Below the pieces are notes generated by a model that saw only the letters and a program-made list of their open reading frames with translations, was not told the origin of the DNA and did not search any database. From Parcubacteria group bacterium GW2011_GWA2_42_14 (GTDB lineage: Bacteria; Patescibacteriota; Minisyncoccia; Sungbacterales; GWA2-42-14): DNA of 64,000 bases. Numbering within the stretch: position 1 is the first letter of the stretch; the number at the start of each line of letters is the position of its first letter. A program made the position numbers and the translations under genes. The stretch is taken from the NCBI GenBank assembly GCA_000998135.1, contig LCCV01000003.1, positions 6,392 through 70,391 of the forward strand, in the 5' to 3' direction. Positions 1 to 64,000 of this stretch are shown here, in pieces.

Positions 1-1
1 G

Positions 2-259
2 ATCATTGAAGCAAGCGACCCAGAAAAAGCCGAGCAAGGAATCGCCAAGTTGGTTCTCACCTTGATAGAGTTGATCCGGCAACTTTTGGAAAGAGAGGCG
101 GTGAGAAGGGTCGATACCGGTACGCTTTCCGAGACGGAAATTCAGAAATTGGGACTAACCTTCAAGGCGTTGGAGAAAAAGATTCAAGAAATGAAAGCGG
201 TTTTCGGCATTAAAGAGGAACTGAATTTGGAGTTGGGGCCGCTGGGCAATCTCCTCTGA
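2..259 (+). CDS. gvpK: Gas vesicle protein GvpK (5' end truncated by the window edge)
   Basis: The reading frame is open from nt 2. The translation ...LVLTLIELIRQLLEREAVRRVDTG.LSE.E..KLGL......NLELGPLGNLL fits the GvpK family pattern as I recall it. Confidence 0.7.
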   Translation: MIEASDPEKAEQGIAKLVLTLIELIRQLLEREAVRRVDTGTLSETEIQKLGLTFKALEKKIQEMKAVFGIKEELNLELGPLGNLL

Positions 260-293
260 ATATTTGGGCGTTTATTAAAAATTTATTTTATCT

Positions 294-566
294 ATGACAA
301 ACGAACAAAAGAAAAAATTATCAGACCAAGAGATGACGAAGAAATCTCAGCAAGCGACCTTGCGTATGGCACAGGAATGGCAAAAGTCGGAAGACACAAT
401 CCACCACGCGCTCAAGTCGTATGAGGATGTGATTCAGGTTGACCCTGAAAGCGATGAGGCTGGTGAGGCGCGTGAGGCGCTCGTGAAAATTGCCGAGGAT
501 TGGGATAAAAAAGGTCGAAAATATGCCGCCGCGAAACTGTATAAGAAATTAATGGTCGGCAGATAA
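294..566 (+). CDS. hypothetical protein in the gvp cluster (helical, TPR-like pair)
   Basis: 90-aa ORF lying between gvpK and gvpA/J. No recognisable motif. Confidence 0.4.
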   Translation: MTNEQKKKLSDQEMTKKSQQATLRMAQEWQKSEDTIHHALKSYEDVIQVDPESDEAGEAREALVKIAEDWDKKGRKYAAAKLYKKLMVGR

Positions 567-583
567 GCACTTGATAAAAATTT

Positions 584-898
584 ATGGATAGACAAAAAGT
601 AGGAACAATGTCTCAGACAACCAACCTCGCCGACATTTTAGAGCGGGTTTTGGATAAGGGCATTGTCATTGCCGGCGACATCCGGGTGCAATTGGCGGAC
701 GTCGAGCTTTTGAATATCAAGATTCGACTTCTCATTGCCTCGGTAGAGAAAGCCAAAGAAATCGGAATCAGTTGGTGGGAGCATGACTCATATCTTTCGC
801 CAAAAGCAAAAGAGTTTGAATTGTCCAAAGAAAATACCAAACTGGTTAAGCGTATAGAATCTTTAGAGGACAAACTGAAGGTCAAGCGCGGGAAGTAA
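584..898 (+). CDS. gvpJ: Gas vesicle structural protein, GvpA/GvpJ family (GvpJ-like with a C-terminal coiled-coil extension)
   Basis: LADILERVLDKGIVIAGDIRVQLADVELLNIKIRLLIASVEKAKEIG matches the conserved GvpA core ([29 protein letters not shown]...IASVETY). The extra ~40 aa at the C-terminus is typical of GvpJ. Confidence 0.85.
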   Translation: MDRQKVGTMSQTTNLADILERVLDKGIVIAGDIRVQLADVELLNIKIRLLIASVEKAKEIGISWWEHDSYLSPKAKEFELSKENTKLVKRIESLEDKLKVKRGK

Positions 899-906
899 AC
901 TTATTT

Positions 907-1428
907 ATGCCAAGCACGATTGAACAAGTCAAAGAGGTAATTTTGAAGCGCGGAGGCAGGGCGTCTAAACATCAGATCGCGCGAGAGCTCAAAATAAGTT
1001 CGGATTACGCGGGCCTTGTTTTAGGCGAGTTGAAAAGAAAAGAAGAAGTTGCTTTTTCCGGCGGATTATATGTCTTGACTCCCGGCAAAAGGGGTGTTAA
1101 TCCAGAGAAAACAGAGGAAATCGTTACTGCGCCAGCCGAAAAACGACCTGCCCGTCGATCAAGGAGACCCAAGCGAACAAAGAAGGCCCCGAAGGAAAGC
1201 AAGCTTCCAACGGGGCAGGCAAAAATCCAGAAAGTTGAGAAAAACCAGCCTCAACCCCTTGTCGCCGCGTTAGGGATCAGCAAGTCATTGACAAGGACTC
1301 TGGAGAAAGCGGGATACGCCACGATAGAATCTATTGCGGAAGCCCCTATTAATAAATTGATGGCAGACGCAAAACTCAAACTTAGCGCCGCCGCTCGATT
1401 GATCAACCAAGCAAGAAAAACAAAGTGA
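907..1428 (+). CDS. winged-helix plus helix-hairpin-helix DNA-binding protein, hypothetical
   Basis: The N-terminus (HQIARELKISSDYAGLVLGELKRK) looks like a wHTH. A basic linker follows, then an HhH-like tail (LGISKSLTRTLEKAGYATIESIAEAP). Confidence 0.5.
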   Translation: MPSTIEQVKEVILKRGGRASKHQIARELKISSDYAGLVLGELKRKEEVAFSGGLYVLTPGKRGVNPEKTEEIVTAPAEKRPARRSRRPKRTKKAPKESKLPTGQAKIQKVEKNQPQPLVAALGISKSLTRTLEKAGYATIESIAEAPINKLMADAKLKLSAAARLINQARKTK

Positions 1429-1469
1429 TTTATGGCTACAGCGAGCATCGATATTAACAGAAGGTCCCC

Positions 1470-2588
1470 ATGACTGAAGAAAGAAAATACATATATTCAA
1501 TAATTAATAACCCGAAAGAGATGCGGGTCTCAGACGCCTCTCGTCTACCGGGAGATCTATTTGGCATTAACAATCGCGATATAACTTTTATCTCCTATAG
1601 AGATATATCAGCTGCGGTTAGCAATATCCATCTTATTAATTTTGACAAGTTTGATAAAAAAGAACTCCATCAATTAATTGCGGCGCATGATCAGGTAAAT
1701 GTTAGTCTTATGAAGAAACACGATATTATTCCAATGAGATTTGGAATGATCGCAGAAAGCGCGGAAGAAATTCGCAATATTTTAGCCAAAGCATATATAC
1801 AATTTAAAACCGCTCTCGAAAGAATTGCCGGGAAAGCCGAATTCATCGTTCAAGTATTTTGGAACGAAAAGAATATACTTGAAAAGATAGTTCAGGAAAA
1901 TATTGAAATCCAAAAGTTAAAAAAGGATGTAGAGTCAAAGGGCAAGATTTTAGGGTTTTCATCCAAAATAAAATTAGGTAAGCGCATATTTGAGGGATTA
2001 GAGTCATGCCGCAAAGAATATACGGAAGGCATTTTAAGTAACCTCGCAACCAGCTTTCCAAATTTTAGCGCCGGCAAACTTCTCGATGCAAACAAAGAAA
2101 GCGCTGCTAACGAGACAAAAAAAGAAATGATTATGAACTATTCGTTTTTGATAGGCGCGACAGAAGAATCAGCTCTATCATTTAGATTGAATCAATTAGC
2201 TGAAAAATATAAAGATGAGATTAAGTTTAAATATATCGGGCCTATGGCGCCTTACAGCTTCGCTATTATTAATCTCAGTTTGGGAAACTTTGATTTAGTT
2301 GATAATGCCAGAAGGACTTTTGGGCTCGGAGAATCGGCGGCATTTTCAGAAATAAAAAAGATTTACTATAAGTTGGCTGGACAGCATCACCCAGACAAAC
2401 AAGCTTTTACAAAAGATCGGGTTATATTAGAGGGAGCAGAAAAGAAGATGAAAGACATAATAACAGCCAATGAGGTTTTAACTATTTATTGCAAGCATTA
2501 TCTTTCGGCTCTCGCGCCTGAGAAAGAGCAGCTTTGCTCTTTTAGAAAAGAAGATGTAGAAGATTCAATTATTGTAAAAACAAAGTGA
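1470..2588 (+). CDS. gvpF: Gas vesicle protein GvpF/GvpL family with a C-terminal J-domain-like (HPD) extension
   Basis: YIYSIIN...IPMRFGMIAESAEEIRNIL...AEFIVQVFWNEK matches the GvpF/L pattern (YLYGI..LPLRFG..VKVFWD). The tail contains YYKLAGQHHPDK, an HPD-loop-like motif. Confidence 0.8.
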   Translation: MTEERKYIYSIINNPKEMRVSDASRLPGDLFGINNRDITFISYRDISAAVSNIHLINFDKFDKKELHQLIAAHDQVNVSLMKKHDIIPMRFGMIAESAEEIRNILAKAYIQFKTALERIAGKAEFIVQVFWNEKNILEKIVQENIEIQKLKKDVESKGKILGFSSKIKLGKRIFEGLESCRKEYTEGILSNLATSFPNFSAGKLLDANKESAANETKKEMIMNYSFLIGATEESALSFRLNQLAEKYKDEIKFKYIGPMAPYSFAIINLSLGNFDLVDNARRTFGLGESAAFSEIKKIYYKLAGQHHPDKQAFTKDRVILEGAEKKMKDIITANEVLTIYCKHYLSALAPEKEQLCSFRKEDVEDSIIVKTK

Positions 2589-2591
2589 TTT

Positions 2592-2750
2592 ATGGCAATG
2601 GCAAGCATAGATACAAGCGAGTTGGAATATTTTAAATCATGCAGAGATAAACTGCGGGATATTGGCGATATTTTGAAAGACAAGAACGATGAAAAAGAAT
2701 TATCGATTGAGGAAAAACTAAGAGAAATAAAAAAGATTCTTAAAGGATGA
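2592..2750 (+). CDS. small helical protein (52 aa), hypothetical
   Basis: ORF MAMASIDTSELEYFKSCRDKLRDIGDIL... Its start region duplicates the sequence at 1421-1458. Confidence 0.3.
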   Translation: MAMASIDTSELEYFKSCRDKLRDIGDILKDKNDEKELSIEEKLREIKKILKG

Positions 2751-2850
2751 TTATACTTCGTATAATCTTCGTTCGCTCGGAAATCATAAAATAAAATTTT
2801 TGATTTCGTTCGCTCACTTGATTATAAGCATGGAGGGATTATGAATTTAT

Positions 2851-4350
2851 ATGGCGACCCCTAAAAATATTATGCCGCAGGGCGGCAATCTACCTGAGTC
2901 CACATTTGGGGCCCGCATTAAAGTTGTCGGCGTAGGCGGTTCCGGCTCAAATGCGGTTGATCACATGATAAACTCTGGCGTGCGCGGGGTTGATTTTATT
3001 GTGGTTAATTGCGATACCCAGGATCTTCATCATAATAAGGCGGAGAAAAAAATACATATTGGCAAAAACTTGACCCGCGGACTTGGAGCCGGGATGAACC
3101 CCGAGGTCGGTAGGCGCGCGGCTGAGGAAACCAAAAACGAGCTTCAGGACGCGCTGAAGGGCGCGGATATGGTATTTATTACCTGCGGATTGGGCGGAGG
3201 AACCGGTACTGGCGCGTCCCCGATTATTGCCGAAATAGCGAGAACCCAAGGGGCTCTTACCCTCGCGGTGGTGACAAAACCTTTTTCTTTTGAGGGGGCT
3301 GAGCGATCAAGAATTGCCGAGGATGGTTTGAGAGAACTTATAGGGGTAGTTGACACCGTTATCGTCATTCCTAACGACCGACTTTTGGAAATCAGCGATA
3401 AAAAAACCACCCTTCAAAATGCTTTCGCGCTCTGCGATGATGTCTTGAAAAACGCGGTTCAGGGCATCTCCGAACTCATCGTAATGCCAGGCATTGTTAA
3501 TCTCGACTTTGCCGATGTAAAGACAATTATGGGAGACGCGGGCCCAGCCATCATGGGAATAGGATCGGCCCAGGGAGACGAACGCGCGGTTGAGGCGGCT
3601 CGAAAAGCAATCAGTTCTCCTTTGCTTGATATTTCCATTAACGGCGCAAGAGGGATTCTTTTTGCGGTCGCCGGCGGAGAAGATTTGACGCTTCATGAAA
3701 TCAACGAAGCCGCAAAGGTTATTACAGAATCAGCCGACCCGCAGGCCAAAATCATATTTGGAGCTTTTCGAGATGATGCTATTAATAAAGGTTCGATAAA
3801 GATTACCGTCATTGCGGCCGGCTTCGCCAATCCGGGCCCAAACATTATTGCCTCGCCGCGGCCAAGAATTTTTGAGAACCAGGAGACAGCGGAAGAAAAA
3901 GGAGATGATGACGATATGGATAAGCCCGCTTTTTTGCGTAGAGGAAAATCGCCGCCTTCATCTCCGCAGGAAGGAGCTCGCCACGAAGGACACAAAAGAA
4001 AAAACGAGAATCCTCACAGAATTTCTCTTAATGCTTCTGTGGCGGGAGATATCATAAGGAAACTCCCATCAAATAATTTTATAGAAAATTATGGAATCAA
4101 AGACGAGGCATCCCGCGGCATAGATCTGCGGGATTTTAATGATAATAAAGACCGCGCCTCAACTCCCGCAAACCGATATGAAAATTTTCGTATTAACGCG
4201 AAAAAGACGCTCATCGCAACTTTAGCTATTTTTAAAAAGGCAGGGGAAATTTTTCTTATGCTTATTTTTGGGATAATAACCATCGTAGCTCTTGGGTTTT
4301 ACAGAATTTACAGTTTAATTAAGAAGCGGTTTCAACGAACGATTTATTAA
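2851..4350 (+). CDS. ftsZ: Cell division GTPase FtsZ with an extra C-terminal extension ending in a transmembrane helix
   Basis: VVGVGGSGSNAV, the GGGTGTGASP tubulin signature and NLDFADVKTIM are present. The conserved C-terminal peptide DKPAFLRRGK is followed by ~130 aa ending in the hydrophobic segment LIATLAIFKKAGEIFLMLIFGIITIVALGFY. Confidence 0.95.
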   Translation: MATPKNIMPQGGNLPESTFGARIKVVGVGGSGSNAVDHMINSGVRGVDFIVVNCDTQDLHHNKAEKKIHIGKNLTRGLGAGMNPEVGRRAAEETKNELQDALKGADMVFITCGLGGGTGTGASPIIAEIARTQGALTLAVVTKPFSFEGAERSRIAEDGLRELIGVVDTVIVIPNDRLLEISDKKTTLQNAFALCDDVLKNAVQGISELIVMPGIVNLDFADVKTIMGDAGPAIMGIGSAQGDERAVEAARKAISSPLLDISINGARGILFAVAGGEDLTLHEINEAAKVITESADPQAKIIFGAFRDDAINKGSIKITVIAAGFANPGPNIIASPRPRIFENQETAEEKGDDDDMDKPAFLRRGKSPPSSPQEGARHEGHKRKNENPHRISLNASVAGDIIRKLPSNNFIENYGIKDEASRGIDLRDFNDNKDRASTPANRYENFRINAKKTLIATLAIFKKAGEIFLMLIFGIITIVALGFYRIYSLIKKRFQRTIY

Positions 4351-4534
4351 AAAGAAAGCAAAAAAGAAATCCAAAAAAATGATGCTTTGCGACTGCGGCT
4401 CCGACAAACCGGCAATGGAATGTTGTAAGGCAGAAAAGTAATGGCGATCGCGGCATTATTATTTTTGATACACACTAACGAATTATTCGAGGAGAGCCGC
4501 CTTTCGTTAAAAGATTTTTAGCATTACAATAATG

Positions 4535-4640
4535 ATTGCCATGTCCCATCTTCGGGTGGCATGGCACAACCCTGCTTTTACGAGCAGGGACGCGCCATCC
4601 GGGATGTTCCAACCCCGGGTGGCTTTGTTTAAAGAGAAAA
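4535..4640. ncRNA. unclassified structured RNA candidate (three consecutive strong hairpins)
   Basis: Hairpin stems gccatg...catggc, ccctgc-ttttacga-gcaggg and gccatccggg-atgttccaac-cccgggtggc (10 bp with one G-U). The region has no ORF. Confidence 0.25.
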
Positions 4641-5117
4641 GTCATCTAAAAAGAAAATAAAAAAGAAATTAAATAATTCTAAAGGCCATTATTGACCAGT
4701 GAGACGACTTGTTGTAATATAGAGAGACCCTGAAGTTATCCACTTCTGCCAGCTTGACTGGATTTTGTGGAAAACATAAGGGTTGTGCTGAAGGCAAGAT
4801 CGAAGCCTTCCGCACCTACAAAACGAAAGATATCGTCCGTCCCCCAAATGGGGAACGAATTCCGCGAAAGCGGATGGAGTTGGAACACGGACTTCGAATC
4901 CGTACCCCGTTTAAAAAAGGCGGGGTAAAGTATCTATAATGGAAGATTTTTTATGTTATTATAAAGTTATCCGTAATAAATAAGCGGAAGAAGGGTAAAG
5001 GCAATCATGCCTAAAACCGCAAAAACAGTTATAACTATCCAGATGGCGTTAATAAGTTTTTTCTGTTTTTTGAACATATCTAAAGTATAGTTAAAATAAG
5101 AGCTGAAGTCAATTTGG

Positions 5118-5270
5118 TTAGATGGCCCCAGCCCCAATTTTGCAGTTTATGCGTTTGGCGGCGCGCTTCGCGCTATGAGGGATTGGCTATTCGCCACCGT
5201 GCGCCGCAAATTATCAAAAATACTCCTCAAAAGAAAAAGTTTTAGAGGTGGCTTTGGGCAAAATTGGGGC
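5118..5270. ncRNA. unclassified structured element (long-range pairing plus a GC-rich internal helix)
   Basis: cccagccccaattttgca (5121-5140) is complementary to ggcaaaattggggcggggt (5249-5267). The nested helix ggcggcgcgc/gcgccgc is internal. No ORF. The element lies upstream of the ftsB-like gene. Confidence 0.2.
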
Positions 5271-5327
5271 GGGGTTCTCATGATTTCAGCTAAAAATTAT
5301 TCGCTCCACTCTAATTTTTAGGAAATC

Positions 5328-5705
5328 ATGGAAGAACAATCTTTTTTTCAAAAATTTCTTAGGTCCCCATTCACGCTTATCGGCGGCTTGATTTTGTTTT
5401 TAATGATTTTGCATAACATTTGGGGAATAACGGAGCGGCTTCTTTCTTTTTATTACGAAAAAAGGGGATTGGAAACAAAAATCGCCGAATTGCAAAAAAG
5501 GAACGAAGATATAAAAAAAGAAATTAATTATACGGAAACCGAAGGTTTTTTAGAAAGGGAGGGGAAAGCGCGTCTTAATTTAAAAAAACCCGGCGAAGAA
5601 GTGGCGGTAATAGTGGAAGAGGAAGAAGTGATGCGGGTCGAAGGAGTGGAACAGGATTTTTGGAATAAGATGTTTAGTTCAGTTCTTTCGCTTTTGAAGT
5701 TCTGA
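5328..5705 (+). CDS. Septum formation initiator family protein (FtsB/DivIC-like)
   Basis: An N-terminal TM segment is followed by a coiled coil (KIAELQKRNEDIKKEINY) and the ARLNLKKPGEEV motif typical of FtsB/DivIC. Confidence 0.6.
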   Translation: MEEQSFFQKFLRSPFTLIGGLILFLMILHNIWGITERLLSFYYEKRGLETKIAELQKRNEDIKKEINYTETEGFLEREGKARLNLKKPGEEVAVIVEEEEVMRVEGVEQDFWNKMFSSVLSLLKF

Positions 5706-5844
5706 GATTTCCTAAATATTATTTGGTAAAATATCTTTTTGAGTAGTGCTTCATTTTGACGTGTAAAGAAAATGAGGGTAAGTTGAATTTAATTTAGTAG
5801 TATGATACACTTCGAACAGTTCGTTCTTTTACTGGGGAAAAATA

Positions 5845-6087
5845 ATGTCGAGTGAGCCATCTGGCGTTGTGGTTATGTTTAAAGAAGGGGTTACCGAAGA
5901 GCAAGTGAAACAATTTGTTGTATCCTACGGCTTTGCGGGACACTGCCTTAATCCGTATGGAGAATGGAAAGGAAAGAATTTGTTGTTTTTTATAAAAGTT
6001 CCCGATAAGGAAGAAGTGAAGTGGGTTATTGAGTTTAAACAAAGACAGGATGTGGTAAAAGACGCGATTCTAAACACCCCGGTATAA
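5845..6087 (+). CDS. hypothetical protein
   Basis: 80-aa ORF with no motif. Confidence 0.35.
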   Translation: MSSEPSGVVVMFKEGVTEEQVKQFVVSYGFAGHCLNPYGEWKGKNLLFFIKVPDKEEVKWVIEFKQRQDVVKDAILNTPV

Positions 6088-6099
6088 ACCGGGGTAGTT

Positions 6100-7200
6100 T
6101 TATTGTATCAGGAACTCTTCTATTTTTTTATTAGCCATTGTTTCTCCGTTTTGTCCTGATGCGACCCAGTAAATATCTTTATTTCTTTTAAACCACGTCA
6201 TCTGTCTTTTGGCGTACTGATGGATGGCGTTTTTTAATTTTTCCTTCATTTCGGCTCGCGCAAGTTTTTTTTGTAAAAAAAGTGAAACAAAGCGATATTC
6301 AAGCCCTAAAGATTGGAGGCGTTTATGCGAAACGCCTTTTTTTAATAAATTTTTAACCTCCTGAAACATGCCTTGTTTTAAGTGTGATTTTAGGCGTTTA
6401 TCTATTTTTTTATGGAGTTCTTTTTGGGGCAGATTTATGCCTAAAATTAGCGAATTCCAAAGATTAGCCCTGTTTTCAATGCTAATCCTTGGAATTGGGG
6501 AAATCGGTCTCGAGGTGGCTTTTACTATTTCAATTGCCCGAATCAGCCGTCTGGGATTATGATGGTCAATTGTTTTTGCGCGTTTTGGGTCGAGTTTTTT
6601 GAGTATTTGAAATAGTTCCGCTATCGATTTTTTAGAAAGTATGGCGCGCAGTTTGGTATTTGGCGGCACATTAGGAATCGGCAGGTTATACAAAACCGTA
6701 TCAACATAAAAACCTGTTCCTCCGCAAAGTATGGGAACTTTTCCGCGCTCATAATTATCTTTTATTGCCGTCTCCGCGCATTTTTTAAAATCTGCAATCG
6801 TAAAAACTTTTTTCGGCGATACGAAATCAATGCAGTGGTGAGGAACGTTTTTGTATATAAATATTTTGGAAGCCCGGTCGTCCAAAAACTGAATTTCGTC
6901 ATTGCGAGCGACCGCGGGGAGCGAAGCAATTTCTTTATTTAAGCCAATTTTAGAGATTGCTTCCTCGTTTCGCTTTCGGCGGAACTCTTCGCAATGACAT
7001 TTTTGGACAGTCGGACTTTCCGATATTGTTTTCCAGTTTCCGGGTACTTTTCCCGTTCCAATATTCAACCCCTTATAAACCTGCCTTGAATCAGCCGAAA
7101 TTATCTCGCCCTTGAATCGGCGAGCGATTTTAACAGCCAATTCCGATTTTCCGGAAGCGGTCGGCCCGACAACGGCGATAATTTTAATCTTTCTTTGCAT
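6100..7200 (-). CDS. miaA: tRNA dimethylallyltransferase MiaA
   Basis: IIAVVGPTASGKSELAVKIARRFKGEIISADSRQVYKGLNIGTGK is a P-loop N-terminus matching MiaA. Confidence 0.9.
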   Translation of the reverse strand: MQRKIKIIAVVGPTASGKSELAVKIARRFKGEIISADSRQVYKGLNIGTGKVPGNWKTISESPTVQKCHCEEFRRKRNEEAISKIGLNKEIASLPAVARNDEIQFLDDRASKIFIYKNVPHHCIDFVSPKKVFTIADFKKCAETAIKDNYERGKVPILCGGTGFYVDTVLYNLPIPNVPPNTKLRAILSKKSIAELFQILKKLDPKRAKTIDHHNPRRLIRAIEIVKATSRPISPIPRISIENRANLWNSLILGINLPQKELHKKIDKRLKSHLKQGMFQEVKNLLKKGVSHKRLQSLGLEYRFVSLFLQKKLARAEMKEKLKNAIHQYAKRQMTWFKRNKDIYWVASGQNGETMANKKIEEFLIQ

Positions 7201-7212
7201 ATAGTTTGGTAT

Positions 7213-7235
7213 AATAAAAAAGCCCGAAGCGGGCT
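7213..7235 (-). terminator. rho-independent terminator (minus strand) after the 7234-7701 gene
   Basis: On the minus strand: agcccgcttcgggct followed by tttttatta. Confidence 0.7.
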
Positions 7236-7701
7236 ATTCCTGGATTAGCTTTTTTGTCCGGCCTTCCTTTTTTACGAAAACGCGGACCTCTTTTTCAAAA
7301 CCAAGTCCTTTTAGGATTAATAGTTTGCTTTTAACCGTATCCCAATGGTTTTTCATTTTTTCTATATTAACGTTAGGCGAACGAGAGGCGGTATCGCATT
7401 TAGTGAGTTCCGTTTTTATATCTTGAAAAATATAATCGAGGAGAGCTTGATTTTTTTGAATAAGCTCTTTACTCCATTGTATTTTCCTGAAAAACCAGTA
7501 TTTTTTGGCGTTTTGTAAACCGTAATTTTTGAAAGCGATTTCCTGCGATAGCGGGTCTTCTCTAAAATTCTGGAGGACGAATTGGAACAGAGCTTCGTTT
7601 TTCTGCGCTAATTCTTCGCAGATTTGCCTGAGATTTGAACCGCGGTTTTTAAATTGTCGTGCAATATGGTCAGTTGTCGGCGTTTCATTTCTCCAACCCA
7701 T
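7234..7701 (-). CDS. hypothetical protein
   Basis: 155-aa ORF with a terminator hairpin downstream. No motif. Confidence 0.4.
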   Translation of the reverse strand: MGWRNETPTTDHIARQFKNRGSNLRQICEELAQKNEALFQFVLQNFREDPLSQEIAFKNYGLQNAKKYWFFRKIQWSKELIQKNQALLDYIFQDIKTELTKCDTASRSPNVNIEKMKNHWDTVKSKLLILKGLGFEKEVRVFVKKEGRTKKLIQE

Positions 7702-7796
7702 CCCCGCCTCCTTAGTTAGGTTTTTTACCGCAAAAAAGCCAAATAAAAGAACTTCTATATATTATACTTAGGTAGAAGGTTTTGTCAAGGGTTTTA

Positions 7797-9632
7797 TTAT
7801 TTATCTGCGAGTTTTAAGAAATCTTCAAGAGCCATTTTGCCCAAATCTCCTTTTTTGTGTTGTCTTACGCTTATGGTTTTTGATTCCATTTCCCGGTCTC
7901 CAATTATGATAATATAGGGGATTTTTTGGAGTTCGGCCTCTCTGATTTTTTTGCCGATGGTTTCGTTGCGTTGGTCATAAGATACCCGAATTTCCTTATT
8001 TTTAAGTGTTTTTACGATTTCTTCAGCATAGGAGTTGGCCCGGTCGGTTACGGTTAAAACGGTTGTTTGAACTGGTGCCAGCCAAAATGGGAATTCTCCG
8101 GCGTAGTGCTCAATAAGAAAGGCGATGAATCGTTCATGCGAGCCCAAAGGCGCCCGGTGAATAACATATACCGGTTTTTCTTTCCCATCATTATCAGTAT
8201 AGGTAAGGTTGAATCTTTTTGTGGCAAGAAAATCCAGTTGGTTGGTGGAGGCAGTTTCTTCCCGGCCGATAACGCTTTTTATTTGGAAATCAACCTTGGG
8301 GCCATAGAAAGCCGCTTCTCCTTCAGCTTCAATAAACGGCAGTCCGGATTTTTTCATAGTGCTACGCAGTATTTCAACAGACTTTTCCCATCCCTCGGGG
8401 ATATTGGCAAATTTATCTTTATTTTTCGTCGGTAAAGACAGGCGCATATAAAAGTCAGTAATGCTGAATACGTTTTTGTACCAAAACTCATGAAGTTTCA
8501 TGACTTTTAAAAATTCTTCTTCTACCTGATCTTCCCGGCAATAAATATGGGCATCGTTTTGAGTAAATCCCCGGGTCCGAAGAAGTCCGGCGAGTGTTCC
8601 TGAAAGTTCATAACGATATACTGTTCCATATTCGGCGTATCGTATGGGCAGGTCGCGATAACTGCGCGGTTCTGATTTATAAATCATGTGAGTATGGGGG
8701 CAGTTCATTGCTTTAAGGTAATAGTTGCCGTCATCAAGTTTCATTGGCGGAAACATGCTTTCGGCATAATAAGGAATATGTCCAGACATTTTATATAATT
8801 CTTCTTTGGCGATATGCGGAGTGGCTACGCGTTCATATCCCCAGTCTTTTTCAACTTTTTTAGCACGATTTTCAATCTCTTCCCTTATAATTGTCCCTTT
8901 GGGTAGCCAAAGCGGCAGGCCGGGGCCGACTTTTTCCGCGAAGGTAAAGAGTTTCAGTTTTTCTCCTAAGATTCTATGGTCTCTTTTTAATGATTCTTCC
9001 TGTTGCCAGAGATATTTTTTCAGTTCTTCCTTGGTTTCAAAAGCAACTCCATAAATTCTTGTAAGTTGCGGATTTTTTTGCTCACCTTTCCAGTAGGCGC
9101 CCGAAATCTTTGTTAATTTAAAGGCGTCCGGATTGATTTCTGATGTATTGGAAACATGTCCGCCACGGCATAAGTCGAAGAAACATGCTACATGCGACAT
9201 GTGACATGTGACCGGGTTTTTAAATTCCTTGTCTATTGTATCTTTTCCCTTGTCACTAAAAGTATGATAGGCGGTTATTTCCTTTTTTTCTTTTGCAAAT
9301 TCTTTAATGAGGTCTAATTTGAAAGGTTGTTCTTTAAAAATTTTTTTTACTTTGGCCGTCGTTAATTTCTCTCTTTTGAAATCGAGATTTTGTTTGAGCA
9401 TACTTCGCATCTCTTTTTCAATATCCTTCAAATTTATTTCTACGGTCGTTCCTTGTCCCATGTCGCTTGTCCCTTGTCCCTTTAATAAAAAATCGTAGTA
9501 AAATCCATTTTCAATGACCGGCCCTACGCCCAGTTTGGCTTGTGGAAATTTTTTGAGCACGGCCATTGCCAAAATATGGGCAAGGGAATGCCTGATTGAT
9601 TCAATCTTGTCTGTTTTTAAAAGTTTTTTCAT
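7797..9632 (-). CDS. thrS: Threonine--tRNA ligase (lacks the N-terminal TGS domain)
   Basis: The sequence shows RHSLAHIL (HxxxH), DLCRGGH and GPVIENGFYYDF, and a class II core HRAPLGSHERFIAFLIEHYAGEFPFWLAPVQ. Confidence 0.9.
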   Translation of the reverse strand: MKKLLKTDKIESIRHSLAHILAMAVLKKFPQAKLGVGPVIENGFYYDFLLKGQGTSDMGQGTTVEINLKDIEKEMRSMLKQNLDFKREKLTTAKVKKIFKEQPFKLDLIKEFAKEKKEITAYHTFSDKGKDTIDKEFKNPVTCHMSHVACFFDLCRGGHVSNTSEINPDAFKLTKISGAYWKGEQKNPQLTRIYGVAFETKEELKKYLWQQEESLKRDHRILGEKLKLFTFAEKVGPGLPLWLPKGTIIREEIENRAKKVEKDWGYERVATPHIAKEELYKMSGHIPYYAESMFPPMKLDDGNYYLKAMNCPHTHMIYKSEPRSYRDLPIRYAEYGTVYRYELSGTLAGLLRTRGFTQNDAHIYCREDQVEEEFLKVMKLHEFWYKNVFSITDFYMRLSLPTKNKDKFANIPEGWEKSVEILRSTMKKSGLPFIEAEGEAAFYGPKVDFQIKSVIGREETASTNQLDFLATKRFNLTYTDNDGKEKPVYVIHRAPLGSHERFIAFLIEHYAGEFPFWLAPVQTTVLTVTDRANSYAEEIVKTLKNKEIRVSYDQRNETIGKKIREAELQKIPYIIIIGDREMESKTISVRQHKKGDLGKMALEDFLKLADK

Positions 9633-9709
9633 ATTTATGTTTGAATAAGGTTAAGAAGTTAAAATCGTGTCAGAGAGTAATAATGGGTCGCTAATCTTAA
9701 TTTAATCAA

Positions 9710-10636
9710 TCATTTAACCAAAACATCCCAGTGGCTTCCTTCGTCTGCGTAAACAGCTCCGGTCGGGCTTCTGTATTGTTTGGCGCCATCGCTACGGGTG
9801 CCGATAAAGCTGTAATTTGACGTAATGTATGAGTTCAGCGCCGGGTTTTTGCCAGCGTCAAATTTAAAACCTGCCGGATGGCTGAAAGGGCCGGTTGCGT
9901 GGCTGTTGATTTCAGAGCCGCCGGTAATGTTAATAGAGCAACCGCACTTTTGTTTAATGTTATATATTTCTTCAATTGTCGCGGGTCTAAGTCCGCCAAC
10001 ATTAGTACAGCCGCTTTGCGTTCCAGTATATGGATCGCATTTCGGATTATTTATGGTAATTCCTTTGCTTGTTAAGGAGGCGCGTATCGTAGCTTCATTG
10101 GCTTCTGCCGAAGGGCATATGGTAGATCCTTCTATGGGGCAGGAACCTACGGCCGTGCAAAGTCCAAATCCTGGTTTTGTTGATGAACAAAAACAAAGAC
10201 TTGTTCCGCAGTTCCAGGTGGTAAGGGGCGGAGGCGGTGGAGGAGGCGGAGGCGGTGGAGGAGGAGGCGGGGGCGGAGGCGGTGGAGGAGGAGGCGGAGG
10301 AGGAGGAGGCTCAACGACTTCAACCGGTACGCAATATGTTTCTATAAAATTCGGCAAGATTAATAGAACAGTTAAGATAAGAATAGTATAAAAAATAATT
10401 TTGCGGGTTTTGGTAATGGTGTTTGGATTTCCGCTGCCGGTAATATATAGAAAAGCGGCGGCCAGTATCATAATGACAGCGATTGCGGCTCCGATTATTC
10501 CCGATGCTTTTGCCAATATCAGGAGTAGTACGCATATTTGTGATGTGGTGAAAGGATTTTGGATTATTTGTCCGAGAACGGGCAATGGAAAAATTAACGT
10601 TGATATGCCGATGATAATTAGTGATGGATAGATCAT
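9710..10636 (-). CDS. Membrane protein: TrbC/VirB2-like pilin N-terminus, ~40-residue polyproline stalk and a Cys-rich C-terminal domain
   Basis: The hydrophobic N-terminus ...AKASGIIGAAIAVIMILAAAFLYITG resembles a VirB2 two-helix pilin. It is followed by P(x~40) and a domain with many Cys. Confidence 0.5.
   Translation of the reverse strand: MIYPSLIIIGISTLIFPLPVLGQIIQNPFTTSQICVLLLILAKASGIIGAAIAVIMILAAAFLYITGSGNPNTITKTRKIIFYTILILTVLLILPNFIETYCVPVEVVEPPPPPPPPPPPPPPPPPPPPPPPPPPPPLTTWNCGTSLCFCSSTKPGFGLCTAVGSCPIEGSTICPSAEANEATIRASLTSKGITINNPKCDPYTGTQSGCTNVGGLRPATIEEIYNIKQKCGCSINITGGSEINSHATGPFSHPAGFKFDAGKNPALNSYITSNYSFIGTRSDGAKQYRSPTGAVYADEGSHWDVLVK
10214..10310 (-). repeat. low-complexity (ggN)n / (ccN)n tract encoding polyproline
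   Basis: ggcggaggcggtggaggagg... run on the + strand. It encodes P-runs in the minus-strand protein. Confidence 0.9.
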
Positions 10637-10690
10637 AAGTTATTGATTCGCAATTTGCAGATTAGCATTATATTGCATTGGCGTAATTGT

Positions 10691-13600
10691 TTAAAGTATT
10701 TCCTCTGCCTCTTCGCACAATATTTTTATTGTATCATCCCTGCCCGCGTCGCTTATTCTGCCCTTTACAAGCAGAATTTTTTCTTCCTGCCAGATGGCGG
10801 GATTTTTTTCCAACACCCGGGGAAATACCAAAACCTCGGTTTTACCTGTCAGGTCCTCAATCGTTACAAAAAGCATGGGGGAACCGGCTTTGGTGATTAT
10901 TTTTTTTATTCCGGAAACGAGCCCGCCGATACTCAATAGCTTGTCTTTTGGCTGGTTTTTAAGTTCGTTTACGGCTATGACCCTATTTTGCAGTTTTTCT
11001 TTATATTCTTCAAGCGGATGTTCGGTTACGTAAAGCCCCAAAAGTTCTTTTTCCCAGGCGAGCATTTCGTTTTTTCCGGCAGACGGGAAAGATTTTAATT
11101 TTATTGATGAAACTTTAACTTCTGGGATTAAGGAGAAAAGGCTGGTTTGCCCCATGGATTCATTTTTTTGGTGGTCTCTGGCATATTCAAGAATGTTTTC
11201 AAGATTGCCCAGTAACGGGCCGCGTTCTCCCAATTCATCAAGCGCGCCGCATTTAATAAGTGATTCCAGGGATTTTTTGTTTAAATCTTTATGGCGGACT
11301 CTTTCTATAAAATCGGTAATGGATTGGAAGTGATTTCCTGATTCGCGCGCGTTGATTATTGCCTGAACAATATTGGCGCCGACGTTTTTAATTGATTCCA
11401 ATCCGAACCTTATTTTATCGTTTTCGTTGTTATTCTTAATAAGAGTAAATTTGGCAAAACTTTCATTGATGTTTGGCGGAAGGACAGGAATTTCCATTCT
11501 GGCGCATTCGGCAATTATTTCGGCAGCTTTTTCAATGTTGCCGGAATCAGCCGTAAGAACCGCGGTCATGTATTCACCCGGGAAATTAGCTTTCATATAT
11601 GAAGTTTGATAGGCGACTCTGCCGTAGCATGCCGCATGGGCTTTGTTGAAACCGTAACCTTGGAACGGTTCAAAAAGTTCCCATAGTCTTTCTGCTTCTT
11701 CGTGTTTCATTTTTCCGTGTTTAACACAGCCGTCCACAAATATAATATGCTGTTTTTTCATTTCTTCGGGAATTTTTTTACCTACGGCCTTTCTGAATTT
11801 ATCAACTTCACCCCAGCTATAGCCCGCGATCTCCATAGCTGTCATTAAAAGGTCGTCTTGGTAGACAAGCACGCCGTAGGTTCTGTCCAAATAACTTTTC
11901 ATTTTGGGATGAAGGTAGGTAAACTTTTTTAATCCATTTTTTCTTGCAATATATTCATCGATATTATTAATTGGGCCGGGCCGGTATAACGCAACCATAA
12001 CGTTTATATCGTGAATAGTGGTGGGCTTAAGTTCTTTTAAGTATTTCGTCATCCCAACTCCGTTTAATTGGAAAAGTCCAACGGTTTCACCTCTTTCCAA
12101 AAGCTCAAAAGTTTTTTTATCATCCAAAGGTATTTTTTCAATGTCTATTTCAATATCGCGGAATTTTTTTACGAGATGAACCGCGTCTTCAAGAATGGCA
12201 AGGTTTCTTATTCCTAAAAAATCGAATTTTAACAAACCCAAATCATCTACGGCATGCATGTCGTACTGGGTGATTATTTTTCCTCCTTTGGGGTCAAGCT
12301 GGAGCGGTACATATTCCCAAAGAGGTCTTGGCGTAATTACTACTCCTGCCGCGTGTACTGATATGTGGCGGGCGCATCCTTCTAATTTTTGCGCTTGAGT
12401 AATTACTGTTTTTACGTCCCTCTCTTTTTCTAATAAGTCTCTTAACTCCGGAGTAATTCTTAGCGCTTCTTTAATTGTCATGGGGAACCCCTGCGAGCCC
12501 AAAGGAATGAGTTTTGCTATTTTGTCTCCGATCGCATATGGATATCCGAGGGCTCTGGCAACATCGCGAACGGCGGCTCTGGCCATCATAGTTCCAAATG
12601 TGCCTATTTGCGCCACATGGTCTCGGCCATATTTTTCTTTGGCGTATTGGATTACTTCATCCCTTCTGTTATCGGCAAAATCCATGTCAATATCGGGTGC
12701 TGAAGGCCGTTCCGGGTTTAAAAATCTTTCAAAAGGCAGTTTATATTCAATAGGATTTACGTTGGTAATTCCTGTAAGATACGTAACAATGGAGCCGGCT
12801 ACGGAACCGCGAACCGTGGTAAAAATGTTTTTGGAATGAGCGTAGTTTATCAAGTCGGCCACCGCGAGAAAATACGGGGAAAATCCTTTGTCTTTTATTA
12901 TTTTTAATTCATATTCTACGCGCTCTTCCAGTTCTTTTGTTTTGTTAAGTCCTCGGTTTTTGATTCCGGCATAGGTTATTTTTTTCAGCTCGCTGTCATA
13001 GGTTTCTCCTTCCGGAATTTTGAGGTCTGGGAATGTCCAAGTCCCGAACGGTATTTCCAAATTTATTTTATTGGCTATCTCTTGGGTGTTTGCGATTGCC
13101 TCGGGCAGGTCCGGAAAAAGAGAAATCATTTCTTCCGTAGACCTCATTGATAAATTTGCTTCTTTCATGGTCAAGCGGTTTTCATCATCCATTTTGCTTC
13201 CGGTTTGCACCGATACCAGAATGTCCTGAGCTTCGGCATCAGTGGGCAGGGAATAGTGAGTATCGTTTGTGGCAACAAGTTTCGCCCCGGTTTTTTGCGA
13301 AAGCACCAGCAGTCCTTCATTTATGGTTTTTTGTTCAGGAAAATTAAAATGAGGCTGGATTTCCAGATAAAAATTTTCTTTGCCGAAAATATCCTGATAT
13401 TCGCGGGTTAATCTTTCGGCTATATCCATTTTTTTATTTTTTATTGCGTGTGGTATTTCGCCGTTGAAACATCCGGAAAGCGCGATTAGGCCGTTTGAGT
13501 ATTCGCGGAGAATTGTTTTGTCCACTCTGGGTTTATAATAGAATCCTTCCAGATGCGCCTTGGTTACGAGTTTAATGAGGTTATAGTATCCGGCAAGGTT

Positions 13601-13879
13601 TTGAGCGAGCACGGTCAAGTGGTAGCGTTTATTGTCAATATTGGGCCTTTTTTGATGAAAATTTTCATAAGCAATATACATTTCGCATCCGATAATGGGT
13701 TTAATTCCCGCTTTTTTCGCTTTTTTATAAAATTCAATGACTCCGTACATGGAGCCATGGTCGGTAATTGCCAAAGAATCCATTTTCAGTTCAACAGCGC
13801 GGTTGATTAATTGATCAATTTGCTGGAGACCGTCAAGAAGTGAGTAGTGGGTGTGGACATGGAGGTGGGTAAATTTCAT
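10691..13879 (-). CDS. dnaE: DNA polymerase III alpha subunit DnaE
   Basis: The PHP N-terminus MKFTHLHVHTHYSLLDGL is present. Length is 1062 aa. Confidence 0.95.
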   Translation of the reverse strand: MKFTHLHVHTHYSLLDGLQQIDQLINRAVELKMDSLAITDHGSMYGVIEFYKKAKKAGIKPIIGCEMYIAYENFHQKRPNIDNKRYHLTVLAQNLAGYYNLIKLVTKAHLEGFYYKPRVDKTILREYSNGLIALSGCFNGEIPHAIKNKKMDIAERLTREYQDIFGKENFYLEIQPHFNFPEQKTINEGLLVLSQKTGAKLVATNDTHYSLPTDAEAQDILVSVQTGSKMDDENRLTMKEANLSMRSTEEMISLFPDLPEAIANTQEIANKINLEIPFGTWTFPDLKIPEGETYDSELKKITYAGIKNRGLNKTKELEERVEYELKIIKDKGFSPYFLAVADLINYAHSKNIFTTVRGSVAGSIVTYLTGITNVNPIEYKLPFERFLNPERPSAPDIDMDFADNRRDEVIQYAKEKYGRDHVAQIGTFGTMMARAAVRDVARALGYPYAIGDKIAKLIPLGSQGFPMTIKEALRITPELRDLLEKERDVKTVITQAQKLEGCARHISVHAAGVVITPRPLWEYVPLQLDPKGGKIITQYDMHAVDDLGLLKFDFLGIRNLAILEDAVHLVKKFRDIEIDIEKIPLDDKKTFELLERGETVGLFQLNGVGMTKYLKELKPTTIHDINVMVALYRPGPINNIDEYIARKNGLKKFTYLHPKMKSYLDRTYGVLVYQDDLLMTAMEIAGYSWGEVDKFRKAVGKKIPEEMKKQHIIFVDGCVKHGKMKHEEAERLWELFEPFQGYGFNKAHAACYGRVAYQTSYMKANFPGEYMTAVLTADSGNIEKAAEIIAECARMEIPVLPPNINESFAKFTLIKNNNENDKIRFGLESIKNVGANIVQAIINARESGNHFQSITDFIERVRHKDLNKKSLESLIKCGALDELGERGPLLGNLENILEYARDHQKNESMGQTSLFSLIPEVKVSSIKLKSFPSAGKNEMLAWEKELLGLYVTEHPLEEYKEKLQNRVIAVNELKNQPKDKLLSIGGLVSGIKKIITKAGSPMLFVTIEDLTGKTEVLVFPRVLEKNPAIWQEEKILLVKGRISDAGRDDTIKILCEEAEEIL

Positions 13880-13941
13880 GAATCATGAATCATGCAACAT
13901 GTACCTCAAAACGGTTTATGTTTCAAGTTTCATGTTCCAAG
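13877..13941. repeat. CATG-core heptamer tandem repeats at the dnaE start/5' UTR
   Basis: catgaat catgaat catgcaa catgtac ... tttcaag tttcatg ttccaag. Confidence 0.8.
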
Positions 13942-14019
13942 ATTTACTCTTATTGTACACTTTTTCTTTTTTTAAACGCAATATGTGTATAATTTAAAAC
14001 CCTCGTTTGGAGACGAGGG

Positions 14020-14793
14020 TTATCCGCAGTTTTGTTTTATGGCATCAGCGCTTTTTGGGTCGTATTTTAATTCAGAAGTGATTTTACTGTGCATGATTGA
14101 TTCAATTTTTTCCGCGCCGGGAATAGTTTTATCATCGTCAATGTGAGTTGCGCCGCAGTTGTGGCCAAGTTCGTGCAACAGCACCTTCTTTATTACTTTG
14201 ATGTCGGAATTATATAAAATCGTGGATTCTTTGCTCTTTATGTAGTCAGACTCGTGCCTTTTTACATTAGCGTATCCGCTTTTTGATTCGCCTGTTATGC
14301 TTTTTATTTCTTTTCCGGTGACAAATACTATAAAATCAGTTGTTTGGGCAAGTTTTCCCAGCCAGTTAAGAATTTCAAAGCCAAAAACCGATTGTCCGTT
14401 AATTTCTTCGGCAGGTTGGATATTAAAAGTTACTTTTCCTATTTCAAGCCTTCTTCCGACCTGAGTAAGAAATATAGAAGAAGCCTGTTTGGCAACTTCT
14501 TTGATATTTTCTTCTATGTTTTCTTGGGGAATAGATTTTGTCAGTTCCGGGTCTATGATAAATTCGATTGTCAGCGGGGATTTTTCTTGTAAAGCGGAAA
14601 TTTTGAAAATATTTGTTTCTTTGTTTTCCAGAATATTCCGCGGTACGGCTCCGGTGGGGCGTGGGAATTTTAAATTATTCTTTGGCAGCTCGATATCCCG
14701 CGATAAGATTGAATTTATTGCGGTAGTAATTAACTGCGGGAGTAATATCGCGGATATCAGCAGAATAACCAAACCCGCCTTTTTCATTTTCAT
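14020..14793 (-). CDS. Secreted metzincin-type zinc metalloprotease
   Basis: A signal peptide is present, and HELGHNCGATH matches HExxHxxGxxH. Confidence 0.6.
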   Translation of the reverse strand: MKMKKAGLVILLISAILLPQLITTAINSILSRDIELPKNNLKFPRPTGAVPRNILENKETNIFKISALQEKSPLTIEFIIDPELTKSIPQENIEENIKEVAKQASSIFLTQVGRRLEIGKVTFNIQPAEEINGQSVFGFEILNWLGKLAQTTDFIVFVTGKEIKSITGESKSGYANVKRHESDYIKSKESTILYNSDIKVIKKVLLHELGHNCGATHIDDDKTIPGAEKIESIMHSKITSELKYDPKSADAIKQNCG

Positions 14794-15626
14794 TTCTCCG
14801 CGTTATTTTTCCAGATTTTCTGATTTCTCAAAGAAGGAAGGATTTTTTTAATGGGATTTATTGGGATGGCAAAACCGATTTGGTTTGCGTTTTGAATCAT
14901 GCTTTGGATAATGCCGATAACCTTATTGCTGAATACGTCAATCAGCGGACTTCCGGAATTTCCTGGATTGAGTGATGACTGAATTTGAATGAGGGGAATG
15001 GGATGGGAGTATATCGTTCTTTTCAAGCCGCTTATTGTTCCCGAAGACACTGTAAAATTGATGCCAAGCGGATGTCCGATTATCAGTATTTTATCGGATT
15101 CCATTATAACGTCCGAGTTGCCGAGGGTTAAGAATGGAAAATTGGATTTTTCGGTATTTATTTTTAACAGCGCCAGGTCATTGGGCTTGTCAATTCCCAC
15201 TACGTCAGCCTTGAACACATTGCCGTTGAAAAGCATTATAGAAATTTCTTTATGAGCGTCAATTACGTGATAGTTGGTTAGAATTTCCCCGTCCGGAGTA
15301 ATTATGAAGCCGGTGCCGACCAAGAAGGATTGAATTAATCCCAGTTCTTCATAAAGTATGGTTTCTTTATATAGCGGCGGTATGATTCGCGGCATGAATT
15401 TTTGGGCAGGATCGTTTTCTTGCTTGTCGTCATTTTTTTTTGCCGGATCTATTTCTGTTTTTATAAAAACAACTGCTTGCCTGTTTTTTTGCGTGATATC
15501 CCGATAATAATAGGTTTCGTTTCGGATATTATCCTCGGCACCATGGGCAAAGACAACGCGGTTGGCCTGGGGAACGGTGATAGTCGTAAAAAGCAATAAT
15601 GCTGAAATCAAGAATTTTGTGTTCAT
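14790..15626 (-). CDS. Trypsin-like serine protease (S1 family, no PDZ domain)
   Basis: The sequence shows TNYHVI (His), DLALLKI (Asp) and GNSGSPL (Ser). There is a 4-nt overlap with the downstream metzincin gene. Confidence 0.75.
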   Translation of the reverse strand: MNTKFLISALLLFTTITVPQANRVVFAHGAEDNIRNETYYYRDITQKNRQAVVFIKTEIDPAKKNDDKQENDPAQKFMPRIIPPLYKETILYEELGLIQSFLVGTGFIITPDGEILTNYHVIDAHKEISIMLFNGNVFKADVVGIDKPNDLALLKINTEKSNFPFLTLGNSDVIMESDKILIIGHPLGINFTVSSGTISGLKRTIYSHPIPLIQIQSSLNPGNSGSPLIDVFSNKVIGIIQSMIQNANQIGFAIPINPIKKILPSLRNQKIWKNNAEK

Positions 15627-15713
15627 TTTTGGCTGTTTTTCGCGCTTATCAAGGGTCTGATTTCATAGTAATATAAGATTTGAAATTAGCAATATTGAAT
15701 TGTTGGACTAATT

Positions 15714-16499
15714 ATGGCAAAAAAACCTTTTTATTTAATTGGAATAGATGAAGTTGGCCGCCCCAATGGGCGAGCCTCGCCTTATCAATATATTATTGGG
15801 ATAGACGAGGCGGGACGGGCCGCCAGATATGGCCAGCCTCGCCCAAACTTTATTATAGGAATAGATGAAGCTGGGCGGGGACCATTGGCCGGTCCTGTGG
15901 TTGTAGCCGGAGTGTTAATAGCGACAAGGGGCAAGAGGCATGTGGCAAGACAACTTTACGGTATTCGTGATTCAAAAAAACTTTCCGCCAAAAAACGCGA
16001 AGAGTGGTTTAGAAAACTTACGAGCAATTCTAAAATCGAATGGGCTGTGGCCAAAGTTTGGCCGAAAGTTATTGACAGGATTAATATTACTAACGCGACG
16101 AACCTTGGTGTAAGGAGGGTTTATAAAAAATTAAAGTTAAACAAAGTAGCTTCTCGACTCGGCTCGAAGAATAAAAATTTTATTGTTCGAGCTTGTCCCG
16201 TTAGAAATTCTATTTCTAACGGGGCTTGTCGAGAACATACCTTACTCGACGGCGGTTTAAAACTTCCATCCCATATTTCTTTTGAATCAATTATTAAGGG
16301 CGACGAAAAAATTCCTATTATTTCCGCCGCTTCAATTATTGCTAAAGTAATCCGCGACCGTCTGATGATTCGTCTTCACAAAAAATATCCAAAATACCGG
16401 TTTGACATACACAAGGGTTATGGCACAAAACTGCATAGAAAATTGCTCAAAAAATTCGGTAGAAGCGAGATACATAGAAAGTCCTTTCGATTTAGTTAA
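15714..16499 (+). CDS. rnhB: Ribonuclease HII with a triplicated N-terminal IIGIDEAGR segment
   Basis: GIDEAGRGPLAGPVVVAGV is the RNase HII catalytic N-terminus. Two degenerate upstream copies (LIGIDEVGRP..., IIGIDEAGRAARY...) precede it. Confidence 0.8.
   Translation: MAKKPFYLIGIDEVGRPNGRASPYQYIIGIDEAGRAARYGQPRPNFIIGIDEAGRGPLAGPVVVAGVLIATRGKRHVARQLYGIRDSKKLSAKKREEWFRKLTSNSKIEWAVAKVWPKVIDRINITNATNLGVRRVYKKLKLNKVASRLGSKNKNFIVRACPVRNSISNGACREHTLLDGGLKLPSHISFESIIKGDEKIPIISAASIIAKVIRDRLMIRLHKKYPKYRFDIHKGYGTKLHRKLLKKFGRSEIHRKSFRFS
15735..15900 (+). repeat. in-frame ~57-60 nt tandem triplication inside rnhB
   Basis: Three consecutive units starting att/tta-att-gg(a/g)-ata-ga(t/c)-ga(a/g)-g... Each unit contains a ggcgagcctcgcc or ggccagcctcgcc palindrome. 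Confidence 0.8.
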
Positions 16500-16589
16500 A
16501 GTTACTTAAGAAAGATGTGCGATTTGCATTTTTTAGTTCAAAATGGTAAAATTTTCTAGGCTCTTTTAGAGGGGGGGATAATACAGACT

Positions 16590-16808
16590 ATGGCTTATGA
16601 TATGGAACCAATTATTCATCCTCGTCATAATTTGGTTCGACAAATGCTGTGGGAAGAAGAAAGGAATAAGTGTCCGCATGATATGGGAAAATGCGGAGGC
16701 AACATTATCCTAACAGGAATTGCTGATGCTAAGAATTTGGTTTGTGATAAGATAGCTATTTTGGCGTGTACTAACGGTCATAAGTGGATGAGTCCGGTAA
16801 TTGATTAA
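16590..16808 (+). CDS. small Cys/His-rich hypothetical protein
   Basis: 72 aa with a CPHDMGKCGG...C...C..GH pattern. It may bind zinc. Confidence 0.3.
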   Translation: MAYDMEPIIHPRHNLVRQMLWEEERNKCPHDMGKCGGNIILTGIADAKNLVCDKIAILACTNGHKWMSPVID

Positions 16809-16891
16809 TTTATATTTGGGCAGAAATGCCCTTTTTATTCATTTGCCAAAAAGATAATTATTTGTTAGCATCTTTCTATATGGTAGTTCGC

Positions 16892-17164
16892 ATGAGACAT
16901 ACAAAAAGCAAGAGAAACCGCGTGAGGTCGCATCACGCTATTTTGGCTGCCAAATTTGTCCGGTGCGGACACTGCGGCGCGGAAAATTTGCCCCATACGG
17001 TATGTACCAATTGCGGTTATTATGCCGGCAGGGAAGTCGTTGATGTTTTGGCAAAACTTGATAAAAAAGATAGAAAGAAACGGGAAAAAGAACTACACGC
17101 TCATGAAAAAGAGCAGGCGGAGAAAGGAAGGGAATTGAACGCGGAAGAGTTATCGCATCATTAG
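16892..17164 (+). CDS. rpmF: 50S ribosomal protein L32 (bL32) with a Lys/Glu-rich C-terminal tail
   Basis: MRHTKSKRNRVRSHHAILAAKFVRCGHCGAENLPHTVCTNCGYYAGREVV matches the bL32 core. The ORF track's start at 16826 is an upstream over-extension. Confidence 0.8.
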   Translation: MRHTKSKRNRVRSHHAILAAKFVRCGHCGAENLPHTVCTNCGYYAGREVVDVLAKLDKKDRKKREKELHAHEKEQAEKGRELNAEELSHH

Positions 17165-17234
17165 AGACAAGTGACATGTGACAAGTGACAAGGTAGCATA
17201 AACCATGTCTCATGTCCCATGTTTCATGTCACAA
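17164..17234. repeat. heptamer tandem repeats (gacaagt / gacatgt ... catgtct catgtcc catgttt catgtca) between rpmF and nusB
   Basis: Clear 7-nt periodicity. It overlaps the annotated nusB start. Confidence 0.8.
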
Positions 17235-17795
17235 ATAGTGGCATCACGGCATTTAGCAAGGTCAATCGCTATGCAGTCCTTCTATGAATGGGATTTTAAT
17301 GGCAAGGACGATTCAAAATTAGAATCAATTGTTGAAAAAAATATTAAGGAATTCGGTCCTGGTCTTGAAGAAATTGATTTTATCAAACGGCTGGTCAGCG
17401 AAACCATTAAAAATTTACCGCAAATTGACAAAATTATTGAAAAAGCCGCGCCGGAATGGCCCATTAATCAGATTGCCATAGTTGACCGTAATATTCTAAG
17501 AATCGGCCTTTATGAGCTGTTGTTCGGAAATCATGAAGAAGTGCCGCCTAAAGTTGCTATAAACGAATCTATTGAAATCGCTAAAAATTTCGGAGGAGAA
17601 ACATCCGGAAAATTCGTAAACGGTGTTTTAGGCACGGTTTATCGTGAAATAGGAGAACCGGGAAAAGATTATCCGACCAGAGCGGAATTGGCAAAGAAAA
17701 GGGAGGAAGAGGAGGAAGTGAAGAAAGAAGAAGGAAAAACGGTTGATGGGTCTGAAGAAAAGAAGAAGAAAAAGAAAAATAAATTAGCAGATTAA
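17205..17795 (+). CDS. nusB: Transcription antitermination factor NusB (the annotated N-terminus probably over-extends into a heptamer repeat; likely start near 17271)
   Basis: The core ...SRHLARSIAMQSFYEWDF...DRNILRIGLYELLF is NusB. The first ~20 codons (MSHVPCFMSQ) are encoded by the catgtNN heptamer repeat. Confidence 0.8.
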   Translation: MSHVPCFMSQIVASRHLARSIAMQSFYEWDFNGKDDSKLESIVEKNIKEFGPGLEEIDFIKRLVSETIKNLPQIDKIIEKAAPEWPINQIAIVDRNILRIGLYELLFGNHEEVPPKVAINESIEIAKNFGGETSGKFVNGVLGTVYREIGEPGKDYPTRAELAKKREEEEEVKKEEGKTVDGSEEKKKKKKNKLAD

Positions 17796-17890
17796 GTGAA
17801 TTAAGCGAGTTAAGCAGGTTAAGCCCGTATGAACTATCGGCTTAATTTATTTAATTCACTTAACTCGCTTAATAAGCACAGTTAAGTGAG
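17790..17890. repeat. 9-nt-periodic (ttaagNNNN) palindrome forming a long hairpin between nusB and rnc
   Basis: ttaagtgaa ttaagcgag ttaagcagg ttaagcccg, an inner hairpin ttaagcc-(13 nt)-ggcttaa, then the complementary ttaactcgcttaa arm. Confidence 0.7.
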
Positions 17891-18581
17891 TAATCTATCA
17901 CTATTTGAAGAAAAATTTTCTATAAAATTTAATAGCACTGATTTACTTAAACAGGCACTGACGCATCGTTCATATTTGAACGAAAATCCTTCTTCGGTTT
18001 TGGGGCATAATGAGCGTTTGGAATTTTTGGGGGACGCGGTTTTGGAATTGGTGGTAACGGAGAATCTTTATCAAAAATTCCCGGAAAAGCCGGAAGGAGA
18101 ACTTACCAGTTTCCGGGCCGCTTTGGTTAATTCAAAAATGCTTGCCGATGTTGCGGTGGAAATAGATATCAATGATTTTTTGCTTCTTTCCAGGGGCGAA
18201 GCCAAAGACATGGGCAGAGCCAGACAATATATTTTAGCTAACGCTTTTGAGGCCCTGATAGGAGCGATTTATTTGGACCAGGGGTATGATACGGTCAAGA
18301 ATTTTATAAACAATGTTTTGATAACAAGATGGCTTGGAGATGTTCTTCAAAATAAGCTTTATAAAGACCCCAAGTCCCTTTTTCAAGAAGAAGCGCAGGA
18401 AAGAGTGGGGATTACTCCTACTTATAATGTTCTTCGCGAATGGGGGCCGGACCATGACAAGCATTTCGTCGTTGGCGTTTTTTTGGGCAGAGAATTGGTT
18501 GCCGAAGGCGAGGGTCCGTCAAAACAAGCGGGACAGGAAGAGGCGGCGAGATTGGGGCTCAAGGCCAAAGGATGGGGATAA
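17886..18581 (+). CDS. rnc: Ribonuclease III
   Basis: The signature HNERLEFLGDAVLELVV and a C-terminal dsRBD are present. The start codon is GTG. Confidence 0.9.
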   Translation: MSNLSLFEEKFSIKFNSTDLLKQALTHRSYLNENPSSVLGHNERLEFLGDAVLELVVTENLYQKFPEKPEGELTSFRAALVNSKMLADVAVEIDINDFLLLSRGEAKDMGRARQYILANAFEALIGAIYLDQGYDTVKNFINNVLITRWLGDVLQNKLYKDPKSLFQEEAQERVGITPTYNVLREWGPDHDKHFVVGVFLGRELVAEGEGPSKQAGQEEAARLGLKAKGWG

Positions 18582-18582
18582 T

Positions 18583-18659
18583 TTAACCAACAACTGACAA
18601 CTAATAACCGACAACGCGCTGTTGTGAGTTGTTAGTTGTAAGTTATAAGTAACCAACGG
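18583..18659. repeat. 7-nt-periodic palindromic element (ccaacaa ctgacaa ... ttgtgag ttgttag ttgtaag) downstream of rnc
   Basis: The two arms are inverted-complementary. A close paralog lies at 40191-40260, downstream of atpB. Confidence 0.8.
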
Positions 18660-18730
18660 AATGTGGGTTGCTTTTTTATTTATGGCGTGCTACTTCTTAA
18701 ATAAAGTTCATTGAAAATACGGAGGTTTTT

Positions 18731-20653
18731 GTGCCAGATAAGAACGGTGGCACTCGTCCTAAAACAAACATATTAATCTGGTTTATAATCGGTTTTTTGG
18801 CTTTTATGTTTTTTCAGATTATTAGCGGGGTAAAGGATACGTCTCCCCCCTTGCTTGATTATTCTTCGTTTAAGCGGGAGACGGAAAAAGGCAATGTCGC
18901 GATTGTGATTTTTTCCAGACACCGCGAGTCGCTTATTGTTGATTTAAAAACAGCGATTGAGATTGATAGCAGTATAAATCCTAATAAAAAAAAGAGCGAG
19001 AAACTGCCGTTTGTATCCCAGCGTTTTATTGTCCATATTTCCAAAGAGAATATTTCTCAGCTTGTTAAAGAATTGGAAGAAAAAAAGGTCAGGGTAATTT
19101 TTGATGAAGCGCCTAATCCGGATGATTCCTTTTGGAGCGGAATTATCAGCTCTTTAATTTGGATGGGTTTAATGCTTGCTATCTTTATTTGGGTTATGCG
19201 CAGAATGCGGGGTGGCGCCGGCGGAAGCAACAATCCTTTTTCATTCGGTAAGAATAAAGCCAAATTGGTTACGGAAGCTGATGCCAAAAAAGTTACTTTT
19301 AAGGATATTGCCGGTTGCGATGAGGCCAAAGAAGAACTTCGGGAAATTGTTGAATTTTTGAAAGACCCGCTTCGGTTTAATAAGCTCGGCGGGCATATTC
19401 CCAAGGGTGTTCTTCTTGTCGGTTCCCCCGGAACCGGGAAAACACTTCTTGCCAAAGCGGTTGCCGGAGAAGCTGGCGTTCCATTCTATACCATTTCCGG
19501 TTCTGACTTTGTGGAAATGTTTGTCGGCGTGGGCGCGTCCCGTGTCAGAGATCTTTTTGAGCAGGCAAAAAAACATGCTCCCTGTATTATTTTCATGGAT
19601 GAGATTGACGCGGTTGGCCGCCATCGCGGAGCAGGCATTGGCGGTGGGCATGATGAGCGGGAGCAGACATTAAACCAGCTTTTGGTTGAAATGGATGGAT
19701 TTGGTACGGATTCAAGCGTTATAATGGTGGCCGCGACCAACAGGCCTGATATTCTTGATCCCGCGCTTCTTCGTCCCGGAAGATTTGACAGGCAGGTTGT
19801 AGTTCCGCGCCCCGACCTTAGAGGACGTCTGGAAATTCTTAAGGTTCATATCAAGGGCAAGCCCATGGATGAATCGGTTGACTTAACAATGATTGCGCGC
19901 GGTACTCCGGGATTTTCGGGAGCCGACCTTGCCAATCTTTTGAATGAAGCCGCGCTTTTGGCATCCCGTCAAAATAAGGAAAAGATTGAACCGGTTGATC
20001 TTGATAAAGCGCTTGATAAAATCTTAATGGGTACGGAGCGGAAAAGCGCGATTATTCCCGAACATGAACGGCGAATTACGGCTTGGCATGAAGCCGGGCA
20101 CGCTGTTGTTGTTCACGAACTTTATTTGGAGGATACTTATAATTCAGACCCGCTTCATAAAGTAACCATTATTCCGAGAGGCGAGGCGGGCGGATTAACA
20201 CAGCAGCTTCCCCACGAGGACAGGCATTATTATTCAATGAAGTATTTAAAGAACCGGCTTGCTGTTCTTATGGGCGGCCGGGTAGCGGAAGAAATTAAAT
20301 TCAAGGATAAGTCAACGGGCGCCGGGAACGATATCGGGGTGGCGACGGAGCTTTCGAGAAAGATGGTTTGCGAATGGGGCATGAGCGATAAATTAGGACC
20401 GATAACTTTCGGCAAAAAACAGGAATTGGTCTTTTTAGGCAGAGAAGTGGGCCGGGAACAGAATTACAGCCATGAAGTCGCCAAAGCCATTGATGAAGAA
20501 ATAAAGTTTTTTATTACTGAAGCGTATCAGAGAGCCGGTAAAGTTATTTCTGAAAAATGGACCGAACTTGAACGTTTGGCCGCAAAGCTTTTGGAGGCGG
20601 AAACATTAACAGGAGAAGAAGTTAAAGCAATTTTAGAAAGCAACCCCGTATAA
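18731..20653 (+). CDS. ftsH: ATP-dependent zinc metalloprotease FtsH
   Basis: The sequence shows [27 protein letters not shown], an AAA domain, and the HEAGHAVV zinc site. Confidence 0.95.
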
Positions 20654-20672
20654 TTATGGGGTTTTTCTTTTT
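20643..20672 (+). terminator. rho-independent terminator after ftsH
   Basis: accccgtataattatggggt followed by ttttcttttt. Confidence 0.7.
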
Positions 20673-20730
20673 GATTACCGCTTGCCTGTGAGGGCGAAAA
20701 ATGATAGTTTTATTTAAGATACGTTTATAA

Positions 20731-20808
20731 AACATGAAACATGTAACATGGAACATAGCCTTTTTAGTCAATGATTCATGATTCATGATTCATGATTCAT
20801 GATTCATG
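20731..20808. repeat. heptamer tandem repeats (aacatga aacatgt aacatgg aacatag ... tgattca x5) upstream of smc
   Basis: The array ends exactly at the smc ATG. Confidence 0.85.
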
Positions 20809-23001
20809 AAGTTAAAGCGTTTAGAACTTTCTGGTTTCAAGTCGTTCGCCCGAACGACTGTTTTGGAATTTCCGGTTTCCACAACCGCCATTGTCGGTCC
20901 GAACGGCTCGGGAAAATCAAATGTGTCGGAAGGAATACGTTGGGTATTGGGAGAGCAGTCAATGAAGTCGCTTCGCGGAAAAAGGGGGGAAGATTTGATT
21001 TGGAACGGTTCTCCGACTCTTCCGCGTATGGGCAAGGGTCAGGTTACCCTTATTTTTGACAATAAGGATGGGAAAATTTCATTGGATTTTGATGAGGTTT
21101 CTATTGGACGAAAGATTTTTCGCGATGGAATTAACGAATATTATTTGAATGATTCGCAAGTGCGCCTTAAGGATGTTGTGGAACTGATCGCTCGCATGGG
21201 TCTTGGCGAAATAAAACATAATATGATCGGACAAGGCGAGGTTGACAGGATTTTGCTTTCCACGCCGCGAGAACGCCGGGAATTGATTGAAGAAGCAATC
21301 GGCCTTAAGGTTTACCAGATAAAAAAAGCGGAAGCAGAAAGAAAACTCGGCGCTTCCAAAGAAAATTTAAAGGATGTTGAATCGTTAATACGCGAATTGA
21401 CCCCGCATTTGAAATTTTTAAAAGAGCAGGCTAAAAAAGCTGAGTCGCGCCAGCTCGTTTCGCGGGAATTGAACGCGCTTCAGAAATATTATTTTCAGAA
21501 AGGTTTTGAGGAAATGAGCTCGCTTTTCAAGAAATTTGAAGCGGAGCGCTCTCCTTACGAGAAAAAAATAAAGGCGATTGAAGAAGAAATTCAGGAGATG
21601 TTCCAGAAAATACGCTCCCTTGAAGGAAAATCAAAAGATAACGAAGAAGTAAGGGAATTGCGTTCCAGAATTTCCCAATTGGAAAAGGAAGAGCGTGATT
21701 TATCGCGCGACCTCGGCCGGATCGAGGGCAGGATTGAAGCGGAAAAGGCCAAGCCCAAAACCGTAACTAGGATAATTGACCTTGGTTATGTGAAAGAAGC
21801 GGTTTTGCGTTTTATCGTCTTTTTGGAGGAATCGGAAAAAGATAATGAGCTGGAATCGCTTCGAAGAAGGGTGGCCAATCTTAAAGATAATATCGGCAGA
21901 TTTCTTAAGGATTTGGAAAAGGGTTCGGTTGAGGAGGAGCGGAAAATTGAAAGCGAGATTGAAGAATTGTCCGCACGTGAGCAAAAATTGCAGGGTGAAA
22001 TGGAAAAAATCAGCCAGGGTTTGCTCTCTGCCAAAGACGCGCTTTACGGCAAAGAAAGGGATTACGCGTCGCTCCAGCAGGAGTTAAGGCAGTCGGATAA
22101 GCTGATTCGCGACAAAGAAGAAGAAAAAACCATGCTTCGCGAGTCCTTAAACCGCACCGCCTTTGAGGAAGAAAAAGTCATGCTTAAACAGGAGGAGCTG
22201 GAAAAAGAACTCGTATTTCTAGGATTAACCCATGAGGATATTGGCGGAGAGCTCGACCCGGCCATAAGCTATGAAAATTTGCAGGAAGCGCGCCGTCGCA
22301 TTGAAAGATTGAGAGCGCGCCTTGAAGAAATCGGGGGAATTGACGAATCCGTTGTTAAGGAATATCAGGAAACCGAAGCGCGTTATACTTTTTTGCAGAA
22401 AGAAAATGAAGACATTAAAAAGGCCATTGATTCAACCGAAGAATTGCTTGAAACCCTTGAAAAAACATTGAAAGAAAATTTTCATGAAGGTTTTTCAAAA
22501 ATCAGGGATGAATTTCACAATTATTTCCGGGTCATCTTCGGAGGGGGCGGAGCAAAATTGAAATTGGTTGAATACGGAAGGAAGAAGTCCGCCGAAGAAT
22601 TGCAGGAGTTGGAAGAGCTGGGAGAAGAAATAGAAGAGCCGTATGAAGGAATTGATATTGAAGTTGATTTGCCCAAAAAACGAATTAAATCCCTGGCTAT
22701 GCTTTCGGGTGGCGAGCGCTCCCTTTGTTCCATCGCTTTTCTTTTTGCCGTAACCGCGGTAAATCCGCCGCCATTTTTATTTTTGGATGAAACGGACGCG
22801 GCTCTGGACGAAGCCAATTCCAAAAGATACGCCGAAATTTTAAGGGAATTGTCCAAAAAAACCCAGCTTATTATCGTTACTCATAACCGCGAAACCATGC
22901 GCGTGGCCGGGGTTTTGTACGGCATTACCATGGGAGATGACGCGGTATCTAAGCTCCTTTCACTCAAACTTGAAGAAGCCGAGGTTTATACAAATAGATA
23001 A
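20806..23001 (+). CDS. smc: SMC-family chromosome segregation ATPase (short form, 731 aa)
   Basis: The N-terminus FKSF...IVGPNGSGKSNV is a Walker A. A long coiled coil follows. The C-terminus has LSGGERSLCSIAFLFA and LDETDAALD. Confidence 0.7.
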   Translation: MKLKRLELSGFKSFARTTVLEFPVSTTAIVGPNGSGKSNVSEGIRWVLGEQSMKSLRGKRGEDLIWNGSPTLPRMGKGQVTLIFDNKDGKISLDFDEVSIGRKIFRDGINEYYLNDSQVRLKDVVELIARMGLGEIKHNMIGQGEVDRILLSTPRERRELIEEAIGLKVYQIKKAEAERKLGASKENLKDVESLIRELTPHLKFLKEQAKKAESRQLVSRELNALQKYYFQKGFEEMSSLFKKFEAERSPYEKKIKAIEEEIQEMFQKIRSLEGKSKDNEEVRELRSRISQLEKEERDLSRDLGRIEGRIEAEKAKPKTVTRIIDLGYVKEAVLRFIVFLEESEKDNELESLRRRVANLKDNIGRFLKDLEKGSVEEERKIESEIEELSAREQKLQGEMEKISQGLLSAKDALYGKERDYASLQQELRQSDKLIRDKEEEKTMLRESLNRTAFEEEKVMLKQEELEKELVFLGLTHEDIGGELDPAISYENLQEARRRIERLRARLEEIGGIDESVVKEYQETEARYTFLQKENEDIKKAIDSTEELLETLEKTLKENFHEGFSKIRDEFHNYFRVIFGGGGAKLKLVEYGRKKSAEELQELEELGEEIEEPYEGIDIEVDLPKKRIKSLAMLSGGERSLCSIAFLFAVTAVNPPPFLFLDETDAALDEANSKRYAEILRELSKKTQLIIVTHNRETMRVAGVLYGITMGDDAVSKLLSLKLEEAEVYTNR

Positions 23002-23060
23002 CATTTGACTAAATTATTAAAGTATGATATAATTAAAATAATAACTACCCGGCCTGAAAA

Positions 23061-23636
23061 ATGGCCAAAAAGGAGGACCTTGACATGCTTAAGAAGATTT
23101 TTGGAATTACTCTGTTCATCGTTTCAATGTTGTTTGTCAGTTTCCCCGCGTTTGTTGTTGCGGGGGCTCCCAAGGCAAAGTTTTTTGTTGTTCCGGTGAC
23201 TGGTGTGGAAGTTCCTTTCCTGGATGTTATGTCGGATCGTTCCTTTGTCGGCGAAGGCCACTTTGCGGCTAACGGGATGCCGGTTCTTTCTGTGGTTGAA
23301 GCGTATTTTGTCACGATTGACCTGTTGCTTCCGGGAAGAGAGCGTGTTGAAGATCCGGAAACGAAGAATTTACGGCCGCATCTGATTGAATTGCGGCTTG
23401 GCGGTCTTCCCGTCTTTACTCACCAACTGCCGATTTTGGCAATTGTGTGGGACGCGTCCGGCAAGGGGAACGCCGAGTATCTTGCCGTCGCCAAGTATTC
23501 CGAGGGTGAGGAACCGCGGTTTCTCGGATGGGCGACTTACGCCATCAAGGGAGTTAAAGGAGAAACGCTCCCGATGACGAAAGTCGGTTTTCGGGAAATC
23601 ATTTTTCTCGTACCGGTCGGTATCGAAGGAAGTTAG
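23061..23636 (+). CDS. hypothetical secreted protein (locally elevated GC)
   Basis: An N-terminal signal or TM segment is followed by a 191-aa ORF. A terminator hairpin lies downstream. Confidence 0.4.
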   Translation: MAKKEDLDMLKKIFGITLFIVSMLFVSFPAFVVAGAPKAKFFVVPVTGVEVPFLDVMSDRSFVGEGHFAANGMPVLSVVEAYFVTIDLLLPGRERVEDPETKNLRPHLIELRLGGLPVFTHQLPILAIVWDASGKGNAEYLAVAKYSEGEEPRFLGWATYAIKGVKGETLPMTKVGFREIIFLVPVGIEGS

Positions 23637-23668
23637 GCCGTTTAACTCCGTACCCAAACGGGTCGGAA

Positions 23669-23700
23669 GGGCGTCTCTTAACGGGACGCTCTTTACTTTT
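23669..23700 (+). terminator. terminator-like hairpin plus T-rich tract
   Basis: gcgtctcttaacgggacgc followed by tctttactttt. Confidence 0.5.
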
Positions 23701-23740
23701 TACGCGGAAGTTAAAATTTTTTATATTTTATACTTTCAAT

Positions 23741-23866
23741 TACGAAACTATCAGTATCAGCGTATTGTCGGCGTACTTTATCGGCGTTTTATCAGCTTCT
23801 ATGGAAAATAGAAGCAGATTTGACGCTGATTAGTACGCTGATACCTCGCTGAAACTGTATTTCGTA
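23741..23866. repeat. large palindromic element built on tacgctga / tcagcgta cores (MITE-like)
   Basis: Left arm tacgaaactatcagtatcagcgta. The right arm is its imperfect reverse complement, tacgctgatacctcgctgaaactgtatttcgta. An inner palindrome reads cttctat...atagaag. Confidence 0.7.
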
Positions 23867-23870
23867 TTCT

Positions 23871-24278
23871 TTGATAATCGCGGCGGTTTTGCTGGTTCCT
23901 GTTTTGGTTTTTGCGGCTGAACCGTCAGTTGATTCTCATCCGATTCTCAAGGAAACAAATTGGACATTGGTAAGCCGTTCCACAGACTTTCGAGATGATA
24001 TTGTTATGGAAGGATATGAAAATAAAGACAGAAGCTATCTGATGCTTGTTGATACTTATTTGGGAGAAGAAGTCATCAGGCGGTATTTTGTGAGAAAGGA
24101 TTCAAAGATGGTTCTAGCTATACAACAAGTAAAAATTCAAGATGAGTGGCGCATCATAACTAATGCCTACTTTGATTTTGAGAAAATACGTGATGAGTCC
24201 GGCAAGCTAAGTGCTATCGTCATTATCGTTAAAGATAATACGAGAGAATTTTTCCGGCGGGAAGTGAAGAGAAAATAA
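23871..24278 (+). CDS. small secreted protein, paralog family member 1 (DSHPIL...REVKRK family)
   Basis: Shares AEPSVDSHPILKE.NW...GEEVIR...REVKRK with the ORFs at 24901 and 34561. Confidence 0.45.
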   Translation: MIIAAVLLVPVLVFAAEPSVDSHPILKETNWTLVSRSTDFRDDIVMEGYENKDRSYLMLVDTYLGEEVIRRYFVRKDSKMVLAIQQVKIQDEWRIITNAYFDFEKIRDESGKLSAIVIIVKDNTREFFRREVKRK

Positions 24279-24286
24279 AAAATTGA

Positions 24287-24311
24287 AGCGCCGTATTACG
24301 GCGCTTTTTAG
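24287..24311. terminator. hairpin terminator, possibly bidirectional, between paralog 1 and the toxin gene
   Basis: agcgccgtattacggcgct followed by ttttt. The A-run upstream gives a T-run on the other strand. Confidence 0.6.
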
Positions 24312-24568
24312 TATCCTACCTGGCGGTGTTGGACATGAGTGATGAAAATGAAAGACGGTTTGCGGAAGATAAATTTTATTCTATAGTCGCCGACCCGCAG
24401 TCGGAATTCTTCGTATTCTTTTCCTCCGAGCTTAATGACTTTTTGGTGTTGCAGGGGGTGGCTAAACCGGCATAATTCTTGGAGCTTCTCAATAATACGC
24501 CCCTGCTCTTTCAGAGGAATGCGCGATAATTCTTTTTCAGCAGCGGGATGAAGAAAGTATTTAAGCAT
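24308..24568 (-). CDS. RelE/ParE-family toxin
   Basis: 86 aa ending ...RLRVGDYRIKFIFRK.SFIFITHVQHRQ, the RelE/ParE hallmark. It overlaps the upstream ORF by 8 nt. Confidence 0.6.
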   Translation of the reverse strand: MLKYFLHPAAEKELSRIPLKEQGRIIEKLQELCRFSHPLQHQKVIKLGGKEYEEFRLRVGDYRIKFIFRKPSFIFITHVQHRQVGY

Positions 24569-24887
24569 AAGGTTGTTTGGAAAGATTCAGCCGTTTTTTT
24601 AATCGTCGTTCAACTTCTTCTGCCGGTATCCAGGTTTTTTTTCGGTCCGAGTTTTTAACGCGTTTTTCCGTCTCTTTGGAAATTTCAGGATTGGAAAGTT
24701 CAATAAAATCAACAAGGTTTTCCAGCGTTTCTTTAGAAACGATTTCCGGCGGGGCGAGCACTCCGCGAAGATTTTTTTCGTCAATAATTGTAATTGTTGA
24801 TGATTTATCCATGATATAACTACGATAGCATGGCGAGCATATAATAGTCAATAATTTATTGGCAACCGTATTTTGAATATGATACAT
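24561..24887 (-). CDS. putative antitoxin (likely true start at the internal Met near 24812)
   Basis: Small acidic protein immediately upstream of, and overlapping, the RelE-like gene. Confidence 0.4.
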   Translation of the reverse strand: MYHIQNTVANKLLTIICSPCYRSYIMDKSSTITIIDEKNLRGVLAPPEIVSKETLENLVDFIELSNPEISKETEKRVKNSDRKKTWIPAEEVERRLKKRLNLSKQPYA

Positions 24888-24900
24888 ATTTTAACACAGC

Positions 24901-25380
24901 ATGAAGAAGGTGGGGAGCAAAATGAAAAAGCTTTGTTCTTTGATAATTGCCGCGGTTTTGCTGGTTCATGGCTTTGTTTGGGCGGGCGAGCCGGCTGTTG
25001 ATTCTCACCCGATTTTGAGCGAAAAGAATTGGATTTATTCTGATTCAGATATGTTTTATCTAGAAGACCTGAACGGCGATAAGGTTTTATTTTCTGAAGT
25101 CAAGTTTTATCGCGCTAATAACGGCAGTTATTTAAGTGGTGTTCATTATATTTTTGGAGAAGAGGTGATTAGAGGATATGGCGTTCGTGACACGAATGCT
25201 GATAAGTTGCTTGGGCATTGGGTTCAGGTTGAGAAAGACGGCCAATGGTATACATCTTCGGTTGAGGAAGTGAATTTGGAAGTTGTAGTTGATGCTTCCG
25301 GCAAAATTGTTGCCGCGGTTTTGGTCCTTCAGGACAAAAATGGCAACGAAATCGTCCGGCGGGAAGTAAAAAGAAAGTAA
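24901..25380 (+). CDS. small secreted protein, paralog family member 2
   Basis: Signal peptide MKKLCSLIIAAVLLVHGFVWAGEP, then AVDSHPILSEKNW ... VRREVKRK. A strong terminator follows. Confidence 0.5.
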   Translation: MKKVGSKMKKLCSLIIAAVLLVHGFVWAGEPAVDSHPILSEKNWIYSDSDMFYLEDLNGDKVLFSEVKFYRANNGSYLSGVHYIFGEEVIRGYGVRDTNADKLLGHWVQVEKDGQWYTSSVEEVNLEVVVDASGKIVAAVLVLQDKNGNEIVRREVKRK

Positions 25381-25390
25381 TATAAAGTAG

Positions 25391-25420
25391 GGCGCCGATT
25401 TTCGGCGCTTTTTGTTTTTT
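25391..25420 (+). terminator. rho-independent terminator
   Basis: ggcgccgattttcggcgc followed by tttttgtttttt. Confidence 0.8.
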
Positions 25421-25617
25421 AAGGTCATAGTGTATAATCAAAGTATATGAGAAAAAAAGTGTTTCCAATTTTTTCTATTGCCGCTATAATTTTGGTTTTT
25501 GTTTTAAATAGCGCGTCAGCTTATATTGCCAAAATTGGCAATCATTATGGCGAGGTTGGTGATTTGCAGTATTCTATTGAATAGCTTGAACCAAAAGGGA
25601 TAACGACTGCGGATAGT

Positions 25618-26061
25618 TTGGGCATTACATTCGATCCTTTTGATTTTGGTTGGTCTTTTTTGCCGACTGTTTTGCCGTCAAAGTATTTCGGCGACTACCC
25701 GCTTTATTTTACCGGTGAAACCATGAATTTTAAAGTCCATATAAAAAATACCGGAAAGCGTACTTTTAGGAATCTTAAAATTATTGCCATTCAGGAATTT
25801 TTAAATCCTGACGGCGGTAAAGGAGAAAATATCGGAAGCGGTAATATGCAGGACTGGTTTTTATCGTATCTCGGCCCGGGCGAAGAAGTTACGCTTGACG
25901 GCGTTTTTGAAATTCCCTTGGTCGGCGAATCTGGTCTTGACCAGACGCATTTGCAGATTTTGCATTATCCCGATGATGCTTTAGCCAGTGATAAGGGCGC
26001 TGGACAGATAATTGTTGATGATTTTCAGGCAGGAATTTGGTGTCCAGTTTCCGTGAATTAA
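25618..26061 (+). CDS. hypothetical protein
   Basis: 147-aa ORF. A separate 45-aa signal-peptide ORF lies just upstream at 25447-25584. Confidence 0.35.
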   Translation: MGITFDPFDFGWSFLPTVLPSKYFGDYPLYFTGETMNFKVHIKNTGKRTFRNLKIIAIQEFLNPDGGKGENIGSGNMQDWFLSYLGPGEEVTLDGVFEIPLVGESGLDQTHLQILHYPDDALASDKGAGQIIVDDFQAGIWCPVSVN

Positions 26062-26141
26062 GAATTATGATTATGTCGGTGGAAAAACCACCGATTTTTA
26101 TTCTTGACTTCTTGTAGACATTGGAGTAATCTTGGAAAAGT

Positions 26142-26450
26142 ATGCTAATGCTTAAATTTCAACGTGTTGGGCGGACTAATGACCCGGCTTTCAGGATTGT
26201 GGTTACGGAAAAGAAGTCAAAGCCGAAATCGGGAGAACATGAGATTCTAGGGTCATTTCATCCCAAAACCAAAGCAACGAACCTGAAAAAGGAAAGGATT
26301 TTGTATTGGCTTTCGGTTGGGGCAAAAGCTACCCCGAGAGTGCATAATCTTTTGGTTTCAAATAAAGTGGTTGAAGGGAAGAAAATACCGATAAAAATAA
26401 AATCCCAAATCCCAAATCCCAAATCCCAAACAAATCCCAAATCAGAATGA
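26142..26450 (+). CDS. rpsP: 30S ribosomal protein S16 (bS16) with a repeat-encoded C-terminal tail
   Basis: KFQRVGRTNDPAFRIVV...ILYWLSVGAKATPRV is the bS16 core. The tail IKSQIPNPKSQTNPKSE is read through the aaatccc repeat. Confidence 0.85.
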   Translation: MLMLKFQRVGRTNDPAFRIVVTEKKSKPKSGEHEILGSFHPKTKATNLKKERILYWLSVGAKATPRVHNLLVSNKVVEGKKIPIKIKSQIPNPKSQTNPKSE

Positions 26451-26535
26451 CCAAAATTCAAAACACGTGTTTTGGATTTTGAATTTGGAAATTTGATATT
26501 ATTTGGAATTTGGTGCTTGGTGCTTGGAATTTAGT
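26398..26535. repeat. aaatccc x5 array plus caaaacacgtgttttg palindrome plus ttggaat/ggtgcttgg repeats, between rpsP and the wzy-like gene
   Basis: The tandem aaatccc runs are followed by a perfect 16-nt palindrome. Confidence 0.8.
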
Positions 26536-28881
26536 TTTTTGTCTTACAGATTTTTACAAAGTGTATATATTTGGCTGATTCGCGTCGGCCTTTTTGTAAT
26601 TCCATTTTTATCCCTTTTCGTATCCTCCAGCATGCTTTTTCCCTATATTACCGGAAGAAATTTCAGTTTTCGGCTTATAATTGAGGCCGTGTTTTTGTTA
26701 TGGGTTGGCCTTGCGGTTTTGAATAAAGAATATCTGCCCAAACCATCCAAACTTTTATGGGCGGTTTTTGGTTTTGTGTTTATCGTTGGGTTTGCGGACG
26801 TCCTTGGAGCGAACCCCTATCGCAGTTTCTTTTCCAATTATGAGCGCATGGAAGGTTTTTTAATGATAAGCCACATGGCTTTATTTTTTTTGGTATTAAC
26901 CAGCGTTTTTAAGTCCAAAAAAGAATGGTATTGGTGGTTCAGCACGGTCATTGTTGCCAGCATCTTCGTTAGTTTTAACGCGCTTTTGCAAAAGCTCGGT
27001 GTTTACCAGTCACTGCAGGGTGGTACCCGCGTTGACGGAACAATCGGCAATCCTACGTATTTGGCCGCTTATTTGATGTTTTCCTTTTTTCTTTCGCTGT
27101 TTCTTTTTTCCGAATTCCGCAAATCCCTGTTTCGTTACGCGTATTTGGCAGTAGCGCTTTTTGAACTCGTAATAATTTATTTTACGGCTACCAGAGGCGC
27201 GTCATTGGCGCTTTTGGGCGGAGGTTTTTTGTTTATCGTTCTTTATTTAATTTTTGTAAAAGCCGAAAGCGGTAGAGAAAGATTATTCAAGAAAGCCGCG
27301 GCTTTAGGCATTGCGGTTTTAATCTTAGTTCCTCTGGCGCTATATCTTTTACGTGATTCTAACTTCGTAAGTAGAAGTAATACGCTTGGCCGTTTGACCC
27401 ACATTTCTTTGAATGACAAAACAACCAGGTCGCGTTTTATGATTTGGGGTATGGCATGGAAAGCGGTAAAAGAGCGGCCGATTTTGGGTTATGGTCAGGA
27501 AAATTTCGGCATAATTTTCAGCAAATTTTATAATCCGCAATTATTTGACCAGGAGCCCTGGTTTGACCGTTCTCATGACATTATTTTTGACTGGCTGGTA
27601 AATGCCGGTATTATCGGTCTTCTTTCATATCTCTCGCTTTTTATAATGTCTTTTGTGTTGTTGTGGCAGGGGGCAAGATACGGCGTGGTATTGCCGAAAG
27701 AATCAATAATTTTGTTTGTGGCTTTGATAAGTTATTTTGCGCAGAATATTTTTGTTTTTGACAATTTTAACACTTATTATGTTTTTTTCGGAATCATGGC
27801 GTATATAAATACTTATTCTTATTCTTTTCCTCCTCCGCCAGGGGCGGATGCGCCTCCGGCGCAAAAGGCAAACTCTGCGCTAAATCAACAAAAATTCCAA
27901 CCGCAAGACAAAAGAAAATCATTTAATACTTCAATTCTCGCCGTGCCAAAATCCCTTTCGGCCGTATGCGCTTTGGGAATTTTTATTCTTATATTTGCGT
28001 ATTTTTTAAGCATCAAGCCCTTGAAACAATCCCGCGCCCTGATTAATGCTCTTCGTTCGGGAGCTGAAGCAAAATCCGCCCTTGATGTTTTAAATTCATT
28101 TAAATACGCACTTTCTTACCGTTCTTTCGGGGACTCGGAAGTGCGGGAACAATTGGCGCAGTTCGCTCTTCAGACTTTTAATAATACAAATATTCCACAG
28201 GAGCAAAGAAATGAGATAGCGCGTTTTGCCGTTGAAGAATTGGAAAAGCAGGTCCGGCTCATTCCGGGAGACGTTAAATACAAGCTGTTTCTTGCCAATC
28301 TTTTTATGGTTTTTAGTTCGGCAGACCCAACCTACAGCCAAAAAACGGAATTAACTTTGCTGGAAGCATTGAAGCAAAGCCCGACCAAACAGCCGGTTTA
28401 TTTTACTTTGGCGCAATATTATTTTAATACCAATCAGGCGGAAAAAGCTCTTGAAATATCCTGGAAAGCCGCTGAACTTGCGCCTAATTACGTTGATGCC
28501 CAGGTTAATTTAGCAATGGTGGCCATATATCTTGGCAAAAAAGACATTGAGGAGAGAGTTACCGTTTGGATTGAGAAAATGTTTGAAACCGCGAATGATG
28601 GCCATAATCAATATCCTAAATTAATCAATGCTTATTCCGCCGTAAATAATTATTCTAAAGTTGTTGAATACTACGGGAAGCTTATAGATGTCAGAAAAAA
28701 AATAAATCAACCCGATAACGCTCAAGACCGTATTAATTTTGCCATAAGTTTAGCTAAAATTGGCCAAATTGATTTGGCCAAAGAACAGGTTAAGGAAGCG
28801 GTCAGGCTTGACCCGGATAAATACGGAAAAGAAGAAGAGGAGATAATAAAATATTTAGAAAGCGGGCAGGATTTGCCTTAG
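26503..28881 (+). CDS. O-antigen ligase/polymerase-like (Wzy_C) membrane protein fused to C-terminal TPR repeats
   Basis: ~12 TM segments carry the Wzy_C-type segment YLAAYLMFSFF...ATRGASLAL. The C-terminal ~300 aa form a TPR-like helical array (AEKALEISWKAAELAPNYVDAQVNLAM...). Confidence 0.65.
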   Translation: MEFGAWCLEFSFLSYRFLQSVYIWLIRVGLFVIPFLSLFVSSSMLFPYITGRNFSFRLIIEAVFLLWVGLAVLNKEYLPKPSKLLWAVFGFVFIVGFADVLGANPYRSFFSNYERMEGFLMISHMALFFLVLTSVFKSKKEWYWWFSTVIVASIFVSFNALLQKLGVYQSLQGGTRVDGTIGNPTYLAAYLMFSFFLSLFLFSEFRKSLFRYAYLAVALFELVIIYFTATRGASLALLGGGFLFIVLYLIFVKAESGRERLFKKAAALGIAVLILVPLALYLLRDSNFVSRSNTLGRLTHISLNDKTTRSRFMIWGMAWKAVKERPILGYGQENFGIIFSKFYNPQLFDQEPWFDRSHDIIFDWLVNAGIIGLLSYLSLFIMSFVLLWQGARYGVVLPKESIILFVALISYFAQNIFVFDNFNTYYVFFGIMAYINTYSYSFPPPPGADAPPAQKANSALNQQKFQPQDKRKSFNTSILAVPKSLSAVCALGIFILIFAYFLSIKPLKQSRALINALRSGAEAKSALDVLNSFKYALSYRSFGDSEVREQLAQFALQTFNNTNIPQEQRNEIARFAVEELEKQVRLIPGDVKYKLFLANLFMVFSSADPTYSQKTELTLLEALKQSPTKQPVYFTLAQYYFNTNQAEKALEISWKAAELAPNYVDAQVNLAMVAIYLGKKDIEERVTVWIEKMFETANDGHNQYPKLINAYSAVNNYSKVVEYYGKLIDVRKKINQPDNAQDRINFAISLAKIGQIDLAKEQVKEAVRLDPDKYGKEEEEIIKYLESGQDLP

Positions 28882-30222
28882 TTTGGCCTTGATTCGTACA
28901 GTCAGCGGAATTAGAAAATATTCAAGGCTTATCGCAAAAATAAAGAAGTGCAAAGGATATCTGTATCCCACTCTTCCCAGAGGTGAATGCAGAAAAGCAT
29001 ACCATAGTAAAAATATCAAGCACCAAAAAATAATTTTTTTTCTCTTTTTGTTTTCATCTTTTGCCGCTTTCCACCCCGCGACAATCAGCCCCGCCGTAAT
29101 TGTCAGCCAAATTATTTTTCCGGCAATATAAACGCTGAATGCCGGAGCGGTCAGGAGGATTTGCAGGTTGGCAAGAAATGATGAAAAATCACGTTGCATT
29201 AAAAAGGTATATAAATTAGGGGAAGCAGAGAGCAATGGTTTGGCAAAGAACATTTGCAGAAGGTCTACGTATCCGTCTTGTATGAATAAGCGCGGGGTAA
29301 GGGCCAATACAAAAAAAGCATATTCATAAAAATGTTTCATAATAAATTTTCTGGCTTTTAGTCCGGCTTCTTTCAGGACAAGAGTGTCATAAGGTTTTAC
29401 CAAAGGAGGTTCGGCTACTGCTTCGGGGTTATCTTGGAGATTATAAAATTTTCCAAAAAGATTCAGGTTGCCGAAATATAAATTGTGATTGGCAATAGAG
29501 GAAAATTGCCAAGTGCCTAAAGATATTTTGTTTCTTATAAGCCAGGGTGATGTTATGGCGGCAAAAATAACCAGCGCAATTATGGTTGTCTTTATAAATT
29601 TTTTGAACGAATCAGAAGAAAATGCCAAAGCCAGAATGAGCAATGGTGAAAGAGCCAAGGTAACCGGCTTGGTTAAAGCCGAGAGAGCTAACAAGGCCGC
29701 GGAAAAATAAAAATATCGCGTTTTTTCCGTTTTAATTCCCATAAGGGCAAAAAGGATTGATGGCAGAAGAAATAAGTAATTTAAATTTTGAGCGGTGATA
29801 AAATTTGTAGAAAATATGCTGTGCGGCTCTATCGCCGTAAAAATTACGGCCCAGCGCGCGGTTTTTTCTTCAAAAACAGTTCTTCCCATAAAATAGGCCA
29901 TGACCATTATTGCTCCAAAAATAATGATTTGCACGATTGCTGTTACAAAAAAAGGAATCTTAAAATAAATAAATGGAAGCAGGAAGAAAGGATAAATAGG
30001 GGTTCTGAAGTTATCCGGATAAGGAGGAGCCCCCGTATCAATGGAAAAAGTAAAGTTGTTGATAAGGTTTATGGCCGGTTGAATATAGGAAGAGCCGTCA
30101 CTGGCATCTAGATAACCCGGACCTAGCATCAACAAATAGGCCAAGGCAATGATTCTGGGTATAAATGCCAGAAGAAAAATAAACAGAATTATTTTTTTAT
30201 CCCGTAGTTCAAGCGGCTTCAT
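28855..30222 (-). CDS. PMT/ArnT-family (GT39/GT83-like) membrane glycosyltransferase
   Basis: Polytopic membrane protein with an ArnT-like N-terminal region (PRIIALAYLL...YP..F..P.Y). Confidence 0.5.
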   Translation of the reverse strand: MKPLELRDKKIILFIFLLAFIPRIIALAYLLMLGPGYLDASDGSSYIQPAINLINNFTFSIDTGAPPYPDNFRTPIYPFFLLPFIYFKIPFFVTAIVQIIIFGAIMVMAYFMGRTVFEEKTARWAVIFTAIEPHSIFSTNFITAQNLNYLFLLPSILFALMGIKTEKTRYFYFSAALLALSALTKPVTLALSPLLILALAFSSDSFKKFIKTTIIALVIFAAITSPWLIRNKISLGTWQFSSIANHNLYFGNLNLFGKFYNLQDNPEAVAEPPLVKPYDTLVLKEAGLKARKFIMKHFYEYAFFVLALTPRLFIQDGYVDLLQMFFAKPLLSASPNLYTFLMQRDFSSFLANLQILLTAPAFSVYIAGKIIWLTITAGLIVAGWKAAKDENKKRKKIIFWCLIFLLWYAFLHSPLGRVGYRYPLHFFIFAISLEYFLIPLTVRIKAKLRQILPAF

Positions 30223-30225
30223 TTT

Positions 30226-30993
30226 ATGACAGATTTAAATTATAAAAAAAATAAAGTTATAGGGTTTGTTTTGGCTTATAACGCAGCCCCTTTTCTCGAA
30301 GGTCTTTATAAGAGGATTCCTAAAGAAGAATTTGATGATATTATTCTTGTTGATGACAGCTCGCCGGACGATACTTTAAAAGAGGCCGGGCGTCTCGGAA
30401 TAAATTTTTTTACGCATGAACATCTTGGTTACGGCGGCAATACGAAATACGCGTTGAAAAAAGCTATGGAAATGGGCGCGGAGTTTATGGTGGAAATACA
30501 CGGCGATGGCCAATATGATCCGGCGGTTATTCCCGCGGCCCTCAAGAAAATGCGGGAAGGATATGGCCTTATTCTCGGCTCTCGTTTTACCGATTGGCGC
30601 CAGCCCTTGCGTGACCGCATGCCTATTTCTAAATATCTTGCTAATGTTGGTCTAAGTTTTATTGACCGGACTATACTCGGCGTTCCGTTGACTGAATTTC
30701 ACACCGGGTTTCGAGTATATTCGCGCCGTCTCTTGAATGAAATTGACGTAACCCATACGTCAGACGACTTTCTTTTTAGTTTTGAGGTGATTGTACAGGC
30801 GCGGTTTTGCGGACTGAAAATAGGCGAAGTTCCTATTCGCTGTGATTATGCAAATGAGCATAGTTCCATTAGCTTTAAAAAATCAGTACTGTATGCGTTT
30901 CAGACCCTTCGTGTTTTATTTTGGTACTTATTAGCCCGTCTCGGCTTTAAACATCCTCTTTTTTTGTGTAGTTCGGCAAAAAAATACTCTTAA
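30226..30993 (+). CDS. Family 2 glycosyltransferase (dolichyl/polyprenyl-phosphate sugar synthase-like)
   Basis: VIGFVLAYNAAPFLEGL...DIILVDDSSPDDT...GSRF match the GT2 DxD region. Confidence 0.8.
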   Translation: MTDLNYKKNKVIGFVLAYNAAPFLEGLYKRIPKEEFDDIILVDDSSPDDTLKEAGRLGINFFTHEHLGYGGNTKYALKKAMEMGAEFMVEIHGDGQYDPAVIPAALKKMREGYGLILGSRFTDWRQPLRDRMPISKYLANVGLSFIDRTILGVPLTEFHTGFRVYSRRLLNEIDVTHTSDDFLFSFEVIVQARFCGLKIGEVPIRCDYANEHSSISFKKSVLYAFQTLRVLFWYLLARLGFKHPLFLCSSAKKYS

Positions 30994-31844
30994 TGTTTTA
31001 TATGTTTTATTAAGTAATTTATGTATTCGCGCATGGCCTCTTGCCACGGCCTTAGCGATATTTTTTTTGATTTCATTCCTTCCATTTTTCCTCGTTTAAG
31101 TTTTGTTGAAGCATGGTTGAGTATTTTGATGGCCCGTATTTTTGCGCTAAATTTCCCTGATTTTAGCATAAAACGCGCGATATCAAAATAGGACGCAGTA
31201 CCGCTGTTTACTAGATGGATTGTTCCTGTTAGGCGGCTTCTCATGAGCTTGGTTATCCCTTGAACAAGGTCAAGCACATACGTTGGAGAGCCATAGCGGT
31301 TCTGAATCGCGAAAATAGTTTCCCCTTTTTGCATCATCTTGAAAAACTTGAGGGCGAATTTTTTGTCCCCCTTTTTTCCTCCGCCAAAAAGCCACCCCGT
31401 CCTAAGAATCAGGTGATTTTTAACCAGATCTTTTATGATGATTTCTCCGATGTATTTGGTGCGGCCATATACATTAAGAGGTGAGGCAGAATCTGTTTCC
31501 ATATACGGCGTTTTTTTTCTTCCATTGAATACCGCTCCGGTAGAGAGAAATACCAGTCGTATATTTTTTTCTCCGCAGATTTTAGCAATATTATAGGTCC
31601 CGAGAACATTTGTTTCGTAAGCTAGTTCCGGGCTGTTCTCACATATTTGCATGTCTACTAAAGCCGCAAGATGGAGTATAGCAGACGGCCTGTATTTTTT
31701 GACAGCGTTTTGAATGCTTTTTTCATCAAGAATGTTTAGAACCGAGCGTGGCGGCTTTTTACCGAAATCGATTTGCGACCCAACCATCCCACTGCCTCCT
31801 GTTATCAAAATTGATTGATTTTGAAATGAAATATTTTTTGACAT
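30990..31844 (-). CDS. rmlD: dTDP-4-dehydrorhamnose reductase (RmlD-like)
   Basis: ILITGGSGMVGSQI...SPELAYETNVLGTYNIA...FLSTGAVFNG...PYMETDSASPLNVYGRTKYIGE...RTGWLFG...YGSPTY. Confidence 0.7.
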   Translation of the reverse strand: MSKNISFQNQSILITGGSGMVGSQIDFGKKPPRSVLNILDEKSIQNAVKKYRPSAILHLAALVDMQICENSPELAYETNVLGTYNIAKICGEKNIRLVFLSTGAVFNGRKKTPYMETDSASPLNVYGRTKYIGEIIIKDLVKNHLILRTGWLFGGGKKGDKKFALKFFKMMQKGETIFAIQNRYGSPTYVLDLVQGITKLMRSRLTGTIHLVNSGTASYFDIARFMLKSGKFSAKIRAIKILNHASTKLKRGKMEGMKSKKISLRPWQEAMREYINYLIKHIKH

Positions 31845-31892
31845 ATTTATTGTTAGCGAACCCTATTACAATCCGGTCTAAAGACGGAGTTT

Positions 31893-33245
31893 TTATTTAG
31901 TTTTTTTAGAACTTTTCTTTTTTCTTTGGCCTGAATGTCGGAGTTTCCGGGTTGTAACGGGGTGAATAGCGGGTTTTGGAACAGGAATAATGAATTTTCC
32001 TCCTTGTTTAGAAAACCACTCCTCTTTTTGTATGATTGCGTCGGCATAATTCCACGCGAGCAATAGGATATAATCCGGAGTGGATTTTTTTAGCATGCTC
32101 GGGTGTACTATGGGAATATGGGTTCCTGGGGTAAATTTATTCTGTTTGACCGGGGTGGTATCAATGATATAATCTATTAGGCCAGGGCCGATGGAACAAT
32201 ATTGAAGAAGCGTATTTCCTTTGGCCGGGGCGCCGTATCCGGCAATTTTTTTACCGTGTTTTTTTAGAGTTTGAAGAAGCTGATTGAGCATATGTTTTAC
32301 AAGCGGAGGGCGTTTGGCGAATTTGCGGTATGTAGCAAGGCGATCCATGCCTTTTTTATGTTCTAATAGGCGAAGTAAAGATAATGATTTTTTAACGGGA
32401 AATCGCAAAGGAGAGTGTGAAGCAAAAACTCTTATGGAGCCGCCTTGGGTGTCAACGCGCTTCACGTCAAAAATCTCCAAACCGTGTTTTTTCAAGAGAT
32501 ATGTTAATGGAAATAGCGAGAAATAGCAGATGTGTTCGTGATACGTGTTGTCAAATTCATTGGAATCAAGAAGGTCAATTGCGTATTGCACTTCAAATAC
32601 AAAGACCCCTTTTTCGTCAAGAAGTTCTTTAACGCCCGCGATAATATCATGAAGCGTATCGGTGTGGGCAAGGACATTGTTGGCTACGATAAGGCCCGCT
32701 TTGCCGTATTTTCTCAATATTTTACGCGCTAATTTCGCGCTGAAAAAATCGGCAATGGTTGGAATTCCTTTTCTTCTTGCAATCTGAACTACGTTTCGCG
32801 CCGGGTCCACTCCCAAAACACGCGCCCCTCTTTCCTTCAGCGGTTTTAGAAGAATGCCATCATTGGAAGCAATTTCAACTGTCAGTTTTTTTGCTTGAGC
32901 CGGAAAACGTTTGAGAAGTTCTTCAGCGTAATTTTGAAAGTGTCGCAAAAGCGGTGTGGACGCGGAACAAAAATACGCGTATTTTTCAAATAATAATTTT
33001 CTGTCAACAATATCAAGGAGTTGAATAAGGTGGCAGGCGTGGCAGTAATAGACGGTAAGGGGTACTTTGAGTTCGCGTTTAAGAAGGTCTCTTTTGGTAA
33101 GAAAAGAATTCGCAACGGCGGTTTTACCCAAAAATAAAAACGGCGTAAGTTTTTTATCTCCGCAAACCATGCATGTGGCGCGTTTTTTCACGAAACGGGG
33201 CGCTATATGCCGTAATGGTGAATTAAGGTCATTTTGTGAACGCAT
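31893..33245 (-). CDS. SAM-dependent C-methyltransferase (NDP-hexose C-methyltransferase-like) with an N-terminal Zn-ribbon
   Basis: C..C...YYCHAC, then a methyltransferase fold (VEIASNDGILLKPLKERGARVLGVDPA) and a C-terminal C-methyltransferase-type domain. Confidence 0.6.
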   Translation of the reverse strand: MRSQNDLNSPLRHIAPRFVKKRATCMVCGDKKLTPFLFLGKTAVANSFLTKRDLLKRELKVPLTVYYCHACHLIQLLDIVDRKLLFEKYAYFCSASTPLLRHFQNYAEELLKRFPAQAKKLTVEIASNDGILLKPLKERGARVLGVDPARNVVQIARRKGIPTIADFFSAKLARKILRKYGKAGLIVANNVLAHTDTLHDIIAGVKELLDEKGVFVFEVQYAIDLLDSNEFDNTYHEHICYFSLFPLTYLLKKHGLEIFDVKRVDTQGGSIRVFASHSPLRFPVKKSLSLLRLLEHKKGMDRLATYRKFAKRPPLVKHMLNQLLQTLKKHGKKIAGYGAPAKGNTLLQYCSIGPGLIDYIIDTTPVKQNKFTPGTHIPIVHPSMLKKSTPDYILLLAWNYADAIIQKEEWFSKQGGKFIIPVPKPAIHPVTTRKLRHSGQRKKKSSKKTK

Positions 33246-33521
33246 GGGATGGTATTCTTACGCGTGTTCCGTTTTTCTAAACACCCGCTATGCCAGTAAC
33301 AAGATATCCAGTGGGGGCGTCATAAAGCGAGAAGGCGCGCGAAAAATTATACTCGGTCATTATAGCAAGCAGTTTTTGATTAAGCAAATTTTATTGCCAA
33401 GCAGGCATTATTTATGGTATATAGAATAAGGCATTATAAATAATAATTTTCTTAGAAGCCGAAGCGCCAATTGGAAAGCGGGTTTTTGCTTTCAATTCTG
33501 GGGTTTGGCGGTTAATTTCTT

Positions 33522-34343
33522 ATGAAAATAGGAATCATAGGTTTAGGATTTTTGGGCGGTTCCATGGACCGTTATTTTACCGAGAAAGGAGTAAAAACAT
33601 ATCGTTATGATAAAAAGGGCATCGGCTCTCCCGAAGAAGTTAATGAGGCGGATGCGGTTTTTGTATGCGTGAATACTCCTTATGACGGCGTTAAAAAAGA
33701 TATTGATTTATCGTATGTTGATTCGGCGGTGAAATTGCTTAATGGTTCAAAAACCGTTGTCTTGCGCTCAACCATGCCGCCGGGAACCACTGATAATTTT
33801 CAAAAAAATTATCCTCAACACAAGTTTCTTTTTAACCCGGAATTTTTAAGAGCAAAATTCGCTTATGTTGATTTTATTAATCCGCCAAGGCAGTTAATCG
33901 GATATACTGAAAAAAGTAAAGATGTTGCGCGTGAGGTTTTAGCCATGCTTCCGGAAGCTCCGCCGGATTATACCAAAATACTTCCGGCGCGTTCAGCCGA
34001 ATTAGTAAAATACGCCGCCAACACCATGCTCGCGGTTAAGGTTGCCTTAGCTAATAAGATGTATGATTTTTCGCAAGCGATTGGAGCGGATTATGACGAA
34101 ATAAAACATCTTCTTGGGGCTGACGCGAGAATAGGGCATTGGGGGCTTGACGTGATGTATGAAAATTTCAGGGGATATAACGGCACGTGTTTTCCGAAAG
34201 ATGTTCGAACATTGGTTGCTCGCGGCAAAGCGTTAGGGGTTGATGTAAAATGGCTTGAAGCATTGGATGATGAAAATTTGGCCTTACTTGCCAAACAAGG
34301 CATGGAGGCGGATTATGGGCATCCGAAGATTCAGAAAACCTAA
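33522..34343 (+). CDS. Nucleotide-sugar (UDP-glucose/GDP-mannose) dehydrogenase family protein, short (273 aa)
   Basis: MKIGIIGLGFLGG is a Rossmann N-terminus. DAVFVCVNTP...LSYV and GTCFPKDVRTL carry the catalytic Cys region. The usual C-terminal domain appears absent. Confidence 0.6.
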   Translation: MKIGIIGLGFLGGSMDRYFTEKGVKTYRYDKKGIGSPEEVNEADAVFVCVNTPYDGVKKDIDLSYVDSAVKLLNGSKTVVLRSTMPPGTTDNFQKNYPQHKFLFNPEFLRAKFAYVDFINPPRQLIGYTEKSKDVAREVLAMLPEAPPDYTKILPARSAELVKYAANTMLAVKVALANKMYDFSQAIGADYDEIKHLLGADARIGHWGLDVMYENFRGYNGTCFPKDVRTLVARGKALGVDVKWLEALDDENLALLAKQGMEADYGHPKIQKT

Positions 34344-34560
34344 AGGAATTTTTTCAACGCCTTTATTTTGGTTATTACGTTTTTTGATTCCACTGTCCCT
34401 TTGCTTCTCGCAAAAGCCCTGGGTTTGCCCTCGGCAAACCCGTCGCTTGCGACCCCGATTGAAAAAATTCCTTTAGGTTTTCTTCATAAAAAAGTCATAT
34501 TGTGTTTTTTTGGACGGTGTGATACATTTTTAATGCTCCACAAACCAAAGGAGTGGGCGA

Positions 34561-35025
34561 ATGAAAAAGATTTGTTCTTTGATAATTATGTTAAGTTTTT
34601 TGTTTATTCCATCAGTGTTTGCGGGTGTACTTGATAACCCCTCGCATCCCATTTTTAGCCAGGAAAATTGGGTTTTTGATGGTAGTAAGGAATATGCTGA
34701 TTTTGATCCTGACGGTACTAAGGTGATTTATACAACATTTAATCTTTATCGTAATCCGGACCACAGTAGTTATTCTTTGGAAGAAAGTATAGTTTTTGGG
34801 GAGACGGTTGTGAAAGTATATTATCTTGAGGACAAGGAAAAAGGTTTATATGAAAACGCTTTTCGGTTAGAAAAGGATGGGGTATGGCATGATGGTGGCG
34901 TTGTTTTATGGCCGCGTTTGATTAGAGATTCTTCAGGGAAAATTTTAAGAGCCTTGTTAATTATGATTGAAGTCGTTGACGGTAAGTTTAAGACAGTGAT
35001 GACTCGAGAAGTGGAGAGGAAATAA
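34561..35025 (+). CDS. small secreted protein, paralog family member 3
   Basis: Signal peptide MKKICSLIIMLSFLFIPSVFAG, then ...SHPIFSQENW...GETVVK...TREVERK. A terminator follows. Confidence 0.5.
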   Translation: MKKICSLIIMLSFLFIPSVFAGVLDNPSHPIFSQENWVFDGSKEYADFDPDGTKVIYTTFNLYRNPDHSSYSLEESIVFGETVVKVYYLEDKEKGLYENAFRLEKDGVWHDGGVVLWPRLIRDSSGKILRALLIMIEVVDGKFKTVMTREVERK

Positions 35026-35035
35026 TAAAATATTG

Positions 35036-35058
35036 CACCGCGCTTGCGGTGTTTTTAT
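35036..35058 (+). terminator. rho-independent terminator
   Basis: caccgcgcttgcggtg followed by ttttta. Confidence 0.75.
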
Positions 35059-35082
35059 ATCCGCGTTTATCCGCTTCTACAG

Positions 35083-36459
35083 TTATCTTCCGCTTCGGGA
35101 GAGTATGGTTAAAATTGTTTTTAGAATGATGTTTAAGTCCAAGAGAAACGACTGGTTTTTGATATAAAAAAGGTCATACTGCATTTTTTCCGGGGCGTCT
35201 TCAACCGAGGCGTCATCTTCCATGTTTGTTTGCGCCCAGCCGGTAATGCCCGGAGTTACCAATAGCCGCATCTCGTAAAACGGGATGTTTTTTTTAAGGT
35301 CAGACACGTATTCCGGTCTTTCCGGCCTCGGCCCCACAAAAGACATTTCTCCTTTTAAAATATTCCATATTTGAGGCAATTCATCCAAATAACTTTTTCG
35401 TAAAAACAGGCCTATTTTAGTATAACGGAAATCCTGCTCGCCAGTTTTTTTAAATCCACTCATTTTATCCGCGTCTTTTATCATGGAGCGGAATTTTAAT
35501 AGCCAAAACTCTTTTCCATGGTATCCGACCCTTGTTTGGCGGTAAAAAACCGGCCCTTCTCCCGATAACTTTATTAAAAGTGCAACAAATGGGGTTATAG
35601 CCAGCGTTGGAATAAGAAGCAGAATGGATATGGCAATATCGTTTATTCTTTTAAAAAGTTCAAAGACCCGTTTTTTGCCTCCCACCAAGTGTTCAAGAAA
35701 CCAGACCTCCTGTATTAAAGAAATGGGTATTTTTCCGGTGATGCTTTCATAAAATTCCGGAAAATCAATTATGGCCGCGCCCAAAGGAATAATTTCAAAA
35801 AACATTTTCACGAAAGTTTTGTTTTCTTTGATATTTTCTGAAACAATAATGGTATCGCTGGCAGTATCGCTGATAACATGCTTCAAGCTTTGGTCAAACG
35901 CAAAAACCTTATAAGGAAGGGGGTTAAGATATTCTTCTTTTTCCGCAAGCATCATGGCTGTTGTTTCGTACCCCAGTTGCGGATTGTATTTTAAGTAATC
36001 GGCCATGGCGATTACCTCCGGGGTCATTCCAAAAAAAAGTACGCGGTTTTTAACGGCCGCGGAAAGGAAGCTGTTGAAAATAAGCCTCCAGCCAAAAATT
36101 AAAATTGTAGATAGAATAAGCGTTAAAAAAAGATTTGTTTTGGGAGTAATACGAAAAGAAGGAATAAGGTAAAAAACAAGTATGGCAAAAAGAGCGTTAA
36201 AGATTATAGTGCGGATAAGTTTTTCCAGAAATTTTGATTCGTTCTTGATTATGCGGAGGTCATAAAGCCCGGCAATTATAAAAACAATAAGCCATATTCC
36301 GAAAGCTATAGAAAAAGGGTAAAGATGCTGTTGCCATATAATAGTTTCGGGAAATTCAAGATTGCGAATAGTGAGAGCTAAATATAGCGAAAGATACAAT
36401 ATGGCCGTATCTCCGCCGAAAAGAACAGTCAATTTTAATTTTTTGCCAAAACCGTTCAT
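35083..36459 (-). CDS. Polyprenyl-phosphate sugar phosphotransferase (Bac_transf / WbaP-like initiating transferase)
   Basis: C-terminal RVGYHGKEFWLLKFRSM...DELPQIWNILKGEMSFVGPRPERPEY. The N-terminus is multi-TM. Confidence 0.8.
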   Translation of the reverse strand: MNGFGKKLKLTVLFGGDTAILYLSLYLALTIRNLEFPETIIWQQHLYPFSIAFGIWLIVFIIAGLYDLRIIKNESKFLEKLIRTIIFNALFAILVFYLIPSFRITPKTNLFLTLILSTILIFGWRLIFNSFLSAAVKNRVLFFGMTPEVIAMADYLKYNPQLGYETTAMMLAEKEEYLNPLPYKVFAFDQSLKHVISDTASDTIIVSENIKENKTFVKMFFEIIPLGAAIIDFPEFYESITGKIPISLIQEVWFLEHLVGGKKRVFELFKRINDIAISILLLIPTLAITPFVALLIKLSGEGPVFYRQTRVGYHGKEFWLLKFRSMIKDADKMSGFKKTGEQDFRYTKIGLFLRKSYLDELPQIWNILKGEMSFVGPRPERPEYVSDLKKNIPFYEMRLLVTPGITGWAQTNMEDDASVEDAPEKMQYDLFYIKNQSFLLDLNIILKTILTILSRSGR

Positions 36460-36510
36460 GCGTTTTATATTATCATAAAATAGCGGGATTTTGAAGGGAT
36501 TCCTTCTCGC

Positions 36511-37470
36511 TTGTCTAAATTACGCCTTTTATATATGATACGCTTGATGACTGATAAAAGTTCAAAAATAATAGTAACTGGCGGTGCAGGTTTTATCGGC
36601 TCTAATCTCGTTGATGGGTTAGTTAACGAGGGGTATTCAAACATTCATGTTATTGATAATCTTGTCGCGGGAAAAGAGGAGTATGTAAATCCTTCAGCTC
36701 AACTTCATAAACTTGATATCAGGGATTTTGACGCGATTGTTCCTATTTTTCAAGGCGCCCGTTTTGTGTTTCATCTTGCTGCTCTTCCGCGGGTTCAGCC
36801 GTCCATTCTTGACCCGCGCACAACACACGACGTTAATGTTACCGGAACGCTTAATGTCTTTCTTGCCGCCCGCGATGGCGGAGTAAGGCGCGTTATATAT
36901 TCGGCATCTTCTTCGGCCTACGGCGACCAGAAAACATTGCCTCTTAAAGAAGAAATGGAGGCCTGTCCTCAAAGCCCCTATGGACTTCAGAAGTATGAAG
37001 GAGAGCTTCTTGCCCGTCTTTTTTCGGAGTTATACGGCCTTGAGACAGTGTCGCTTAGGTATTTTAACGTGTATGGTCCTCGCGCCGCCTCAGACGGGGC
37101 GTATGCATTAGTAATCGCCATATTTCTTAATCAGCGAAAAAAAGGCGAACCAATGACTATTGTTCCTGATGGAACACAGTCGCGCGATTATACGCATGTC
37201 AGCGATGTTGTCCGCGCTAATATTCTTGCGGCAACATCTTCCAATGTCGGCAAGGGAGAAGTTATTAATATCGGGGGAGGACATAATCGTACGGTGTTGG
37301 AAGTAGCCAAGTTTATCGGTGGCCCTACGGTTTTTATTGAACATAGGATTGAGCCTAAACATACGTTTGCGGACATTTCCCTCGCTAAAAATCTTTTGGG
37401 CTGGGAGCCGCAAGTAAAATTTGAAGAGGGGATTCAAGAGTTGAAAAAGATGTATGATTTGACGGATTAA
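36511..37470 (+). CDS. NAD-dependent epimerase/dehydratase (UDP-sugar 4-epimerase-like)
   Basis: IIVTGGAGFIGSNLV... SDR-type Rossmann fold with YxxxK context. The true start is probably the internal Met near 36550. Confidence 0.85.
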   Translation: MSKLRLLYMIRLMTDKSSKIIVTGGAGFIGSNLVDGLVNEGYSNIHVIDNLVAGKEEYVNPSAQLHKLDIRDFDAIVPIFQGARFVFHLAALPRVQPSILDPRTTHDVNVTGTLNVFLAARDGGVRRVIYSASSSAYGDQKTLPLKEEMEACPQSPYGLQKYEGELLARLFSELYGLETVSLRYFNVYGPRAASDGAYALVIAIFLNQRKKGEPMTIVPDGTQSRDYTHVSDVVRANILAATSSNVGKGEVINIGGGHNRTVLEVAKFIGGPTVFIEHRIEPKHTFADISLAKNLLGWEPQVKFEEGIQELKKMYDLTD

Positions 37471-37511
37471 TATTTTTTTACCACACTCGCTCGCTAGTTA
37501 GGATTTTTCTA

Positions 37512-37565
37512 AAATTTATCTAAATTTACATTGAACGATCGGTCAATAGTGATTTAGATAAAAAA
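37512..37565. promoter_or_regulatory. palindromic operator-like element (tttatctaaat...TTGAACGatcgGTCAA...atttagataaa), left copy
   Basis: Near-perfect inverted repeats. A second copy lies at 38153-38210, on the other side of the regulator gene. Confidence 0.5.
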
Positions 37566-37566
37566 T

Positions 37567-38103
37567 ATGGAATTAAAACATCTTATACTTCAAAAAATTG
37601 CTGAATTGGGCGAGGTGATGCTTAACGGTTTTTTCCCGTCCAAATACCCGGAAGCAAGATTATGGCGTAATCTGCTCGGAGCCGAGTCCTCCTATAAATT
37701 TTCCAAACCGACTTTTTCCGCGATACTGACTCAATTACGGGAGGAGGGATTTGTTAAGCGGAAGAACACAAGAAAGAAATCTGAGTGGCATATTACGTCC
37801 AAGGGTTTAAAGCATCTTCAGTTTAAAAAGGCGTTCAATGCCAATGCGATAATGGTAAAAAAAGACGGTATTGCGCGCATTGTGTGTTTTGATATCCCGG
37901 AGCGGGAAAGGAAGAAACGGCGCTGGATTCGGGAAGAGTTATTAAGTTTGGGGTACCAGCCGCTTCAAAAAAGCGTCTGGCTGGGATTTTCTCCAATATC
38001 GGAAGATTTTTTTAAAGATCTGGAGTTGCTTTCATTGCGAAGTTATATCCATATTTTTAGCGTGGATAAAAAAGGCACTATTGAAAAGACGTGGCAGGGG
38101 TAG
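37567..38103 (+). CDS. wHTH plus Cas2/VapD-like-fold regulator (PaaX-family-like)
   Basis: N-terminal wHTH (SAILTQLREEGFVKRK). The C-terminal RIVCFDIPERERKKRRWIREELLSLGYQPLQKSVWL resembles the PaaX_C / Cas2-like core. Confidence 0.4.
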   Translation: MELKHLILQKIAELGEVMLNGFFPSKYPEARLWRNLLGAESSYKFSKPTFSAILTQLREEGFVKRKNTRKKSEWHITSKGLKHLQFKKAFNANAIMVKKDGIARIVCFDIPERERKKRRWIREELLSLGYQPLQKSVWLGFSPISEDFFKDLELLSLRSYIHIFSVDKKGTIEKTWQG

Positions 38104-38152
38104 TAGACGTGAAAGTAAAAAATTCCCTTTTTATGCTTCTTTCCTTGTTTAG

Positions 38153-38210
38153 AAAATTTATCTAAATTGCTATTGAACGACCGTTCAAGGTAAATTTAGA
38201 TAAATTTTTT
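38153..38210. promoter_or_regulatory. palindromic operator-like element, right copy (TTGAACGacCGTTCAA core flanked by tttatctaaat / atttagataaa)
   Basis: Perfect 7+7 inverted repeat with a 2-nt spacer, embedded in a larger AT-rich palindrome. Confidence 0.5.
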
Positions 38211-38395
38211 ACCAGTTTTTCCTGGATAATAATCGATACCGGAATCATTGTGTTAGTTTCTTGAAGTCGCCCCGTCGGGTTTGCATTTTAAGCTGGTTTT
38301 TGTTATAAAGGTTATGCCGTTGGCTGGGGTCAGCTTGACGGGTGAGTTCTTTGACGGTGTGTCCCTCCCTGTAGAATTGAGGGGCAAAACAAATC

Positions 38396-39394
38396 TTGTC
38401 CGCCAGGGCGGACATGACAGCCTGCCCGGCTGTAGAAAGAGGCAAAATGTCCGGCACGAACGACCTTATGCGCATTTCGGCTATTGTCCAGGATGTTTTT
38501 GAACCGCTTCATACTGGCATAAGTTTGGTTTTCACCATCGCGCCAAATGGCAAAGTGTGGGGGAAACGGCTTGATGTAAAAAGCACAAGCAGAGATGTTG
38601 AGCTTGAAATTTTTTCCGGCACCGATGACGGGTATGTGCTTTGGAAATTAGACGGGGGCAACCGGGTCCGGCGTTACCCCAATGTTTTGACTATCGAACA
38701 AAGGCGTAAGGTTGATATGATAATGTTTGAGGAGCGAACGATAACTCATCTTTTGAGCACGATCGTTGTGCTGGCCCCTATAAATCTTCCCGACAATTAT
38801 TTGCCGTCAATGCGGCCATATTTACTTTTTCGGGGTCTGCATGAGCAACCTGCCTTACGGCGAAATATTTTTGCGCATGTTGTTGATTGTTCAGATGATT
38901 CTTCTCCGTTGGCGGGGAGTAAGGGCGGCTTATGGTCAATTCAATATTGTGATAAAAGATTTTCTTTCGTCTTTTTCGATCCCAGAGAACAAGATGAATA
39001 CTTGCAAGGAAGAAAGTTAGAGAGGAATGAATATTCTATTGCTAATGTATGTTTGCATCAGCGCGCGGAGAATAATAAGACAATTTTTCCACGGCATGAA
39101 TTTTATGCAGTACAAGCGCAAAATGGCGAATTCGACCTTTTTCGTTCCGGCGCGTTTCAGAGACAGAAGCTCTTTTTACGGCCCGTTGTGCGCGTAACAT
39201 ATGGCGGGCATGATTTCTTTGATTATTTCAAGGTGGATGACGTTTTGCTGCTTCTTGAAGAATTCAGGACAACAGAAACGGATTCGGAGTTTACGTGGAC
39301 TATCGCGGTTGCTCAAAATAAGTTTATACGGAACATATTGCGTTTGCACTCAAATAGCAAAACTCTTTTTCAGGCGTTAAAAATTCAAAAATAA
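38396..39394 (+). CDS. hypothetical protein (332 aa; GC-rich 5' region)
   Basis: Long ORF with no recognisable motif. It lies immediately downstream of the right operator-like palindrome. Confidence 0.4.
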   Translation: MSARADMTACPAVERGKMSGTNDLMRISAIVQDVFEPLHTGISLVFTIAPNGKVWGKRLDVKSTSRDVELEIFSGTDDGYVLWKLDGGNRVRRYPNVLTIEQRRKVDMIMFEERTITHLLSTIVVLAPINLPDNYLPSMRPYLLFRGLHEQPALRRNIFAHVVDCSDDSSPLAGSKGGLWSIQYCDKRFSFVFFDPREQDEYLQGRKLERNEYSIANVCLHQRAENNKTIFPRHEFYAVQAQNGEFDLFRSGAFQRQKLFLRPVVRVTYGGHDFFDYFKVDDVLLLLEEFRTTETDSEFTWTIAVAQNKFIRNILRLHSNSKTLFQALKIQK

Positions 39395-39448
39395 GTGGCT
39401 TTTATGCCGCTTTATTTTTTTTAAAAAATCTATATACTAAGTAATGGT

Positions 39449-40189
39449 ATGTTAGAAATATCAATTGGGGCGGAAAAAATATTTGAAGTGGCAGGGTTTC
39501 CTATTACTAATACGCTTTTGACGACCTGGATGGTGGTCGGTTTTTTTGTTGTCGTAAGCCAGTTATTGGTTAGGCGGCTTCAGTTGGTTCCGGCCGGCAT
39601 CCAAAGTGTTTTTGAAGCGGTCATTGAAGGGGTGCTCGGCATGATGGACGGTGTTTTGGGAGAGCGGAAAAGGTCAGAAAAATATTTTCCCTTGATCGCA
39701 ACAATCTTTCTTTTTGTCATATCTTCCAATTGGTTCGGTATTTTTCCCGGGTTCGGGTCAATCGGTTTTAATGAAATTTATGAAGGAAATGAAGTGTTTA
39801 TCCCATTTTTTCGGTCCGGGGCGGCAGATCTTAATTTTACTCTTGCTCTTGCCATCATTTCCGTTATTTCGGTGCAGTTTTTGGGAATCGCGGCGATAGG
39901 GTTTTTCAAGCATGCAAAGAAGTATTTCACCTTTAAAAACCCCATTGAAACCTTTGTTGGGCTACTTGAATTTATCTCCGAAATTGCTAAAATGATTTCG
40001 TTCTCGTTTCGGCTGTTTGGGAACGTTTTTGCCGGGGAGGTTCTTCTTATTATAATGGGGTTTTTGGTGCCGTATTTCGTTCCTGTTCCATTCTTGTTTC
40101 TTGAGTTATTTGTCGGTTTTATCCAGGCGCTGGTGTTTGCCATGCTGACGCTTGTGTTTCTCGGCATGGCGGTATCGGAGCATCATTAA
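39449..40189 (+). CDS. atpB: F0F1 ATP synthase subunit a
   Basis: ...RLFGNVFAGEVLL...LELFVGFIQALVFAMLTLVFLG is the C-terminal signature of subunit a. Confidence 0.9.
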   Translation: MLEISIGAEKIFEVAGFPITNTLLTTWMVVGFFVVVSQLLVRRLQLVPAGIQSVFEAVIEGVLGMMDGVLGERKRSEKYFPLIATIFLFVISSNWFGIFPGFGSIGFNEIYEGNEVFIPFFRSGAADLNFTLALAIISVISVQFLGIAAIGFFKHAKKYFTFKNPIETFVGLLEFISEIAKMISFSFRLFGNVFAGEVLLIIMGFLVPYFVPVPFLFLELFVGFIQALVFAMLTLVFLGMAVSEHH

Positions 40190-40190
40190 G

Positions 40191-40260
40191 TTAACCAACA
40201 ACCGATAACCAACAACTCACAACAGGACTGTTGTAAGTTGTAAGTTATAAGTTGTAAGTC
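40191..40260. repeat. 7-nt-periodic palindromic element (acaaccg ataacca acaactc ... gtaagtt gtaagtt ataagtt), paralog of 18583-18659
   Basis: Shares ttaaccaacaac...ctgttgt.agttgt.agttgtaagtt ataagt with the rnc-downstream copy. Confidence 0.8.
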
Positions 40261-40266
40261 AATAAT

Positions 40267-40494
40267 ATGGAGTCAGAATCAATGAAACTTTTGGCAACGG
40301 CCATTGTTATGGCGGTTGGGACCGTCGGTCCGGCGCTTGCCATCGGCATGCTTGCCTCAAAAGGCCTTCAGGCAATAGGTCGGAATCCGGAAGCATCGGG
40401 AAAAATTCAGACGGCGATGATTTTAGCAATTGCTTTTGCCGAGGCCATTGCGATATACGCGCTGGTAGTGGCCCTTATTATAAAGTTTGTGTAG
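40267..40494 (+). CDS. atpE: F0F1 ATP synthase subunit c
   Basis: A two-helix proteolipid: LAIGMLASKGLQAIGRNPEASGKIQTAMILAIAFAEAIAIYALVVALII. Confidence 0.9.
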   Translation: MESESMKLLATAIVMAVGTVGPALAIGMLASKGLQAIGRNPEASGKIQTAMILAIAFAEAIAIYALVVALIIKFV

Positions 40495-41062
40495 AGACAA
40501 GAGACATGAGACAAGAGACATGGAAGTTGAAACATGTCGCATGTCGCATGTCGCATGTCGCATGTCAGAATTAATTCACCAATTTGGCATTGAATGGAAA
40601 ATTCTGGTCGCCCAGATAGTTAATTTTTTTATTTTGCTTGTTATTCTGAAGAAATTCGCGTATGGCCCGATTTTAAATATTTTAAAGGAGCGAAGGAAAA
40701 AAATTGAAGAAGGGCTTTTGGCCGCGGAAGAATCGCAAAAAAAGCTTGGTGAGGCCGAGAAAGAAAAAGAGGGGATTTTGACAGATGCCAGAAAAGAATC
40801 GATCGGTATCATCCAAAAATCGGAAGTAACGGCCAGAGAAAAAGAAAGCCAAATTTTAACCGAGGCAGGCAAAAAAGCCGAAGGAATTTTCGTTGAAGAA
40901 AAAGCAAAAATTCACGAGGAAAAGCTAAAAATGAAAGAAGACATATACAAAGAATTTTCGGTATTTTTGAAAGAAGCATTAGCAAAAATTGTTGAAAAGT
41001 CGCCGCAAGATTTGGACGATAATTTAATACAAGAAACTTTGCGGGAATTGAAGGAAATGTAA
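40487..41062 (+). CDS. atpF: F0F1 ATP synthase subunit b (the annotated N-terminus over-extends through a heptamer repeat; likely start near 40565, MSELIHQF...)
   Basis: A TM helix (ILVAQIVNFFILLVIL) is followed by a long charged coiled coil. The first ~26 codons are encoded by gagacaa / catgtcg repeats. Confidence 0.7.
   Translation: MCRDKRHETRDMEVETCRMSHVACRMSELIHQFGIEWKILVAQIVNFFILLVILKKFAYGPILNILKERRKKIEEGLLAAEESQKKLGEAEKEKEGILTDARKESIGIIQKSEVTAREKESQILTEAGKKAEGIFVEEKAKIHEEKLKMKEDIYKEFSVFLKEALAKIVEKSPQDLDDNLIQETLRELKEM
40494..40567. repeat. heptamer tandem repeats (gagacaa gagacat x2; catgtcg x4) between atpE and atpF
   Basis: 7-nt periodicity. It generates an artefactual N-terminal extension on the atpF ORF. 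Confidence 0.85.
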
Positions 41063-41313
41063 AAAGTGTCATGGAAAATGAAAAACCCGCCAGACGTCTT
41101 AAGGACTTGGCGGGGGCAGAAAGTTGCCAGCTGTTTTCAAGAAGCGACAGAGATATCACGGGAAGTGATATCTCGCAATCCTGCCTGTTCCGAGCAGTGC
41201 CGGGGGAAGCGAGATTGAGGGATAAAAAGTGTTATATGAACAGCAATTCGTGAAGAGCCATACGGTTGGGAAAATTTGTTGGAGCTTTTGTCCGATTCAA
41301 TTAGAATAATGTT

Positions 41314-41802
41314 ATGCATAAAAAGGAGAATAATTTCGCTTTTATAGATAATACCAATGTGCATAAGGGCATCCAGATGCTCGGGTGGAAATTAGATTTA
41401 GCGAAATTTAGGAAACTGCTTATGGAGCGATACGGTGTTACCCGTGCATATATGTTTATAGGGTATCTTGCCGGTAATCAAGACATGTATCGGGATTTTC
41501 AGAATATGGGATATACGTTGATTTTCAAACCGACGCTCCTTAACAAAAACGGTGAAGTAAAAGGCAATTGTGATGCGGAGTTAGTGTTGCAAGTCATGAT
41601 TGACCTTAGTGAATATGGGAAAGCCGTGATTGTTACGGGTGACGGCGATTTTCAATGCCTCGTGAAGCATTTGAGAAAAATCGGCAAATTGGGCTATGTC
41701 GTTAGCCCAAACATAAAATGGTGCTCAATTTTGTTAAAACGCGAGGCGAGAAGTAACCACGTATTTATTGAAGAAATGAGGTCTAGGTTGGAGTTGAAAT
41801 GA
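41314..41802 (+). CDS. NYN-domain (LabA-like) protein inserted in the ATP synthase operon
   Basis: FIDNTNV...AVIVTGDGDF is the NYN/LabA signature. Confidence 0.7.
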   Translation: MHKKENNFAFIDNTNVHKGIQMLGWKLDLAKFRKLLMERYGVTRAYMFIGYLAGNQDMYRDFQNMGYTLIFKPTLLNKNGEVKGNCDAELVLQVMIDLSEYGKAVIVTGDGDFQCLVKHLRKIGKLGYVVSPNIKWCSILLKREARSNHVFIEEMRSRLELK

Positions 41803-41936
41803 AAAGGGCCCCTGATGGGACGAACCTATTAAGGGACCTTTTCGTATTGATACCACTAGTATAGCAAATGGAGGACTATTGTCAAGCGGGTGGGGATAAC
41901 TAGATTTCTCATTCGCATAGCACATCAAAAAGTGTT

Positions 41937-42360
41937 ATGGAAAGCAATAATGAGAAAAAAGAGAAATTCTACGCTGGCGGATTTCTGTATAACCCCCAAA
42001 TAAAATCGGTGCTTTTGCATCACCGCGATGATAAAACACCAATTCACCCGAATCAGTGGGGATTTTTTGGGGGTCAGAACGAAGGTAGCGAATCGCCAAA
42101 AGAATGTTTTATACGGGAATTGAAAGAAGAGCTCGGCGTTGAAGTGTGGGAAAGTGAAGTGAAGGTATTGTGCGATTATTTGAATAAAAATCGCGGAACT
42201 TGGCGTTCTATTCTATGTTCAAAGTAAACTAGATAAATCGCAAATGACACTTGGGGAAGGGGCGGGTTTTGACTGGATACCGCTTGCAAAAGTATTTGAG
42301 TATGATTTAACTGAGAAAACGGCCCACGATTTAAAAACATTCCTGCGGTTAAAGGAGTAA
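41937..42360 (+). pseudogene. NUDIX hydrolase, apparently frameshifted near 42215-42230
   Basis: The Nudix box GGQNEGSESPKECFIRELKEELGV lies in frame 0, which ends at 42227. The C-terminal-like remainder (LGEGAGFDWIPL...) continues in the +1 frame up to 42360. Confidence 0.45.
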
Positions 42361-42415
42361 ATATAAGAGGAGTTAGGGTAATAAATAAAGAAATTTAAAA
42401 AAGTCAGGTCATTTT

Positions 42416-42784
42416 ATGAAATACCAGTCCAAAATTTATGCCCGAGCTTTTTTGGGGGCGTATGAAAAAAAATCCGCGCCGGAAACGGTCAGGAGGTTTT
42501 TAGGCCTTGTCAGAAAAAACGGCGATTTTTCAAAATTGCCGAAAATTTTGTACGATTTTAAAAAACTTTATAATAAAAATCATGGAATTAAGGAGGTAAA
42601 AGTGGAAATAGCGCGAGAGGATAAAAGCATAATCAATCAAGTTAAAGAAATTTTAAAATTAAAACAGGAGCCGGAAGTTGAAATCAAAAAAGAAATTTTA
42701 GGAGGTGTTATTGTTTCTATTGATGATGAAGTTATTGTTGATGGAAGTATTAAGTCAAGAATTGATAATATGTTTAGGAATTAG
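42416..42784 (+). CDS. atpH: F0F1 ATP synthase subunit delta (short form)
   Basis: By its position in the operon and its C-terminus ...ILGGVIVSIDDEVIVDGSIKSRIDNM, which resembles the delta C-terminus. Confidence 0.7.
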   Translation: MKYQSKIYARAFLGAYEKKSAPETVRRFLGLVRKNGDFSKLPKILYDFKKLYNKNHGIKEVKVEIAREDKSIINQVKEILKLKQEPEVEIKKEILGGVIVSIDDEVIVDGSIKSRIDNMFRN

Positions 42785-42830
42785 AAACGGAATTACGCTG
42801 ATTGAGTACGCTGAAATACGCTGAAAAAAC

Positions 42831-43247
42831 ATGAACAAAGTTAAAGATTTTTTATATGAAAGAGAATCGTATGAAATTCGTGGCGCCATTTTTGAAGTTT
42901 GGAAAAACTTTAGGGGAGTTTTTAAGGAAAAGATAATTGAGAATGCCCTGAAGAAAGAATTGAGGTATAGAGGATTTATTGTAGAATCACAGAAGAAAAT
43001 AGACATTTACTATAAAGGCGAGAAGGTTGACAATTATACTCCAGATATTATTGTTAATAATTCCATTCTTATGGAATTAAAATCGAAGTCATTTTTAACC
43101 AAAGAAGACGAAAGGCAATTTTGGTATTATTTACGAGGAAGCCAGTACATATTAGGATTTTTAGTTAACTTCGGTTCAAAAGAAATAGAAATAAGGAGGA
43201 GAATTTATGATAAGGCCAGAGAGCAATATAAAGAAATTAGCGTTTAA
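42831..43247 (+). CDS. GxxExxY / PD-(D/E)XK (PDDEXK_3-like) family protein inserted between atpH and atpA
   Basis: ESYEIRGAIFEVWKNFRGVFKEKIIENAL...IYYKGEKVDNYTPDIIVNNSILMELKSK...LGFLVNFG matches this family as I recall it. It is flanked by tacgctga / tcagcgta repeats. Confidence 0.7.
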   Translation: MNKVKDFLYERESYEIRGAIFEVWKNFRGVFKEKIIENALKKELRYRGFIVESQKKIDIYYKGEKVDNYTPDIIVNNSILMELKSKSFLTKEDERQFWYYLRGSQYILGFLVNFGSKEIEIRRRIYDKAREQYKEISV

Positions 43248-43287
43248 TCAGCGTACTCATCCGTAATATCAGCTTCTACACACATTA

Positions 43288-44907
43288 ATGCAAGAAATAA
43301 TTAATAAGTTAAAAAAAGAAATTGAGGGTTTTAAATCCGAAATCAAGGCCGAAAAAATCGGGCGGGTTTTTGAAGTGGGCGACGGGGTATGCAGAATTTG
43401 GGGGTTATCGGATGCCATGGCGCAGGAGTTGTTGGAAATAGAAACTGATTCGGGCGCGGTAAACGCCATTGCCTTGAATTTAGAGGAAGATTCTATTGGG
43501 GCAGTAATTCTCGGCGATTTTTTGAAAGTGAAAGAAGGAAATGTGGTAAAGGGAACCGGCCGCGTTCTTTCTTTGCGCGTTGGAGATGAACTGGTTGGCA
43601 GAGTTGTAAATGCCTTGGGTGACCCAATTGACGGTAGGGGACCTGTATTTGATACCGTAGACAGTCGCGGACAGGACGCAGTCAAAGCGCGGACAAACGC
43701 AGACCATACGCAGACTGACGCAGAAAGTCCGCGACTGTCCGCGTTAAGTCCGCGTGAGTCCGCGCCTGGATATTACCCGGTAGAAAAGATAGCCCCCGGT
43801 GTAATTACCCGTGAATCCGTAAATACCCCGCTTCATACCGGAATTAAAGCGATTGATGCCATGATTCCCATTGGCAGGGGGCAACGCGAACTTATTATCG
43901 GCGACAGGCAGACCGGAAAAACAGCAATAGTTATTGATGCCATTATTAATCAACAGCAGGATACTTCGCGAAGAACGCCGATTTGCATTTATGTTGCTGT
44001 GGGCCAGAGAGAGTCAAAAGTCGCCAAAATTGTTGCTGAATTGAAAAAGAAAGGAGCGATGAAATATACGATTGTGGTTTCCGCATCCGCATCCGAGCCC
44101 GCGCCCTTGCAATATTTAGCGCCATTTGCCGGATGCGCCATAGGCGAGTACTTCATGGACAAGGGTCAGGACGCATTGGTGATTTATGATGATTTAACCA
44201 AGCATGCTTCAGCTTATCGCCAGGTTTCTCTTTTATTGCGCCGTCCTCCGGGGCGAGAAGCATTTCCCGGAGATATTTTTTATCTTCATTCGCGCTTGCT
44301 TGAAAGAGCCGCGAAACTCAATAAAGATTACGGAGGCGGTTCTTTAACTGCGTTGCCGATTATTGAAACCCAACTTGGCGATGTTTCCGCGTATATTCCA
44401 ACCAATGTCATTTCAATTACCGATGGCCAGATTTATCTTGAGCCGGATTTGTTTTATCAAGGGATAAGGCCCGCTGTAAACGTTGGGTTGTCGGTTTCGC
44501 GCGTGGGTTCGGCCGCTCAAACCAAGGCCATGAAAAAAGTCGCCGGCCGGCTTCGTTTGGATTTAGCGCAATTCCGGGAATTACAGGCATTTGTGCAGTT
44601 TGCTACTGATTTGGACGAATCAACAAAAAAGAGAATTGTCCGCGGACAGGTTTTAACCGAAATTTTAAAGCAGAATGATTTGGAGCCGATGCTGTTTGAA
44701 AAACAGGTAGCGGTTTTATACGCGGGAGTAAACGGATATTTAGATACTATTGATATTGCGGAAATTAAAAATTTTGAAAAGAAGTTTTTGGAATACATTG
44801 AAAAAATGAATGACGACATTTTAGAAAAAATAAAAACCTCCGGAGAATTATCACAGGAGATTGAAGATAGATTAAAGAAAATCATAGAAGATTTCAAAAA
44901 AATGTAG
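43288..44907 (+). CDS. atpA: F0F1 ATP synthase subunit alpha (with a ~38-aa in-frame GC-rich repeat insertion)
   Basis: [17 protein letters not shown] is the Walker A. The insertion [40 protein letters not shown] sits before the conserved PGVITRESV. Confidence 0.95.
43672..43776 (+). repeat. cgcggac / gtccgcg palindromic repeat cluster inserted in-frame in atpA
   Basis: agtcgcggaca, gcgcggaca, then agtccgcgact, gtccgcgtta, agtccgcgtga, gtccgcgcc. GC is much higher than the flanking coding sequence. Confidence 0.75.
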
Positions 44908-44918
44908 CAGGGTGTCAT

Positions 44919-45365
44919 CCTGAGGCCACAGCCGAAGGATCTTATAAGATTCTTCGCTCCGCTCGGCTCCGCTCAGAATGACGAAGGCTAAGTTTTGTTT
45001 TTCTCTTTATCCCAAGTGAAGTGATAGCTAAGCGAAGAATCTTTCTTTATGAAAAATTATTATGTATACATTGCAACAAATTGGAAAAATACCGTATTTT
45101 ACACCGGAGTAACAAACAATTTAGCGAGACGCATGCGCGAACATAAAAATAAATTATTCGAAGGATTCACCAAAAAATATAATGTAAATAAATTAGTTTT
45201 TTATGAAGTGTTTAAAAATCCCATTGAGGCAATAGGCGCTGAAAAGAAAATTAAGGGTTGGTTGCGGAGAAAAAAGATTGATTTAATAAAAAGCAAAAAT
45301 CAAGAGTTTAAAGATTTGTCTGACGAATTATTTTGAGATCCTTCGGGTGCGCCCTCAGGATGACG
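44919..45365 (+). mobile_element. GIY-YIG gene cassette bounded by ~28-bp imperfect terminal inverted repeats, inserted between atpA and atpG
   Basis: Left TIR gtcatcctgaggccacagccgaaggatc (44919-44946). The right TIR (45338-45365), reverse-complemented, reads gtcatcctgagggcgcacccgaaggatc. Confidence 0.5.
45049..45336 (+). CDS. GIY-YIG domain nuclease (small, UPF0213-like)
   Basis: YVYIATN...VFYTGVTNNLARRMREH...KLVFYEVF...AIGAEKKIKGW is the canonical GIY-YIG layout. Confidence 0.8.
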   Translation: MKNYYVYIATNWKNTVFYTGVTNNLARRMREHKNKLFEGFTKKYNVNKLVFYEVFKNPIEAIGAEKKIKGWLRRKKIDLIKSKNQEFKDLSDELF

Positions 45366-45373
45366 AAAAAAGT

Positions 45374-46381
45374 ATGCCTTCAGTAAAATCAATAAAACAG
45401 CGAATAAAATCAGTAAAAAATACCCGCCAGATTACCAAGGCGATGGAAGTTGTTTCTGCAACGAAAATGCGAAAATCGCAGCAATTTGCTATTGAAGGCA
45501 GGCCTTATGCCCTTGCCGCCATGGAGATGCTGGGAAATGTTTTGGCAAGAACAAGGTACAGACCGCCGCTTTTACGAAAACGAGAAATTAAACAGGCGGC
45601 GTTAGTTGTGGTAACTTCTGATAAGGGCCTTGCTGGCGCATTTAATTCCAATGTTTTGCGAAAAGCCGAAAAATGGATTTTAGAAAATAAACAAAATTAT
45701 CCTGTGGATTTAGTAACGGTAGGCAGGAAATCGCGTGATTATTTCCAAAACAGAAAAGAAAATGTTGTAAAGGAATTTATTGGTTTCGGCGATTTTATTG
45801 AGCCGAATCAGACAAAGCCGTTATCTGATTTTCTTACGCGCGGATTTTTAAAAAAGCAATGGGATTTAGTTGAAATAATTTATACTAATTTTCGCTCCAC
45901 TTTAAAACAAGAAGTAAAAATGGTTCAGCTTTTTCCGGTTGATTTGGAAAAAATAAAAGATACAATTGTGGGTATAACCCCAGAATATGGAAGATTTGCA
46001 GTTAATAGTGAAAATCCCAAATCCCAAAATTCGCCCCCTCGGCGAATTCCAGGGCTTCGCCCGTCGGAAGCAAATACTTTTGCTTCCGACCCAAATTCCA
46101 AACAAATTCAAAATTATCTTTATGAGTATAAGTTTGAGCCGTCGCCAAAAGCTATTCTAAATTCACTCATTCCTCATTTGCTCGAAATGCAAATTTTTCA
46201 TATGATACTTGAGTCAAATGCTTCGGAACATTCAGCTCGGATGGTGGCCATGAAAAACGCTTCGGAAAACGCAGCAGACATTATTCAGGAGTTGACTTTG
46301 CAATATAACAAGTCAAGGCAGGCGGGAATTACGCGTGAATTAACGGAAATAACTGCTGGTAAAGAGGCATTGGAGGTGTAA
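45374..46381 (+). CDS. atpG: F0F1 ATP synthase subunit gamma (with a ~35-aa in-frame repeat-element insertion). The ORF track starts at 45347, inside the right TIR
   Basis: The N-terminus MPSVKSIKQRIKSVKNTRQITKAMEVVSATKMRK and the C-terminus ...MQIFHMILESNASEHSARMVAMKNASENAADIIQELTLQYNKSRQAGITRELTEI match gamma. The insertion ENPKSQNSPPRRIPGLRPSEANTFASDPNSKQIQN is an inserted element. Confidence 0.85.
   Translation: MPSVKSIKQRIKSVKNTRQITKAMEVVSATKMRKSQQFAIEGRPYALAAMEMLGNVLARTRYRPPLLRKREIKQAALVVVTSDKGLAGAFNSNVLRKAEKWILENKQNYPVDLVTVGRKSRDYFQNRKENVVKEFIGFGDFIEPNQTKPLSDFLTRGFLKKQWDLVEIIYTNFRSTLKQEVKMVQLFPVDLEKIKDTIVGITPEYGRFAVNSENPKSQNSPPRRIPGLRPSEANTFASDPNSKQIQNYLYEYKFEPSPKAILNSLIPHLLEMQIFHMILESNASEHSARMVAMKNASENAADIIQELTLQYNKSRQAGITRELTEITAGKEALEV
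46011..46112 (+). repeat. composite hairpin repeat element (aaatccc repeats plus aattcgcc-ccctc-ggcgaatt plus ggaagc...gcttcc) inside atpG; a second copy lies at ~58540-58640
   Basis: The same element, reverse-complemented, occurs intergenically at 58540-58640. The encoded peptides are similar (RRIPGLRPSEANTFASDPN vs RQIPGLRPSEAKLFASDPN). Confidence 0.8.
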
Positions 46382-46438
46382 TCATGCGAATGTTTTTGCA
46401 AATGTCTCCGAATAATATGCTAGTTAAAATATAATTTT

Positions 46439-48146
<1,708 letters not shown>

Positions 48147-48191
48147 TTTTCAATTTTCAATTTTCAAATACGAAATGACGGCGCGACTTGC

Positions 48192-48222
48192 GAAAAAATA
48201 AAAAGCTGTCACATAGACAGCT
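48192..48222 (-). terminator. rho-independent terminator (minus strand), possibly bidirectional after atpD
   Basis: On the minus strand: agctgtctatgtgacagct followed by ttttatttttt. Confidence 0.7.
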
Positions 48223-48264
48223 ATTAAGCCTCTCGCTTATTTCACCTTTTTTATATTAAATTCC

Positions 48265-48501
48265 TTACGGCCATATCTCGCTGAATTTCCGGCAGTTACC
48301 GCAATAATAACAGCAAGCAGGTTTAGTGAGAAGATAAATTGAAGTTATTGGTTTCATGTTTCCAAGTGTGTTGCATTTAGGACATGAATGCGATGATGGC
48401 TGTGAACGAGAGAGCATTTCCGATATACATGCTATAAGCGTTATAAGCAGCGGACTCGCAATGGCAAAAGTTACAAGAAGAGCGCGAATGAGAACATCCA
48501 T
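48265..48501 (-). CDS. small hydrophobic or Cys-rich hypothetical protein
   Basis: 78-aa ORF with an N-terminal TM segment and a terminator hairpin downstream. Weak. Confidence 0.3.
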   Translation of the reverse strand: MDVLIRALLVTFAIASPLLITLIACISEMLSRSQPSSHSCPKCNTLGNMKPITSIYLLTKPACCYYCGNCRKFSEIWP

Positions 48502-48556
48502 GTTTTACCACTCGGTTAATTAGATATAGGAACTATTAGTAACAATATCTTCTTTT

Positions 48557-48802
48557 ATGAAATTGTCAATTTATAGTTTGCAAAAAACTCTTTTTGAGGG
48601 CGAGGTTGAAAAAATAATCGCCCGCACAACCACGGGCGAAATTACGGTTTTAGACGGGCATATTCCTTTGATTTCTTCTTTAAGGGGGCCGGGTTTAGAA
48701 CTTATTGACAAAAAAGGAAAAAAGGATATAATTAAGATTGACTCTGGTTTTTTGGAAATACGGCCAGAAAGCGAGGTAGTTATACTTGCCGATACCGCAT
48801 AA
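48557..48802 (+). CDS. atpC: F0F1 ATP synthase subunit epsilon (beta-sandwich domain only)
   Basis: MKLSIYSLQKTLFEGEVEKIIARTTTGEITVLDGHIPLISSLRGPGLELI. Confidence 0.8.
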   Translation: MKLSIYSLQKTLFEGEVEKIIARTTTGEITVLDGHIPLISSLRGPGLELIDKKGKKDIIKIDSGFLEIRPESEVVILADTA

Positions 48803-48833
48803 CCAAAATCCGAACCGATCTTTTAAATACTTA

Positions 48834-49280
48834 ATGAAACGGATATACCTTTTTAAGCAAAAAATAACTCTTGATCACTACGTTGCGGAAGCGTATACGG
48901 TGCGTTGCGTGGATGATCGTTTTTGGAAAACATTTAAAAATTTTTTGCGGGAGCAAAACATTACTCATGTTGATCCTAAAAGCCCTGCCGGCGGAGTAAA
49001 AGTATTTGCGTCTCCAAATCGCGAGAGTGACCGGGAATATAATCTGGATGAACTTGCAATTTCTATCAAGCTTCATCATGTGAAAAAAGTTATGCTTTTC
49101 AGCCATAGCGACTGCGGAGCTTATGGCGGGCTTAAGAAATTCAACGGCAATAAAGATAAGGAATTGAGGTTTCATTTGAAAGAGCATGAAAAAGCCAAAG
49201 AGGTCGTGGGTAAACGTTTCCCCGGGTTAAAAATTGAAACTTACTTTATTGACGAAGAGGGCGTAATAAAAACCTCCTAA
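48834..49280 (+). CDS. beta-class carbonic anhydrase-like protein (short)
   Basis: VRCVDDRF (CxDxR) and HVKKVMLFSHSDCGAYGG (HxxCG) sit ~60 residues apart, as in beta-CA. The protein is shorter than typical beta-CAs. Confidence 0.4.
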   Translation: MKRIYLFKQKITLDHYVAEAYTVRCVDDRFWKTFKNFLREQNITHVDPKSPAGGVKVFASPNRESDREYNLDELAISIKLHHVKKVMLFSHSDCGAYGGLKKFNGNKDKELRFHLKEHEKAKEVVGKRFPGLKIETYFIDEEGVIKTS

Positions 49281-49293
49281 GGAATTTAAAAGA

Positions 49294-49318
49294 ACCGGCA
49301 GAAGAGCCGGTATTTTTA
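49294..49318 (+). terminator. rho-independent terminator
   Basis: accggcagaagagccggt followed by attttt. Confidence 0.7.
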
Positions 49319-49462
49319 AATTTGATTATTTCCAGATCGTCCTAAAACGCCAAAAAGTTACTCCCTGAGCTTGTCGAAGGGCAACTTTTTGGCTTATTTA
49401 TGTAATCCTTCGACAAGCTTAGGCAGTAAAAATATAGTTTTTGGACGGTCCGGGAGGTTCAT

Positions 49463-50710
49463 TCATTTTTTAATAATTAGGTTTTCGGAGCTACCGACGG
49501 TAAACCTTCTATTCATAACCGCGAGTTTTAGAAGCAGATAAAATATTATTGAACCGCCAATGACTAAAATTGCCACCGCGAATGAATCATATTTTATGAT
49601 AAACCATTCTTTATCCCACGGGAAAGCGATATTCATTCCGAAGAATCCGGTCAGGGCCGCCGCAAAGGTGGTCATTTTAATTACGGCAAGTTCCCGCTGG
49701 GTGTTTTCCTCATAGAGAGTGTGTAGAAGCGTTATGGTACCCTCCAGATACTCCCGGGTCATTTCCCATAAATGTTTTGTGTAGGCACCCGCTGAATCCA
49801 GCGGTTCAAAACGGCGGAGTCCGTATTTTTTAAGGAAATCCGATTCGTCTTTGGCGATAGTATGAAATCGTTCTTTTAAAATATCCTGCATTTGAAGGAG
49901 TCGAGCTTCCACATAAGTAATGGTTCGGCGTATTTCCAGAAGCCGCCGCCTTATTTCCGGAAAATCTTTGTAGCGAAGCGAGCGGGAATCCCGGATTTTT
50001 GATATTTCATCCCAAAAAGCCCTATGTCGTCCAAGATAATCTTCCAGCTGGAATTCAAATTCACGGAAAAAAATATCGTGTTTGACGAATGATTCCAGTT
50101 TAATCATGTCTGGTAGTGTGTTTTTGAAGCGAAGTATGGTAAGGGAAGGAGAGCGGTGTATTTCCATTTCCGGCCCCTTTACCACAGAGGTCGGTCTTTC
50201 TTGTATTGAGGAATAAATTTCGTTTATATTTTCATCGCCGGCTTCTGAAATTACGGCAATGAAGGGTAAAACGGTTTTAATATCGCGAATGTCCCGGGGA
50301 ATGGGCGCTCCTAAACTGAAAAGATAATTTATTGCAGGGCCGAGTTTTTGAGTATAAAATTCCAAAAGAAAAGTTCTGGCCTTGGAAAATTCGTGGTCAT
50401 GGGATTCAATAATATTTGCTGTTTTTATAAGCAAAATTCCGTCCTCGGTAATTATAAATTCTCCGTTTTGGAACGAGGCATTAAGAAAATCAGCGTCAAA
50501 TTCTTCATGAAGTTTGAAATCGGTTAAGCCAAGCGTGTCATGAAGTTTTTTGAGCTTTTTAGGGTCCAGGCCCTTAATACCTTCCCTCTCATTTAAAAAA
50601 TTAAAAACCTCCTTCAAATGGATTGAAGTTCGGGGAAACCATGTGCCGAGATAGAGTCGGTGGATGATCATTATGATTATAATATTATACCTCATAAGAT
50701 TTTTGGACAA
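49463..50710 (-). CDS. corA: CorA-family Mg2+/Co2+ transporter
   Basis: The C-terminus ...ALTGFFGMNIAFPW is followed by two TM helices, with the GMN motif. Confidence 0.8.
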   Translation of the reverse strand: MSKNLMRYNIIIIMIIHRLYLGTWFPRTSIHLKEVFNFLNEREGIKGLDPKKLKKLHDTLGLTDFKLHEEFDADFLNASFQNGEFIITEDGILLIKTANIIESHDHEFSKARTFLLEFYTQKLGPAINYLFSLGAPIPRDIRDIKTVLPFIAVISEAGDENINEIYSSIQERPTSVVKGPEMEIHRSPSLTILRFKNTLPDMIKLESFVKHDIFFREFEFQLEDYLGRHRAFWDEISKIRDSRSLRYKDFPEIRRRLLEIRRTITYVEARLLQMQDILKERFHTIAKDESDFLKKYGLRRFEPLDSAGAYTKHLWEMTREYLEGTITLLHTLYEENTQRELAVIKMTTFAAALTGFFGMNIAFPWDKEWFIIKYDSFAVAILVIGGSIIFYLLLKLAVMNRRFTVGSSENLIIKK

Positions 50711-50759
50711 TTGTGCATAACTTTCAATTTTGTCGGAAATCTGTTATATTTTATTGGTA

Positions 50760-52111
50760 TGAAGGAAATATATTTAGATCACGCCGCTACAACTTATTTA
50801 GACCCGCGGGTAAAAGAAGCGATGGATCCGTATTGGGAATTGGAATATGGAAATCCATCCAGTTTATATCGGGTTGGCCGTAGGGCAAAAGATGTTCTTG
50901 ATGGAGCGCGTGTTTCGGTTGCAAAAATTTTAAACTGCCGTTCAGATGAAATTATTTTTACCGGCGGAGGAACCGAAGCGATTAATTTAGCGATTTTTGG
51001 TGCGGCAAGGTATTACGGCCAGCCGCAAGATACAAGATACAAGATACAAGATACAAGTTTTCGCGGTCATATTATTACTTCCAAAATTGAACATCACGCG
51101 GTTTTGCATTCAATGGAGGCGCTGGAAAAAGAAGGGTTTGAAGTAACTTATCTTGATGTTGATGAATACGGGTTGGTTAGTCCGGAAGATGTTAGAAAAG
51201 CGTTGCGGCCGGATACTATCTTGGTTTCAATTATGTATGCCAACAATGAGATTGGAACGATTGAGCCCATCGCGGAAATTTCTAAAATTATCAAAAATTT
51301 TCGCGAGGAATTAAGAATTAAGAATCAGGAATTAGGAAAAAGTCCCGAAACCATAATTCATAATTCATCATTCATACTTCCCGTATTCATGACCGACGCC
51401 TGTCAGGCCTCCGGTTCACTGGACATGGATGTTCAAAAATTGGGCGTTGATTTACTCGCCTTCAATGGCTCCAAAATTTACGGCCCGAAAGGAGTTGGGG
51501 CGCTTTATAAAAAAGCATCGGTGCGTTTGAAGCCCTTGATTTACGGCGGGGGACAGGAAAATCAGATGCGTTCCGGTACGGAAAATGTGCCGGGGATTGT
51601 TGGATTAGCTAAAGCGTTTGAATTGGCGCAAGCGGAAAAAGAAAAAGAAAATATCCGTTTAATTGAACTTCGTGATTACTTCACAAGGCGGCTTTTAACG
51701 GAAATTCCAAAAGTCGTTTTGAACGGGCATCCGGCAAAGCGTTTGCCGAATAATATAAATGTTTCAGTTTTGGATATTGAAGGGGAAGCGGTTATTTTGT
51801 ATCTTGACTCAAAAGGAATTTATATTTCTACCGGTTCTGCTTGCACTTCAACCACCCTTGACCCATCGCATGTTATTTTGGCGTTAGGCAAGCCATATGA
51901 ATACGCCCATGGTTCATTAAGATTTACTTTGGGTAAGCGAACAACCAAAGAGGAGCTGGATTATATTATGGAAGTTTTTCCCGGTATTGTTAAAAAACTA
52001 CGCGCAATTTCTCCGGTTCGGATGGAAGTCGGACAAACAAATGTCAGTCATCCCGAGGCCTTTGCCGGACAAGGTTCGAAGATAAAAGTAGGTGGTAAAA
52101 ATTATAAATAA
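50760..52111 (+). CDS. iscS: Cysteine desulfurase (IscS/NifS) carrying in-frame heptamer-repeat insertions
   Basis: IYLDHAATTYLDPRV, SKIYGPKGVGALY and SGTENVPGIVG are present. The annotated start at 50660 is an over-extension; MKEIYLDHAAT begins at 50760. Confidence 0.9.
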
Positions 52112-52130
52112 AAAAAGGGCTTTATGCCCC

Positions 52131-52367
52131 TTAAATATTTGGTCCATTTTCAACTTCGCCTTTTTCACTTATTGTAAATACAAAACCCTTGTTTTTCAAA
52201 AGTTCAGAGATATCGGTTTCGGAATGAACAATGAATGTTTGAGGATTTCGCACAAAGGCCTTTCCCCTGATACCATGAACCGAGGAAAGCGTTTCCCGCA
52301 GCTGTTCAATGCTGGTATTGCCGTGTCCGAGATCTATAATGTAGATGTAAAGAAACTGTTTGTCCAT
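52131..52367 (-). CDS. hypothetical protein
   Basis: 78-aa ORF. Confidence 0.3.
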   Translation of the reverse strand: MDKQFLYIYIIDLGHGNTSIEQLRETLSSVHGIRGKAFVRNPQTFIVHSETDISELLKNKGFVFTISEKGEVENGPNI

Positions 52368-52483
52368 TTTTTCGTTTCGCGTACTTTAATGGTCCGGAAA
52401 GAATTATTTTTAAGCATAATAGGATTATAGAGAAAACGCAACAAGTAAAAAAGCCGCACGGGTTAGGTGTGGCGGTACGGGTT

Positions 52484-52834
52484 CTAATCGGAATAAGAAG
52501 AACGCGCAAGAGATAGGGTGACATATTCTTCTACTGAAAGTGGTTCCCATACCCTAATGATGTTTATTAGTTCGTATCCCGGAAGGGGGTTTTCGCGACA
52601 GTATAAGGAAACTGTTTTCTCCGGCCAATCAAACTCGGTCTTCATGCGGCTTTTTACTTTACTGGCAATCGTCTTGATTTCATTGTCCGTAAGTTCGTAT
52701 TTTTCTAATTTGTAGCTGGTTGTACTGATAAGACGTTCGGGGTCAGGCGTAATAATATACGGGAAACGTTGAGAAAGATACAATTCCGGGGGCAATGAGT
52801 TTAATGCTTTGTAGAGCGCGAGAAACCTTGCCAT
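52484..52834 (-). CDS. hypothetical protein
   Basis: 116-aa ORF. Confidence 0.35.
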   Translation of the reverse strand: MARFLALYKALNSLPPELYLSQRFPYIITPDPERLISTTSYKLEKYELTDNEIKTIASKVKSRMKTEFDWPEKTVSLYCRENPLPGYELINIIRVWEPLSVEEYVTLSLARSSYSD

Positions 52835-52903
52835 TATTAGTCCCTTTTTGAGTTAAAGAACAGTATATAAATTATAAGTTATTTAATTTAAAAAGTCAAA
52901 TAT

Positions 52904-53569
52904 ATGGATGTAAATCCCAAAATAAACATCAACGCAGATGTTGTGAATCAGTACACCGGCGAGAAGTGGTATTATTCCGATATCGTTAAGGAGCATTTTT
53001 TCAATCCCCGGAATTTAATGCTGGATGAGCCGGATGAGTCGCAATATGACGCGGTTGGGATGGTCGGGAGTCCGGCGTGTGGAGACATGATGAAGATGTG
53101 GCTGAAAATTGAACAGGATTCAGAGCGTGTGAAAGAAATGAAATGGCGTACTTTTGGGTGTGGTTCCGCAATTGCCGCAACTTCTATGTTCAGCGTTATG
53201 GTTACGGAAAATGGGGGACTGCCCATAGGCGAGGCATTAAAAATAAAGCCCCAGCATATAATGGAGCGATTGGGCGGCCTGCCCAATAGGAAAATTCATT
53301 GTTCGGTTTTGGCAGATAAGGCGTTTCGAAAAGCGGCTAATGAGTATTTCCGCAAGACAGGACAAAATCTTCGTGTTATGATAGAAGGAGCGTGCGTGAT
53401 TGATTCAAAATTGAATATTACCGATAAGGATATTGAAGAAGCTGTTTTGGAAGGCGCGACGGATTTGGAATCGGTTCAGAAAAAATTAAAGGTCGGTGTC
53501 GGCTCTCCGGAAATTATTACTGAGGTAGAACAATTAATTAGATTTTATAAAGAAAAATATTATGGTTAG
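52904..53569 (+). CDS. Fe-S cluster scaffold, IscU/NifU N-terminal-domain protein with a C-terminal extension
   Basis: GSPACGDMMKMWLKI...RTFGCGSAIAATS...KIHCSVLADKA carries the three conserved Cys of the IscU/NifU scaffold. Confidence 0.8.
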   Translation: MDVNPKININADVVNQYTGEKWYYSDIVKEHFFNPRNLMLDEPDESQYDAVGMVGSPACGDMMKMWLKIEQDSERVKEMKWRTFGCGSAIAATSMFSVMVTENGGLPIGEALKIKPQHIMERLGGLPNRKIHCSVLADKAFRKAANEYFRKTGQNLRVMIEGACVIDSKLNITDKDIEEAVLEGATDLESVQKKLKVGVGSPEIITEVEQLIRFYKEKYYG

Positions 53570-53786
53570 ATTTAAATTTAATCCGGAAAAGGGCGGTGTT
53601 GAAAAAATTATTGATCCCGATGAAAAAAAGCTGGAAAGAATGCGTGAAGAGGTACTGTTGTTGGAGTCCGAAAAAAAGAAAAGGATATTGTCTCCAGAAG
53701 AAGAAACCCGCCTTTGGAATTTTAAAAAGAGAATCGGAGTTATAGATATTCCCGATTCCGAAATTCATACCGGGCAGTATTTATAA
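53562..53786 (+). CDS. hypothetical protein
   Basis: 74-aa charged ORF overlapping the previous gene by 8 nt. Confidence 0.3.
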   Translation: MVRFKFNPEKGGVEKIIDPDEKKLERMREEVLLLESEKKKRILSPEEETRLWNFKKRIGVIDIPDSEIHTGQYL

Positions 53787-53820
53787 AAAATAGCCCAATA
53801 AGGACTTGGGCTTGAATTTG

Positions 53821-54084
53821 TCAGCGGAAGTTTTTTTGTCGGTTTTCCAAGCGCGAAAGAATATTTTCTATTTCTCGTTCATCTTGCTTTTTAACGGCTT
53901 TTTCCATTTCGTCGAGGTTATACATCATTTCAATCGGGTCATAACCGTAAGTTTGTATAATGCGCCTTGCAAAATTGTCAAGATTTCTGTTCATGAATGC
54001 CTGAATTATTTTTCCAAGTCGCATAGCTTTTGGATTGTCAACAATTGGCATGTTCGTTTTACGCCCTCTTATTCCAAAGAACAT
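53821..54084 (-). CDS. hypothetical protein
   Basis: 87-aa ORF. Confidence 0.3.
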   Translation of the reverse strand: MFFGIRGRKTNMPIVDNPKAMRLGKIIQAFMNRNLDNFARRIIQTYGYDPIEMMYNLDEMEKAVKKQDEREIENILSRLENRQKNFR

Positions 54085-54333
54085 TATTAATGTATTATAA
54101 TCTAATATTATGGAAGGTCAAGTTCCTCAAAATAACTTAACACCGCAATCCCCCGAAGTTAAAAAACCTGTAAAAATCGGTAAAATTATGGCCTGCCCCG
54201 CACCAATTCTGGTTACGATGCTTTACTTGTTTTAAGTGTGAGCCGAAGGCGATTCCGCGAAACAATGTGCCGCTTTTTCTAAAAATATTTTCGGAATTTG
54301 GTGCGGGGTTAACCGGAATCTTTCAAAATAATT

Positions 54334-54600
54334 ATGGATGAACAAAATCAACAAAATAGCCAATCGCAAGAGAAGAAGCCCCTGAAAATAGGGAAGATAG
54401 TTGTTGATAGAAATCTTTGTATTGGCGCGGCCTCCTGCATTGCCGTAGCGCCGGGTGTTTTTGAGCTTGATTCGGAAAATAAGGCCGTGATATATAATGA
54501 TAAGGGGGCGGATGACGAAACGATTCTTTTGGCCGCTAAATCATGCCCTACACAAGCAATATTGGTTTTTGATGAAGAAGGAAATCAGATTTATCCGTAA
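54334..54600 (+). CDS. Ferredoxin (single-cluster, CxxAxxC...CP type, likely 3Fe-4S)
   Basis: IVVDRNLCIGAASCIAVAPGVFELD...AAKSCPTQAI. Confidence 0.75.
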   Translation: MDEQNQQNSQSQEKKPLKIGKIVVDRNLCIGAASCIAVAPGVFELDSENKAVIYNDKGADDETILLAAKSCPTQAILVFDEEGNQIYP

Positions 54601-54710
54601 ACGTGAAGCGTTTAGCGGTTAGTGTATAGCGCGGTTCAGAGTCCTTACGACCCCCTATCGAGAGGGGTTATAAATCAGAATTGTGAAAAAGTCTAAGGTG
54701 TTGAATAATT

Positions 54711-55385
54711 ATGGATTTATCTAATCAATATAATAAAATTGCAAAAGAATTTTCTCGCGTTCATGATATTGGCGAGAATAGCAATCGAGAAAACCGGAAA
54801 GTTTTTTATAGCAACCTTGACTTTATAAAGCCGGGGATAAAGTTGCTTGACCTCGCTTGTGGTGATGGTCTTGATTTGGCCTACTATAAGAGTTTAGGCG
54901 CGGAGATATATGGTTTGGATGCTTCGGAAGAGTTTGTCGCCAGCGCTAAAGAGAAATTACCGAAATCAGATATACGAGTCGGTCTTTTTAAAAACCTTCC
55001 GTTTGAGAATAATTTTTTTGATGTCGTTTTAAGTAAATATGCAATACAGACATCACATGATTTGAATCCGGTATTTTCAGAGATTCATCGCGTTCTCAAG
55101 TCCGGCGGGATTATGATGTATCTTGTTACTCATCCTTTTCGCCAGTATTTTGAAAAAAGAGACGTAAAAGCCGATTATTTTGAGCAAAAAGTTGTTGAGC
55201 CGAGGATTCTTAATAACTCAATTATTGTTCAGGAGCCAACCCACACAATGAACGAATATTTGAATGAATTTCTTTTTAAGAATTTTGATATCCAATTTTT
55301 TCAAGAATACTGGGATACTGCCGCTGAACAGATTGATGGTAGAAAGTATCCAGGGTATTTTATTCTTAAAGCGAAAAAGCGCTAA
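54711..55385 (+). CDS. Class I SAM-dependent methyltransferase
   Basis: LLDLACGDGLDLAYYKSLGAEIYGLDASEEFV is motif I, followed by post-I motifs. Confidence 0.75.
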   Translation: MDLSNQYNKIAKEFSRVHDIGENSNRENRKVFYSNLDFIKPGIKLLDLACGDGLDLAYYKSLGAEIYGLDASEEFVASAKEKLPKSDIRVGLFKNLPFENNFFDVVLSKYAIQTSHDLNPVFSEIHRVLKSGGIMMYLVTHPFRQYFEKRDVKADYFEQKVVEPRILNNSIIVQEPTHTMNEYLNEFLFKNFDIQFFQEYWDTAAEQIDGRKYPGYFILKAKKR

Positions 55386-55421
55386 ACGAGAAAGCTGGTT
55401 AATAAATTAAAATCATAAATT

Positions 55422-55997
55422 ATGTACGAACCAAAAAACTTTGACCACCTTTTAGGAACCGCTGGTTTTAGCGACACGCTTCTTAAAAATCACTTCACTC
55501 TTTATCAAGGATACGTTACCAACACAAATAAACTTGCTGATGCTTTATCACAAATGATAGAAACGGAAAAAATCGGAACACCGGAGTATGCGGAACTGAA
55601 GCGAAGATTCGGTTGGGAATTTAACGGAATGCGGCTTCACGAACTTTACTTTAGTAATATGAAAAAAGGCGGAGTGGCGCTTGATACAAATTCGGAACTC
55701 TATAAAAAAATTATTGCAGATTTCGGAAATTATGAAAACTGGGAGAAGGATTTCAAAGCTACGGGAGCAATGCGGGGAATCGGGTGGACAATTCTTTATT
55801 ACGACCCAGAAGTAAAACGCGTGTTCAATGTTTGGATTAATGAGCATGATTTTGGGCATTTGGCCGGATGTAAGCCGCTTTTGGTGCTTGATGTTTTTGA
55901 ACACGCTTACATGCTTGATTACGGACTTAAACGCGCCGATTATATTGAAGCGTTTTTTAAAGCCATAGATTGGGAAGTGGTTGCTTCGCGTTTTTAA
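55422..55997 (+). CDS. Fe/Mn superoxide dismutase
   Basis: DVFEHAYMLDY...ADYIEAFFKAIDWEVVASRF matches DVWEHAYYLDY...YI.AFW..VNW..V..R. The N-terminal His ligands are partly degenerate. Confidence 0.8.
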   Translation: MYEPKNFDHLLGTAGFSDTLLKNHFTLYQGYVTNTNKLADALSQMIETEKIGTPEYAELKRRFGWEFNGMRLHELYFSNMKKGGVALDTNSELYKKIIADFGNYENWEKDFKATGAMRGIGWTILYYDPEVKRVFNVWINEHDFGHLAGCKPLLVLDVFEHAYMLDYGLKRADYIEAFFKAIDWEVVASRF

Positions 55998-56024
55998 TTT
56001 TATCCGCAACTATTTTTAACAACC

Positions 56025-57452
56025 ATGAAAGAGAAAGAAAAATATACTTCTGAACAAATCGAAAAATTTGAAACGTCAAGAACAATTTCTGACGCGGAGC
56101 TATTAAAATCCGGCGCGCGTTACGAAATTGACGGACAAACAGGGGAAAAACGGCTAATTGCGTCAGTGGAACAAACAGAACGTATTCATCAAGCGGTGGA
56201 AGATTTGCTTGCCAAGAACATTCTTAGTAAAAAAGAATTGAAAGATGTTGATTTTGATTTAACGTTTGAGGGGGAGGAGGGCGGAACCGGTTTTGAATTT
56301 GAGGTTGAAGAAGAGCAGAGGATACTGGTATCGCCTGAAAATATTGAGATTAAGGAGTGGAAGAATCATATTATTGACGTATATGATCAGTCCGGTAGGT
56401 GCCGCATCAGGGTGAAAAACGGAGAACCGCGGCTTTCCTTAAAGGTGCCGCTTTTATCGCGGGATACGGAACGCGCGAAATGCTGTGTAAGGATTGAAAT
56501 AAAGCCGCGAACTAAGGGGAAGGCGGCTATTTTTGAAAAAATGCGTGAGTTGATACTTCATGAACCGGGAACAGAAGTCCATGAAAAATGGGGAACCCCT
56601 ATTAAGACCAGGGACGGTAAGAAGATTTGGATTAATAAGGATGACCAGGGAAATTACTGGATAGAAACGGACGAGGGTGTGTCTGTGGAGGAATTATTGC
56701 CCGAAGGTGTCAGATATATAGGCCACGAAAAAAGTAAAATATCAATAGACAGGAACAGAGCCGTTGCGTCTCCTATAGAAAAATTGTCTAAGCTTAACAT
56801 AGTTCGTGGCAATGCTGAAAATTTTGAAACTTTTAAAAAGTTATTTCATGAAAATTTGGAATCAACCAGCCGGACCGCCAAGGGTTTAGTGGATGCATCC
56901 GTGAGTTCAAAAAAAGAAAAGCCGTCTATGGGAAAAGAAAAAATTACCGAATTTATGAAACAAAACGAAGAAGAAGTTATACAGTATATTTGGAATAGTC
57001 GCGATAGAGCTTATAATACTTCCGAGGAGATAAAACAATTGCTTAACGATATTATCGGAATAATAAACAAAAATATAGCATCGGAACCTTATAAATTAAG
57101 GGAATGGCCATGGCGGGATTTGCCCGCGGAAAGAATACGCGAGGAAGTGGAGCAATTTACATATGATTTATTTTCTAAGTTAGCCGGCATTGAAAGGGGC
57201 GCGGAAAAACCTTATGAAGTAGCATGCTGGGCGGAGCTTGAATATGACAGGAGAATCCACCCGCTTGTTGACGGATGCGGAAGGGTTTCAAAAGCGATTT
57301 CGGCATTTATATTATTACGCTATAAACATCCACTTCCGGACTACGGGTCGCGTGATGAGTATTATAAGGCAATGAATGATGATGAGGACTGTTTTAAAAA
57401 TTATTATCAGGGAGCGCTTCTTCGTTCAATAAACAAGGATTATCTAAAGTAA
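56025..57452 (+). CDS. Large hypothetical protein with a C-terminal Fic/Doc (Fido)-like motif (HPLVDGCGRVSK)
   Basis: ...EYDRRIHPLVDGCGRVSKAISAFILLRYKHPLP resembles the Fic core HPFx(D/E)GNGRxxR, with a Cys replacing the Asn and the trailing Arg lost. Confidence 0.45.
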   Translation: MKEKEKYTSEQIEKFETSRTISDAELLKSGARYEIDGQTGEKRLIASVEQTERIHQAVEDLLAKNILSKKELKDVDFDLTFEGEEGGTGFEFEVEEEQRILVSPENIEIKEWKNHIIDVYDQSGRCRIRVKNGEPRLSLKVPLLSRDTERAKCCVRIEIKPRTKGKAAIFEKMRELILHEPGTEVHEKWGTPIKTRDGKKIWINKDDQGNYWIETDEGVSVEELLPEGVRYIGHEKSKISIDRNRAVASPIEKLSKLNIVRGNAENFETFKKLFHENLESTSRTAKGLVDASVSSKKEKPSMGKEKITEFMKQNEEEVIQYIWNSRDRAYNTSEEIKQLLNDIIGIINKNIASEPYKLREWPWRDLPAERIREEVEQFTYDLFSKLAGIERGAEKPYEVACWAELEYDRRIHPLVDGCGRVSKAISAFILLRYKHPLPDYGSRDEYYKAMNDDEDCFKNYYQGALLRSINKDYLK

Positions 57453-58027
57453 TGAGAAAGTCCGTTAAAAAAGATTTACAATTTATAAAAAAATGTTTTG
57501 GACAGAAAAAAGACGCGTCTGGCCGGTATGTTTGGCGCCATGCGCATGATGCCGCGTTATATCTTGAAAAAATAGCCCGGAAATATAAAGAGACAGATCC
57601 TGCTATGATTGATAAACTTTATCTTGCTGTCTTGGGTCATGACCTTTTGGAAGACACCAAAGCTACTAAAAACGAAATACAAAAAAAGTGGGGTAAGGAT
57701 GTATTGAAGTATATTGAGGCCTTAACAAACAAAAAAGGCGATACCGATTTTAGCGGTTATATAAAACAATTGCGAGACGCGCGAGAGGAGGTATTACTCG
57801 TGAAATTCGCGGATATATTCAGTAATGTATCAAATTCTGTTAGATTCTTCGGTTCATTTGATTCGCATTGGATTAAGACATTCTGGCTGCCGTTACTTAA
57901 GGATTATAACCAAAATTTATTTGGCAGAAAATTCTTATTATATCCCCGGACGGCATCGGCCATGATAAAAGATATTCAGAGAGAAATTCGCAACCTTTTA
58001 AAAAATGCGATAAAAAATAAAAATTAG
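57452..58027 (+). CDS. HD-domain phosphohydrolase (SpoT/Mesh1-like small alarmone hydrolase family)
   Basis: RHAHDAALYL...LAVLGHDLLEDT...FG match the HD motif pattern of the RelA/SpoT hydrolase domain. Start and stop overlap the upstream gene (TAATG). Confidence 0.6.
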   Translation: MRKSVKKDLQFIKKCFGQKKDASGRYVWRHAHDAALYLEKIARKYKETDPAMIDKLYLAVLGHDLLEDTKATKNEIQKKWGKDVLKYIEALTNKKGDTDFSGYIKQLRDAREEVLLVKFADIFSNVSNSVRFFGSFDSHWIKTFWLPLLKDYNQNLFGRKFLLYPRTASAMIKDIQREIRNLLKNAIKNKN

Positions 58028-58241
58028 CTTTTTATAAATTAATATGTTATAATATAAATATGGAACCAGAACGCAATTATTTTAATATTAAAGGCCCTGA
58101 AGAAATTAATCGAGAAATGGTTGATGAGCTTATGGCCGGTGGTATGACTAAGGAAGAGGCCGAAAAAGAGGCGGCAAGGCGGATGGATTTGAGAAAGAGG
58201 GGAATGCGCGAAGAAGCTGATAAAAATCTATAATCAAAGAT

Positions 58242-58460
58242 ATGAAAGAACGGGTGGAAAAAGCCCTGGATGAAATTCGTCCTCTATTGGCTCGGCATCT
58301 TGGCAATGTTGAATTTGTCAATTTTGAAAATGGTGTTGTATATGTTCGCATGCTTGGTACTTGCAATGGTTGTCCGTTGTCGCGGTTAACTTTAAGGGCG
58401 GGGATTGAAGGATTACTGAAAGAAAAAGTTGAAGGAGTGGAGAGGGTAGAAGCTATATAA
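58242..58460 (+). CDS. NifU-like C-terminal domain (Nfu-type Fe-S carrier)
   Basis: IRPLLARHLGNVEFVNFENGVVYVRMLGTCNGCPLSRLTLRAGIEGLL carries the CxxC motif. Confidence 0.7.
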   Translation: MKERVEKALDEIRPLLARHLGNVEFVNFENGVVYVRMLGTCNGCPLSRLTLRAGIEGLLKEKVEGVERVEAI

Positions 58461-58640
58461 ATTCAAAATTCAAAGCATTAAATCCTAAATAATATAAAAA
58501 TTCAAAACATAAAAAGTAGGTGGTTTTGGATTTTGGCATTTGAATTTATTTGGGTCGGAAGCAAACAGTTTTGCTTCCGACGGGCGAAGTCCGGGAATTT
58601 GCCGAGAGGGCAAATTTTGTGATTTTGAAATTGGGATTTT
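58440..58640. repeat. intergenic copy (reverse orientation) of the hairpin element found inside atpG, preceded by aaattcaaa-type AT repeats
   Basis: ggaagcaaaacagttttgcttcc, cgggcgaagtccgg and aatttgccgagagggcaaatt hairpins match 46030-46095 after reverse complementing. Confidence 0.8.
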
Positions 58641-59921
58641 ATGTTTTTTGATATTGAAAAACAAAATAATATAGATAATAAAGAATACCACAATTTGAAC
58701 CAGCGTCAGGTTATTATTTTGACCATTGTTTTAACTTTTATAATTTCCGTTGCCACCACTCTGGCAACGGTTTATTATCTTTCGGATGTTTTGAAAATTA
58801 CCATTACCCCCAACATTTATCAGAATACTCTTCCGGTTCAGGAAAAAATCACTAAGGAGATTAACGAAAAAGTTTTGCGCCAGGATGAGTTGGTTGTATC
58901 AGTAGTAAAAGAAGTTTCGTCGGCGGTGGTAAGCATTATTGCCGCTAAAGATGTTCCGCTGGTTGAGCAGTATTTTATAAATCCGTTCGGTGGCGACCAG
59001 TTTTTTGATGAATTTTTCAGGCAGTTCCAGATTCCGCAGTATCGCCAAAAAGGTACGCAAAAACAGCAGGTTTCAGCGGGCACAGGTTTTATCGTTTCTT
59101 CAGACGGCCTTATTATTACCAATAAACATGTTGTTTCCGATACTTCCGCCGAATATACCGTTTTTTTCAATGACGGTTCCAATACTTCGGCAAAAGTTTT
59201 GGCTTTAGACCCATTTCAAGATTTAGCTATTTTAAAAGTTGACAAATCAAATTTGAAAATTGCTGTCTTGGGCGATTCTTCAAAAATTGATATAGGTCAG
59301 TCGGTTATAGCAATTGGAAACGCGCTGGGCGAATTTAGAAACACTGTAAGTGTTGGTATTGTTTCCGGACTTGGCAGGTCAATCATCGCTTTCGGTTCCG
59401 GTATAGGCGGGGAAGAATTGCAGGAGTTGATTCAGATTGATGCCGCGATTAATCCCGGGAATTCAGGGGGTCCCTTGTTAAATTTACGTGGAGAAGTTAT
59501 CGGTATAAACGTTGCTATGGCCCAGGGCGCGGAAAACATCGGTTTTGCCATTCCGATAAATAAAGCCAGACGTGATTTGGAAAGCGTTAAATTAAAAGGA
59601 AAAATTATTTATCCTTTTATCGGCATTCGTTACCTGACAATCAATAAAACTATCCAGGAAGATAGAAAATTATCGGTTGATTACGGGGCATTGTTGGTTG
59701 AAACCGATGATGGTCCGGCAATCGTGGCCGGAAGTCCGGCTGAAAAGGCAGGATTGAAAAACGGCGATATTATACTTTCAATAAATGGTGAGAAAATTGA
59801 GCAGGAAAAACCGCTTTCGGAAATTCTGCAAAAATATTCGGTGGGAGACGGCATAACTTTAAAAGTGTTGAGAGAAGGAAAAGAGTTTGAGGCATCACTT
59901 ATGCTTGTAGAGAGAAAGTAG
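58641..59921 (+). CDS. htrA: HtrA/DegP-family serine protease with a PDZ domain
   Basis: An N-terminal TM segment is followed by GTGFIVSSDGLIITNKHVV, DLAILKV and GNSGGPLLN, with a C-terminal PDZ. Confidence 0.9.
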   Translation: MFFDIEKQNNIDNKEYHNLNQRQVIILTIVLTFIISVATTLATVYYLSDVLKITITPNIYQNTLPVQEKITKEINEKVLRQDELVVSVVKEVSSAVVSIIAAKDVPLVEQYFINPFGGDQFFDEFFRQFQIPQYRQKGTQKQQVSAGTGFIVSSDGLIITNKHVVSDTSAEYTVFFNDGSNTSAKVLALDPFQDLAILKVDKSNLKIAVLGDSSKIDIGQSVIAIGNALGEFRNTVSVGIVSGLGRSIIAFGSGIGGEELQELIQIDAAINPGNSGGPLLNLRGEVIGINVAMAQGAENIGFAIPINKARRDLESVKLKGKIIYPFIGIRYLTINKTIQEDRKLSVDYGALLVETDDGPAIVAGSPAEKAGLKNGDIILSINGEKIEQEKPLSEILQKYSVGDGITLKVLREGKEFEASLMLVERK

Positions 59922-60070
59922 TTTAATAATTTTTAATTTTCCAATTTCCAATTTTCAATAAATTATCCAATTTCTAAATTTCCAAACACGGCGCTTCATA
60001 ATTGAAAATTAAATCATTGAAAATTGATTGAAAATTTATAATTGATAATTGAAAATTCATAAGACTGTTT
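59922..60070. repeat. AT-rich aattttc-caa / ttgaaaatt inverted and tandem repeat array between htrA and rpoB
   Basis: ttttaattttccaatttccaattttcaa ... attgaaaattaaatcattgaaaattgattgaaaattt. A similar aattttcaattttcaattttcaa array lies at 48150-48172. Confidence 0.7.
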
Positions 60071-60344
60071 ATGGGACTTATCCACAGCTATTATTACCGA
60101 CCTCTTGACAAGTTTTTAAGACCTGCTATACTTAACTCTTAGCCTTTTAAATATAAAGGAGGGCTCCCTGGCCGCTCGCAGTAATGGGTGGGCTAGGCAA
60201 AATTAGCTTGTTTTATTTGCGATTTTTAAAGAATTTCGCTCCTCTCGGGGGTTTAAAGTACTCTCAAAAAGGGCGATAATATTCGCAAAACTTAATAAAC
60301 CCTATACCACAGGGCCTATTTATTTTTTTGTGTGTCAAAATCCT

Positions 60345-60425
60345 ACAAATTACGAATTTTGCCGAATTACGAATTTGATGATTTTTCTCCATTCGTAATT
60401 CGATTTTATTCGTAATTCGTAGGGG
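60345..60425. repeat. aattacgaatt / attcgtaatt palindromic repeats upstream of rpoB
   Basis: aaattacgaattttgccgaattacgaattt ... cattcgtaattcgattttattcgtaattcgtagg. Confidence 0.7.
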
Positions 60426-60430
60426 AACAT

Positions 60431-63400
60431 TTGAAGAAGTATTTTTCCAATTATAAAATGCCTCCGTTGAACCTGCCCAACCTTTCGGCTATCCAGCTGG
60501 ATTCTTATCAGTGGTTTTTGGATAAGGGCCTGCGGGAATTGTTTGACGAAGTTTCTCCGATCAAAGGGTTTGCCGGCAAAGAATTGGCTCTGGAGCTTTC
60601 ATTAGGAGATTATTACATTGACCAGCCTAAATTTACCGAGGTTCACGCCAAAGAACATAATTTGTCATATGAAGCGCCTCTTCGCGTTAAGGTCCGTCTT
60701 GTTAACAAGAAAACTGATGAAATAAAAGAGCAGGAAATTTATTTGGGAGATTTTCCTTTAATGACGGATAGAGGAACTTTTATTGTAAACGGGGTGGAGC
60801 GTGTTATAGTTTCCCAACTTATCCGTTCTTCGGGCGTATATTTTATTCTTAATCAGATACGCGGCAAAAAATATTTCGGAGCAAAAATCATTCCTAACAG
60901 GGGCGCTTGGTTTGAATTTGAAACTGATTTTGACGGTTCCATAAACGTAAGAATTGACCGAAAAAGAAAAATTTCCGCAACCTCCATTCTTCGCATATTT
61001 GGCATGGAGAAAAACGAACAGATAATGGACGCGTTCCGAAACATAGATAACGGAGAATTCTCTTTTATAAAGAAAACGCTTGAGCGCGATTCTTCCAAAA
61101 GCAGGGATGAAGCATTTATTGAAATTTATAAGCGCATTCGTCCGGGAGAGCTTGCCGCCGTTGATAACGCGCGTTCGCTGATTGAAGCTATGTTAAGTTT
61201 TGATAGATATGATTTGGCCGGCTGGGGACGGTTTAAATTCAATCAGCGGCTGGGACTTAAGAAAAATCCCCAAAAAGAAGAAAACAGGATATTGGATCTT
61301 CAGGATATGATTGCGGTAATTTCGGAAATTATCCGTATGAATAATTTGCAGGATGTGGTTCCGGACGATATTGATCACCTGGGAAATCGCAGGGTGCGCG
61401 GCGTGGGAGAGCTTTTGCAAAACAAGCTTCGCGTGGGCATGTCCCGTCTCATAAGAATTGTAAGGGATCGCATGTCAACCATTGATGTTTATACTATGAC
61501 TCCGGCCCAGCTTATCAATGCCAGACCTTTTATCGCGTCGGTCAAAGAATTTTTTACGTCATCCCAGCTTTCACAATTCATGGACCAGGTTAACCCTTTG
61601 GCCGAACTTGAACACAGAAGGCGGCTTTCGGCTATGGGGCCAGGCGGACTTACTCGCGAAAGAGCGGGTTTTGAAGTCAGAGACGTTCATCCTTCACACT
61701 ACGGAAGAATTTGTCCTATTCAGACGCCGGAAGGACAGAATATCGGTTTGGTTGGCCATCTTGCCGGATTCGCCCGCATTAATGAATTGGGACTGATTGA
61801 AACTCCGTATAGAAAAGTAAAAAACGGAAAAATTACCGGAGAAATAGAATATTTTGACGCATCATCCGAAATTCATTTCAGCATTGCTCATGCAGGAATT
61901 AAGTATGACGAACAAGGTATGATTATTGATGAAAAAGTTGAAGCTAGAATACACGGCAGTCCCGGATTGGTTAACCGCGAAAAAATCAATTATATTGATA
62001 TTTCGCCGCAGCAATTTATAAGTGTGGCTACATCATTGATTCCGTTTCTTGAGCATGATGATGCCAACAGGGCCATGATGGGTTCAAACATGCAACGTCA
62101 GGCCGTTCCTTGCGTAAGAGCCGAAGCTCCGTTGGTTGGAACTGGTGTTGAAGAAAGGGCCGCCTGGGATTCGGGCAGAGTCATTCTTGCTGATGACGAC
62201 GGGGTCATTACTGGTGCGGATGCTTGTTCTATAACCTTGAAATCAAAAAAGGGGAAAGAATATGTTCATATTCTTAATTCTTTTTTACGAACGAACCAGT
62301 TTACCGCTATCAGCCAGAAGCCGCTGGTTAAAAAAGGAGATAATGTTAAAAAGGGCCAGGTTTTGGCCGACGGTTCGTCAACCGATAAAGGAGAGTTGGC
62401 GCTTGGAAAAAATTTGCTGGTTGCTTTTGTTTCCTGGCGGGGAGCAAATTATGAAGATGCCATAATTATTTCCGAAAAACTCGTTGAAAAAGATATTTTT
62501 ACCTCAATTCATATTGAAGACCATGCTATTGACGTCAGGGATACGAAACTCGGACCCGAGGAAACATCCCCTGATATACCCAATGTATCTGAGGAAAAAT
62601 TAAAGAATCTTGATGAAGAAGGAATCATAAGAATAGGCGCGGAAGTCCGTTCCAACGATATTTTGGTGGGAAAAATTTCTCCCAAGGGCGAATCGGATTT
62701 GACTCCTGAAGAAAAATTGCTTCGCGCTATTTTCGGCGAGAAGGCTCGTGACGTCAAAGATACTTCTTTAACTCTTTCTCACGGTAAAAGAGGACGCATT
62801 GTGGGTATAAAGATATTTTCGCGTGACAGAGGCGATAAACTGGAGTCCGGAGTCATAAAAAGAGTGCAGGTTGAAGTGGCCCAACTTAGAAAGATTATGG
62901 TAGGCGATAAGCTTGCCGGAAGACACGGAAATAAAGGCGTTATTTCAAAAATATTGCCGCCGGAAGATATGCCGTGTCTTGCCGACGGAACGCCGGTAGA
63001 TGTCATTTTAAATCCTTTGGGTGTTGCTTCGCGCATGAATATAGGACAAATTTTGGAAACCCATCTTGGATGGGCCGCTCAAAAATTGGGATATCGGGCT
63101 GTAACGCCCGCTTTTATCGGTGTTACCGAGCAGGAAATAAAAGATGAGCTTATAAAGGCGGGGCTCCCCGAAGACGGCAAAGTTGATTTGTATGACGGTT
63201 TAACCGGAGAAAAATTCCATCAAAAAGTTACGGTGGGAATGATTTATATAATGAAGCTGATTCATTTAGTTGAGGATAAGATTCACATGCGTTCCATCGG
63301 CCCTTATTCCTTGATTACCCAGCAGCCGCTTGGAGGAAAAGCGCAGTTCGGGGGCCAGCGGTTTGGAGAAATGGAGGTGTGGGCCTTGGAAGGTTACGGT

Positions 63401-63664
63401 TCCGCGCACACTTTGCAGGAAATGCTTACTATAAAATCGGATGATGTGCTTGGGAGGTCCGCAACCTATGAAGCGATAATTTCGGGAGAGAAAATCAAAA
63501 AGCCGAATTTGCCGGCATCTTTTCACGTTTTGGTAAATGAATTAAAGGGTTTGGCCTTGAATGTGCAGTTGAAAGGAATGCAGGGGGAAGGAGCCGGAAC
63601 AGGGCAGGCAAAAGAGGTGGCGGATAGAAAGGAATCAAGGGAAAGAGTGAGAATGAGAGGATAG
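60431..63664 (+). CDS. rpoB: DNA-directed RNA polymerase subunit beta
   Basis: The N- and C-terminal signatures are canonical RpoB. Length is 1077 aa. Confidence 0.97.
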
Positions 63665-63886
63665 AAAGAAGATGAGGGAAAGAATGAAAACTGGATAGAT
63701 AGAAGGAAACCTTGTGCCTTTTTTCACTGCCTCCATTGTATATACGGTTTTTTGATCCTACCGCCAGTCCGAGTGAAAAAAATTCCGCAAGATTTTCTTA
63801 GAAGAAGGCATCTTGCCCGGGAAAAGGGAAAACAGGCGTTTTACATGGCGTAACCGTTGGCGTATAAATTGGCTTCTACATTATTT

Positions 63887-64000
63887 ATGGAAACTCAACG
63901 TATTCAGGATTTTGAATCAATTTCTTTAAAACTCGCCTCCCCCGAGGATATTTTGAATTGGTCGCATGGGGAAATTACGAAGCCGGAAACAATCAATTAC
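63887..64000 (+). CDS. rpoC: DNA-directed RNA polymerase subunit beta' (5' end only)
   Basis: [38 protein letters not shown] is a canonical beta' N-terminus. The gene runs off the window. Confidence 0.85.

Follow-up and report, generated by a model that had tools for sequence, protein, structure and literature searches.

The first 2750 nt of the window, which is the whole 64,000-nt stretch of DNA analysed, were identified as the last quarter, at the 3' end, of a single gas-vesicle (gvp) operon of a CPR bacterium, with approximately 22 genes running in one direction over approximately 12.6 kb, and this intact operon is considered, at a probability of roughly 0.7 and from its genes alone, to yield buoyancy gas vesicles by way of chaperone-linked assembly. 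The window was 100% identical over 12,588 nt to scaffold_117 (194,763 bp, Rifle groundwater) and to MHQY01000011.1, and 98.6–100% identical to eight further loci from independent assemblies. The operon was read in the order gvpA, repeat protein, DnaJ-type zinc-finger protein, repeat protein, gvpN, u131, second zinc-finger protein, u92, wHTH-acidic protein, Get3/ArsA-like ATPase, MscS-like membrane protein, gvpF, gvpG, gvpO, gvpL, Gas_vesicle::gvpK fusion, u90, gvpJ-like gene, wHTH-(HhH)2 gene, gvpF::J and u52, followed by ftsZ. Intergenic gaps among the gvp genes of the window were 3–41 nt, and promoter-like and terminator-like sites were within about 1.5 s.d. of shuffled expectation. The canonical gvp set (A, N, F, L, G, J, K, M/S-like and O) is complete on the scaffold, each gene being full-length.

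All six plus-strand ORFs at the window start were present as originally predicted, with the quoted motifs in them, and the GvpK, GvpA/J-type and GvpF/L family calls passed the Pfam thresholds for GvpK, Gas_vesicle and GvpL_GvpF, respectively. The cluster had been expected to continue upstream and does so on the same scaffold, with gvpN, gvpA, gvpG, gvpO and two more gvpF/L genes. Isolated remnants lacking gvpA or gvpN had been named as the outcome that would speak against the prediction; both genes lie upstream on this scaffold, and the window genes are therefore not such remnants. The 68-aa Gas_vesicle gene gvpA ends at L047:29, approximately 9.7 kb upstream, with the C-terminus ...IGLTATAA followed by a stop, the copy of this genome being read over its last 29 nt only. 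In relatives, GvpA is a separate protein of 67–82 aa (phmmer E 1e-30 to 1e-34 against Anabaena GvpA), and in the aligned sequences of these relatives a handful of positions differ from the Anabaena protein. The gvpN product (L001:1386-2351) was matched by the equivalog TIGR02640 (gas_vesic_GvpN) at 347.7 bits against a cutoff of 266.8, and the Get3/ArsA-like ATPase by TIGR00345 at 266 bits against a cutoff of 135. GvpG (PF05120, L001:6754-7005; NCBIfam NF045779 E 2.8e-10, under the strict cutoff of that model) and GvpO (PF05800, L001:7015-7305) were both present as precomputed Pfam matches. Three GvpL_GvpF proteins are encoded, F-like at L001:5911-6741, L-like at L001:7311-8150 and the third at 1470–2588 of the window. 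The two DnaJ-type zinc-finger proteins carry four CXXCXGXG motifs apiece, and Pfam DnaJ_CXXCXGXG gave 32.9 bits for Zn2, just over the cutoff of 32.7, and 29.3 bits for Zn1, under the cutoff. For the repeat proteins adjoining gvpA (L047:500-1264 and L001:681-1295), no GvpC match was returned by Pfam or NCBIfam, and they share with GvpC only position and repeat/helical character. The operon has an unusual accessory set that includes several wHTH proteins, the MscS-like membrane protein and the zinc-finger proteins. Several proteins of the operon are already named gas-vesicle proteins in GenBank.

The assembly route proposed here was built on the published model in which GvpF and GvpG chaperone the amyloid-prone shell protein GvpA, GvpJ, GvpS and GvpK seed the bicone and GvpN elongates it (bioRxiv 10.1101/2023.07.23.550228); GvpA causes proteotoxic stress in heterologous hosts (PMC12848028). 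In the CPR cell, the GvpF moiety of GvpF::J, a GvpF/L paralogue with a J domain, would bind GvpA or GvpJ, and the J domain would switch on DnaK (Hsp70) there, while the two stand-alone zinc-finger proteins and the Get3-like ATPase would hold hydrophobic subunits and the Gas_vesicle::GvpK fusion would, together with GvpJ, nucleate the vesicle tip. On the grounds of fold and position, u90 (TPR-like) and u52 may serve as adaptors and the wHTH-(HhH)2 protein may regulate transcription. The product would be gas vesicles lending the ultra-small cell buoyancy, both vesicle production and Hsp70 coupling being deduced from sequence.

Some gvp-bearing bacteria, Streptomyces for example, are not known to make vesicles, and it is conceivable, although unlikely, that the present operon is intact and conserved yet gives no buoyancy vesicles, being mostly silent or forming small bicones or other GvpA assemblies for another use, such as stress tolerance or the control of cell volume or shape. 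Alternative roles of gas vesicles are debated for soil actinomycetes. The habitat is groundwater, where a benefit of flotation is unsure and the value of buoyancy in a porous aquifer uncertain; with a diameter believed to be no more than a few hundred nm, cells of this group would have room for few vesicles; and the unusual accessory set may also be counted in favour of another use. Full-text literature gave no paper linking CPR or Candidatus Sungbacteria to gas vesicles, and none was found reporting vesicles in CPR cells, which agrees with the earlier remark that such a lineage is not classically associated with them. Against a use other than buoyancy, GvpA is almost unchanged relative to vesicle-forming cyanobacteria, purifying selection maintains all of the canonical genes, gvpN among them, and related clusters come from stratified water columns (Black Sea at 750 m and, by their titles, lake MAGs), where buoyancy matters.

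For the chaperone-linked part of the buoyancy-vesicle reading, the central protein is GvpF::J (1470–2588, + strand, 372 aa), the third GvpF/L paralogue of the operon, which matched Pfam GvpL_GvpF at residues 6–265 (E 8.9e-52, 177 bits) and Pfam DnaJ at residues 285–338 (E 3.3e-8, 33.9 bits against a cutoff of 27.8). The J domain, an addition to the original prediction, in which GvpF/L only was named, is C-terminal and spans residues ~279–342 (nt ~2304–2495), with the HPD tripeptide at residues 307–309. Matches were found to the GvpF crystal structures 6l5d and 4qsg over residues 70–267 and to human J domains over residues 279–342. Homologues fell into 138 clusters at E <= 1e-5, both Pfam domains being present in 119 of the 120 listed, and the same architecture was seen in 10 out of 10 distant homologues, non-CPR phyla included. 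No publication describing a J domain on GvpF was found.

The HPD tripeptide is required for stimulation of the Hsp70 ATPase in all J-domain proteins studied. Neither a dnaK gene nor an Hsp70 signature turned up in the 64-kb window or the loci examined, and the partner of the J domain is therefore assumed for this genome; this result and the modest Pfam DnaJ score would suit a J domain acting independently of Hsp70, as a structural or dimerization module or with some other binding partner. Such a role is regarded as distinctly improbable, since H307, P308 and D309 are invariant in all 24 GvpF::J homologues compared, the J domain scores 44–63 bits in most distant homologues tested, and DnaJ-type zinc-finger proteins are encoded in the same operons. 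GvpF::J may be likened to class C J-domain proteins (auxilin on clathrin coats, HscB on IscU), in which a J domain with intact HPD is joined to a client-binding module, here GvpF/L, and by this parallel Hsp70 would be recruited to a polymerizing or assembling structure. The likeness is one of mechanism only, family membership being shared no further than the J domain, and, unlike for auxilin and HscB, the client of GvpF::J (GvpA or GvpJ) is taken from published work on GvpF.

The nucleating components were also resolved further. The GvpK sequence at the window start (Gas_vesicle::GvpK fusion 3' end, 1–259, + strand; Pfam GvpK at 2–259, E 9.6e-30, 103 bits against a cutoff of 25, profile positions 4–85 of 85) belongs to a 217-aa fusion gene at L001:8137-8790 that starts 395 nt upstream of the window, only the GvpK domain (residues ~133–217) falling inside. 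The N-terminal half of the fusion is a GvpM/S/J-like Gas_vesicle domain (residues 50–88, E 2.8e-11) and the C-terminal half the GvpK domain (residues 137–217, E 1.7e-28); the ORF previously taken for GvpK, with a start at 50, is really the C-terminal part of this protein, and the fusion had been missed. The two-domain architecture was present in all eight CPR homologues tested, and GvpK stood alone in two non-CPR clusters. The next shell-type gene (584–898, + strand) matched Pfam Gas_vesicle (E 5.9e-17, 62 bits against a cutoff of 25) and encodes a GvpJ-like minor shell protein of 104 aa (96 aa if translation starts at the second ATG), in which the Gas_vesicle core at residues 10–56 is followed by a helical tail at the C-terminus; the protein could be aligned with the GvpA cores of PDB 8gbs and 7r1c. 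It had been called GvpA/J: the Gas_vesicle family and the GvpJ-like assignment held, and GvpA did not, the top NCBIfam model being GvpJ (54 bits, below the strict cutoff), ahead of the GvpA models. Its candidacy as the major shell protein was rejected on this score and on the position of the real gvpA approximately 9.7 kb upstream.

Three interleaved ORFs (294–566, 907–1428 and 2592–2750, all + strand) had been described as non-canonical gvp partners, and none of them reached the threshold of any Pfam or NCBIfam family; they are real, conserved genes. The first, u90, encodes a 90-aa conserved accessory protein with 56 homologue clusters of ~90 aa (66–114 aa; 59–100% identical), the named members being all Patescibacteria, Parcubacteria or unclassified 'bacterium', and its alignment has 24 invariant columns. 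The AlphaFold2 model (pLDDT 85) predicts four helices with generic TPR or designed-repeat fold matches only (E >= 0.06), that is, a four-helix TPR-like fold outside the canonical Gvp families. The gene lies inside gvp clusters at six further loci (L011, L017, L020, L022, L025 and L037), and its pN/pS was 0.26 over 72 substitutions against a co-occurring allele.

The second ORF encodes a 173-aa protein in which an N-terminal winged helix-turn-helix (residues 1–57) and a C-terminal (HhH)2 domain (residues 118–172) are separated by a disordered, lysine/arginine-rich linker (residues ~60–115); its 51 homologue clusters conserve both end domains and vary in the linker. The earlier wHTH/HhH call was borne out at fold level by the AlphaFold2 model (pLDDT ~90 for the C-terminal and ~80 for the N-terminal domain) and by Foldseek, in which the (HhH)2 domain matched the N-terminal (HhH)2 of RadA/Rad51 (rmsd 1.0–1.6 Å over ~50 residues, 31–37% identity) and also NusA AR2, the Pfam HHH_5 match being weak (18.4 bits, below cutoff). 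Homologues occur in gvp clusters L013, L019, L024 and L031, and the modelled protein is probably a DNA-binding regulator of the operon. The third ORF, u52, is the last gene of the operon and encodes a charged, probably helical peptide of 52 aa. A homologue sharing 53% identity across 51 aa closes gvp cluster L018 at its 3' end, and 11 representative relatives of 36–72 aa were recovered (E <= 1e-3 among 1.84 billion proteins). A 38-nt direct repeat (family D1, no strand assigned; copies 87% identical at a spacing of 1160 nt) brackets gvpF::J. Copy 1 (1416–1453) covers the last wHTH codons and the start of a 13-codon stub ORF (MATASIDINRRSP followed by a stop) that mimics the start of the 52-aa ORF, and copy 2 (2576–2613) covers the last gvpF::J codons and the first codons of the 52-aa ORF.

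The gvpB-R-N-F-G-L-S-K-J-T-U operon of Bacillus megaterium pNL29 is, like the CPR operon, a single co-directional unit, and both have one shell protein, GvpN, GvpG, GvpK, a protein of the GvpO/R type and a pair of minor GvpA-like proteins (J and S). For pNL29, the published interaction map attributes chaperoning to F and G, seeding to J, S and K, and elongation to N. The two GvpF/L paralogues of pNL29 are matched in CPR, which adds the third with its J domain; by comparison with pNL29, the second minor protein of the CPR operon is covalently fused to GvpK, no GvpT or GvpU match was present among the family matches of the CPR operon, and the extras are two DnaJ-type zinc-finger proteins, the Get3/ArsA-like ATPase, u90, u52, u131, u92 and several wHTH proteins. 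Relative to the cyanobacterial clusters (Anabaena/Microcystis gvpA-C-N-J-K-F-G-V-W), GvpA is nearly identical and the GvpF structures 4qsg and 6l5d match the CPR window protein, whereas the gvpC position between gvpA and gvpN is occupied in CPR by repeat genes without a GvpC family match, and GvpV and GvpW were not detected. To our knowledge, neither a J-domain fusion nor a GvpK fusion occurs in the cyanobacterial model clusters. ArsA homologues occur in gvp operons of the ArsA/Hsp20 type (Castillo & Saier 2010, PMC2963123), in which an ArsA/Get3 ATPase lies amid gvpF/L, G, J, K and N without ars genes, as here, and which, like the CPR operon, contain chaperone-type genes. The ArsA homologues of that study have two domains and ~640 aa, whereas that of the present genome has one domain and 318 aa; those of other CPR loci have 650–690 aa. 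Hsp20 was found in Chloroflexota/Dehalococcoidales relatives (L037, L038 and L041) and in none of the CPR loci, which have the J domain and zinc-finger modules instead.

Placement of the host in CPR follows the classification of the depositors, no rRNA or tRNA lying within the window. Identical proteins (GvpF::J, FtsZ, ThrRS and others) were deposited under two Candidatus Sungbacteria bins (RIFCSPLOWO2_12_FULL_41_11 and RIFCSPHIGHO2_02_FULL_41_12b) and one Parcubacteria bin (Parcubacteria group bacterium GW2011_GWA2_42_14), and the NCBI lineage (Patescibacteria group, Parcubacteria group) likewise agrees with the CPR-like host first proposed. Related contigs occur in MAGs titled Gammaproteobacteria, Neomarinimicrobiota or Saccharibacteria, and binning or labelling of such contigs is thus unreliable; even so, it is very improbable that gvp genes of another organism were joined to CPR sequence by misassembly or misbinning, given that they are contiguous in the window with ftsZ, thrS, dnaE and a further 60 kb of the same genome, that the junction is the same or nearly so in 12 loci from independent assemblies (including the 194.8-kb scaffold), that GC of the gvp region (0.43–0.44) falls within the range of the remaining window (0.38–0.45), and that three separate bins of two studies and a single-cell Patescibacteria genome with the whole gvp set (SAG AM-312-K06, L031) carry the cluster.

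The same gene set was found in approximately 20 other CPR genomes, one of them single-cell, the common genes being gvpA, a zinc-finger gene, gvpN, u131, wHTH, gvpF::J, gvpF, gvpG, gvpL, the Gas_vesicle::GvpK fusion and gvpJ, joined in most of them by an ArsA homologue. The genes are rearranged from one CPR lineage to another and the 38-nt duplication around gvpF::J leaves a stub ORF, as decay of a horizontally transferred remnant might, but this origin has next to no likelihood, the canonical genes being all full-length and under purifying selection (pN/pS 0.07–0.26 for gvpL, the fusion, u90 and gvpJ against a 1.96-kb divergent allele) and the set being retained in CPR lineages whose GvpF::J is only 41–75% identical.

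CPR bacteria are thought of as ultra-small, host-attached and without organelles. It is tentatively suggested, at somewhat short of even odds, that CPR cells build gas vesicles through an Hsp70-coupled assembly line with a covalent GvpM/S::GvpK nucleator; with the same reserve, the elements of that line may be the J-domain GvpF paralogue, two DnaJ-type zinc-finger holdases and the Get3-like ATPase, chaperoning the amyloid-prone shell protein. If true, no protein organelle would have been assigned to CPR before this one, and a buoyancy-based dispersal stage for episymbionts would be implied. It would also be the first time that a gas-vesicle assembly factor is given a defined biochemical activity, namely Hsp70 recruitment, and that activity would be common to the GvpF::J clusters of Chloroflexota, Thermodesulfobacteriota, Clostridia and purple sulfur bacteria.

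Positions 1-2750 were filled by six ORFs on the + strand with gaps of 3-41 nt between them. These were a partial GvpK of 85 aa (2-259; Pfam GvpK, E = 9.6e-30), u90, a protein of 90 aa (294-566), a GvpJ-like protein of 104 aa (584-898; Pfam Gas_vesicle, E = 5.9e-17), a 173-aa wHTH-(HhH)2 protein (907-1428), a 372-aa GvpF/L protein with a C-terminal J domain, termed GvpF::J (1470-2588; Pfam GvpL_GvpF, E = 8.9e-52, and DnaJ, E = 3.3e-8), and u52, a protein of 52 aa (2592-2750). The next gene was ftsZ (499 aa, 2851-4350). All four Pfam matches exceeded the curated cutoffs; u90, the 173-aa protein and u52 matched no Pfam family above threshold and likewise did not reach NCBIfam thresholds. The original prediction had described this stretch as a gas-vesicle (gvp) cluster cut by the window edge. 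All the motifs that it quoted were present and the Pfam matches lay above cutoff, far beyond chance, so the observation was confirmed, and a probability of roughly 95% is assigned to the identity of the operon parts. For the 104-aa protein GvpJ was the top-scoring model, and the GvpA core was held in common with PDB 8gbs and 7r1c. Its assignment as the shell protein GvpA was rejected, the only Gas_vesicle-family proteins of the window being this GvpJ-like protein and a fusion that begins upstream.

Exact look-up of the 372-aa protein returned 13 contigs. The window was 100% identical over 12,588 nt to ENA scaffold_117 (ERZ28564302; 194,763 bp, Rifle groundwater, SAMN03202995) and to GenBank MHQY01000011.1, and 98.6-100% identical to eight other fetched loci from independent assemblies. 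The upstream gene order was read 5' to 3' on L047 and L001, which cover the upstream part of the same scaffold, giving an operon of about 12.6 kb and about 22 genes on a single strand. It opened, about 9.7-9.9 kb upstream of the window, with a Gas_vesicle gene of 68 aa, gvpA, whose directly read C-terminal residues ...IGLTATAA* are the canonical GvpA C-terminus, followed by a repeat protein of 254 aa (L047:500-1264), a zinc-finger protein of 136 aa in which the CXXCXGXG motif occurs four times (Pfam DnaJ_CXXCXGXG, 29.3 bits against a cutoff of 32.7, and so below it), a repeat protein of 204 aa (L001:681-1295), GvpN (TIGR02640, 347.7 bits, cutoff 266.8), u131 (131 aa, no assigned function), a second zinc-finger protein of 148 aa with four motifs (32.9 bits, cutoff 32.7), u92 (92 aa, no assigned function), a winged-helix protein of 273 aa whose tail is acidic, a one-domain Get3/ArsA-family ATPase of 318 aa (L001:4282-5238; TIGR00345, 265.8 bits, cutoff 135) and an MscS-like membrane protein. 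GvpF, GvpG, GvpO and GvpL came next in series, and then a 217-aa fusion (L001:8137-8790) with a Gas_vesicle domain at residues 50-88 and a GvpK domain at residues 137-217. The window opens at about residue 133 of this fusion, and the predicted 'GvpK' is thus its C-terminal domain. Both gvpA and gvpN, which had been expected upstream, were found there on the same scaffold, so the gas-vesicle interpretation stands.

All canonical gvp genes were full-length. The operon core is an ordinary gvp cluster, several proteins of which are already named gas-vesicle proteins in GenBank. Promoter-like and terminator-like sites were within about 1.5 s.d. of shuffled expectation, using a consensus that may not apply to the Candidate Phyla Radiation (CPR); with no signal clearly beyond chance, the gene series fits a single transcription unit. 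Start-codon calls varied by annotation: the fusion was 159 aa in GenBank and 217 aa in ENA, the GenBank start truncating the Gas_vesicle domain, and two lengths each were given for the GvpJ-like protein (104 or 96 aa) and the wHTH protein (173 or 161 aa). The two repeat proteins are helical, are encoded on either side of the first zinc-finger gene in the stretch from gvpA to gvpN, and have a common repeated motif, (R/K)KxDFxxMMxDI. Membership of GvpC was rejected for both, there being no match to that family; an analogy of position, at the gvpC site, remains.

For u90, the search gave 56 clusters of homologues, about 90 aa in length (59-100% identity, 24 invariant columns), and a confident AlphaFold2 model (pLDDT 85) had four helices in a TPR-like arrangement. 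Pfam, NCBIfam and PDB sequence searches gave no assignment, and the fold matched generic TPR and designed helical repeats only (E >= 0.06). The gene was also found inside the gvp clusters of six further loci, one titled Chloroflexota. The 173-aa protein had 51 homologue clusters, in which the N-terminal winged helix and the C-terminal domain were conserved and the basic linker was variable. In its predicted model the C-terminal domain (pLDDT about 90) superposed on NusA AR2 and, at 1.0-1.6 Å and 31-37% identity, on the RadA/Rad51 N-terminal (HhH)2 domain. The conserved winged helix and the (HhH)2 match of the model support the earlier reading of 907-1428 as a wHTH/HhH protein, from which it may reasonably be proposed that the protein is a regulator that binds DNA. 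For u52, which matched no Pfam or NCBIfam family, a 53%-identical homologue was found at the 3' end of the L018 gvp cluster, and 11 small homologue representatives (36-72 aa) were found among 1.84 billion proteins.

GvpF::J had 138 homologue clusters at E <= 1e-5. Among the matches listed, both Pfam domains were present in 119 of 120 homologue clusters, and all named homologues among these 120 were Patescibacteria or unclassified 'bacterium'. Restriction of the protein to CPR was rejected, as both domains were found in 10 of 10 distant homologues; carriers included MAGs titled Chloroflexota, Dehalococcoidales, Clostridia, Deltaproteobacteria, Thermodesulfobacteriota and Elusimicrobia, and the cultivated Thiohalocapsa sp. 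ML1. In PDB searches residues 70-267 matched the GvpF crystal structures 6l5d and 4qsg, and residues 279-342 matched human J domains. When 24 GvpF::J proteins with 44-76% identity to the query were aligned, H307, P308 and D309 were invariant, along with other J-domain positions. Through the HPD tripeptide J domains stimulate Hsp70 to hydrolyse ATP. Signatures of dnaK, grpE and clpB were found neither in the window nor in any of the 49 loci, and the Hsp70 partner of the J domain is therefore assumed; Hsp70 coupling of GvpF::J is put forward tentatively, at slightly less than even odds. An Hsp20 (alpha-crystallin) gene was present in only three of the 49 loci, all non-CPR clusters (L037:4124-4645, L038:696-1217 and L041:5675-6196) of Chloroflexota/Dehalococcoidales that also carry GvpF::J, and was absent from the CPR loci examined. 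The gvp-linked ArsA/Get3 homologue was a two-domain form of 650-690 aa in several CPR loci (L021, L022, L024, L028-L031) and a one-domain form of 310-327 aa in the present genome and in L013, L015, L017, L033 and L034. In the gvp operons of a 2010 survey the ArsA homologues were two-domain forms only (Castillo & Saier, PMC2963123). The link between ArsA and gvp genes was rejected as a new finding, since ArsA homologues in gvp operons were already described in that survey.

Proteins identical to those of the operon have been deposited as Candidatus Sungbacteria bacterium RIFCSPLOWO2_12_FULL_41_11, RIFCSPHIGHO2_02_FULL_41_12b and Parcubacteria group bacterium GW2011_GWA2_42_14 (NCBI lineage: Patescibacteria group, Parcubacteria group, Candidatus Sungiibacteriota). 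The host had been predicted to be CPR-like, which is right on the depositors' classification; neither rRNA or tRNA genes nor Rfam families at gathering threshold were found in the entire 64-kb window. All operon proteins were mapped by phmmer onto 36 loci from a scan of one genome per species. The same gene set was found, in partly rearranged order, in about 20 CPR loci and comprised GvpA, the repeat proteins, a zinc-finger protein, GvpN, u131, a small wHTH protein, GvpF::J, GvpF, GvpG, GvpL, the Gas_vesicle::GvpK fusion and a GvpJ-like protein, with an ArsA homologue in most. These loci were titled Falkowbacteria, Doudnabacteria, Portnoybacteria, Spechtbacterales, Minisyncoccales or 'Patescibacteria group', and included the single-cell genome SAG AM-312-K06. 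Their GvpA proteins were 67-82 aa long and matched Anabaena GvpA at all but a handful of positions. The fusion was present in all eight CPR homologues tested, and GvpK was stand-alone in two non-CPR clusters. CPR-type gvp clusters also occurred on contigs of MAGs titled Gammaproteobacteria, Candidatus Saccharibacteria or Neomarinimicrobiota (L011, L017, L018, L020, L023 and L032), with synteny kept and GvpF::J 43-73% identical. These titles are probably binning or label errors, and the true taxonomic spread of the clusters therefore needs marker-gene checks.

In L015, as here, ftsZ lay directly downstream of the gvp operon (L015:17904-18902; GvpF::J only 65% identical). This adjacency in two lineages suggests a conserved chromosomal position, not a recent island. 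The 499-aa FtsZ (2851-4350) has a long C-terminal extension, the last ~50 codons with a hydrophobic end, EIFLMLIFGIITIVALGFYRIYSLI, possibly serving as a C-terminal membrane anchor; its counterpart beside the L015 cluster is an ORF of only 332 aa, without the extension. The Get3-type ATPase, of a tail-anchor targeting family, is encoded 6 kb upstream of ftsZ, but its gene accompanies gvp clusters in other phyla as well.

Comparison of the scaffold with L004, from another Rifle sample, gave 280 differences (about 14%), all in one 1.96-kb tract (window -1122 to 841, negative positions lying upstream of the window; L001:7409-9372). Outside it the two were 100% identical, for no less than 2 kb on the upstream side and 6 kb on the downstream side. 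It takes in gvpL (3' part), the fusion, u90 and the gvpJ-like gene (most of it), with pN/pS of 0.17, 0.07, 0.26 and 0.18, respectively; these four genes, u90 among them, are under purifying selection, which speaks for their being in use. The tract looks like a swap of operon alleles by homologous recombination between co-occurring strains. The two copies of a 38-nt direct repeat (1416-1453 and 2576-2613; 87% identity, spacing 1160 nt) lie exactly at the two borders of gvpF::J. The first copy leaves a 13-codon stub, MATASIDINRRSP*, mimicking the start of the 52-aa ORF (MAMASIDTSE...), and the two upstream genes both end in ...KTK*. The position of gvpF::J within the operon differs in other CPR lineages. 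The repeats resemble the scar that would remain if gvpF::J had been inserted between the wHTH gene and u52 or had moved there.

None of the essential gas-vesicle assembly factors has a defined biochemical function. In the model for the B. megaterium operon, GvpF and GvpG chaperone the amyloid-prone shell protein, GvpJ, GvpS and GvpK seed the bicone, and GvpN drives elongation (bioRxiv 10.1101/2023.07.23.550228). Shell protein without enough assembly factors is proteotoxic, and this stress, together with the chaperone capacity of the host, limits vesicle expression in heterologous systems (PMC12848028). Only the parts list is established here, and the following steps are proposed on the published B. 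megaterium frame. Hsp70 would be brought by GvpF::J to GvpF-bound GvpA or GvpJ, and hydrophobic subunits would be held by the two DnaJ-type zinc-finger proteins and the Get3-like ATPase. The fusion and GvpJ would form the vesicle nucleus, u90 and u52 may serve as adaptors, and the wHTH proteins may regulate the operon. Vesicles are, on balance, probably produced.

Full-text literature searches, which left most subscription journals outside, returned nothing on gas vesicles in CPR/Patescibacteria or on GvpF with a J domain or DnaK in vesicle assembly, and no description of the DnaJ-type zinc-finger proteins in these operons, of the Gas_vesicle::GvpK fusion or of the u90, u52 and wHTH-(HhH)2 families. 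From the natural GvpF::J with its invariant HPD, Hsp70 is predicted to act on shell protein bound to GvpF. From the GvpM/S::GvpK fusion, a physical J/S-K complex is predicted for seeding, in agreement with the interaction-map model (bioRxiv 10.1101/2023.07.23.550228). As a compact operon with its own co-chaperone modules, the cluster is a candidate source of parts for better heterologous vesicle expression. CPR organisms are usually pictured as attached episymbionts. For motility, a 2020 review of motility systems lists for them genes of flagella and pili only (PMC7004002). An organelle in ultra-small CPR cells, and Hsp70 as the missing activity in gas-vesicle assembly, are now testable. That about 20 lineages of Parcubacteria type keep a complete gvp operon under selection implies a life stage in which the cells are planktonic and position themselves vertically.

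Follow-up and report, generated by a model that had tools for sequence, protein, structure and literature searches.

A GvpF/L-type gas-vesicle assembly protein encoded in the window (the whole 64-kb stretch of DNA analyzed here) terminates in a real J-domain. The fusion defines a GvpF/L subfamily that is large, old, and spread over many phyla, and is no peculiarity of this window; the J-bearing form is a distinct third GvpF/L paralog with a single origin. Conservation of the fusion among the sequences compared points to a role of Hsp70 in building gas vesicles. The protein is probably a specialized class-C (type III) J-protein, which would bring the housekeeping DnaK to GvpA-family shell proteins or to the assembly complex.

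Background and domain layout of the fusion protein

Canonical GvpF/L proteins bind GvpA-family proteins and are needed for vesicle formation (PMC7688916, PMC11445434, PMC4982088). The hydrophobic part of GvpA is bound primarily by GvpF, in the manner of a chaperone, and GvpL serves GvpJ, GvpK, and GvpS/M as a scaffold (PMC11445434, PMC7688916). The role of GvpF as a GvpA chaperone was proposed only recently (PMC11445434). No description of a GvpF/L-J fusion, or of any J-domain on a GvpF/L protein, was found in the open-access literature searched, so the remark of the first-pass annotation that such a fusion had not been described stands for that literature; however, database annotation already shows the architecture, both in Pfam domain pairs and in the JGI annotation "DnaJ-domain-containing protein 1".

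The domains detected in the fusion protein by the Pfam scan were PF06386 and PF00226 only (Table 1), and the PF06386 match covers profile positions 2 to 244 of 245. The peptide in which a J-domain had first been suspected, FSEIKKIYYKLAGQHHPDKQAFTKDRVILEGAEKKMKDIITANEVL, matches residues 292 to 337 of the 372-aa translation exactly. The J segment had been placed at nucleotides 2330 to 2588, a range that does start shortly ahead of helix II and reach the stop codon but misses helix I, which lies earlier, at about nucleotide 2286 (residue 273).

Table 1. Features of the gas-vesicle gene cluster and of the fusion gene in the window
Feature	Position	Strand	Description
GvpK 3' part, probably a GvpA-GvpK fusion, cut by the window start	2..259	+	PF05121, 86 bits; frame open to the window edge
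ORF, 90 aa, between the GvpK and GvpJ-like genes	294..566	+	Pfam matches subthreshold; cluster membership probable, by position alone
GvpA/GvpJ-family small hydrophobic protein, 104 aa	584..898	+	PF00741 Gas_vesicle, 62 bits; candidate client
Winged-helix and helix-hairpin-helix protein, 173 aa	907..1428	+	Weak HHH_5 and DUF7343 matches
GvpF/L-J fusion gene	1470..2588	+	372 aa plus stop; Pfam GvpL_GvpF and DnaJ in one ORF
GvpL_GvpF core domain	1485..2264	+	Residues 6-265; PF06386, E 8.9e-52, 177 bits
J-domain	2286..2507	+	Residues 273-346; Pfam DnaJ match spans residues 285-338
HPD tripeptide H307 P308 D309	2388..2396	+	Codons cac cca gac, read off the sequence
Family-specific conserved C-terminal extension	2487..2579	+	Residues 340-370; column statistics
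ORF, 52 aa, directly downstream of the fusion	2592..2750	+	No family match; possibly the last cluster gene

Sequence and predicted structure of the J-domain

The proposal that a J-domain-like segment with an HPD motif follows the GvpF/L core was confirmed by Pfam, hhalign, and the AlphaFold model, which all agree. With the Pfam DnaJ family (PF00226), the full-length protein scored 33.9 bits (E 3e-8) and its tail by itself 36.7 bits, both above the gathering threshold of 27.8 bits, and hhalign against canonical DnaJ gave a probability of 99.0% with an E-value of 3.1e-18. All phmmer matches among PDB sequences were J-domains, with DNAJB8 as the best (E 5.6e-4). Elsewhere in the family, Pfam DnaJ scores barely pass the threshold in Octadecabacter arcticus (28.0) and Thiohalocapsa (28.4).

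AlphaFold models of the fusion protein and of its tail had pLDDT values of 85.6 and 83.1. DSSP assignments on these models reveal helix I at residues 273 to 283, helix II at 292 to 306, and a long helix III at 317 to 346, and in both models the HPD at 307 to 309 lies between helices II and III, which is the helix-loop-helix layout predicted from the sequence at first reading. Of the expected four-helix J fold, helices I to III are canonical, but helix IV appears to be replaced by a family-specific conserved tail. Past helix III, the model continues with a loop, a strand at 355 to 357, and a helix at 360 to 367, and the sequence at the helix IV position is a family-specific YC...SFxKEDVExS in place of the DnaJ helix IV motif.

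Foldseek matched the J part to known J-domains with probabilities of 0.99 to 1.00 and rmsd values of 1.4 to 2.0 Å over 58 to 61 columns (5nro_B, 6rzy_A, 2qsa, 7jtk_y, and 2och). These included DnaJ bound to DnaK (5nro_B; rmsd 1.5 to 1.7 Å over 59 columns, 36% identity) and 6rzy (1.5 to 1.9 Å), and HscB (4it5) and CbpA were also among the matches. The Foldseek E-values for the J part alone were weak (0.06 to 5), and the tail-only model brought no gain (0.18 and worse), with a match list consisting almost purely of J-domains.

The J-bearing form as a third GvpF/L paralog

Residues 6 to 265 share both fold and family with GvpF/GvpL (PF06386; 4QSG of Microcystis and 6L5D of Anabaena). The AlphaFold core matched the GvpF crystal structures 6l5d_B (E 3.3e-14, TM 0.85 normalized to the target) and 4qsg (E 2.7e-13) in Foldseek. 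Canonical GvpF/L proteins end at this core, as the matches from Halobacterium, Streptomyces, and Rhodococcus stop at query residue ~264 to 273. The NCBIfam equivalog models for GvpL and cyanobacterial GvpF scored 84 and 80 bits, under their cutoffs of 200 and 350, which indicates that the fusion protein is neither of those orthologs. In a neighbor-joining tree built from core domains alone, all 38 J-bearing proteins (38/38) fell into one clade, apart from two clades of plain GvpF/L proteins, and two or three plain GvpF/L genes adjoin the fusion gene in four related loci (L001, L003, L044, and L045). Relative to canonical GvpF/L, the fusion thus forms a third clade of paralogs of its own, distinguished by the extra J-domain and by a C-terminal tail that is conserved. 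In this tail, Y340, C341, S357, F358, D362, and V363 are nearly invariant, and the motif Y/C-S-F-x-K/R-E-D-V-E-x-S is common to Patescibacterial and non-Patescibacterial members. The linker motif GNF[DE]L[IV][DN]xAR is also conserved among fusion homologs.

Distribution of the fusion

The search for the same fusion in relatives, suggested in the first-pass annotation, revealed that the single-ORF GvpF/L-J architecture recurs across many phyla. The two domains occur together in >190 homolog clusters at 90% identity and in at least 150 clusters at 50% identity, and the carriers include KSB1, Chloroflexota, Desulfobacterota, Elusimicrobia, Planctomycetota, and Proteobacteria in addition to Patescibacteria. 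One representative fusion cluster belongs to Candidatus Aerophobetes. Finished or isolate genomes with the fusion include a plasmid of Octadecabacter arcticus 238 (NC_020910.1), Desulforhopalus vacuolatus, and Thiohalocapsa sp. ML1, of which O. arcticus 238 and D. vacuolatus are cultured gas-vacuolate organisms. An invention specific to Patescibacteria was ruled out by fusion-bearing high-GC contigs (0.53 to 0.68) and by alpha-, gamma-, and deltaproteobacterial isolates with the fusion.

Conservation of the HPD and of Hsp70-contact positions

The HPD was kept in 118 of 118 close homologs, 81 of 85 distant homologs, and 144 of 145 further representatives at 50% identity, and its column is invariant in alignments A1 (n = 118), A2 (n = 22), and A3 (n = 36). 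In total, it is unchanged in >340 divergent sequences with identities down to ~22%. Y299 is invariant, K296, K297, and K301 are conserved and give a basic helix II, and K310, just after the HPD, is conserved in the family. M stands at position 327, replaced by F in non-Patescibacterial members, and A333 and L337 are conserved in the fusion family. We take Y299, M/F327, A333, and L337 to be equivalent to Y25, F47, A53, and L57 of DnaJ, with contact roles presumed from the known DnaJ-DnaK complex. Unless there is selection for an interaction with Hsp70, it is difficult to account for the retention of the HPD and of the other DnaK-contact positions across such divergent sequences, and from the HPD conservation we infer that the fusion protein recruits Hsp70.

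The HPD is replaced by QQD, HKD, HQD, or HQE in four clusters of a Roseobacter sub-branch (Rhodobacterales), in which the domain and the tail persist. This sub-branch takes in Octadecabacter antarcticus 307, which carries QQD and is described as gas-vacuolate. The loss indicates that Hsp70 coupling is dispensable at least there.

Comparison with known J-proteins

Helices I to III and the HPD loop of Escherichia coli DnaJ (class A; 5NRO) superpose on the fusion tail, but the G/F region, the CR zinc finger, and the C-terminal substrate-binding domains (PF01556) of DnaJ are missing from the fusion, and the clade nearest the window differs from DnaJ by a 6- to 11-residue insertion after the HPD. 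The NCBIfam DnaJ, CbpA-type, and DjlA models match the J segment alone, with 12 to 28 bits against cutoffs of 162 to 619. Since it has no class A or B domains besides the J segment, the fusion is a class-C J-protein. HscB (Hsc20) is likewise a class-C protein in which a J-domain is joined to a dedicated client-binding domain, delivering the client IscU to Hsp70. However, the J-domain of HscB is N-terminal and that of the fusion is C-terminal, the two proteins have no sequence relationship outside the J-domain, and HscB uses a dedicated HscA encoded alongside it, whereas no Hsp70 gene occurs in the 45 fusion loci examined. The Mycoplasma terminal organelle protein TopJ and auxilin, which acts in clathrin uncoating, follow the same concept of a J-domain tethered to an assembly-recognizing module, although their targeting domains and assemblies are unrelated to those of the fusion, and the similarity to the TopJ NCBIfam model is far subthreshold and confined to the J-domain (14.5 to 17.7 bits against a cutoff of 300).

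Gas-vesicle neighborhood

The fusion gene sits in a gvp cluster, with GvpK and GvpA/J-family genes upstream in the window, and GvpA-GvpK fusions, the probable form of the gene truncated at the window start, are present in relatives L001 and L003. The best NCBIfam match of the 104-aa hydrophobic protein is GvpJ, below the cutoff of that model. The product of the gene directly upstream of the fusion had tblastn matches in six related loci, which indicates a conserved neighbor, and HHH_5 proteins are also encoded immediately before the fusion in L004 and within the cluster of L003. A 38-nt junction repeat flanks the fusion gene at 1416 to 1453 and 2576 to 2613, and the first eight codons of the downstream ORF are duplicated as a remnant at 1434 to 1453. 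The repeat recurs in none of the related loci and is taken as a local rearrangement scar and not as a part of the system. Rfam and tRNA scans of the window gave no match.

Complete clusters (GvpA, GvpN, GvpG, GvpO, GvpK, and GvpJ) were found in relatives L001, L003, L004, L044, and L045. Across phyla, the fusion is often beside Hsp20, a Cdc48-like AAA+ protein, GvpN, and a DnaJ-CR zinc-finger protein, and the gene order around it varies between loci. In L003, the zinc-finger protein is a separate 160-aa product (5001..5483; PF00684, 35.1 bits), and the end of the Cdc48-like gene (8663) overlaps the start of the fusion gene (8660). The order in D. vacuolatus is Hsp20, Cdc48-like, GvpF/L, and fusion. 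The right-hand operon of Serratia ATCC 39006 resembles this arrangement, and GvpF2 or GvpF3 of this strain is a candidate for the J-bearing paralog; no Serratia protein was among the matches listed in a word-limited profile search for the fusion, and the paper on this strain and its supplements hold no sequence or domain information.

No dnaK, dnaJ, or grpE gene was found by tblastn in the window or within ±10 kb of the 45 related loci, which indicates that the partner would be the housekeeping DnaK. Canonical class-A DnaJ proteins were retrieved from Patescibacteria (P0224, P0231, and P0248). One candidate for a cluster-encoded Hsp70 in relatives, the "Volactin" match, is a genuine Volactin-family actin (309 bits) with no HSP70 match.

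Proposed mechanism and alternative explanations

As a class-C J-protein, the fusion would dock through its GvpF/L part on shell or nucleator proteins of the GvpA family (GvpA, GvpJ, and GvpS/M) or on the GvpF/L/G/K assembly complex, and its J-domain would recruit ATP-bound housekeeping DnaK and trigger ATP hydrolysis. DnaK may then clamp an exposed hydrophobic segment of the shell protein, so that the aggregation-prone subunit would stay soluble and be handed over to be inserted as the vesicle grows. In this task, the fusion protein probably acts with the Hsp20/GvpH, DnaJ-type zinc-finger protein, Cdc48-like AAA+ protein, GvpN, and ArsA/Get3-like ATPase of the cluster. Like those of Halobacterium, the GvpF/L proteins of Anabaena and Bacillus megaterium end at the core domain, and since the best-studied systems make vesicles with such proteins, the J-domain would be an accessory refinement and not a core requirement. 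A more elaborate version, which we regard as rather doubtful, draws on the eukaryotic Hsp70/J-protein-to-Get3 relay that serves tail-anchored proteins. By this analogy, the fusion might be where hydrophobic shell protein enters a targeting pathway that is encoded by the cluster and coupled to Hsp70. The recruited DnaK would capture GvpA-family subunits while they are still nascent, and these would be held by Hsp20 and by the DnaJ-type zinc-finger protein that stands alone in the cluster. An ArsA/Get3-like ATPase, together with two AAA+ ATPases (Cdc48-like and GvpN), would then bring the subunits to the growing vesicle and insert them.

The same DnaK coupling could also serve a remodeling or clearance factor, with the GvpF/L part recognizing misassembled aggregates, scaffolds due for release, or collapsed sheets, and with DnaK and a Cdc48-like AAA+ protein or ClpB together with Hsp20 extracting and recycling subunits. 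Auxilin, which brings Hsc70 to clathrin coats, offers a parallel, and this role fits the linkage, seen across phyla, of the fusion gene to Hsp20 and a Cdc48-like unfoldase. However, the fusion lies inside biosynthetic gvp operons, adjoining nucleator-type genes (GvpJ and GvpK), its surrounding gene order is variable, and the Dolichospermum J-protein of the study invoked for clearance is no GvpF/L fusion. The sequence gives no way to tell delivery from extraction, and clearance is considered unlikely. A J-like structural tail that never worked, or has ceased to work, with Hsp70 but provides, together with the C-terminal extension, an interaction or oligomerization surface in the assembly complex appears quite improbable. 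It would account for the four Rhodobacterales clusters that retain the domain and tail without the HPD, for the noncanonical helix IV followed by a strongly conserved extra tail, and for the marginal DnaJ scores of O. arcticus and Thiohalocapsa, and the high pTM of the model (0.82) suggests that the J part may be packed on the core in a fixed position. However, an HPD is typically absent from J-like domains that have no Hsp70 function, and the near-universal retention of this tripeptide and of the other DnaK-contact positions in the fusion family argues against a purely structural part. It is scarcely credible that the fusion reflects chance similarity, a chimeric assembly, or read-through from a GvpF/L gene into a separate gene for a small J-protein: the junction repeat hints at local rearrangement, but the single ORF recurs in independent assemblies, finished and isolate genomes included, its linker is itself conserved, and the Pfam and hhalign statistics are well beyond chance.

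Implications for gas-vesicle assembly

The fusion bears on how the extremely hydrophobic, aggregation-prone GvpA stays soluble and enters the growing vesicle. According to one study, heterologous gas-vesicle expression causes proteotoxic stress in E. coli, and such stress limits this expression for acoustic reporter genes (PMC12848028). The fusion may therefore be of practical use as well, since a cluster that supplies a J-protein, Hsp20, and AAA+ partners itself might respond differently, or might need a compatible host DnaK. If the targeting-pathway reading is true, dedicated machinery for proteostasis and insertion, centered on the host Hsp70, would be encoded in many of the gas-vesicle clusters of bacteria. 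The fusion would extend the small group of J-proteins devoted to building one specific cellular structure by a bacterial member, and through a conserved HPD-bearing GvpF/L paralog, gas-vesicle assembly would for the first time be tied directly, at the molecular level, to the general Hsp70 system.

Domain composition and predicted structure

The fusion protein encoded in the window comprises two Pfam domains, GvpL_GvpF (residues 6 to 265; E value of 8.9e-52; 177 bits) and DnaJ (residues 285 to 338). The latter exceeded its gathering threshold of 27.8 bits, with 33.9 bits for the whole protein and 36.7 bits for the tail by itself, which supports the first-pass annotation of an HPD-bearing, J-domain-like segment at the C terminus of a GvpF/L homolog; the peptide pointed out there is residues 292 to 337 of the translated ORF. 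Profile comparison with hhalign also recovered the J-domain, a profile of 26 tails matching one of 28 canonical DnaJ proteins with a probability of 99.0% and an E value of 3.1e-18, with residues 282 to 339 aligned to DnaJ positions 9 to 57 (the end of helix I, helix II, HPD, and helix III). With the tail as phmmer query against the PDB sequences as a whole, the only matches were J-domains, the best being DNAJB8 (E value of 5.6e-4). The NCBIfam models DnaJ, DjlA, ActJ, and TopJ matched via the short J segment only and far under their cutoffs, and the scores against the NCBIfam GvpL and cyanobacterial GvpF equivalogs were also below cutoff, which indicates that the fusion is neither a canonical Hsp40 nor a named GvpF or GvpL ortholog.

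The AlphaFold2 model, built on 118 homologs, had a mean pLDDT of 85.6 and a pTM of 0.82, and the J region was mostly above 90, falling to ~73 in the post-HPD loop (residues 311 to 320). Foldseek searches of the PDB matched the N-terminal part to GvpF crystal structures (6l5d_B, E value of 3.3e-14 and TM score of 0.85; also 4qsg) and the tail to J-domains with a probability of ~1.0. The tail superposed on 5nro_B (Escherichia coli DnaJ bound to DnaK) with an rmsd of 1.5 Å over 59 columns at 36% identity, and on 2qsa and 6rzy with 1.4 and 1.9 Å, respectively. For a separate model of the tail (residues 267 to 372; pLDDT of 83.1), a small helical domain, J-domain structures, HscB and CbpA among them, made up essentially the whole of the first ~45 matches, with weak E values of 0.18 and above. 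As anticipated, the HPD lies in the loop between helices II and III. The proposed four-helix J fold holds for helices I to III and the HPD loop, which are canonical, and not for helix IV, in place of which the model has a prolonged helix III and then a family-specific tail. The protein joins a GvpF/L fold to a J-domain and resides in gvp clusters; an artefact or a chance resemblance is excluded.

Predicted elements of the fusion protein (residues) and genes of the window and of related loci L001 and L003 (nucleotides)
Feature	Coordinates	Strand	Basis
GvpF/L-J fusion gene	1470..2588	+	ORF, 372 residues
J-region helix	273-283		AlphaFold2 model
J-region helix (II)	292-306		AlphaFold2 model
HPD	307-309		AlphaFold2 model
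Long helix (III)	317-346		AlphaFold2 model
Strand after long helix	355-357		AlphaFold2 model
Last helix	360-367		AlphaFold2 model
GvpK gene, 3' part (probably GvpA-GvpK fusion)	2..259
90-aa ORF	294..566
GvpA/J-family gene	584..898
Winged-helix plus HhH protein	907..1428
52-aa ORF	2592..2750
ftsZ	2851..4350
Cytoskeletal/ATPase genes (Cdc48-like, Volactin, ArsA/Get3-like, bactofilin)	L003 6507-8663, 10645-11769, 11779-12717, 17034-17447
Cytoskeletal/ATPase genes (of this gene set)	L001 2385-4568, 5558-6655, 11055-12998

Distribution and conservation

The first homolog search yielded 120 clusters (90% identity) with identities from 97% down to 41%, whose named members are Patescibacteria (Yanofskybacteria, Falkowbacteria, and Minisyncoccia) and whose full-length members were all pre-annotated with both Pfam domains. 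The two-domain architecture itself is already visible in public annotations, under differing names: some JGI records read "DnaJ-domain-containing protein 1" and RefSeq has "GvpL/GvpF family gas vesicle protein." When 1.84 billion 50%-identity representatives were searched exhaustively with HMMER, 1065 matched at an E value of ≤1e-30; the best 150 of these all align through the J region (150th E value of 5e-74), with HPD in 144 of the 145 new sequences among them. Alignments of canonical GvpF/L (Halobacterium, Streptomyces, Rhodococcus, and others) end at residue ~264 to 273 of the fusion, and the classic gas-vesicle model systems appear to lack it. The window gene is one ordinary member of a large fusion family.

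The proposed check for the fusion in relatives was positive across many phyla, isolates included. Scanning one genome per species located 38 loci, and reading of the ORFs identified HPD-bearing fusions on contigs assigned to KSB1, Chloroflexota/Dehalococcoidales, Clostridia, Thermodesulfobacteriota, Deltaproteobacteria (GC of 0.53 and 0.63), and Elusimicrobia (GC of 0.65) and in the isolate Thiohalocapsa sp. ML1 (GC of 0.68). Further carriers are the cultured, gas-vacuolate Desulforhopalus vacuolatus (homolog P0133), Pseudorhodobacter, Planctomycetota, Aerophobetes, and the finished plasmid pOA238_160 of Octadecabacter arcticus 238 (WP_015497776.1; 360 aa; DnaJ, 28.0 bits; HPD present). Confinement to Patescibacteria is ruled out by the isolates and the high-GC contigs of other phyla, on which the claim of breadth mainly rests since some MAG taxon labels are doubtful. 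Three low-GC loci (L005, L014, and L026) carry MAG titles of Gammaproteobacteria or Neomarinimicrobiota, yet their fusion proteins group with Patescibacteria; they are probably mis-binned, and MAG labels in this family therefore need care.

Among the columns without variation across the 118 aligned sequences are Y299, H307, P308, D309, and A333, and conservation reaches at least 90% at K310, L337, Y340, C341, S357, D362, and V363; the E. coli DnaJ equivalents of conserved positions are Y25, HPD, R36, A53, and L57. Helix II retains K296, K297, and K301, the position of DnaJ F47 is occupied by M within the window's clade and by F elsewhere, and 6 to 11 residues are inserted after HPD in the clade nearest the window. 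Purifying selection on the HPD motif and the helix-II face is strong.

When 96 GvpF/L core domains, stripped of any J part, were compared in a neighbour-joining tree, all 38 J-bearing proteins and one truncated copy formed one clade apart from two plain clades. A linker motif, GNF[DE]L[IV][DN]xAR..LGL, and a C-terminal tail, Y/C-SFxKEDVExS, are common across phyla, and two or three plain GvpF/L genes adjoin the fusion in the clusters of L001, L003, D. vacuolatus, and O. arcticus. The J-bearing GvpF/L is a separate, dedicated paralog of single origin.

Gene context

The window starts inside a gvp cluster, and housekeeping genes (MiaA, ThrRS, DnaE, FtsH, SMC, ATP synthase, and RpoB) lie beyond ftsZ. 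GvpA-type and GvpK domains occur in one ~190-aa protein in L001 (9073-9645) and L003 (15385-15963), and the first window ORF is probably the C-terminal GvpK portion of a gene of this type, truncated by the window edge. A 38-nt direct repeat (87% identical; 1416-1453 and 2576-2613) covers the last three codons (KTK) and stop of the HhH and fusion genes plus the start of the next ORF; only a 13-codon remnant (MATASIDINRRSP and a stop) follows the first copy, and the 52-aa ORF follows the second. The repeat is absent from all 45 related loci and looks like the scar of a local rearrangement that put the fusion gene here. An FtsZ gene also lies directly 3' of the gas-vesicle cluster in L001 (13254-14444), L002 (6371-7561), and L009, which are distant from the window, their fusion proteins being only ~42 to 65% identical. 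The window FtsZ is extended at its C terminus by ~170 residues, the last of which form a hydrophobic stretch resembling a membrane anchor. No tRNA genes (ARAGORN) and no Rfam families at the gathering threshold were found in the 64-kb window, and its 475-aa ORF 56025..57452 matched no Pfam family at an E value of ≤1e-5.

The complete clusters of relatives also encode GvpA, GvpN, GvpG, GvpO, and an Hsp20/GvpH-like protein. A stand-alone ~160-aa DnaJ central (CXXCXGXG) zinc-finger protein (L003 5001-5483, PF00684, 35.1 bits against a gathering threshold of 32.7; also L001 1287-1772 and L004 8721-9266) shares gvp clusters with the J-bearing GvpF/L in Patescibacteria, KSB1, and Chloroflexota, so that the J-domain and zinc-finger parts of DnaJ are present as separate cluster proteins. 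Patescibacterial gvp clusters contain a Cdc48-like double AAA+ ATPase, a Volactin-family actin homolog (309 bits), a bactofilin, and a single or duplicated ArsA/Get3-like ATPase, a complement that to our knowledge lies outside classical gvp gene sets. By tblastn across the 45 loci, Cdc48-like, Hsp20, GvpN, and zinc-finger genes adjoin the fusion in Patescibacteria, KSB1, Chloroflexota, and Thermodesulfobacteriota. The D. vacuolatus locus (L044 4846-13716) runs σ54 activator, Hsp20, Cdc48-like AAA+, GvpF/L, GvpF/L-J, GvpF/L, histidine kinase, and response regulator. In Thiohalocapsa sp. ML1 (L043 10001-10924), the fusion gene is unaccompanied: no gvp genes occur within ±10 kb, and its neighbors are transporter, NRPS-like, and OmpA-family genes.

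Possible role of the fusion

The HPD loop of a J-domain sets off ATP hydrolysis by Hsp70, which then clamps a nearby client. The fusion probably acts as a class-C J-protein that would position housekeeping DnaK at GvpA-family clients or the assembly complex. No DnaK was detected by tblastn in the 45 related loci or the window; the J part of the profile retrieved canonical class-A DnaJ proteins from Patescibacteria, which indicates that the phylum has a DnaK/DnaJ system. GvpF is the primary protein to bind the hydrophobic N-terminal part of GvpA, transiently and in the manner of a chaperone, and GvpL is a scaffold for GvpJ, GvpK, and GvpS/M (PMC7688916; PMC11445434); Serratia has three GvpF paralogs, each one required (PMC4982088).

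The same coupling to DnaK might instead, with the linked Cdc48-like AAA+ protein and Hsp20, help to extract or clear shell protein that has collapsed or been mis-assembled, which we consider unlikely. That the J-like tail is purely structural seems quite improbable: its noncanonical helix IV and the loss of HPD in four clusters of a Rhodobacterales sub-branch (P0175 from Octadecabacter antarcticus 307, P0155, P0156, and P0165, where the motif reads QQD, HKD, HQD, or HQE and domain and tail are otherwise kept) would suit such a role, which fits poorly with the invariance of HPD elsewhere. HPD persists in the sister strain, O. arcticus 238, and the two strains offer a natural loss-of-motif comparison.

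The open-access full texts searched contained no description of a J-domain on GvpF/L or of Hsp70 recruitment in gas-vesicle assembly, and "gas vesicle" and "J-domain" were co-mentioned only in an unrelated maize study. Given this limited scope and the public annotations, the fusion is most fairly labeled an undescribed form of known kinds, a GvpF/L subfamily and a class-C J-protein that are both new. Computational so far, it is a concrete candidate link between gas-vesicle biogenesis and Hsp70 that lends itself to easy testing.

Follow-up and report, generated by a model that had tools for sequence, protein, structure and literature searches.

An FtsZ with a predicted membrane-anchor tail encoded at the end of a gas-vesicle gene cluster in Candidatus Azambacteria and related Patescibacteria

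The window, that is the whole 64-kb stretch of DNA that was analysed, begins inside a gas-vesicle (gvp) gene cluster. The first gene, encoding a GvpK-like protein (50..259, + strand; Pfam GvpK, 1.6e-24), is cut by the window start and corresponds to the C-terminal portion of a fused GvpJ/K protein; its counterpart in locus L006 encodes a 217-aa Gas_vesicle+GvpK product. It is followed on the same strand by a 90-aa ORF of no known family (294..566, +), which has counterparts with 57-79% identity at the equivalent place in L092, L001, L090, L091 and L002, and by a gene for a GvpA/J-family gas vesicle protein of 104 aa (584..898, +; Pfam Gas_vesicle, 5.9e-17), which all related loci share at 71-89% identity. 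The product of the next gene (907..1428, +), 173 aa long, matches a helix-hairpin-helix domain only weakly (HHH_5, E=0.003, which does not reach the Pfam cut-off); L090 and L092 carry homologues of it at the corresponding place (62-64%). A GvpF/L protein fused to a DnaJ (J) domain is encoded at 1470..2588 (+; Pfam GvpL_GvpF, 8.9e-52, and DnaJ, 3.3e-08), and the same fusion was present in L001, L003, L088, L090 and L091. Directly 5' of ftsZ lies a conserved 52-aa ORF (2592..2750, +) shared with L090, L092 and L001 (77-83% identity). Neither this ORF nor the 90-aa ORF gave a significant Pfam match. With GvpK, GvpA/J and GvpF/L-DnaJ upstream, the position of ftsZ behind gas-vesicle genes reported in the initial annotation was confirmed. 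The same is true of the reported lack of flanking ftsA, ftsQ and mur genes: FtsA, SepF, FtsQ and Mur proteins were not found among 56 ORFs examined over the 64-kb window, and a tblastn search of it with an FtsA query gave no match.

The ftsZ gene itself (2851..4350, +) is an ORF of 499 aa with an ATG start and a GGAGGG sequence 13 nt upstream of it. The N-terminus MATPKNIMPQ is also kept in the homologue P0012, which supports the ATG at 2851 as the start. The protein contains a Tubulin/FtsZ GTPase domain including the GGGTGTG motif (aa 22-182; 2914..3396, +; Pfam PF00091, 1.4e-48) and an FtsZ_C domain (aa 231-325; 3541..3825, +; PF12327, 9.2e-32); the AlphaFold2 model of the core is confident. 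These were the only two domains given by Pfam, and no match to a described Gvp family was obtained. Against the ftsZ equivalog model TIGR00065 of NCBIfam the protein scored 411.7 bits, the cut-off being 295.2. GGGTGTG and the T7 loop N217-x-D219-x-x-D222 form invariant columns in the alignment of homologues (A1). The N-x-D-x-x-D synergy loop T7 is required for GTP hydrolysis in the polymer. The protein is thus a bona fide FtsZ with intact catalytic motifs.

The C-terminal peptide (CTP) DMDKPAFLRRGK (D355-MDKPAFLRRGK-366; 3913..3948, +) occupies aa 355-366 and is internal rather than terminal. The pattern D-x-PAF[LM]RR was kept in 11 of the 13 tailed homologues of the tail alignment, and because of this strong conservation the tailed FtsZ probably still has a CTP-binding partner. 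Behind the CTP follows a tail of 133 aa (aa 367-499), consisting of about 70 disordered residues and then a single long helix with a hydrophobic segment and a basic end. In the AlphaFold2 model, disorder (pLDDT <50) extends over aa 333-438, and a single helix (pLDDT 63-85) takes up aa 439-498. The disordered part contains the linear motif F-[LI]-E-N-Y ... R ... [RW]-D-F (aa 410-430; 4078..4140, +), in which the R and the D-F are invariant in the tail alignment (A2), with pLDDT values below 50 around it. No Pfam family was found for the tail, this motif included, at E<=10.

The hydrophobic, predicted membrane-spanning segment IFLMLIFGIITIVALGFY comprises 18 residues (aa 467-484; 4249..4302, +). 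The top 19-aa Kyte-Doolittle window reached 2.36 at aa 465-483, and the Hessa dG values of IFLMLIFGIITIVALGF, added unweighted, amounted to -3.9 kcal/mol. The protein ends in the basic, amphipathic stretch RIYSLIKKRFQRTIY (aa 485-499, net +5; 4303..4347, +). A hydrophobic segment was present at the equivalent place in all 13 tailed homologues, with Kyte-Doolittle values of 1.6-3.0 and a negative Hessa sum in 12 of them. The conserved hydrophobic helix therefore predicts direct attachment of this FtsZ to the membrane. As the charge is basic on both sides of the segment, +2 before and +5 after the helix, the positive-inside rule gives no clear preference for a classical tail-anchored topology; insertion and topology are given here as predictions. 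Two variants, P0017 and P0020, are without the hydrophobic segment and yet keep a related terminal peptide (..IIRNWFQRMIY). The initial annotation had described a canonical FtsZ core, the CTP DKPAFLRRGK, an extension of about 130 residues with a hydrophobic and basic end, and a direct membrane anchor predicted from it. The domain scores and invariant motifs, the sequence at aa 355-366 and the measured tail bear out the first three, and the conservation of the helix in the homologues backs the fourth. There is one C-terminal hydrophobic helix, long enough to span a membrane; the protein begins with the FtsZ core and lacks a signal peptide at its N-terminus. A sortase or exosortase signal, suggested by the 'motif - hydrophobic - basic' order of the C-terminus, was rejected because of the missing signal peptide and the cytoplasmic FtsZ core.

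A sequencing or assembly frameshift through which ftsZ became continuous with a small membrane ORF behind it, a concern raised with the initial annotation, would also produce such a tail. That frameshifts do happen at the junction of FtsZ and tail in low-coverage assemblies follows from the 1.2-kb Logan contig L093, in which the tail lies in another frame than ftsZ with an overlap of 43 nt. The ORF is nevertheless unbroken, with an identical protein, in three independent assemblies (the window, L006 and L007), and at least 13 homologues, likewise taken from independent assemblies and with 59-74% overall identity, retain the fused architecture. The artefact is thereby refuted, and its probability is close to nil. 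A search of 1.84 billion representatives with a profile of the tail gave four matches, all of them pieces of tails or tail-only ORFs: three look like FtsZ-tail pieces, and the fourth is the split ORF of L093 that overlaps the end of ftsZ. No free-standing family that could have been the source of the tail was found among these representatives, in which clustering at 50% merges full-length tailed proteins with ordinary FtsZ and so masks them in the profile search. A derivation of the tail from the C-terminus of FtsA, based on the similarity of ..IIRNWFQRMIY to ..IIRWLKNFIP of FtsA, was likewise considered and rejected as unsupported (hhalign probability 0.2%).

Upstream of ftsZ, an alignment of the window with L090, L092 and L001 (A3) revealed a lineage-specific insertion of 69 bp (2756..2824), flanked by GATTATA at 2749-2755 and 2820-2826. 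The relatives are without this insertion. The direct repeat noticed in the initial annotation, TTCGTTCGCTC, is present twice inside it, at 2768-2778 and 2805-2815; apart from the window, the repeat occurred solely in L006 and L007, whose sequence is the same. The promoter of its own that had been proposed for ftsZ, TTGATT-16-TTATAA, fared less well, as it was not called by a consensus scan and its -35 box sits within the lineage-specific insertion. In the relatives, ftsZ directly adjoins the preceding gene or overlaps with it: in L001 the TGA of the 52-aa ORF overlaps the ATG of ftsZ as ATGA, in L003 the spacing is 1 nt and in L002 it is 14 nt. Co-transcription of ftsZ with the gvp genes would be consistent with this arrangement.

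The association with the gvp genes is not peculiar to the window. In all 13 loci of the clade (the window, L001-L007 and L088-L092) gvp genes are located immediately 5' of this type of FtsZ, and ftsZ is encoded within the gvp cluster as its last gene. The genes 3' of it differ between the loci. The same clusters hold other cytoskeletal genes, namely those for a volactin-like actin and an ArsA/ParA-like ATPase. Whole-protein scans of genome and metagenome contigs yielded, among the matches listed, housekeeping FtsZ only, with identities of at most 67%, and these matches were used solely as controls when gene order was compared. Of at least about 160 control housekeeping loci among the matches listed, none had gvp genes next to ftsZ, and most had ftsA directly upstream. 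The window ftsZ thus stands in a gvp context, not in an ftsA-ftsZ or dcw cluster. A DivIC/FtsB-like gene is located 1 kb downstream of it (5328..5705, +; Pfam DivIC, 2.2e-08), and scans for Rfam families and tRNAs gave nothing in the 1-kb gap between the two. This gene is also present in L007, which is from the same organism, and absent downstream in L001, L088 and L090; judged by gene order it is context only and not conserved beside gvp-type ftsZ in other lineages. Between the window and L088, IscS and NifU are 45% and 40% identical, FtsZ and GvpA 77% and 71%, the orthology of IscS and NifU being uncertain; these values hint at a transfer of the gvp cluster between hosts, a hint that carries little weight.

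Clade members without the tail differ from the tailed ones in what follows ftsZ. In L003-5, L090 and P0245/P0130 (adjacent accessions) a tail-less FtsZ is followed by an FtsA of 400 aa in the order ftsZ-ftsA, and the FtsA of the clade ends in an amphipathic ..IIRWLKNFIP helix. Among the tailed members, those whose downstream region is visible (window/L007 and L001) have no FtsA after ftsZ. Because of this distribution the built-in helix and FtsA look like alternative, interchangeable tethers. The proposal of the initial annotation that the protein tethers itself without FtsA or ZipA is thus supported indirectly by the alternation of FtsA and tail as far as the replacement of FtsA by the helix is concerned; the CTP is conserved in tailed proteins, and a partner of it probably remains.

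A rival reading of a self-tethered FtsZ is that it is the only, housekeeping FtsZ of the cell, that FtsA, ZipA and SepF are dispensable and that the synteny with gvp genes has no functional meaning. The canonical core with its high equivalog score would fit this, as would the lack of ftsA and sepF within 64 kb, the DivIC gene nearby and the presence of FtsA 3' of tail-less but not of tailed genes, and two ftsZ genes would be costly in the small genomes of the CPR. The 64 kb represent, however, less than 10% of a CPR genome, and the synteny is kept on the gvp side only. Moreover, genomes of Candidatus Azambacteria have a separate, distinct housekeeping locus, ybeY-ftsA-ftsZ-comEC. All gvp-type FtsZ proteins form one clade apart from the housekeeping FtsZ of Azambacteria, and they are no closer to it than to FtsZ of other Patescibacteria. 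Between the gvp-type and the Azambacteria housekeeping proteins the identity is 62-65% for FtsZ and 73-74% for FtsA, while the housekeeping pairs compared among themselves are 82% (FtsA) and 83% (FtsZ) identical; the FtsZ divergence hence exceeds what the FtsA partner predicts for orthologues.

Housekeeping-type FtsA was also found at accessions neighbouring those of gvp-type proteins. P0267 (MDP3004401.1) is 18 accessions away from a gvp-type pair (MDP3004382.1 and MDP3004383.1), and P0255 (MCX6813950.1) is 410 accessions away from the gvp-type P0019 (MCX6813540.1). Housekeeping-type FtsA and a gvp-type pair thus appear to occur together in one MAG and probably in a second one, a co-occurrence based on the proximity of accession numbers in fragmented MAGs of tail-less relatives, whose bins may be contaminated. 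Several clade members are entirely without CTP (P0043 with 332 aa, P0012/P0031, P0033, P0040 and P0038), so that a role as sole division FtsZ is hard to reconcile with them; the conserved CTP of the tailed proteins, which implies a partner, also argues against full self-sufficiency. Truncated forms that have neither linker nor CTP occurred only in the relatives P0043, P0033, P0040 and P0012, and the window FtsZ is not one of them. We consider it unlikely that this protein is the only FtsZ of the cell, and we infer that a housekeeping FtsZ is also encoded in the genome of the window. The view implied by the initial annotation, a division FtsZ that merely happens to lie near gvp genes, does not agree with the gvp linkage in 13 of 13 loci with variable downstream genes, nor with the separate ftsA-ftsZ locus of Azambacteria and the housekeeping-type FtsA near gvp-type FtsZ/FtsA in the two MAGs.

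We favour, at somewhat better than even odds, the reading of the window FtsZ as an accessory paralogue belonging to the gvp operon and equipped with a built-in membrane anchor, in a clade comprising Candidatus Azambacteria and relatives within the Patescibacteria. The intact GTPase core would polymerise like that of FtsZ, and the C-terminal hydrophobic helix would fix the protein to the cytoplasmic membrane, which is the sole available bilayer, the shell of gas vesicles consisting of protein alone. About 110 disordered residues would join core and anchor and would offer two conserved docking peptides, the CTP and FLENY...RDF. The tailed FtsZ would be made together with the Gvp proteins and most likely form a membrane-bound filament scaffold that is active once these very small cells are filled with gas vesicles. 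Such a scaffold might keep the vesicles in place, take part in their partitioning or adjust constriction to their presence, the cellular role being conjectural. In the sister lineages a tail-less gvp-type FtsZ and a dedicated FtsA copy would do the same job. The production of vesicles by these clusters and the role of the gvp-type FtsZ in it are read here from the genes. Several observations speak against this reading: with 412 bits the gvp-type core shows no degeneration and could still serve division, the DivIC/FtsB gene is located 1 kb downstream in the window, the hydrophobic segment has basic flanks on both sides, and P0017 and P0020 are without that segment.

A gvp-type FtsZ might also act on division without ever touching the vesicles. 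It would then co-polymerise with the housekeeping FtsZ and alter the attachment of the Z-ring, which would become permanent through the helix or be weakened by CTP-less forms, and the cell would divide later or in an altered manner for as long as it contains rigid gas vesicles. A core that is 60-65% identical to housekeeping FtsZ with all polymerisation motifs intact is compatible with this, and the occurrence of every C-terminal state in the clade (CTP, no CTP, helix) fits an action through mixed polymers. FtsZ without CTP is dominant-negative in model bacteria. Co-polymerisation is, however, postulated from sequence, the FLENY...RDF motif and the dedicated FtsA suggest specific partners rather than simple poisoning, and the volactin-like actin and the ArsA/ParA-like ATPase in the clusters point to an apparatus for handling an organelle. 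Such a modulation of division therefore appears improbable. The latter two proteins could instead be taken, together with an FtsZ that has either the helix or a private FtsA, as parts of a dedicated gas-vesicle cytoskeleton encoded in the gvp operon. In cells whose size hardly exceeds that of the vesicles, this cytoskeleton would serve to place them, to template them or to partition them, and in the boldest form of this idea the hydrophobic helix would insert into the nascent vesicle wall and not into the cell membrane. We put this forward tentatively, as an extension that is possible but doubtful.

With canonical FtsZ and its tethers FtsA (by a C-terminal amphipathic helix), ZipA and SepF, the window FtsZ shares the core, the CTP D-x-PAF-L-R-R and membrane attachment through a flexible linker. 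It differs in that FtsZ carries the tether within its own polypeptide chain and in that the dcw or ftsA-ftsZ context is missing; where the clade has FtsA, the order is ftsZ-ftsA, whereas most of the control loci (at least about 160 among the matches listed) have ftsA-ftsZ. To our knowledge, all FtsZ proteins studied so far reach the membrane via a separate protein such as FtsA, ZipA or SepF, and we know of direct tethering only with engineered fusions. Osawa, Anderson and Erickson reportedly constructed such a fusion in 2008, FtsZ-mts, in which FtsZ is joined to a membrane-targeting helix. The window FtsZ would be its natural counterpart, binding the membrane without FtsA or ZipA, although it has a hydrophobic segment of transmembrane length and not only an amphipathic helix, and it keeps the CTP. 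In bacterial tail-anchored proteins a large N-terminal domain stays in the cytoplasm, a signal peptide is missing, and the only hydrophobic helix lies among the last ~35 residues. The tailed FtsZ proteins share the position of the helix, the lack of a signal peptide and the cytoplasmic N-terminal domain, but the segment behind their helix comprises 14-30 residues and is strongly basic (+1 to +7), which is unusual for a segment that has to cross the membrane.

A close parallel in genetic organisation is FtsZm of the magnetosomes. FtsZm is without the C-terminal region, and its truncated form is resembled by the CTP-less members of the clade (e.g. P0043, 332 aa). The magnetosome mamXY operon of Magnetospirillum ends with an FtsZ-like gene (PMC3847676). 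As with FtsZm, the window FtsZ would be an extra paralogue that is encoded last in an organelle gene cluster and exists besides a housekeeping FtsZ (PMC3847676). The organelle is in this case a gas vesicle with a protein shell and not a membrane vesicle, and the phylum is the CPR; furthermore, the window FtsZ keeps the CTP and adds the 133-aa tail with its hydrophobic anchor, and some relatives have a dedicated FtsA. In the CPR, some genomes carry a second, strongly divergent FtsZ copy that branches with Verrucomicrobiota (PMC9871819). These copies are likewise additional and outside the dcw cluster, but the gvp-type FtsZ is canonical in sequence; the words 'gas vesicle' and 'transmembrane' do not occur in that paper. 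Full-text literature searches retrieved no natural transmembrane FtsZ, no ftsZ in gvp clusters, no gas vesicles in Azambacteria or the CPR, and no cytoskeletal partner of gas vesicles.

If the preferred reading as an accessory, gvp-operon FtsZ with its own anchor is true, an FtsZ with a built-in anchor whose sisters have a private FtsA would show, by the example of evolution, that the tether can be exchanged as a module, and the tailed FtsZ would offer a simple one-protein system for reconstitution. It would also be the first protein of the tubulin family tied to gas vesicles, and the gvp-linked FtsZ would represent the second case, after the magnetosomes, of an FtsZ copy recruited to the gene cluster of a prokaryotic organelle. 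The genome-reduced CPR bacteria would thus invest in a buoyancy cluster of about 15 genes that includes cytoskeletal genes of its own.

The ftsZ gene on the plus strand (2851-4350) encodes a protein of 499 aa, and a GGAGGG motif is located 13 nt upstream of its start. The N-terminus MATPKNIMPQ is shared with homologue P0012 (81% identity), which supports this start. Pfam assigned aa 22-182 to the Tubulin/FtsZ GTPase domain (1.4e-48) and aa 231-325 to FtsZ_C (9e-32), while the NCBIfam equivalog model for ftsZ, TIGR00065, was matched with 411.7 bits at a cut-off of 295. The GGGTGTG motif and the T7-loop residues N217, D219 and D222 were invariant in an alignment of 18 sequences. The canonical core seen in the initial annotation was thereby confirmed, and every sequence criterion tested places the protein in the FtsZ family.

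The classical C-terminal peptide (CTP), DMDKPAFLRRGK, occupies aa 355-366 and is followed by a tail of 133 residues. The highest 19-residue Kyte-Doolittle value of the whole protein (2.36) was found at aa 465-483, and the segment IFLMLIFGIITIVALGF gave an unweighted Hessa-scale sum of -3.9 kcal/mol, in agreement with the extension and hydrophobic end described before. AlphaFold2, run with the alignment as input, modelled the FtsZ core with confidence; aa 333-438 had pLDDT values below 50, and aa 439-498 formed a single continuous helix with pLDDT 63-85. The model contained no additional globular domain in the tail, which is thus predicted to be a disordered tether with a hydrophobic helix at its end. 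The hydrophobic segment of the window FtsZ has basic flanks on both sides, with +5 on the C-terminal side, and the membrane topology of the predicted helix is accordingly uncertain.

The same tail architecture was present in 12 other homologues with 59-74% overall identity. The order was an acidic linker, the CTP, a basic variable stretch, the peptide F-[LI]-E-N-Y...R...[RW]-D-F, KK-x-G-E, the hydrophobic segment and a basic amphipathic end. All 13 tails had the hydrophobic segment (Kyte-Doolittle 1.6-3.0), the Hessa sum was negative in 12 of them, and the CTP was strongly conserved in 11 of the 13 proteins. P0017 and P0020 kept the terminal peptide and lacked the hydrophobic segment. A frameshift fusion of two ORFs, suspected initially, was ruled out by these 12 homologues and by the identical protein in two further assemblies from different pipelines, L006 and the Rifle aquifer scaffold L007. 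When a profile of the tail was searched against 1.84 billion cluster representatives, only four proteins were matched; three of them seem to be partial tails of this FtsZ type, and a split tail ORF accounts for the fourth. No independent family was found for the tail in this search, and it therefore appears confined to the clade of FtsZ copies linked to gas-vesicle (gvp) clusters in Patescibacteria. The split ORF lies on L093, a low-coverage 1.2-kb Logan contig (1-761), where the tail P0123 (105 aa) is frameshifted relative to ftsZ, with an overlap of 43 nt close to a C-run. This is the converse of the suspected artefact, and represents either an assembly error or a natural split variant.

The genes upstream of the window ftsZ encode, in order, a GvpK-like protein, a conserved 90-aa ORF, GvpA/J, a 173-aa HHH-like protein, a GvpF/L-DnaJ fusion and a conserved 52-aa ORF. 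Every long contig obtainable for close FtsZ relatives was compared (the window, L001-L007 and L088-L092). According to contig annotation and tblastn, ftsZ terminated a gvp cluster located 5' of it in all 13 loci, so that the reported position beside gvp genes instead of a dcw cluster holds throughout, and the context is not that of a housekeeping division ftsZ. The coupling was tight in L001 (the stop codon of the 52-aa ORF and the ftsZ start share ATGA), L003 (adjacent codons) and L002 (14 nt). The 3' neighbours varied, with DivIC in the window, FtsA in L003 and L090, a CtpB-like peptidase in L088 and unknown genes in L001. The matches listed from two collection scans included no close relative of the gvp-type FtsZ and served as a control set of about 160 ordinary ftsZ loci; none of those listed had gvp genes, and in most of them ftsA was directly 5' of ftsZ. 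As the gvp side is constant, the 3' side variable and the control loci free of gvp genes, ftsZ appears to travel with the gvp cluster and not with the chromosomal backbone.

The 52-aa ORF (MAMASIDTSELEYFKSCRDKLRDI...EEKLREIKKILKG) was found immediately 5' of gvp-type ftsZ in the window (2592-2750), L090 (7735-7896), L092 (5731-5889) and L001 (about 9838-10003). It is predicted to be helical and charged, belongs to no known family, and is a candidate partner of the gvp-type FtsZ. Unusual accessory genes of these clusters included a volactin-like actin (PF25216; L003 4104-5147, L088 4043-5152), a CDC48-like double AAA ATPase (L003 19-2151, L088 1-2101, L090 4061-6214), the GvpF/L protein fused to a J domain (window 1470-2588), an ArsA/CbiA ATPase and HSP20. 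ArsA homologues are already known from gvp operons (PMC2963123).

The initial annotation had also proposed a separate promoter and a direct repeat upstream of ftsZ. The repeat is real, as TTCGTTCGCTC occurs at 2768-2778 and 2805-2815. Alignment with L090, L092 and L001 placed both copies and the proposed -35 box within a lineage-specific 69-bp insertion (2756-2824), which separates the ribosome-binding site from the 52-aa ORF. The insertion is flanked by the 7-bp direct repeat GATTATA (whole region 2749-2826) and is absent from these three loci; the TTCGTTCGCTC repeat was absent from other lineages. The insertion has the appearance of a trace left by a small mobile or duplicated element. The promoter was not called in a consensus scan; as a control element it is not conserved, yet it may still fire.

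The gvp-linked FtsA was used as a query, and a small group of 400-aa proteins (83-100% identity) and a large group of 404-406 aa (65-78%), annotated as Candidatus Azambacteria, were recovered; below both groups identity was at most 47%. The large group lies in a conserved housekeeping locus, hisS-HIT-S21-yqeY-ybeY-ftsA-ftsZ-comEC, as in the 280-kb contig L174 and in L176-178 from Rifle. Housekeeping proteins were 82% (FtsA) and 83% (FtsZ core) identical to each other, and the gvp-type proteins shared 73-74% and 62-65% with them. Other Patescibacteria FtsZ among the matches listed were 58-67% identical to the gvp type, the same distance as the housekeeping FtsZ. The gvp-type FtsZ falls short of the 78-80% expected for an orthologue and seems to be a paralogue or xenologue. 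Protein accession numbers are given consecutively within one genome submission. The gvp-type FtsA MDP3004382.1 and FtsZ MDP3004383.1 therefore almost certainly come from the same Azambacteria MAG as MDP3004401.1 (P0267), a fragment of housekeeping-type FtsA with 87-98% identity to the housekeeping group and 75-77% to the gvp type. A common MAG is plausible for the second pair, from GCA_026397285.1, which consists of gvp-type FtsZ MCX6813540.1 and housekeeping-type FtsA MCX6813950.1 (P0255); bin contamination is possible in both cases. The window FtsZ is thus probably not the housekeeping FtsZ.

In contig JAPLVE010000049.1 of the Azambacteria MAG GCA_026397285.1, FtsA sequences in inverted orientation lie on either side of the gvp and ftsZ cluster. 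A 248-aa C-terminal fragment (P0223, L179 10001-10747; 80% identical to gvp-type and 76-78% to housekeeping FtsA) lies just outside the cluster start, and the full 400-aa FtsA after ftsZ (L003 11153-12355) stands at the other end. This suggests a rearrangement or duplication involving ftsA during assembly or insertion of the cluster.

The C-termini within the clade differed. The window FtsZ and ten others had the CTP, tail and helix, P0045 and P0047 the tail and helix without the CTP, P0019 and P0016 the CTP only, and P0043 (332 aa), P0033, P0040, P0038 and P0012/P0031 lacked the CTP. The presence of CTP-less members does not fit easily with a role as the only division FtsZ. Where the 3' region of a tail-less ftsZ was visible, in L003-5 and L090, the 400-aa FtsA followed in the unusual order ftsZ-ftsA, and P0245/P0130 form such a pair by adjacent accessions. 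This FtsA ends in an amphipathic helix (..IIRWLKNFIP). No FtsA was present 3' of tailed ftsZ in loci with a visible 3' region (window/L007, L001), and L088 had neither tail nor FtsA. Neighbour-joining analysis of the core united all gvp-type FtsZ in a single clade; the FtsA-linked forms made up one sub-clade, and the tailed forms were spread over at least five branches, the deepest among them. As the tails are homologous, the tail was probably ancestral to the clade and repeatedly lost, and in one lineage a copy of FtsA probably replaced it. This alternation provides indirect but coherent support for the helix as the tether. The proposed self-tethering without FtsA or ZipA was therefore sustained in part, but the strong conservation of the CTP in 11 of the 13 proteins with a tail speaks for a partner that still binds it in those cells.

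A 20-codon ORF, MMLCDCGSDKPAMECCKAEK, follows ftsZ directly (4379-4441); its C-x-C-G-S-x-K...CC pattern resembles the SEC-C zinc-binding motif, but it had no Pfam match even at E<=10. The region up to divIC (4442-5327, about 890 bp) contained only short overlapping ORFs, among them a 56-aa ORF with a hydrophobic segment on the minus strand (4967-5137), and neither a tRNA nor an Rfam match at E<=1. Genes for an NYN-domain protein (41314-41802) and a PD-(D/E)XK nuclease (PDDEXK_3, 42831-43247) interrupt the F-type ATP synthase genes (a, b, NYN, delta, PDDEXK_3, alpha, gamma, beta), an odd break in an otherwise conserved operon. Neither a tRNA gene nor an Rfam family at the gathering threshold was detected in positions 1-64000; the window is otherwise rich in housekeeping genes (thrS, dnaE, rnhB, rpmF, nusB, rnc, ftsH, smc, atp genes, rpoB).

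Full-text literature searches found no paper on natural FtsZ proteins that have a transmembrane segment, on ftsZ inside gvp clusters or on gas vesicles of Azambacteria, and no account of CPR gas vesicle clusters was found in the searchable literature. Engineered fusions of FtsZ with a membrane-targeting sequence exist, and the window FtsZ may follow the same working principle, with the difference that its hydrophobic segment is of transmembrane length. In its logic the system is nearest to the FtsZ-like protein of magnetosomes, which is truncated, whereas the window FtsZ is extended. The magnetosome gene is the last of the mamXY operon (PMC3847676). A survey of FtsZ evolution reports divergent second FtsZ copies outside the dcw cluster in some CPR genomes; the terms 'gas vesicle' and 'transmembrane' do not occur in it (PMC9871819).

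The intact polymerising-type core, the disordered tether with two conserved peptides, the terminal hydrophobic helix, the gvp linkage in 13 of 13 loci and the alternation with a dedicated FtsA form the basis of the proposed mechanism. Gas vesicles are protein-only shells (PMC9994262, PMC10903477), and the predicted helix would therefore sit in the cytoplasmic membrane. The window FtsZ would be expressed together with the Gvp proteins and form filaments bound to the membrane, for use in the vesicle-bearing state of these very small cells. The main functional rival is a pure modulator of the Z-ring, acting via mixed polymers. The favoured role is a scaffold that would hold or partition the vesicles or adapt constriction to them; the gvp clusters of relatives also encode the volactin-like actin and the ArsA/CbiA-type ATPase.
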